Below, one piece after another: positions 1 to 64,000 of a stretch of 64,000 nt of DNA. The notes below the pieces were generated by a model, which searched no databases, was not told the DNA's origin, and saw only the letters and a program-made list of their open reading frames with translations. Each line of letters opens with the position of its first letter. Within the stretch, counting starts at the first letter, position 1. The position numbers and the translations under genes are program-made. The stretch comes from Lama guanicoe (lineage: Eukaryota): NCBI GenBank assembly GCA_013239625.1, contig MU056187.1, forward strand, positions 1,054,001-1,118,000. Direction: 5' to 3'.

Positions 1-720
1 GTCGGGGCATGGACGGGTAGGGGTGCAGATGGTGTTAGAAGGGGAGAACCCAACTTCCAAGCCCCCTCCCCAAAGGCCCGCAGGGCAAGGACCGCAGCCA
101 CGACTGCGCGCCGGGAGGGGGCGCGCTAAGCTGGGCGCGGAAGACTGAGGGTCCCCCCCGCCCCCGCCAACCCAGTCAGGCAAGGCGTGGCTGCGCGGCC
201 CCCTCCCGGCGCCGCGGGCGAGTTCCCACGCTCTGCGCCCCGCGCCCCTGCCGACCGGTCGGGCTGGTTTCAGCCTCCGCCCGCGCCCCGCCCAACTGCC
301 TGGGCTTTGCGGGAGACCGCTGGGGGCGGGGGGGCGGGGGAGAGGGGACAGGCCCGAGAGGCGAGGACTAGGAGACAGAGACAAGGGTTTGGGAGCCTGC
401 TTTAAAAGGGAGAGTTAGGGAATTCATGGAGGGGTGATAGATTGGGGCGCCCCTGAAAGGACACGAGTATTTGGGACCTTGAAGGAGACTAGGGTGTGGG
501 GAGGGGGGTGTGGGGTATGGTTCCCACGGCCCAGCTCTGGGGACTGAGCCCGCTCCACTCCGGGAGATCCGGACTCCGGGCGGACGCGCGCGCCAGTGAT
601 TCACCTGTCGGGGGGCGGGGCAGCCGCGGGCGCTTTCACCTGTCGGCAGCATTCCAGGCGCGGAGCTCCACTGCAGAGGCGCCCGGCCCCGGTGGCCTGG
701 CCTCCCAGGTGAGTGGACCA
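1..720. promoter_or_regulatory. NOTCH3 intron-2 CpG island / enhancer with CSL(RBPJ) sites and E2-boxes
   Basis: High CpG density; TTCCCACG at 223-230 and 521-528; CACCTG at 602-607 and 637-642, CAGGTG at 706-711; GC boxes. Confidence 0.75.
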
Positions 721-954
721 AAGTGTGTGTGTAACTTCAAAAGGGCTCTCAAATCACCCCAGACCTACCCAAGTTGGGTCTGGCACACTTGCTGAATCAG
801 TGTATACATTAATGAATAGATGAATGGCTACTGGGTGACCTGCTATTATTAATGACAATATTATAAAAGGAACCAAACATTTCCCCATAACCTTGAGACG
901 ATCTCCCTTTTGGCATCTATTTCCAGTGTCCCTACCATTATTATTATTCCTAAT

Positions 955-1650
955 AATAATAATCTCATTTATTGCGCACTCACTCTATGCCCAGCATTAT
1001 GCTGCATTCCCCATATGAAAAGTCTCTTTTAATTTTTACAATCAACCCCATAAAGGGACTATTCTTGCCCCATCTTCCAGATGCAAAAACTGAGGCTCAG
1101 AGAGCTCAAAGCACTTGCTCAAGGTATCCAAGAGCCGAGAATTCAAACTGAGCTCTGTTTGCTTCTGCTCAGCAATTTCTCAGGCCCTGCCCTGCTCCCC
1201 CAACCCTCTGCCTTTCCTTGTATTATCCAACAACTGCATTCTTGCCACAAGCCAAGGAGAAGTACCCTCATTCACAGATCAATGAGGTTCAGAATGGGAA
1301 AGTGACTACTAACTCAAGGTCATACAGCAAGAAAGAGGCAGAGCAGGGCTCCTGTGCCCCTGCCACTAAATCTTGGGATGTGGGAAGGTGCAGATGCTGT
1401 ACCCACTTACCCACTACTGCCAAGCTACCGCCACTGGTCCCTTAAGATTTATTGATTAAATAATAACTACCTCCACCAGGGGATTTACACGTGACCTTAG
1501 GCAACCGAGAACTCTGTGAAGTTGGGGTTGTTGGGCCCATTTTCCAGACTAGGACACTGAGGCTTAAAGAGTTTAAGTCCCAGGCAGTCAGCAATGTGAT
1601 GTGGGATTTGAACCAGGACAGACAGACTCCAGAGCCTCTGCTTCTAACTT
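955..1650 (-). mobile_element. Cluster of about 3 MIR SINE fragments (about 955-1165, 1260-1360, 1500-1650)
   Basis: Reverse MIR core motifs such as 'cagatgcaaaaactgaggctcagagag...cacttgctcaaggt' and 'cccatttt...actgaggcttaaagagtttaag'. Confidence 0.7.
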
Positions 1651-1806
1651 TGCTCGATCCAATGAGGAAACAAGGGGTTGACCAAGCCACACACATGTAG
1701 GAAGTGGTAGAAGCATCCATGATGAACACGGAGGTGGGGGATGGGGAGAGAAGACAGACCGCCTCCCCACACCGGGCCCACTGATGGCTCAGAGCCAGGC
1801 ACTCAC

Positions 1807-1885
1807 AGGCAGGCAGCCTCCCGGGAGGGCAACTGGGTGCAGCGACCTCCATTGGCACACGGACTTCCATCCAGGCAGTGGGGGG
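1807..1885 (-). CDS. NOTCH3: NOTCH3 exon 2 (79 nt, first EGF-like repeat)
   Basis: cag| acceptor at 1886-1887, |gtgagt donor at 1806; phase 1 matches exon 1. Confidence 0.96.
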
Positions 1886-4608
1886 CTGGGTGGGGGTGAA
1901 GGAAGGTAGGGGGGTCAGGCAGGCACCCAGGAACCCCAGCCCAGAGTGAGACTCCCTCCTTTCCTCCCTCAGGCAACAGCTGCGCCAGGCTGGGGGCGTC
2001 TCTTTGAGTACCGGGAGCACCCCTATCCACAGTTCCCACGACCCCCCCACCCCCGCCCCGGCCCCAGCTGTTGGGGTTGCAGCTGTCCCTGCCAGCTCGA
2101 GCCCTGGGAACCACAAGGCAGGGGTGGGCAGGAGGAGGGGCTGACTAGTGCCAGATGTGAGGCTCAGAAGCTGCCAGAATGGGGGTGGTGGTGCTAAGAC
2201 AGGAAGTGAGGGTGCTGCCGAGTGTGGAAGGGAGATCTGGGACTGTGTGCCCAGATCCTGGGGTTGTGAAGGGGGCAGGGGTGGGGAGTCTTGGGACCAT
2301 GGATCTTTCTTCCCCTGATGCTGGGCATCTTCTCCAGCTGGGCAGGCCTGCATGCTAGCTCTGAAGAGAGAAGCCAAGGCATGTCCTCCATGTGCAGCCA
2401 GAACTGGGTGTTGCAGGGATAGGGTATGTGTTGAAGGGAGGGGCAGCTGGCATAAGGTGTGTACTGCTCTGTCCAGCGTCCCCATCCCTGAGGGCTGTGT
2501 CCCTCTGGGGTGTGACCCAGTCTAACTGTCAGATGGTCAGGGGTGTGGCGGGGTGTGAGCCAGTGGAGACTTGTGTGTGCCAGCAGGTGTGGGGCCACTG
2601 CATGTCTGTGTGCCCGTTTGTGCCTGTGTGAAAGAGGGGTGGAGAAGATGAGGAACACAGAGAGATAGAAGAGAGAAAACCAGAAGCAGGCAGACCCAGA
2701 GGGAAGGAGGGAAGGAAAGAGAGAGAGATAAAAAAGGGAGAGAGTGAGAGACAGAACAAGTTAAGCTGCACAAGAGAATGCAGCTACTTGGCTTGTGTCC
2801 CCTTCCTTGGGGGACAAGCGGACATGACACTACTACCCAGACAGGGACCAATGGGTGTTTGTAAACTCACACTGGGGGCCACATGACACAAGCCATGGGA
2901 CTTGCTGAGCTGTGGGCCCTGTGAGCCACATGTGCGTTTTCATGATCTGCATGGGTGTAGAGATGTGTATGAAATATTTGTAGGCTGGAACTTATTGTGT
3001 GTCCATGTATGTGAACCACGTATCTGGGAATACATCTGTGTGTCTGTGTGTGACCTGTGTTTGCATGGGTGTGTCCGTGTGTGGGTTGAAAGTGCCCATT
3101 GGCCTGCATGTATATGAGCTGGCTGCAGGCATGTCCTTGCATCTGTCTGTGTGGACCTGAATGTGTGCAGGCAGTGTGTGTGAGGCCTTGGACTGTGGTG
3201 CACAGTAAGTGTAAACATGTGTGACTGTGCATGCATGTGTGAGCATGTGTGAGCTGGGTGTGCACATCTGTGGGTGTATTCTGTGTGGACTCTCTGCCTG
3301 TGTGTGCTCGTGTGCACGTCGGCATCTCCGCACGTGTGATCCAGGATTGTGTGTGCCTGAGTGTGTGACAGGCCATGTGTGTGTGTGCACTGGCCTCACG
3401 AAGGCGGCTGCTCCTGCCCAGTCCTGCCCCACCACTGGCCCCGGGCCGGGCTGAGGAGGCTGGTTCCCTCCCGCAACCCCCACCCCTCCCAGCGCCGAGT
3501 CCCACAGCAGCGCCTAGGGACCCGGGTCAGGGCCACTCGGCCCGCGTCCCTCCTCTGGCGGCCAGTCCTCCCTTGGGGGGTTGCGCCCCCGCAGCCCCCT
3601 CCCGGCCCCGCCGCCGTCCCGCTTTGTCTGGCAAAGAAAGAGCTAGGGCGGCCGGGGGGAGGGGGTGTCTAGACGGCGCGGCCATTGTCCCGGGCGGGGG
3701 AGGGGAGAGCGGAGAGGGGGAGAGAAGAGGGCGTGCGCTCTCGCCCCCTGCCCTCCGCTCCCTTCCCAAGGCGGGGACTGGGTCCCGGGGCCGCCAGGTC
3801 CCGGCGGCCAGGGAGGGAGCGGGGCCGCGGGCGGGGTAAGGGGCGCGGGCGCCGTTCTGGCTCCAGCTCCAGCTCCGGCTCCGGGTCTTGCCGCGCTCCG
3901 GCCTGGGAAGTTTTCTCCGAGTTTAGACCTCCGAGAACTTCGCGCCCCCTCCCCGCCCCCCGCCCGGCCAGGCCTGCCCGGAGTGTTGAAGGAGGGGGGT
4001 TGTGTGCGAGGGGCCACCGGCCTGGGGGTACTTGGGTTCCAATCGTGACCTTCCCAGGACTCCAGACGGGCGTGGGTTGTGAGAGAGCCTCGGACTCTTG
4101 GTTACCCCCCGCTAATCCCCGCACCTCGAGCTCTCAGTCCCGGACTCCTGAGTCCCTTCATTCCCAGCCCAGATCTCTCCTGGGCCCCAGTTCCTCGGGC
4201 CTCTGGGGTCCTGACTCCCCTCTACATTCCCAGTTCTGAGTCCCTGGCCCCTGGGACTGGCACACAGTGCCCGAGCTCCTGCACTCCCTGCCCCTGTTCT
4301 CTGGTCCTTGGTTCCCAGGACCCCCAGCCCCAGACTCGGGGGGGCCTTCCTTGCACTCCGTTCTTACCCTTCCCCCACCACCCACCCCATCCCGCCCGCC
4401 AGGTCCCAGCCCCTCACCTGCAGCCCCCAGCCCCGCTAGCAGCAGCAATAGGGGCAGCGTCCGCACGGACGGCANNNNNNNNNNNNNNNNNNNNNNNNNN
4501 NNNNNNNNNNNNNNNNNNNNNNNNNNNNNNNNNNNNNNNNNNNNNNNNNNNNNNNNNNNNNNNNNNNNNNNNNNNNNNNNNNNNNNNNNNNNNNNNNNNN
4601 NNNNNNNN
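1807..4608 (-). CDS. NOTCH3: NOTCH3 5' part (exons 1-2; gene continues left of the window; ATG hidden in N-run 4475-4608)
   Basis: Signal peptide ...PSVRTLPLLLLLAGLGAA splices to APHCLDGSPCANGGRCTQLPSREAACL (EGF repeat 1), matching the NOTCH3 N-terminus; syntenic with EPHX3/BRD4. Confidence 0.96.
2880..3390. repeat. Degenerate (TG/CA)-rich low-complexity tract in NOTCH3 intron 1
   Basis: Interspersed tgtg/gtgtg/catg units over about 500 bp. Confidence 0.75.
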
Positions 4609-4830
4609 GCCTCCGCGCCGCCAGCCTCGCTGAAGTGAGACTCCAGGGCCACCCCGCCCCCAACCCTGGGCCGCTCGCCCCGCCCCAGGGCCGGCCCTGA
4701 GCTCCCCCGCCCCCGGCCCGGCCTCCCGGGGTCCCTGCCCACCCTCCACCCACGCAGCCTGGGACCCGCAGACCCTCTCGAAAACTCAGGCCCGCTATGC
4801 GGTGAGACGCGGGCCCAACCCGCAATGACC
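3400..4830 (-). promoter_or_regulatory. NOTCH3 promoter / exon 1 / intron 1 CpG island (TATA-less, GC boxes)
   Basis: CpG-rich; CCCCGCCCC Sp/KLF boxes at about 4652-4715, just upstream of exon 1. Confidence 0.8.
4418..4608 (-). CDS. NOTCH3: NOTCH3 exon 1 (visible coding part 4418-4474; start codon about 4535, inside the N-run)
   Basis: Signal-peptide core ends GCA G|gtgag at 4418/4417; 5' part masked. Confidence 0.9.
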
Positions 4831-5977
4831 GACACACCCAGCGTCCTAAACACTCCCTACTCCCCAACACACATCCAGAGCCGGGACACAGAGCCAGGAC
4901 ACAAACACAGACACCCCCATACACACACCTCGCAACTGAAGCCAGGCACGTCCTGCAGGGCTCATGAACAACACAGCCAAGATGCGCAAATGCAGAGACA
5001 TGCACAGAGCTTTGTGGGGACTTAAAACCTCTGACAAATCCTAAACTCAGGCTGGGCCAGGCCTTGAGCCTTGGGTGATACTTGAGGCCTCAGCCCTCAG
5101 ACACCAGCCAGGTGTCTCACTGCATGCTCGCAAACACCTACATCTCTTCGTACTCTAAGCCCTTCCTGAAAGCAACCCCTTCCTGTGTGTACCCCCAAAG
5201 GTCCACCCCACCCCCCAGCCCCACCCTAGCCCCTACACAGCTTTGCCGCTCCAACCAGTCTTGCTGGATTTGATCAAACTGCCTCTTCCAAAATCAGTCA
5301 TGCTGCAAAGCCACCTTGGACTGGGCTCTGTCCCTGTGGTGAGAGTGGGACCCCCACAAAGGCCCCAAACCCAGCCCTAGAGGAGCCCTCAGTCTGGGGA
5401 AGAAAAAGCCAAACACAGACACCCCCAGCCCTGTGGGCTTTGGGCTGGGCCAGAGGGAGGGACAGGGTCTGGGGAGGGCATACAGAGGGGCTGGTGAAGG
5501 CTCTGCCTGGGAGGGAGGGGCTTACTTATTCCTTCATTTATTCAGCAAGTAGGGAGAGAGCTCCAGCTCTATGTCTGGCTTTGTTCCAGGGACTGAAAGT
5601 ACACCTTCCTCCCCCAGGGAGGGCTTCCCCCAGGAGGGTTCAGGGGGGCTCCGCCCAGAAGGATGAACTGGAAGAAAGACATCCCAGCAAAGGGACAGGT
5701 CTGCACCCAAAAGGAGGGGGCAGAGTCAAATAGGGAGGGAGAGTGGGCAGGTCAGGGGTCAGGCTGGCTCTGAGAAGGAGGAGGAGGAGAAAGAGGCCAG
5801 ACTGATCCACAGGTATTTGGCTTGGTGATGAGACTGTGGGGAGGAGGAATCAACTGGGGGTGAGGTGCCAAGACCGAGGAGCCTGAGGGTCACCCACAAT
5901 GCGGTTGAACACGAGCTGAGCACGGGGCCACCAAGGTGGGAGATAGTCACATGGGCACCTCAGAGATCTCTGGTCAA

Positions 5978-7180
5978 TTTTTAAACATTTTATTTTGAAA
6001 TAATTTAAACATAGAATAGTGCAATTCCCATATGCCATTTATTCAAATTCACCAATTCTGCCAAATTTGTCTTATAATTATGTACATATTTTTGAGAGCA
6101 ATTTGCAGGCATGATGTTCCTTTGCCCCCAAATTCATCACTATGCGTTTCCTAAGATCAAGGGCATTCTCTTATCTAAGCATACCACAGTTTTCACCCTC
6201 TGTCCATATTCAAAGTTCTCCCATTGCCCCAGTAATACCCACTAAAGCATATTTCTTTGCTGGTCAGGATCTACCCGTCGACCACGTGCTACATTTGCTT
6301 GTTATGTCTCTTGAGGTCCTTTAATCTGCATCAGTTCCTCAGCCTTTCATTGTCGTTAGTGACACTGACAATTTTGGAGGGTCGAGGTCATTTGTTTTGT
6401 AGAACAGCCCTTAGCAGGCTGACCTGCTGGTTCCTCAGGACCAGGTTCAGGTTGTATGTCTCTGGCAGGAATTGCTGAAGTGATGCTGGTCCTCCCTGGT
6501 GCGTTGTGTCAGGAGGAACCTGATGTTAGTTCCCAACTGATGTTAACTGATGTTTAACTGCTGTTAAACTTTGATCACTCAAGAGAAGTCGGCTCAGTAA
6601 AGGTGTGGTAAAGGTACCATTCTCTTCCCCATCTCCCCTTGTAATGAATAAATATCAGTATCTTGTGGGGAGATACCTTGAAACTGCATGACTATCTTGA
6701 GGCCTGTCAAACTTTCACCCATTTTGGGCATTTATTGGTGATTTTCTCTGATGAATTTTTAAAATTGAGATAAAATTCACATAACATAAAATGAGCTATT
6801 TACCATTGTGAAGTGTACAGAGTGGCATTTAGTGCAACCATCACCTCCATCTAGTTCCAAGATGTTCTTCTCAACCCTGAAGGAACCCCTGTGCCTATCA
6901 GTAGTCACTCCCCAGTCCCCCTCCCCCATCCCCCGGCAGCCATTAATCTGCTTTCCATCTCTATAGATTTACCTGTGATGAACATTTCACACCAGTGGGA
7001 TCATACCATGTGTGGCCTTTGGTGTCTGGCTTTTGTCACTACGCATAGCATTTTTGATGTTCATCCACGTTGGGGCATGAATCCATGCTTCATCCCTTTT
7101 CACAGCTGAGTAATGTCCCATTGAATGGCTGTACCACATTTTGCTTATCCATTCATCTATGAATACTTTGGATGATTTTT
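5978..7180 (-). mobile_element. Old L1 (L1M-type) 3'-end fragments, probably two elements (about 5978-6750 and 6755-7180)
   Basis: AT-rich; 'ttttattttgaaataattt' and 'ttgagataaaattcacataacataaaat...tctgctttccatctctatagatttacct' resemble reverse L1MC/L1MB 3' UTRs. Confidence 0.65.
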
Positions 7181-7920
7181 AAACACTGGAAGAGGAAGAT
7201 GAAGGAGGCAGAGAAGTACCATTAGAGTGAAAGAAGAATGAAAAGCCAAGGGTGAAAGCTGAATAACTGACCAGGGCCCGGCATCAGAGATGACCCCCCA
7301 GCCCTACTGAGGCTGACAGGAACTGAGGTTGTTCCGCCACTCCCAATTTAGGAGTGCAGCTCCCATCTAGGAGGGGAGTAAATGGTGCCCACCTTACAGG
7401 TCAGCCCCCATGGAGGTGGGTATCTGCCCATCTTACGGTGAATTGCCAGGTGCTTTCCAGAGTGAGATTTGAACCCAAGTCTTGAGTGACTCCAGGCCAT
7501 GTGGAGTGAGAGTAGTGGGGACAGGGTGGGGATTGGGCAGAGAACAGGAGGAAAGTTGCATAAGAAGGGGCATAGCCTGACTCACTGTGAGTGTGCTGAG
7601 TCACCAGGCCCATGGGGCAGGCACAGTGTGAGTCCCCACCGCCGCCACCATGGCCATCACCCCAGGAGGAAGGCCAAAGCCCCCTCCCCTGCTTTCAGAG
7701 CCCTCATTCACCTGGCTTGGACCCTCTCCAGTTCCTCCCGCCTCCCTCATCATCAGGTGGAGTCAGGCTCCATCCTCACCCAGCAGGCTTTGACCTCTCA
7801 CAGCCTTTGCTCAGGTTCTTCTTTCTACCCAGGACACCCGGCTAGTTAGGAGGACCCTTTTGCTTCCTTCTCAGGCAGGAACTCACAGCAGATTTGTTCT
7901 CTTTAAAAAATGCATTTCCT

Positions 7921-8029
7921 GAGGGGAAGGGGAGTAAAACTCAGTGGCAGAGCCTGTGCTTAGCATGCGCAGGGACCTGGATTCAATCCCCAGTACTTCC
8001 ACTAAAAAAAAAAAGTTAAAAAAACAAAA
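7921..8029 (+). mobile_element. tRNA-derived SINE (Vic-1-like, camelid type) with poly(A) tail and TSD
   Basis: A-box-like CTCAGTGG and B-box-like GATTCAATCC; A-rich tail; direct repeat GCATTTCCT at 7912-7920 and 8030-8038. Confidence 0.8.
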
Positions 8030-9384
8030 GCATTTCCTAGTAGAATGTTTTTTTTTTTTTTTTTACTTTTGGGGTGTCTGTATCCAGCTCTTTCTCCCCT
8101 CTATACTGGAGGTTCCTCAGGGGTCAGGCATTGCCCAGCATGAGTCAGGCACTGAGGGGGCAGCATAGTGGGGCTTGGTGACTCAGGAAGTGGCTGAATG
8201 AGTTGGGATGCTGAGCCCAGAGGAGCCACCACAGGGGACCCAGACCACTCTCTTCAGTACCATTCTAGAGGTCTGGGGGTCCAGAAAAGGATCTGGAGGT
8301 CCAGGAGCAAAGGTAGAGGCTTTAGTAGTGGGGCTAGCTCCTCCCCTGACCCATCTAAGAAAGAACTTTCTGCTGGAATAGCTGCTCTAAGAGGTGCTGA
8401 ACTCCCCATCACAAGGAGCAACCAAGAACCTGTACACACATTTTGCTTGGCAGGAAGTCCAAAGCCTGCAACTCTGCTGATCCAATGACCTGTGGCAGAC
8501 AGAAACGGAGAGAGAGCAGTAATGGTGAAAACACAGGCTGAGTACAGCATGGGGGGAGTGGGGACAAAAGGAAATTACGTATACAAAGCCCCTACTGTGT
8601 TCCAGTCCCTTTCTGAAGCCCCCAAAACTCCAAGGGCACCCACTTAGCAAGGCAGAAGTTGAGGGTCCCCTCTCCAGGTTTCTGCTCTGCCTTCCAGCCC
8701 TGGTGGCAGGAATAGCCCAAGGTGTCTGGATCCTTGGAGGACAGGACATTCAGAGCAATCATTCCCACGGCTTTGCAGCAGGCAGCCGCCCAGTTCCCAA
8801 TGTGGTGGGGGTAGGGGTGGGCTTGAGCCGTCTCCCCTGCCCCTGCCTGCCTGCCGCCTTGGCCAGGGACTGCATTTCTCCTCAATGAGCTCAGTCCCCA
8901 GGGATGCGGGACCTGGGGCCAGGCCAAGACACAGCTGCTGGGCCCAGGCCCGCTGACCAGGAACCTGAGAACGTGCCCTCAGCTTGTCCCCTTGGGACCA
9001 CAGTCCCGTTCTCTATACACAGAAGCTGGGGCCAGGCCCTCGTGCCCCAGCAGTGGGCCATGGGAGCCCAACAAGAACTGGCAGGAGGGCTGCTGGGTCT
9101 GGGGCCTGGGCAAGAGTGGGAAGGCTGGACCCCAGGGGCTGTGGGCTGCAGACCCAGCCGGCTGTCCTGTCTGCTACCTCTCTGGAGCTCTCTCACACTC
9201 AAATCCTCCATGGCTCCCCATTATCCAGAGTGACATCCTCCTCACATCGCCAGTTTTCCTTCCCTGTCTCCCAGCCTTCCCAGTCTTTGCATAGGCTGTG
9301 CCCACTGCCAGGAATGCCTTTCTCATACTCAGAAGACTCCTTTCACCTGGCAGCTCATTCTGACCCGCCAGCTCCCCTCACTTC

Positions 9385-9900
9385 GTTCAGTCATTCGACA
9401 AACATATACTGAGTAACTACTTGGTGTAAGACCCTATTATAGGTAGAGGTGACAAAGACAGCCATTTCCTGCTCTGATAGGGGAGACAGATAAGAAACAA
9501 GAAGACAAACAAATAAAAACCAGCAAGTGAGACAGAGATGGAGAGATTTCAGTGTAGGGGGTCAAGACAGGCCTCGCTGACAAGCGAACATTAGAATTAA
9601 GACCTGGAGGAAGAGAACAAGCTATCAAGGCAAACAGTCTGGAAGCACGTTCCAGGGAGAGGGAACAGAAAGTGCAAAGGCCCAGAGGAGGAAAGAGTGG
9701 GTGGATAAGAGGAACAGCAAAGAGGCCAGGGTGCTGGGTGCAGAGTGAGCAAGGGGTGGGAAGTGAAGGAAACTGATGGGGCCAAGTTCCAAGGGGCCAG
9801 AGGGTCTGGGATTGTATCAAAAGCACAGTAGACACCGCTGGAGGGTTTCAACACAGGGGAGATGATCTGATCAAGGCTGGAAAAGATAACACCGGAAGGT
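9385..9900 (-). mobile_element. L2 LINE fragment
   Basis: Begins with reverse L2 3' end 'tcattcgacaaacatatactgag', followed by typical purine-rich L2 body. Confidence 0.65.
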
Positions 9901-12168
9901 CTGTCATTTCTTCTCCCAGGGAAACTTCCGAGGTTTTCCATGGTCTCCTCTGGCTCTCATGGTCCCTTCCATCTCAGCTCCTACCCCACTTTGTGATCCT
10001 ACATGTCTCCTACATCATTCTGAGCTCTACGCACCTCTGTCTTGCTCGCTGCTGGATCCCCAATATCTAACATAGTGCCTGACATCCAGTAGTCAGTTGA
10101 ATGAATGAATGTGCCCAACACAGCTCAGGGGAAGAGCAAGACCCAGAAGCTGGAACCTGAAGCTGCCCAGAGCCAGCCTTTGAGATGTCCCTTTCTGAAC
10201 ACAGACATGTCTGGCTTCCATTAGATCAGGGCTTGATCAGAGGAAGGGATCGGGGCTGCTGGGGCTTCCTGGAGGAGGAGTGGGTGTGAGGACTGAATGT
10301 GGAAGAAAGGGGAGTGAAAAGAAGGGAACTCATGTCAAATCAAGTACCTACTGGCTCTACAGCTCTAGGCAGAAGAGGGGAGGCCATACCCCATCCTTTT
10401 GGCCGGGGTGGGGTGTTCCCTGCTGTAAGACCCTCCATTGGGCAGAACATCCAATGGATGTCTTGGCCTCATAAGACCTGGGCCCAGACCACTCCAACCT
10501 TCCTTGCCCATGGCCTCACCCAGGAACCCATCTCCACCTGCTCACCTCTGAACTTTGGCACTCTGATGTCCTTTAACTGCCTCCTTGCCTCCCTGGCTCC
10601 TGAAACTTGCCTTCCTTCTTCCCCACAGGTGTGATACTTGTCTCTCCCCACTCCCCTGGCCACCTCCTGCTTCGGAGAAGGGGAGCACCTCCCTGGGCTT
10701 TTCATTACTTCCTCCCTTGGCCACAGGTCGAGGTCTCTTCCGTGATAAAGTGAAATCTGCAGCAAGTGCTCATCTCACACACACACCCCTTCCCCAAGCT
10801 CCTCTTCCCCACCTCTCACCCCCCCCCGCCACTGGCTCTGTTCTTCCCTGCTTCACTGTTCCGCGCCCTGAGAGGCTGACCTCTACAGGCTGTATCAATG
10901 GACATCCTTGTCCTCTGGCTTCCAGGTGGGTTTGGCCAATAGGAGGCACTGGTAGAAGGTGAAGTGGGGATGAGGGGAGCGAACAGGATATTAATCCTCC
11001 TGTATCTTTCCCTGTAGGGTCACCACTTTGACTCACTGTGTCTCTTGACCAAAGGCCCTGTTCACACAAACCTCTCTCTGGGCTCTGCTAACATCCTTCC
11101 TTCCCTTTTCCCAGTCAGGGGGACCCAGAGATAGTAATGGCTCTCCAGGAGTGCTTATCGATCCCTGATGTTTTCCCCAAGCCCTGCCCACTGTATATGA
11201 TCCCTGTAGCAGCCCTGCCTCAAATTGCCCCATTTGAATGTGCCAGTTGTTCCCTCCAGGCTCCCGACTGGAGTCCCTAGTCTTCCCTCCCATCCCTGCT
11301 TAACTGCACTCAGAGTATGCAAGCCTGCTGTCCTCAGCCCCCACTCTCAGGTTTCCTCCCTCACGATCTACATGGCTCAGTCCTCTCACACCTGTCTGCC
11401 CCGCCCCCCAGGTCTCTCTCCTCTGCCTGTCCCTTAGATGTTGAGGGGGTCTCCAGGGCTCAGTCTCCAGTCTTGTTCTCCTCTCTGTTCTCGGGAGACT
11501 TCACTCTCTCTCCCAGCTTCACTGACCTTGTGTCCCACCACACACTGATGCTTGCTGGGACCATTCATCTTTAACCCCTTAGAGGCTTCTATGTTCCTGC
11601 CTCAGGGATCCAGCCACAACAGATTGAACATACTCTAAACCTGTTTCTGGCCTTCCCTGTGTATCTGCTCCTCCCCCAAGTGCCTGGACTTGGACCTCAT
11701 CCTCTACTGCCTGGACCATGTCCATCCGCCTTCCAGGCCTCCCCAACCTCACACTTCCCCCCTAGTCCTGCCCCCTCACCAACCCCCAAGTAGTATTCCA
11801 GACACACAGATATGTCCTGGACCTTCCCCTGGGGCCCCCATCACATTGGGGATCAAGCTCCTGGCCTGGTGTTCGAAGCTCTTTGCAATTCCACTTCTTC
11901 CTCTTCCAAACTTTCCTCCCGGTCTCACAGAAATGCTAAATCACTCGTGAATGAGAGGCTTCCGTGGATTGGGGCACATTCTTGTCAGGTTGAGCTCTAA
12001 GGCCACCTCCTCCAAGCAGTCTCCCCTCTTCCCCCAATTTCCTTATTCCACTGAGGCCTGACCACATAGGGCTGGGAGTATCGACCCGGCTTCTTCTCTC
12101 CCGTCCCTCCTCTGGTGCGGGGCCCCGGCTTAGAACTGGTAGCAGGGACAAGTAAATGAGTGCGTGTG

Positions 12169-12217
12169 TGAATGAATGAATGAATGAATGAATGAATCAA
12201 TCAATCAATCAATGAAT
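12169..12217. repeat. (GAAT)n/(CAAT)n tetranucleotide microsatellite
   Basis: Directly visible tandem array. Confidence 0.9.
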
Positions 12218-12239
12218 GTAGAGGGAGTAAACGATGGAA

Positions 12240-12820
12240 GGCGGTCTGGAGGCGGGAGCTCAGAGCCCCAAGAGGGAGAGGCTGAGCCTGGCAGGGGCCT
12301 CAGCCGGAGCTGTCCGAGTCCAAACCCTCAGGGTGCCGGCTCCCTTGCGAAGTGATGCGCTCTCGGAGCCCGTCGGCCGGAAGAAAGACGCGCCCTGATT
12401 GGTTCAGGTTGAGAGGACGGGCTTCAGCCGAGCTACGAGTCGCTATTGGCTTAATTGCCAGGACTCCCCCCAATCAAATCGATCGCTTCCCTTCCTCCCC
12501 ACCCCACCGCACTGCATTTCTCCCGCCTGCAGCCGCGGAGGCGGAACACAGCGCCTTCTCGTTACCTTAGCAACCGTCAGCGGACCCTGTCGCCCCGGTA
12601 ACTCTCCGAGGCCTCCCGTCAGCCTTCGCCTGGGCCCCTCTGGTCACCCAGACAACCACTACCCGTTCCGGTTAACCATCAGCCCTTTCCCCGTCACCTT
12701 GGCAACGGTCACCAGACCCATCGCCCCCCGGACACACCATCCTCGTCCTGCACGCAAGCTTCGCCCCAGACTGAGGTCTCGGGTTCCCTCCTCCTCTTGC
12801 CCATCTTCCCGGCCTTAGAG
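12240..12820. promoter_or_regulatory. Orphan CpG-rich promoter/enhancer-like element with four RFX X-boxes and three CCAAT boxes
   Basis: X-box-like 14-mers at 12561, 12589, 12643, 12693; ATTGG/CCAAT at 12398, 12445, 12470; CCGGAAG at 12377. Confidence 0.7.
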
Positions 12821-13966
12821 AGGGTACTGCTCCCACTTTGGCAGGGGGTGAGAATGGGTCGGGCCCGAGGGACCGTCTAGCTCTGATGCCGTACGCAGCA
12901 CTGGGCCTGTATCCTAGTTCTCAGTCTTGCGTAGGACTGTTCAGCCGCCACAGGGAACTTCTCAAAATGCAAACCATGTCCCTCCCCTGCTGAAAACCCT
13001 CCCCTGGCTCCCCTTGAGAATCAAATCCAAACTTTTCGAAGCCCCTGGCGGTCTGGCTGTGGCCTCTTCTTCTGTGCTACACCTCGTTTGCTCTATCCTA
13101 GCAGCCACTTTTCTCCATGTTGATACTCCAGTAGCCCAATCTTAGTCCAGCCTCTGACCTTCCTATTTACTGCCTCCCACTCGTGAAAATTCTGTCCCCC
13201 AGCCAGAGAAGCCTTTCCTGGGCCCCATCACACAGCTCTCTATGCCTATTCTCTGTTAACTCCAGAATAGGGGCTGTGTCCTGGTTCACACTCTATCCCC
13301 AGCTCCTGACACATATAATGAGTGAAAGGATTTTATGTCGGGGACAAGGGAGGGCAGAGGCGGGGGACCAGTAGGCAGGCTTTGGCCAGACAGGCCCATC
13401 TCAGAGATAAGAGAATGTGTTTCTGAGGTCCGCTGGGTCCCCAGACTGATTCATCATGAGGCTGCAAGTCAGTGTTCCCAAAGGCCAGGCAAAGGCTGGG
13501 AGATAGAAGTTAATGCTGTGACCGGTCTGGGCTAGGTTCATCCTCTACTTGTACGGCTGTCATTTAGAGGCTGGAAGGAGGAGTCCCCAGAAAGAATGAG
13601 CAGAAACTGTGGTTAATTTAGAGTAGAGGATTCTAGAAACTAGAGAGACAGGCCTCAGACCCCAGATGGCCATTCAGGGAGCAGGTCCCTTCCTGTGTGG
13701 AGTCCAGAATCTCACATATCCTAACAGGGCCGAGAGCTGTTTTCCCATGGATCTGAGACAGGGGTCCCAGGGAGCTTTCCCAGGCTGTGGCGAGAGAACT
13801 TGACCTTACAAGGCCTGGAGTCATAATCGAGAGGGAGATCATGGGAGCTGCCCAGGGCCTGGCTGGAGAGGAGTCTGGACATCCACCTACCTGCCTATGA
13901 CGGTCCTCCCTTGGTGAGGTGCTCCGGCAGGGACGCCCCCTCTTCTTAGACTAGGAATACCCTCAC

Positions 13967-14131
13967 CAGCACTGTCCTATAGAACCTTCTATGCTGATGT
14001 GGCAATCAAGCCCTTGAAATATGGCTAGTGTGACAGAGGTATTGATTTTTCCATTGTATTTCATTTTAACTCATTTGCATTTAAATTGAAGTAGCCAGAT
14101 GTGGCTACAAGCATCGTATTGGACAGAGCAG
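13967..14131 (+). mobile_element. MER3-like hAT-Charlie non-autonomous DNA transposon
   Basis: Ends 'cagcactgtcctatagaac' and 'gtattggacagagcag'; internal 'cttgaaatatggctagtg' and 'tagccagatgtggcta' resemble the MER3 consensus. Confidence 0.75.
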
Positions 14132-14498
14132 CATTTAGCTGAAGACTCAGACTGGAGGTGGAAGCCAGGGACAGAAAAGTCAGAGTTTCTGGTTTGTGCA
14201 GCTCTGGGGACTGACTTTGGCCAGAAGAGTGGGGCCTCGTGGAGGGGAAGAGAAGAGGTAGGACACTCAGCATCTGTCTCCACAGAGAGGCGTACCTGGT
14301 TTCAGGCTCAAAGAACTTGCTCACCCGTGCATGCACTCACGCACATGTATGAGCATCTGGGGGTGGGGTGTCTGAGAGCACCCACAGAAGCACTTGTGTT
14401 CAATTTAGGAGTTCCACACCTGTGTGACATCAGGGGTCCACCCTTGTATCTACGTTCTGTAAACTCCCAGGTGCATGTAGGCCAGTTAGCAAGGGCCA

Positions 14499-14724
14499 CT
14501 AGTCCAGCAGGTCTTGCAAGAAGGCCCACATATACTGGTGCATTTCCTTTGGGTTGCTCTGTGGGATCCAGTGCCCCACACCTGGCAGGATGTGGGTCTC
14601 CAGCCGGCCGGGCACAAAACGGCTGCTGATGGCCTCCACCAGCCCCAATTCAAAATATGGGTCCTTCTCCCCCCACAGCAGCAGTGTGGGCATGGCCAGC
14701 TCCTGGGGCTCCAAGGGAAAGTTC
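14499..14724 (-). CDS. EPHX3: EPHX3 last coding exon (NFPLEPQEL...QDLLD*)
   Basis: TAG at 14501-14499; WGEKD and GHW motifs. Confidence 0.96.
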
Positions 14725-17516
14725 CTGTGACCAAGACAGATAGACAGACAGGCAGAAGGATGGCTGGCTCCCCGCTCCACCCTACCCTAGGCCCCACAAC
14801 CCTCCAGAGCTTCTGCCTGGGGTCTGGTCTCACCTGAAGATGTTTCGGTAGTAGTTGAGGGGCCCAGTGAGGCAACCGGGCTGTGAGAAGTCATAGAGGA
14901 AGGCCTCGAGCTCATTGGGGGTCAAGTGTGGGATGCCCCTCTTGCGGTGGGTGAGGGTGGTCTTCAGGATCTGGGGACACAGCAGGACTCTGGCTTCAGT
15001 CACAACCCACAACCCTCCACCCATCCCCGGGCCTGCACCCTACTGCACCTGGAAATCAGACATGGACAACAACTTCTCGGGCAGCCAAGGAAGCTGGAAC
15101 AGGAACACATAGTTGGAACGGAAGAACTGGCCGATGTGGCGCAGAGAGTAGTCTAGGGGGAGGGGAAGGCAGGCATCAGGCCTGGGCCTGGGTGGCCCCA
15201 TAACTCGGCGCTCTACACACACCCAGGCCAGGAACCCAGAGATGCCAACACTCATGAATGCCACTGCCGCCTGCCTGAGCCTGTGAGGACAGGCACCAGC
15301 TTCCTTCTCTGCCAAGTGGTCACTGTGCCCATAGAATGGGGGTGCTTCCCCTCACAGCTCCCGGGAGCCCCACAGCCACTGGAGTGCTTCCCCTGCCCAG
15401 GCTGTGATGCATTTCCCCCACTTCACTCAGCAAACATTTATTGAGCACCTATGGTGTACCAGTTCCTGTTCTAGACCCTGGAGACACAGCAGTGAATGGA
15501 AGAGACAAAACTCTTTTGCCCTCAGGGAGCTGGAGACCAAGACACACAAGAAACAACATAAAGAAAGCTTATTGGGGGGGAGGGTAATAGCTCAGGAGTA
15601 GAGTGCATGATTAGCATGCATGAGGTCCTGGGTTCAATCCCCAGTGCTTCCATTAATAAATAAGTAAGTAAGTAAATAAATAAGTAAAAATAAACCTAAT
15701 TCCACTCCCCCCCCAAAAGAAACAAGAAGAGAGAGGGCATACAACTATGATTATAATGCTGGGAATTAAAAGCAGGTGATGACATCTCAGGCTATCGTAG
15801 TTGCTTTTAGTTATCTCTGTCTTCCCTGCCAGAAGAAAGACATTTAACCTCTCTTGCCTCCACTTCCTGACTGGGCCATGGGGATAACACTTTCACGAGC
15901 CCAGGAGGCTTGTGTAGGTTACTGTGACAAGCAGGCTCCTTGTCAGAGCAACTGTAACCTGTAAGTGCTCAAAAAAGTGTGGGTTACTCCTAGGTGTATT
16001 GTCATGGACGGTAGATTGGGTAGGAGAATCATGTGGGAAGGGACCCAGGTTCACCACTGTGCCTCCAGTCCATGTAGTGTTGACTGGCGGACAGAGAAAT
16101 GCCGTCAGACACGCGCGCGCGCACGCACACACACATACACACACATCTCTTCATAAAGGTACATCCCAGCATCCCAGACTCCCCAACACACCTTGGTACA
16201 CTGACATGGGGGCAGCGCTGACCACCACCATCCGCTCCACCAGGGATGGGTAGTAGATGGAGAAGTTCCAGGCTAGGAGTGCACCCCAGTCATGGGACAC
16301 GAGGATGCACTTGGGGTAACCTAGGGGAGGGGTCAGAAGAATCAGTATAAGTGAGATGCTAGGTAGAAGTGAGGCAGGGATGAGGGAGGCCAGTGCTGGG
16401 ATTGGGGAACATCCCCACCCAGGCCCAGAATGACATCCTGAATATCTGTCATCAGCAGGTCAATGGTGTAACAGTCCACATCCTTCGGTGCATCAGAGGA
16501 GCCGTATCCCCGCAGGTCCACAGCTACAACATGGAAGCGGCTCTGGAACTCCCAGAGCTGGTAGCGCCAGGAGAACCTGCCAGGCGGGCCAGGGAGGGAA
16601 GTTGAGTCAGGGTCCCCAGGCTGCACCTCTGCCCTATGCCTAGCAGAGACCCTGGGTGACCTCACCTTTCTGCCTTGGATTTCCCAGAAGGGAGGATGGG
16701 GAGCCCCAATCTGAGGGTGAGGCCATGTGTGCCCTGGATCCAGGGCAGCCTCAACATGGATACTTTTTGTCCCAACCTTTCAGACCCTCTGGTCCTCATT
16801 TGTCTTCGCAGAACCCCTGTTAGCGAGTGCCCTATATGGGCCCTATACACTTTGCATCCCTAGTCTACCCAGCCTTGTCCTCTTCTCCTGGGTGCTCTGG
16901 TGATCTGAGCTCCACCTCCCCCGAGCCTTCTGCGTCCAGACCCCTTGGCCTCAGACGTATCAGTTCTCGGGTATGTAACAGTCCACATCCCTTGTGTAAC
17001 ATTCTGACATACCAGTTCTCCGGGAAGCCATGTAGAAACAGCATGAGGGGCCCATTGCCACATCCAGCAGAGACATAGTGCAGGCGCAGACCCGAGCTCT
17101 GGGGGAGGGCACAGTCTGAGTCCTGGGAAACCCTTCTTCCCTAGGCCTGAACACCTTCCCTTTCCCCCTGCCCAGATTTGGATTCAACCATTTGCCACCC
17201 GGGGCTGGCTCCACACGGCCCCCCTCCCAGGTTCCTCGACCTTTGAAACCCGATGGCACCCCCGCGCGCTCACCTTGAGGGTCAAGAAGCAGTGCTCGCC
17301 CAGCGTGGGGTCGCTCAAGCAGGCGGGTGGGGTGCGCCGGGGACGCCCGCAGCAGCCGCGTCGGGGCCTGCATAGCACGTGCGTGAGCGCGATGCAGCCA
17401 TAGACGGCTGCGGCCACCAGAGCCGCGGAGAACACGAGGCTCCACATGAAAGCGCGAAGCAGTTTCAGAGTGAGGCGCGACGGCGCCAGCAGCGCTGTCA
17501 CCACCAGCTCGGGCAT
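14499..17516 (-). CDS. EPHX3: Epoxide hydrolase 3 (alpha/beta hydrolase ABHD9), 7 coding exons, 360 aa
   Basis: Exons 243+86+158+129+104+137+226 = 1083 nt, all GT-AG, frame intact; HGFP oxyanion motif, HDWG nucleophile, GHW catalytic His. Confidence 0.98.
14834..14970 (-). CDS. EPHX3: EPHX3 coding exon 6 (ILKTTLTH...YYRNIFR)
   Basis: AG/GT boundaries, phase consistent. Confidence 0.96.
15049..15152 (-). CDS. EPHX3: EPHX3 coding exon 5 ([10 protein letters not shown]...SDFQ)
   Basis: AG/GT boundaries, phase consistent. Confidence 0.96.
15420..15560 (-). mobile_element. L2 3'-end fragment
   Basis: 'cactcagcaaacatttattgagcacctat' is the reverse L2 tail. Confidence 0.65.
15574..15725 (+). mobile_element. 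tRNA-derived SINE (Vic-1-like, camelid type) in EPHX3 intron 4
   Basis: GGGGAGGGTAATAGCTCAG...GGTTCAATCCCCAG, (TAAA/TAAG)n, ACCTAATT...CCCCC tail. Confidence 0.8.
16109..16145. repeat. (CG)n(CA)n alternating purine-pyrimidine microsatellite
   Basis: acacgcgcgcgcgcacgcacacacacatacacacaca. Confidence 0.85.
16192..16320 (-). CDS. EPHX3: EPHX3 coding exon 4 ([17 protein letters not shown]...SVYQ)
   Basis: Translated by hand; catalytic Asp in HDWG; AG/GT boundaries. Confidence 0.96.
16419..16576 (-). CDS. EPHX3: EPHX3 coding exon 3 (FSWRYQL...DVILGLG)
   Basis: AG/GT boundaries; DLRGYG motif. Confidence 0.96.
17013..17098 (-). CDS. EPHX3: EPHX3 coding exon 2 ([29 protein letters not shown])
   Basis: AG/GT boundaries; HGFP motif. 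Confidence 0.96.
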
Positions 17517-18800
17517 GTCGACGCGTTCCGGAACGGCCGCGCTGCCGTCTGGAGTACGGGCGGGGGGCGCGGGCAGCTGCTGCGAGGCGGGATCCGGGCC
17601 GGGGAGCCCACCGCCTTTGATCTGGGGCCCTTCGGTGCTGGCGAGGCTTGCGGAACGCGTCGAGACAAGAGGCGGGGCCTCAGACCGAAACTGCCACTGT
17701 GAACGACTCACCCATGTACTAGGTAAACACCTGGGCTGGACCGCGACCGGGAGCAAGGCTGGAGGTGCGGGGGTGGAGCCTGCGAGGACTAGGCTCCAGT
17801 GGCTGGGGAGGAGCCTAGAGGAGAGGGAATGCGAGGGGCTAGGACAATGCGCAGGACCTAGAAGGGGTTGGACGGGGATTAAGAAGTGGTGGGATCTGGT
17901 AGGACCCCCGTATTGGGGTGGGGGGTTCCAAAGTCTGGAGGGAGATCTGGTCCTGCGCAAACGGAGAGAGGGGCCGCCCTGGGTGAAATGGGCGGAACCT
18001 GGAGCACAGGGGCGGGGCAAATCAGCGTAGGTGCGGCCTACCAGCTGGAAAGGTGGATCCAACTTGGCCCAGGAACATTTTTAAGGGATAGGGGCGTGGC
18101 TTAGGCGGCGGGATGAGGGTGGAGCCTAGGAGAGGCGGGGCCAAACGTTGGGCGGAGAAGACCCGAGCCTGGGCGTGGATGGCTCGGGTGCAAGAGCTGG
18201 GCCAATGAAATGGGGGTCAGCCTGGATACGGGCCAATGAGACGGAGGGGCGGGGTCGGAACCTAATATGGCGGGTCAGGCGGGTCCGGAAGCGGAAGGAG
18301 GGGGCGAGGCAGTGCCATGGCTGGGGATAGGGGGAGGCATAGGCTGTCGCCGCGACCCAAGGAGGCCCAGGAAACCACTGCTGCCTCAACCATCCCCACT
18401 CCGTGAGCTCCCCGTCCTGGAGCGTGCGACCCTCCCCTCCGTCTGGCTCCGAGAGATCTAGCAGCACCTTCATCAAGCCCTGATTCCAACGGTAGTCCAG
18501 CCGCCTCCACCCGGTGCTGGCCTCCAGTTGGTCCAGCGGACTCGTCGACCTGCCCCCGCACAGATTTGATTGGACAGCGGCGGTCATTGACTTGCCGGCG
18601 ACAGGTCCCGCTCAGAAGCCAATCCACCGTTGTTGAGGCCGGGGCTCCGCCGGTGGCGACCAATGAAGGCAGGAAGACTGACTGCTAGAGGGCAGGCTCG
18701 GCTCCGGCGACGGAGAACAGGGCTGGTTGAGTCACCCTTGGGGCTCTGGGCGAAAGAGGAAGCGGAGCTGGGGCGGGCGAGAAGTTCGGTAGGGTAACTT
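17250..18800 (-). promoter_or_regulatory. EPHX3 CpG-island promoter with GC boxes and multiple CCAAT boxes
   Basis: CCAAT/ATTGG at 18202, 18233, 18569, 18619, 18660; several GGGCGG; candidate 5'-UTR donor GG|gtgagt at 17712/17711. Confidence 0.75.
17274..17516 (-). CDS. EPHX3: EPHX3 coding exon 1 ([10 protein letters not shown]...FLTLK; N-terminal membrane anchor)
   Basis: ATG at 17516; AAG|gtgag donor. Confidence 0.96.
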
Positions 18801-18849
18801 CTTCCTCCTGTTTTGCAACCTCCCCCCAAGATCCAGAACATTTCAAGGT

Positions 18850-18990
18850 CACTTATCATTTAACCCTTGTAACAATTCTGTTAGGTGTAGGTACTATTAT
18901 CACCTCCATGTATTACAGACCACCTGAAAAATTCGTGAATTAAGTCATTTGCCCAAAGTCTAACAGCTGGCTTAACAGCAATCCATGACT
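18850..18990 (-). mobile_element. MIR fragment
   Basis: 'gtaggtactattatcacctccat...aagtcatttgcccaaagtc'. Confidence 0.55.
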
Positions 18991-19669
18991 TGAGAAAAAG
19001 TAGCAGTCTTGGGCTCCACCTTTCTTTTCGCCTGGAGGAAGTTATTAGATTTTAGCTTTCTTCTGATGGTTACCTAGTTATCTCTAAATGTGCTTATGTG
19101 GCTATTTCTTGATTATGAATTCGGGGCATTATCCATTGACTTACCTCCTCACCACCATTGCACAAGTCATTTCCATGTTTAGTTTTCCTATTGGTTTCCT
19201 CTAACTTGAAACACTCATTTTTGTCACCTTCCTTTTTCCCTTACACCTAACCTTATTTGTATTGTCGAGGCTGCTAAAATAAACGTTACACTCTTTCTGG
19301 GACCATAATTAAATCCATGGGTTCCTATTTATAAGGGAATAGTGGTTTATGCGGTTCTGCCTTAGTAAATGGTGTATCTCAGAACCAAACACGTCTCTGA
19401 TTACACTGCCTATATTGTACAAACGTTTGTTCTCCCTGTACTTATCACCTACCTTTTCTTGCATGATTAGCCGGTATCACAGCTTTGGTTTCATTTATAT
19501 TTTCCATCAAGTCAATTTTCCAAGCATTTGATCCAAGCAGTATCACTCGAGTCTTCTAATCTGGCTGCATGGCTGGTGGGTGTTTATGGACCTCCCTTCT
19601 TTCTCAGCCACAGAACACTCCCCCCATCCACCCAGCTCTGCCCTTAAACAAAAAGACAGCAGTAGTCAC

Positions 19670-22499
19670 AGGAAGGTAATTTTATATTCAGTACAAATGT
19701 TTATTTTTGCAATGAGAACTGCACAAAAAAAACCTTNNNNNNNNNNNNNNNNNNNNNNNNNNNNNNNNNNNNNNNNNNNNNNNNNNNNNNNNNNNNNNNN
19801 NNNNNNNNNNNNNNNNNNNNNNNNNNNNNNNNNNNNNNNNNNNNNNNNNNNNNNNNNNNNNNNNNNNNNNNNNNNNNNNNNNNNNNNNNNNNNNNNNNNN
19901 NNNNNNNNNNNNNNNNNNNNNNNNGCCAGAGAAATTAAATAGTAGATCCAAGTTCTAATTACAACCCAGTTAAACACCCATTAGGGAGGTGTGGAGAGGG
20001 CCATGGCAGAGTTAAAAACCTTAGAAGGAAGGTGCAGACAAAACCATTTCTCCAGCTAAACAGTCAGACTTGGCCTGGGGTAGTTTCTGAACAAAACAAC
20101 AGAAAAAAATGAGGGAGTGGGATGAGATGGAAGGAACCCCAAGGGACCAAAATATTAAGTCACACTTGAACCAGCACAGTGGTATATGAGGAAGTGCTTG
20201 TTGGGGGAAAAGGGGAGAAGTGCCTGTAGCAGGGGCAAGACGTCTCTGGCTGAATGCCTGAACTACACCATTGCTAGGAGGTTTAGCAGATCCCAAACAC
20301 AAGACAATACAGGGCCTTTCCGGTTGAAAAGGTGGGGTATAGGTTAATAAAGAGTGCTGGAAATGTTTCACTTTGTGTCTTTGCATACATATAAATTATA
20401 TACTTTCATCTTACATCCTGGGGGCCGCTCTTGGGTACTGCCATCACCCTGTGGCTGGGGTGTGTATACAGATGGGCATACAGGCAGGGCAGCAGGATAT
20501 CCACCTGGTGGACTTTCTCGGGCAGGAATGTGTGTGTGTGTGTGTTCTTGGGGGCGGGTGAGGATCCTATTTAGGGGGTTGTACACTTATCTAAGAATAC
20601 CTGGTTAACCCTGAGCTTAAATGAAAGGAGGAATTCGGTAGACAGGCAAGGTGGGGGAAGTGACTCAAGTCCTCTGGTAAGTGGGGTACTAGATGGAGGA
20701 AGGGCAAAGGGGAAGAATACTGTCTCGAGTTTGGCCAGGTTCTGCTGGAGCATGCTATCAACCTAGGCCAGGGTCCACAGGAAGAACGGGTACCTGGGCT
20801 CCCTGTCATAGCTTCAGCTTGTGGGGGCAGTTCCTGCCTAGGGACAGCAGTCAGGCCAGACAGGCCAGGTGGTCCCCGGTGGTAGTTCTTGTACAAAGGT
20901 GGTCTGGAGGGCCCCCTGGGCCTAGCCTAGGCAACAGGTGGTTCACAAAGAAATGTCAGGGAGACACNNNNNNNNNNNNNNNNNNNNNNNNNNNNNNNNN
21001 NNNNNNNNNNNNNNNNNNNNNNNNNNNNNNNNNNNNNNNNNNNNNNNNNNNNNNNNNNNNNNNNNNNNNNNNNNNNNNNNNNNNNNNNNNNNNNNNNNNN
21101 NNNNNNNNNNNNNNNNNNNNNNNCTCACCAAGGGCTCCAATTACAAAATTTTTTAAAAAGTGGGGGAAGGGGCAGCCGGCTGATAAGGGCCAGGCGTCAG
21201 GCAGGGAGCCTCTGCCTCAGTCTGTGGCCTGTGGCCCCTGGCCCCCTGTGCCTGCCTCATGCCCTGGCCCTTCCTTTCCTGGTTAAAAAAACAAAACAAA
21301 ACAAAAAAACCCTCAAACAGATTTGACGTTAAAAAACAAAGAAGCCGACGAATAGGGGCAGAAAAAGGGGAAAGAAAATGCAGCTTTCTGACTTTATAAT
21401 TAAAAATAGACTAATAAAGTTTGAAATTGAGTAAAATATAGGCAGTTTTTTTTGTGTGTTTTGTAGGTTTTTGTTTCGTTGTTTTTTGTGGGTTTTTTTT
21501 TTTTTGAGCTTTTTTTTACACCAGTTTGGTGGAGTCACCAACAAACTTCAAACAAAGATATGCCAACTATGTNNNNNNNNNNNNNNNNNNNNNNNNNNNN
21601 NNNNNNNNNNNNNNNNNNNNNNNNNNNNNNNNNNNNNNNNNNNNNNNNNNNNNNNNNNNNNNNNNNNNNNNNNNNNNNNNNNNNNNNNNNNNNNNNNNNN
21701 NNNNNNNNNNNNNNNNNNNNNNNNNNNNATATATATAGAAAAAAACCCAGAAACACAGGTGGGAAGGAACTGACTTTGGTTGGTGGCCTCACTCGCCTGG
21801 CGAGGCCGGCCCACATACGCGCGTGTGACAGTCACCTCACTCCAGATTGCCATGGACACACACACACCTCCACGGCACTATTCCCTTTTGCACAAGCGAA
21901 CACTTACAGAGAGCGGCTCTCGATTAAAGGCTTGTGGGGGGAGGGGAGGGGTGGGGTGGGGTCTGTTCAAGGCAAAGTCAGTGCCAGCAAGGGGGTGGGC
22001 CAGCTCCCTCGCCACCTCCAGCTCTTGCAGGCTTGCCCTGGTCTCCTGGGTGTGGGCAGCAGCAGCTGGGGGTGTGGGGAAGGACTCCTGGCAGGCAGGA
22101 CGTCATGAATGTCACGTCCTCAGGGACAGAAAATCAGTCATGGTGGCGGCAGCAACGATGTCCTGTGTATACTGTGTAGACATTTGGCGGAGAGAAGGGC
22201 CTCTGCCCAACACGCGGAGACTCGGGGCTTGGGTCTGGCCGGCACTTGCTCGTGGTGAGGCGTGCTCTGAGCCGACGTCCTGTGGGGGGGTGATGGGTGG
22301 CGGGACGTCTGGCTGGCTGTAAGGCAGATAGGCTCTGCGATCCTCAGCTGCCCATCAGGCCTGCCCCAGGCGTAGCATGCAGGAGGGCCAGGCCCGGAGA
22401 CACCCCCTTGCCGCTGCTACTGCCTCCACTGCTGCCCCTAACACTNNNNNNNNNNNNNNNNNNNNNNNNNNNNNNNNNNNNNNNNNNNNNNNNNNNNNN

Positions 22500-22500
<1 letters not shown>
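19670..22500 (-). other. BRD4: BRD4 long-isoform 3' UTR (three masked blocks; A- and U-rich tracts)
   Basis: Follows the exon 20 position; resembles the recalled human UTR ('AGTGTTAGGGG', 'ATAGTTGGCATATCTTTG'); ends at the PAS. Confidence 0.7.
19681..19705 (-). terminator. BRD4 long-isoform distal polyadenylation signal(s)
   Basis: AATAAA at 19705-19700 and TATAAA at 19686-19681, followed by GU/U-rich sequence on the minus strand. Confidence 0.65.
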
Positions 22501-55702
<33,202 letters not shown>

Positions 55703-58700
55703 TTAAAGACTCATCAATCAGTAGGAAGGAAAGAGGCCCCAACTTTGAGGGCCAGGGCATGGAGTCCAGAGTCAACCAGGAGCTGGAAGAGGCTGCAGAA
55801 GGTATGAAGTTCATGGGGAAGTGGATACAATAATCAAGTTTTCACATCTAAGAGTTTTTAGGGGACACTGCTTGTGTGTTAGACAGGATTATTTACAAAT
55901 CCCAAATTATGTCATTTTCATTAAAATTGTATTTGTGACTCATGAAGCATCCACCCAAGTAATTCCATTTGGTAAGCAGGGGCCTGGCAGGAAGCAGTAG
56001 GAAGGCCAGGCTGCCCACCCTTGAATGGCCCATGCAATACACTACTGAGCACTCAGGGACAAACCTCACACTTACGAAGAACATTTTTTCGGTAATTTAA
56101 ATAATGCGTGTTTGCTAATTAAAGAAATACCACAAGGTAACTGCTGATAACATAAAAACAAATCCATACTCAACCTACTGTTTTATTAACCAGCTTTCCA
56201 AAGCTTATTTATAAAAGCACAGAGAGGCACCTGTGATCCACCAGGACGGGGCGACACAGGAGACCCCCGATCAGTGCCTTATATGTATCCTGTTCAGTTA
56301 CTTACAGGAGAGCCACAGGGCAGCGGGTACATGTTTTTTACTGTCAAACTGTCCCCTAACCCGGAAACACATTAACCCACTCATTACTCAGAGTGCCAAG
56401 AGTTTCCACACTCTATTCATAAGAAGAAACATCTGCTCAAAAGTGTACCGACCATTTGCACCTTTTGTGCGCTATGCTTCTGACACCTTTCTACTGGCAA
56501 GAAAAAGGAATGAGTCTGCGGAGGAAAAAAGACTTTGTAAGCTAGGAGCTGCCTGCATCTAATGGGTGACTCCAGTAATAAACCTAGGAGTTCAGTCAGG
56601 GTAAGAAAACCTCTCTAGCTGAGGAAGTCAGGCAAGGTTTTAGGAAAAGAGAGCAGAGCAGATTTTTAGGATCACAGGACTCTGGTGGGTAGAGGGGTCA
56701 AGCTGGCTGGCTATGTCACAGCTTTTGCTCTGGAATACACTTAACAGATACTAGTTATTCTACCTGCTGTTGAATTACTATATAATTCAGTCCAAGTGTA
56801 ATTTAAAACAAGGTTCTCGCAATGGTTTTTGTAAATGCAGTTCTGGCAAATTACCAAATTTTAAAGGCACGAGAAAGGAACTCACTGTGTGAAAAGCAAC
56901 TCACTCAAGTAAAAGCAACTTAGTCCATCATGGCAGGGCTGTAAAGAGCTAGACCTCAGCCCAAGGCCAGATAAAATCAGCATGGCCAGGGAGACTGCTT
57001 TCCTTCCAGGGTGCTGACTGCAGGTCTAGCTATCAACTGCTTAGAGAACACACGTAGAGCGTGCTGCTCTAAGGAGAAGGCTGTGGCAGGGAGGGGACCT
57101 GTGTGGGAGCAGCCCATGGCCACTGAGTGTAAGACTCCGGATCTTACAGATCTGAGAAATGAATCCTTTGCTTTAAGAGGAAAGACTGCTCTCTAACCCT
57201 TTTCAAAGAGATAAGTGATTTAAGAGTGCCTTTTGCCTATTCAGAAATGAGATGCCAATCACTCAAAAAATAATGAATAATTCATTAATCCTTTAGCTCA
57301 GAGAAAAGGGCGATACTGTCCAATGCTGGAGGGAAGGAATGTTACAGCAATGTGAATTAGGTGTCTAGAGGTGGTCTTGCATCTGATGCTAAACTTAAGT
57401 ATTTAATGATGTCCAAATGCATCCAAGATGCCAGCAAAAAATTCAGTTTGCACCCTCTCAGGGTAACTCTCAAGACTTTAGAGGCAAGGGACAGCTCCTA
57501 CGGAAACCTCTAAGTTCTCTACATGGAGAACATCTGCCCAGGAAGAACACTCACAGGAAGGGGGCTTTTGTGGGTGCAAAGCCAATTCTTAGCACCTCTC
57601 TTGCACACACGGTGCTAGAGATGGGGAAGGGGCACCCAGAGATAAAACTAGACAGGTATCTGACATGAGAGTGTGTTGGGGACTGGAGGTGGGGACTGGC
57701 TGGCCAGCAGCCAGTGAAAGCATTCCCCAAGCCAAGACAGCAGTGTGCCTGGGGTTCAGTACTAAGAAGGGGCACTTCCCTGAAGCAACTTAATTTGACA
57801 GTGGACATCATGAAACTTTGCAACAACACAACCTTGCAGGAGCACTGTGGACTACGATAGTTTTCAAAGGCAGGCATGACTGGGTAGGCTTGCTTCAGGC
57901 TCTGGGGATACAATGCACTTCCCTTTACCATCAGGGATATTTCTGGTACAAGTTTGGCCAGAACTAAGGGCCATGTTGTCCTGGAAATAAGTGCCATGCA
58001 ATGAATCAAGGAGGGAGGGTGCGCTTGGAGGTCTACTGGTGGGGGGTACCTAAAGTGTACCTGGCTGGGAACTTGGAAAGGATGGGGTGTACCCTGGAGC
58101 CCAGACTTGAGTAAACGCATCTCAGTGAAAGCAGGAAGGAGGTCACATACAGATTCAGGGTGGGGAGCATCCAAAGGCTGGGGTAAGGTGAAAGAGCCTG
58201 CTCAGAGGGAAGAGAGAACAAGGGGCTAGGGTGAATCACCTGACACTGAGTGTGACTGGGGTGGGGGGGATTCTGGCCGAGAGTATGTCACTGCTGACCT
58301 AAGGTGAAGCAGGGTATGGAGGGCAGCGTGAGAAGGCAGCACACTGGAAGCTGCATTCGACTGTGCATGGAGTCTTGCAGACAAAAAGCATGCCTTCACT
58401 CCTGAAGTGAATGGCAGGAAAGAGGAAAAAGATTCCTCCAAGTTCTGAGGTTTAGTTGATAAACAGTGGGGACCTCAATCTCAGAGAAGTAGGGTCCACA
58501 GCCACCTGCAGAGAGACACGCCAGGGCTCGGGGATGGGGCCATGGAAAGGTTCACAGAGCCATGTCCCCAAAGCCACCAGGAGAGCACAAACTGGCTTTA
58601 GATAGATGGCATTTAATCATTTAGTGCACATTCCCTTCTTTTCATTTCCTTTTATTCTCATTCCAGTATTGACAGGTAATCCCTGTTTGTGCTAGTGTGA

Positions 58701-59049
58701 AAGGCTGTGCTGAGGGATGACAGCAGACAATACTATTATCTAGATGGAATTTAACAATATTGTTTTGTTCTCATGGTCTTTAAAAAACTCTGATGTCAAT
58801 GTTACTTCTGATTTGGTATCCTTTCAAAATAAAGCTGCTATAAGCAAAACAGTAAACTGGTAAAAACAAAAACAAACAGTTAAGGATATCACGATAGAAC
58901 AGGACAAGGATAAAGTAAGGAGTGGTGAGGGCAGCCAGCTAAGACTAACTCCAGGTTCCAGGTGGGGAAGCCAGTGGGCTAGAATTTGCAGAAAATTGTT
59001 GGAAGAGGGAGAGAGGATGGAGAGGCACTCACAGGATGGCAGGAACTAT

Positions 59050-60200
59050 ACAGTGCTCCCTCACAAACCCTCCATAGGTTAAGTGGATGGGGTAATCATT
59101 TACGGGGCAACTAAAGAAACTGCGGTTGGAAACCAGTAAGACACAAGGGGAGACAGAAAGATGAATGGCACAGGCAACATGCCAGCTAGCCAAGAGCCTG
59201 TGGTTTGGTGGTCATGAGCTAGATACAGAGAGATACAGGACATGCTGAGTGCTTGGATACAGGTATTCACAGAGAGGCAGCACAACAGAGAAAGAAATAT
59301 GTCAGTCGGGTTTAAGGATGCCTGGAGTTGGCTGGAAGAGGGTTTCCATGCATCAGGACCAGCAAGAACAAAGGAGCAAAAGAGGATGAATGTAACTGTG
59401 GCCCCATCATGAAGGGAGGCTTAGACGCACTGGAGAAGTGACCCTGGGAGTGAGGGTGGCATTTAGTGAAGATGAAGAATGATCTGCAGTTTGGTTTCTA
59501 CTATTAAATACCTCCTACAAAGAAGCTTAGGAATTACACAGCTAAGCACGTGCCGGGTAAGCTGTGGCAGGCAAGGAGCAGGAGCAGCCCCACTTCTAAG
59601 GAGATGTGCTGGCCCGAGGGCAGTGAAGCTCTGTCAGCCACAAGGACACAGGCTGCCAGAGGGCTGAAACAAGCACCTCCCACCAGGAGGAAGAAGCTCC
59701 ATAAATTTTCCATTAAGTAACGATGTGCTGGAAATCTTTAAGCAGTGTCTCCAAGGCAAGATGAAGTCAAGGCAACTGAGATCTGGAACTTCTGGGCTGT
59801 GTGCCTCTTCTCCTTCCAAATGGACTCTCGGCAAAGCCAAGGATGGAGGGCTCTAGACACAACTACTTTCCTTCACCTTCAAACCACGCCCACATGGGCC
59901 CTTGAGCCAAGGAAGCTGAATTTTCTGCTCAAAAAATGAACAGAGCTTTTTCTACAGAAAATGTGACACTCTAACTTTGTCTCATCTCTGCTTTAAACCA
60001 CTACCTCCACCACAGAAGCCAAAACACCCTTTCCAGCCAGAACACCCAACCACCTCCCATCTGACACACAGTGGCATTTAATCTTGACAACTCAGACTGG
60101 TTCTAGCCTCATCCCCATTTTAAAGATAAGAAAATCGAGGCATAGAAACGTAACTGACCCAGGAAGTAGAAAGATCAGGCCTATCCAGTTACTGTGGCCC
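59050..60200 (-). mobile_element. MIR fragments in BRD4 intron 1 (about 59050-59230 and 60060-60200)
   Basis: 'ccccattttaaagataagaaaatcgaggcataga' resembles the reverse MIR core. Confidence 0.45.
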
Positions 60201-62449
60201 ATAATCTGGCACAATTCCTGGAAAGTTTCAGTTGGCTTTTGAGTCAAAGTCCCCATCTGTGAGCTGAATATGCACCTCTAAGAGAGTCCAATGCAAACAG
60301 CTGGGAGAGGCTGGCCCATTTTAAGTAATACGAAAAACCAACCACAAAACCCACACCCTTGTAACAACTGAGGTCAATTCATAAGGAAAGAAAATGCTGG
60401 AGGCTGCCAGCCCAAATGTAAAGAAATGATGAGTCTGACAGATGAGATGGATCCACAAGTACCTCAAAGTTTCTTTTATGAAGCTCTGAGGACAACTGAA
60501 GACAGGTGACATCCATGGCCCCAATGTATGGGATCACCACATATGACAACTAAGCCATGAGGATCATCACAGGATGCCTGGGATTCCTGTACTATATTCA
60601 CTTGGGGGCCTGGGCAGCACTCATACCTCAAGAAACCACACCCAGGATAGTCTGCAGCTTGCAGATCAGCTGTTTGAGGACTGCAGACAAGTAAACTCCT
60701 CAAAAACTTTAAAAAGCCATTCATTCATGCTGAAGCAAAGAACACTAGGGAAGACAACAAGAGTCTCTAGTCTGTTGTGGGCCAAGGAAGCGAGGCACTG
60801 GTGAACAGCTCCCTGCGACAGCCAGGATGACTTTTGTAAGGCACAGGTCCAACTGTGTTGCGACATTGGGTAAATCCTTCCCAGTAGTCTCCCCTACCGT
60901 GTACTGTCCCAGTCCCTAGCATCAACACTCCAAACAACATGGTAGCCACAATGGGCCCCTTCCCTATCAGCTTCATGCCTTTTATCTGCTGTACCTGGTG
61001 CTTCCCTGATCTCTGTCTAGTGGCTTCAATGGTCAGCACACACACCTGGAAGCCCAAGGGCAGGGCCATCTTTACTTCACTCTTGTCCTCTGAATACACA
61101 GCAGGTGCTTAGTGAATGACTCAGGTAAAGTAGTCACCCTACAGTGACCACACGGTTGTCACCCTAGGTCTTCTAAGCCCAATTCAGAGCTCTGGAAAAG
61201 GAAACCAGCTTGCACTCTCACACAGAAAATTTGACTGTTACACTCTCACTTAATCAGCTAACGTGTCCTGTCTGAGCTACATGCCAGGGCTGGGGACTCT
61301 GCAGTCAACATGATGTTCTTCGGGTGATTAAGCAATACTTGGATGAGTATTGTGAAAAAGAATGGTAGGGCCACTGTGATCACGGACAAGGAGGGTGTGC
61401 ACTCCTGTGGTGGGTGAGGCAGAGAGGGACAAGGCTTATGACGGACAGGAGAAGGAAAAACTGACGCAGTAATACAGGCACAGGTATGGAGGCAGGAGAG
61501 ATACCAGGGCCTGTGAAGAGCTGAAAGGAGAACAGGCGGGGTGGCACAGTGTAGGGACCATGTGACCACGCTGGGTTTTATCCTTCACAAGTCCCTGACT
61601 GTAGGGCAGGAGCAAGGGGGTGGGGGTGGGGCTGTGGGAGCCCTTAGATGGAGCACTGAGGTTGGATTCCAGGATCATCGGGAGGTAGAGACAAGAATCG
61701 CATTCCTGCCTGGAATATAGTTTCATCCTCAACTATACCTGCACAATGCAGCATAGTGTTTACAGATGCAAAAGATGGGGAACCAAAGAATGGGTGAATG
61801 GAGACAGGGTAAATCAGTGAGGGTGCCTATAAGATTGCTCTGTGTGCTCTGAGTCCTGCAGAAAATCAATGGCTCTCAGCACCATGGCTCAATAGGGAGA
61901 GGAGGCTAAAAACTCCAACTTATAAATCTATATGTAGATACTAGGAGGAATTTATTACTTAGATTCTCATGACAGTGTAGACACCAACTTCAACCAATTC
62001 AATCAAAATTTTACATCTAAAAGATCCAAAAATGCTATTCCCTTTATTTTCACACTTACCTGTGGCCAAGAGGTGGGAGCCACCAATTACTGTATTCAGT
62101 TAGTTGAAGGTCAAGGGACAGGAAGAGAATTTGACGTATCGTATCCAAGCAAAAGAAAGCTGCATGACCCAACCAGGTGCCCAATTTCTGGATCTACTCT
62201 CAACAGATAGCTTACGACGTTATTTCCAGTTTACAGGAATAAGAAGAAATAGATGAAGAGAAATTAGTGCCCTGATTCCCCAACGGGATGCTGAGGCACC
62301 CTAGGGAGTCACAGTAACTCAGAGAGGCACTGTGAGAACTATAAGCTCAAGGTAATTGATAATTTCAATGTTAGACTGCACTGTATTCCTTTCGACGTCA
62401 TATCTTGCAACACCTGTGTTTAGCAGTTGTGATAAATAGCAAACATGGT

Positions 62450-62792
62450 TAGTTGGCCCTTGGTATCTGCAGATTCAATCAACAGCTGATCAAAAATGTT
62501 GGGGGGGGGGTTCCCGAAAGTTCCAAAAAGCAAAACTTCAATTTGCTGTGCACTGACAACTACACAGAATTTACGCTGTGTTTACAAGTATTTACATAGC
62601 ATTTACACTGTATTAGGTATAAGTAACCTAGAGATGATTTAAAATGTATGAGAGGACAGAGGACATGCAACAGGTTATATGCAAACACTATGCCATTTTA
62701 TATAAGGGACTCGAGTATCTGTGGTTTTGAGTGTCTGGTGGCAGGTGTATATGTCCCCGAAATAATCCCTTGAGAATACCAAGGGATGACTG
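62450..62792 (-). mobile_element. MER2/MER2B-like TcMar-Tigger DNA transposon
   Basis: Imperfect TIRs 'agttggcccttggtatc' / 'gaataccaagggatgactg' plus TA; internal 'ggttatatgcaaacactatgccattttatataagggactcgag'. Confidence 0.8.
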
Positions 62793-64000
62793 TACCATGT
62801 AAAAATCAACGTGGGACACAGAAAATGTGGGCAGTGGGTGTCTGATCTGGTTCTAACGTTTGAAGAGTTGTGCAGTACCCAACTGGCACACATTCCATTA
62901 GGAACTGGCTGTAGTTATGCAAGGATGTAATATTTCTTCCTTTCAATTTATGTCTTTTATTTTTTTCAAACAGCTATATACAGTTGTTAGGACATTAGTA
63001 CATATTCATTTGTTTATATCTAACTACCTAATGAAATTGTTAAGTATTTCCTTTGGCCTAAGATCATGATGAAAAAATTGAGATGCTAAGGGCACTATGA
63101 ACCAAGAAAGTTTGGGAACCGAAGGGCTAATGAAAATAAAAATGTAAATTCTTTCCCTATGTTTATAAACCCTTGATTAAGCATTCCTGCTTTCAAGGAT
63201 GTTCTTTCCTATCATTCCAACTCATCTAAGTGATTTGAGAAAATTTTAAGGACAGATAGTATTTAGCAGACAACACAACTGTAACATTTTTCAAACTTCA
63301 ACAGTATTTTCTTTTCTGGAGATTAGGAGTTGAGACAGAGAGAGAAAGATAATGGGCAGGTTTGGGTCTGGGCTTTGGAAGGCAAGAGAGGTAAAGAGAA
63401 AGACTGATCCCTGGAGATTAAGTTCAAGTTCTGTCCATTGTGAGAGGGTGACCAGCTATACATTGTACCTATAGTTCCACCTTAAGTCTTGGTCTCCCAG
63501 AGAGCCCACGAAGCCCAGAGACCACAGCTTGACTCTCTTCTCCTCCCTAAAGTGACACAGCATGTAGGCAGCAAGATGGAAGGGAAGGCAGGAGCAGTGC
63601 AGGTTAACTGGAAGGCTTCATGAACTCTTTTGTGAAATACAGAAACCACACTTGGCAGAACTTTATGCGAGCTACCAAAACACACATCTGCACTAGGGCC
63701 TAGGAAAGCTCGCCAGTAGGGACCAGCCGCTTCCTGGGCTGATGCCCCGTACTTGACACTTGACCTGTATTTACTTATTTAATCTTCAAAGCAAGCCTAC
63801 AAGGCAGGTGGTGGCATCATTACCTTCATCTTCATTCTCTTGGCAACAAAGAGTGGGTGGTGGTCAGCCGGAGGTCACCCAGGGTTGTGTGTCCCTTGAG
63901 TGCCTGTGCTCACCAAGCCCAGGGGCAGAGGCCCAGTCAACCAGCATTGGTGGGCCAGGAGGGTCTGTGGTTTGGCAGAGAGCACCCCCACCCCACATCT

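What the first reader, a model, noticed from the sequence alone, without database searches (positions are those of the whole stretch)
12240..12860. Orphan promoter-like element with four RFX X-boxes and three NF-Y boxes between NOTCH3 and EPHX3
Seen: a CpG-rich patch not attached to any exon found here. It has four 14-bp imperfect palindromes in 146 bp: GTTACCTTAGCAAC (12561), GTCGCCCCGGTAAC (12589), GTCACCCAGACAAC (12643) and GTCACCTTGGCAAC (12693). There is also a shorter GTTCCGGTTAAC (12665), CCAAT boxes (12398, 12445, 12470), an ETS core (12377) and a candidate + strand donor GGG|GTGAGA (about 12848). Established: this palindrome type is the RFX1/2/3 X-box, and X-box plus CCAAT layouts typify ciliary and spermatid promoters. 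Inference: an unannotated RFX-driven promoter or enhancer. It could drive a transcript antisense to the EPHX3 3' end, or act about 8 kb upstream of NOTCH3, linking the ciliogenesis programme to a Notch receptor involved in ciliated/secretory fate. This is the strongest unexplained signal in the window.
Basis: partly seen in the sequence, partly recalled or inferred. Interest (0 to 1): 0.7.

Follow-up and report, generated by a model that had tools for sequence, protein, structure and literature searches.

The report
Conserved RFX-site array upstream of NOTCH3
Between the NOTCH3 and EPHX3 genes lies a single-copy CpG island with four RFX-type and three NF-Y-type motifs that also stand in the matching human DNA; it is likely a control element for NOTCH3 rather than the start of a cilia gene, and the protein reported from the human copy has no intact counterpart here.

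Summary
The motifs are real and far beyond chance: 3 of the 4 strict X-boxes in 64 kb lie within 146 bp here, plus one with one mismatch; 0 of 5000 shuffles give even two. The patch is a single-copy orphan CpG island. It is the orthologue of a human ENCODE enhancer whose unstable + strand RNA carries the 279-aa 'eORF7' (Vlasov 2025, PMC12667400). All three CCAAT boxes and the X-boxes are kept in human, and homologous ORFs from other mammals fit X-boxes at the same spacing while switching frames. So the DNA motifs are conserved, not the protein; the human start codon and frame are absent here. Mouse ependymal ChIP-seq (PMC7498320) has RFX1 and RFX3, but no RFX2, peaks between Notch3 and Ephx3 (orthology by position only). 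Notch3 rises 2.1-fold in Rfx3-null cells, which argues against RFX switching Notch3 on there. The ETS core and splice donor are not supported. It is not the known NRF2 NOTCH3 enhancer. Verdict: a new, unusually dense member of a known kind (RFX/NF-Y orphan CpG-island element); target gene and sign of effect untested.

The parts
12240..12860 (.). Orphan CpG island, single copy; orthologue of the human enhancer at hg19 chr19:15,334,128-15,334,967 (eORF7)
   Evidence: GC 0.64, CpG o/e 0.71; one genome match; P0007 (279 aa, Arg 10.0%, Lys 3.2%, as eORF7) aligns to 12312-13061, E 2.9e-44
12398..12402 (-). CCAAT (Y) box 1
   Evidence: present in the human sequence, by eye
12445..12449 (-). CCAAT (Y) box 2
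   Evidence: present in human, 47 vs 48 bp from box 1 (by eye)
12470..12474 (+). CCAAT (Y) box 3
   Evidence: present in human, 25 bp from box 2 in both (by eye)
12561..12574 (.). X-box 1 (strict), followed directly by a conserved CGTCAG (half-CRE-like, overlapping a MYB-like CAACCG)
   Evidence: 3 differences in human, all at degenerate positions (by eye)
12589..12602 (.). X-box 2 (strict)
   Evidence: 2 differences in human, both at degenerate positions (by eye)
12643..12656 (.). X-box 3 (one mismatch)
   Evidence: 2 differences in human; 54 bp from box 2 in both (by eye)
12665..12676 (.). Short imperfect palindrome; not an X-box by the consensus; conserved in place, contains a MYB-like CGGTTA
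   Evidence: absent from the one-mismatch list; 11 of 12 letters kept in human (by eye)
12693..12706 (.). X-box 4 (strict)
   Evidence: first 9 letters visible in human, 2 differences in the spacer; RHPGN in P0007 fits a strict box 50 nt after box 3
12377..12383 (+). ETS core; lineage-specific, probably incidental
   Evidence: the human sequence has an A-run here (by eye)
12845..12853 (+). Candidate splice donor; weak, not supported
   Evidence: 3.2 bits, 12 of 440 GT sites as good; homologous ORFs run across it; eORFs are described as intronless
12303..13067 (+). Stretch matching human eORF7; here no start codon, at least four frame changes and several stops

Best explanation
This is a single-copy orphan CpG island with a conserved array of four X-boxes and three CCAAT boxes that is likely bound by RFX1/RFX3 and NF-Y and likely works as a promoter-like distal control element of NOTCH3, making only an unstable, unspliced RNA. 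Shown: the motifs, their excess over chance, their conservation in human DNA, and the loss of any shared reading frame. Reported by others: an exosome-sensitive + strand RNA from the human copy, and RFX1/RFX3 peaks in the mouse Notch3-Ephx3 interval. Inferred: RFX dimers on the X-boxes and NF-Y on the Y-boxes keep the island unmethylated and open in many cell types and let polymerase fire weakly; the island contacts the CpG-island promoter of NOTCH3 8 kb away and sets or limits its response. In ciliated cells the net effect of RFX3 is more likely a brake or nothing than activation. Long ORFs over it (human eORF7, a sperm whale gene model) would be by-products of GC-rich, stop-poor DNA.
For: Motif excess. 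Among 7 loci of the 2.05-Gb genome with two strict 14-bp boxes 8-30 bp apart, only this one has three strict boxes within 200 bp of the pair. Human DNA, by eye on the 400 of 840 letters shown: 121 of 142 columns identical from box 1 to box 4; 8 of 9 differences inside the boxes fall on degenerate positions (P 0.005); spacings 28/29, 54/54, 50/50. Of 9 homologous protein clusters, 5 fit all four boxes at spacings 27-29/54/50, 2 fit three, 2 fit two; shuffled proteins give 0.11-0.24 fits each. Frames differ among lineages. Human copy is an ENCODE enhancer with bidirectional poly(A)+ RNA, up at least 2-fold after Mtr4 knockdown, linked by EnhFFL to NOTCH3, EPHX3 and ILVBL. Mouse peaks RFX1_2889 and RFX3_805 lie 13.0 kb from the Notch3 start and 9.6 kb from the Ephx3 start, 40 bp apart; the Y-box is enriched in RFX1-3 peaks. 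RFX sites protect a CpG island from methylation and orphan islands act as enhancers (review PMC8286816, passages).
Against: No deletion, reporter or contact data link the element to NOTCH3; the EnhFFL link is a database prediction. The mouse peaks are matched by position only. Notch3 is up in Rfx3-null cells (logFC +1.09, P 1.9e-6), against simple activation, and the authors regard up-regulated genes as possibly indirect; Gfap, Olig1 and Olig2 rise too. The main NOTCH3 enhancer in lung cancer cells is another element. The pair pattern itself is not strongly enriched genome-wide (10 matches against 6 for the reversed control). The protein homologues were found by similarity to this very frame, and 'fits an X-box' after back-translation is weaker than DNA. 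Three CCAAT boxes upstream of a CpG island look more like a promoter than an enhancer. NF-Y binding was not seen in any data.
Confidence: 0.5

Rival explanations
1. It is the true promoter of a tissue-restricted non-coding RNA (testis or ciliated cells), antisense to the EPHX3 3' end or the relic of a lost gene, with no role for NOTCH3.
For: Three Y-boxes then four X-boxes on a CpG island is promoter anatomy; human RNA and the sperm whale model LOC129391577 are both on the + strand; a pyrimidine tract ending in CAG at 12532 and MYB-like sites beside the boxes.
Against: The human RNA is unstable, intronless and was found in HEK293T cells; no RFX2 peak in the ependymal table; the donor is weak and not kept; no Rfam family; no paper on an EPHX3 antisense RNA among the 9 listed (titles and abstract starts only).
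Confidence: 0.25
2. It is an RFX3-dependent silencer or promoter decoy that turns NOTCH3 down as cells become multiciliated.
For: RFX1/RFX3 peaks at the syntenic place and Notch3 2.1-fold up in Rfx3-null ependymal cells, Ephx3 not listed as changed; RFX1 recruits repressive enzymes at other genes (abstract starts); NOTCH3 favours secretory over ciliated fate (review passages).
Against: Up-regulated genes as a set lack X-box enrichment and glial markers rise too, so a change in cell mix explains it; Notch3 is not listed for Rfx1- or Rfx2-null cells; the human copy is transcribed and catalogued as an enhancer.
Confidence: 0.15
3. The conserved unit is a protein-coding gene (eORF7 and its relatives).
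For: Ribosome footprints and two unique peptides for ORF7 in human stem cells; a 204-aa RefSeq model in sperm whale; ORFs of 151-279 aa in 9 clusters.
Against: No ATG at the position of the human start; at least four frame changes and several stops here; each lineage uses other starts and frame paths; + strand stop triplets are half as frequent in the patch as in the flanks (1.85 vs 3.59 per 100 nt); ORF7 is not among the three ORFs with purifying selection.
Confidence: 0.04
4. Neutral or repeat-derived sequence with chance motifs.
For: Region picked after seeing the motifs; CpG islands can look conserved.
Against: 0 of 5000 shuffles; single copy; differences avoid fixed positions; 85% identity to human against an assumed neutral 70-78% (P 2e-5 to 0.02).
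Confidence: 0.04

Closest known systems
Human enhancer/eRNA carrying eORF7, hg19 chr19:15,334,128-15,334,967 (Vlasov et al. 2025, PMC12667400)
   Same: Orthologous DNA, same strand, same place beyond the EPHX3 3' end; all Y- and X-boxes present
   Different: That paper treats it as a primate coding ORF and reports no significant homology outside primates for its ORFs; the passages read do not mention RFX or the motif array. Here the ORF is absent and the motifs are what is kept.
RFX1/RFX3-bound distal sites of mouse ependymal cells (Lemeille et al. 2020, PMC7498320)
   Same: X-box with Y-box; peaks RFX1_2889 and RFX3_805 in the Notch3-Ephx3 interval
   Different: Most such sites hold one box or 2-3 within 50 bp; this has four over 146 bp; no ciliary gene starts here; no RFX2 peak; the neighbouring gene rises in the knockout
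Orphan CpG islands acting as promoters or enhancers (review PMC8286816)
   Same: Intergenic CpG island, conserved, weakly transcribed, next to a developmental CpG-island gene
   Different: Built around a dense homotypic RFX array; methylation state and activity not measured here
MHC class II S-X-X2-Y module (RFX5/CREB/NF-Y; layout recalled)
   Same: X-box, a half-CRE beside it, and Y-boxes in one element
   Different: Full palindromic boxes of the RFX1-3 type, four copies, Y-boxes 91 bp or more upstream rather than just downstream
NRF2/CEBPB NOTCH3 upstream enhancer (Okazaki et al. 2020, PMC7679411)
   Same: Same intergenic interval, acts on NOTCH3
   Different: Defined by AREs, 15 kb from the EPHX3 end in human; no ARE in this patch; its likely counterpart is at 7578-8185 of the window

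Membership tests
RFX X-box cluster | Palindromic GTNRCC-N0-3-RGYAAC (consensus recalled) | tested here: met
   3 perfect, 1 with one mismatch; the 12-mer at 12665 fails
RFX X-box cluster | Constraint on fixed positions across species | tested here: met
   8 of 9 human differences at degenerate positions, by eye, P 0.005; 5 of 9 protein clusters fit all four boxes
RFX X-box cluster | Bound by RFX in vivo | tested here: inconclusive
   Mouse RFX1 and RFX3 peaks at the syntenic place; identity with this sequence not shown
Orphan CpG island | At least 500 bp, GC 55% or more, CpG o/e 0.65 or more (thresholds recalled), away from annotated starts | tested here: met
   621 bp, 0.64, 0.71; about 8 kb from NOTCH3 exon 1, 1.6 kb past the EPHX3 stop
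Orphan CpG island | Unmethylated, H3K4me3 or H3K27ac marked | not testable with these tools
   Human copy is an ENCODE candidate enhancer; no marks seen directly
RFX2/RFX3 ciliary or spermatid gene promoter | X-box at the start of a gene that falls in RFX knockouts; RFX2 or RFX3 bound | tested here: not met
   No conserved gene downstream; no RFX2 row for Ephx3 or Notch3; Notch3 rises. Testis peak list not held, so testis binding is open
MHC class II S-X-Y module | One X, X2, then Y about 20 bp downstream in fixed order (recalled) | tested here: not met
   Y-boxes lie 91-163 bp on the other side; four X-boxes
Translated eRNA ORF / de novo gene | ATG-started ORF over 300 nt on the enhancer RNA | tested here: not met
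   + strand ATGs at 12234 and 12355 give 54 and 71 codons; none at 12303
NRF2 NOTCH3 enhancer | Overlapping AREs about 10 kb from NOTCH3 and 15 kb from the EPHX3 end | tested here: not met
   No ARE/AP-1 match between 11770 and 13319; position differs
LTR or other interspersed repeat | Many genomic copies | tested here: not met
   One match for 12200-12900; that search skips very common words, and no repeat library was available

The most novel reading that the evidence does not exclude
A pan-mammalian four-site RFX array is a direct brake on NOTCH3: as RFX3 rises in differentiating multiciliated cells it loads this element and turns the receptor down, locking in ciliated fate; the human 'de novo protein' eORF7 is overprinted on this switch.
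Probability: 0.15. Interest if true: 0.7.

Novelty: new member of a known kind. Interest (0 to 1): 0.38.

Why it matters
NOTCH3 dose matters in airway fate choice and in cancer, and one upstream enhancer has been dissected in the paper read here; this gives a second, sharply defined and easily mutated element with a named factor family. It also offers a clean caution for de novo gene claims: the human eORF7 lies wholly over an older motif array, so its apparent conservation and long frame can come from regulatory constraint on GC-rich DNA, and any knockout of the ORF must spare the X-boxes. As a class, RFX/NF-Y CpG-island elements are well known, and the human locus is already catalogued.

Tried and rejected
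RNA in this clade: the run search listed 24 runs for 12230-13700, 7 on record as RNA. Four were laid on 12230-12950: X1 and X2 laid nothing; X6 and X5 one 151-letter contig each at depth 2.6 and 4 over 12369-12534, no joints. All are contigs, a filter may drop records, and DNA carry-over was not controlled, so this neither shows nor excludes transcription. Orthologous DNA from metagenome host carry-over: none by protein patterns (303 candidates, none confirmed) or DNA pattern. Rfam: nothing in the patch. Tandem repeat origin of the boxes: no array in 12240-12860. RFX2 testis supplement: no Ephx3, Abhd9, Notch3 or chr17 rows, and no peak list seems held. RFX7 supplement could not be read; the eORF paper's figure PDF with the ORF7 alignment was too large and may bear on how far homology was seen. 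Bacterial promoter scan is irrelevant. Literature searches listed no paper that ties RFX to this element or to NOTCH3 directly; most hits were seen only as listings. Earlier scan notes: nothing nearby or in relatives; two unrelated notes. Rejected: splice donor, ETS site, a fifth X-box at 12665, a conserved protein, identity with the NRF2 enhancer.

Full report
Observation. Against the recalled consensus GTNRCC-N0-3-RGYAAC three boxes are perfect (12561, 12589, 12693) and one has one mismatch (12643); the 12-mer at 12665 is not within one mismatch. The 64-kb window has 4 strict boxes, 3 of them here. In 5000 dinucleotide shuffles of 12240-12860 none had two strict boxes and none had four boxes at one mismatch or less; 82 had three CCAAT/ATTGG, so the Y-boxes alone are only mildly unusual. 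The patch is 64% GC with CpG o/e 0.71, has one match in the own genome, no tandem array and no Rfam match. In the whole 2.05-Gb genome, 7 loci carry two strict 14-bp boxes 8-30 bp apart (10 strand matches against 6 for the reversed control, so a pair alone is not remarkable); only this locus has three strict boxes within 200 bp of the pair, and it and one other are CpG islands. Wider gaps were not searched.

Setting. NOTCH3 exon 1 ends near 4419 on the - strand (its start is masked), exon 2 lies near 1885-1806, and EPHX3 stops at 14499 on the - strand. The element is about 8 kb upstream of NOTCH3 and 1.6-2.3 kb past the EPHX3 stop. The genome is a non-primate placental mammal; the closest named homologue is from sperm whale.

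Human orthologue. A search for NOTCH3, EPHX3 and enhancer led to Vlasov et al. 2025 (PMC12667400; I saw sections 5 and 6, passages, and rows of supplement S1). Their ORF7, hg19 chr19:15,334,128-15,334,967, 279 aa, lies on an intergenic ENCODE enhancer with bidirectional poly(A)+ RNA, rises at least 2-fold after Mtr4 knockdown in HEK293T cells, is described as intronless, and is linked by the EnhFFL database to NOTCH3, EPHX3 and ILVBL; two unique peptides were found in stem cells. The supplement shows the first 400 of its 840 letters. Compared by eye, it matches the window's + strand from about 12303 to 12701. All three CCAAT boxes and the four X-boxes are present (only 9 letters of box 4 are visible). 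Spacings, window/human: Y1-Y2 47/48, Y2-Y3 25/25, Y3-X1 91/82, X1-X2 28/29, X2-X3 54/54, X3-X4 50/50. From box 1 to box 4, 121 of 142 columns are identical (P 2e-5 to 0.02 for an assumed neutral identity of 70-78%), and 8 of 9 differences within 51 box positions fall on degenerate positions (P 0.005). The ETS core is not kept. A tool check agrees: database protein P0007 (279 aa, Arg 10.0%, Lys 3.2%, the values of ORF7) aligns to 12312-13061 with E 2.9e-44.

DNA, not protein, is conserved. Two protein searches returned ORFs over this DNA in 9 clusters, one named (sperm whale LOC129391577, XP_054936463.1), the rest unnamed. After back-translation, 5 of 9 clusters fit a strict X-box at all four places with spacings 27-29, 54 and 50; 2 fit three and 2 fit two; the whale protein has one further fit elsewhere. 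Shuffled proteins give 0.11-0.24 fits each, and for the 8 of 10 proteins with three or more fits 0 of 500 shuffles reached the observed number. These hits were found through this same frame and a fit is weaker than DNA, so this is support, not proof. Starts and frame paths differ among lineages; the human path needs at least four frame changes in the window and meets stops, and the window has GCC where the human ATG aligns. Stop triplets are about half as common in the patch as in the flank, which makes long ORFs easy to get. ORF7 is not among the paper's three ORFs with purifying selection, and the paper found no significant homology outside primates.

Binding and effect. In mouse ependymal cells (Lemeille et al. 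2020, PMC7498320; section 19, passages, supplement rows) peaks RFX1_2889 and RFX3_805 lie 13.0 kb upstream of Notch3 and 9.6 kb downstream of the Ephx3 start, 40 bp apart, and are the only ones listed between the genes; no RFX2 row names either gene. This fits the element's place but was not checked by sequence. The Y-box is enriched in peaks of all three factors, and most sites hold one box or 2-3 within 50 bp. Notch3 is up in Rfx3-null cells (logFC +1.09, P 1.9e-6) and not listed for Rfx1 or Rfx2; Ephx3 is not listed. The authors see up-regulated genes as possibly indirect, and Gfap, Olig1 and Olig2 rise as well. So RFX3 does not switch Notch3 on in these ciliated cells; it brakes it or acts indirectly.

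Not the known enhancer. The NRF2/CEBPB NOTCH3 enhancer (Okazaki et al. 2020, PMC7679411; passages) has AREs and lies 15 kb from the EPHX3 end. This patch has no ARE; ARE/AP-1 motifs cluster at 7578-7603 and 8141-8185.

RNA in this clade. Inconclusive. Two of four laid runs had one read-length contig each over 12369-12534 at depth 2.6-4, without joints; details under Tried and rejected. The donor at 12848 is weak and homologous ORFs run across it.

Mechanism. Shown: motif array, excess over chance, single copy, conservation in human, no shared ORF. Reported elsewhere: unstable human + strand RNA; RFX1/RFX3 peaks in the mouse interval. Inferred: RFX dimers and NF-Y hold the island open and unmethylated (RFX sites protect another island from methylation; review PMC8286816, passages), allow weak transcription, and act in cis on NOTCH3. 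I put RFX-bound, constrained regulatory DNA at about 0.9, action on NOTCH3 as a promoter-like enhancer or tuner at 0.5, a stand-alone non-coding promoter at 0.25, an outright RFX3 brake at 0.15.

Novelty. A new member of a known kind. The human locus is catalogued and the mouse peaks sit in a supplement; nine literature searches listed nothing that joins RFX, this element and NOTCH3, within a library that lacks most subscription papers. What is new is the four-box array with fixed spacing, its link to eORF7 and the direction of the Notch3 change. Interest 0.38.

Noticed in passing
window 7578-7603 and 8141-8185: Clusters of AP-1/ARE-like motifs (TGACTCA, GCTGAGTCA, TGAGTCA); likely counterpart of the NRF2/CEBPB NOTCH3 enhancer of PMC7679411; not aligned to human.
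   Followed up: partly
window 1491-1505: The only other strict X-box of the window, in NOTCH3 intron 2.
   Followed up: no
window 1-800: CpG island inside NOTCH3 intron 2 with several CAGGTG/CACCTG E-boxes; possible intragenic enhancer or promoter.
   Followed up: no
window 6731-14499, - strand: No AATAAA or ATTAAA on the - strand between the EPHX3 stop and 6731; EPHX3 probably uses a variant signal, and read-through could reach the element.
   Followed up: no
window 7930-8001 and 15581-15652: Weak tRNA matches; probably heads of tRNA-derived SINEs (inference; the first is followed by an A-run).
   Followed up: no
window 11933-12004 and 12527-13013: Sperm whale model LOC129391577 maps here in two blocks on the + strand; the window has stops in the first block and in the frame over box 2. 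Suggests some transcript or prediction in whale.
   Followed up: partly
window 12234-12877: A close relative (P0001, 94.5% identical over 165 aa) has a 215-aa ORF from the ATG at 12234, reading through the stop at 12396 and one frame change: an independent long ORF on the same island.
   Followed up: partly
L005 centre (G000:C5752 near 16,125,490) and L004 centre (G000:C5550 near 2,090,100): L005 has four X-boxes at one mismatch or less and three CCAAT boxes but is CpG-poor; L004 is a CpG island with an X-box pair.
   Followed up: no
window 12534: One contig of run X5 leaves the window here with 39 unrelated letters; no splice signal fits; probably a chimeric read.
   Followed up: no
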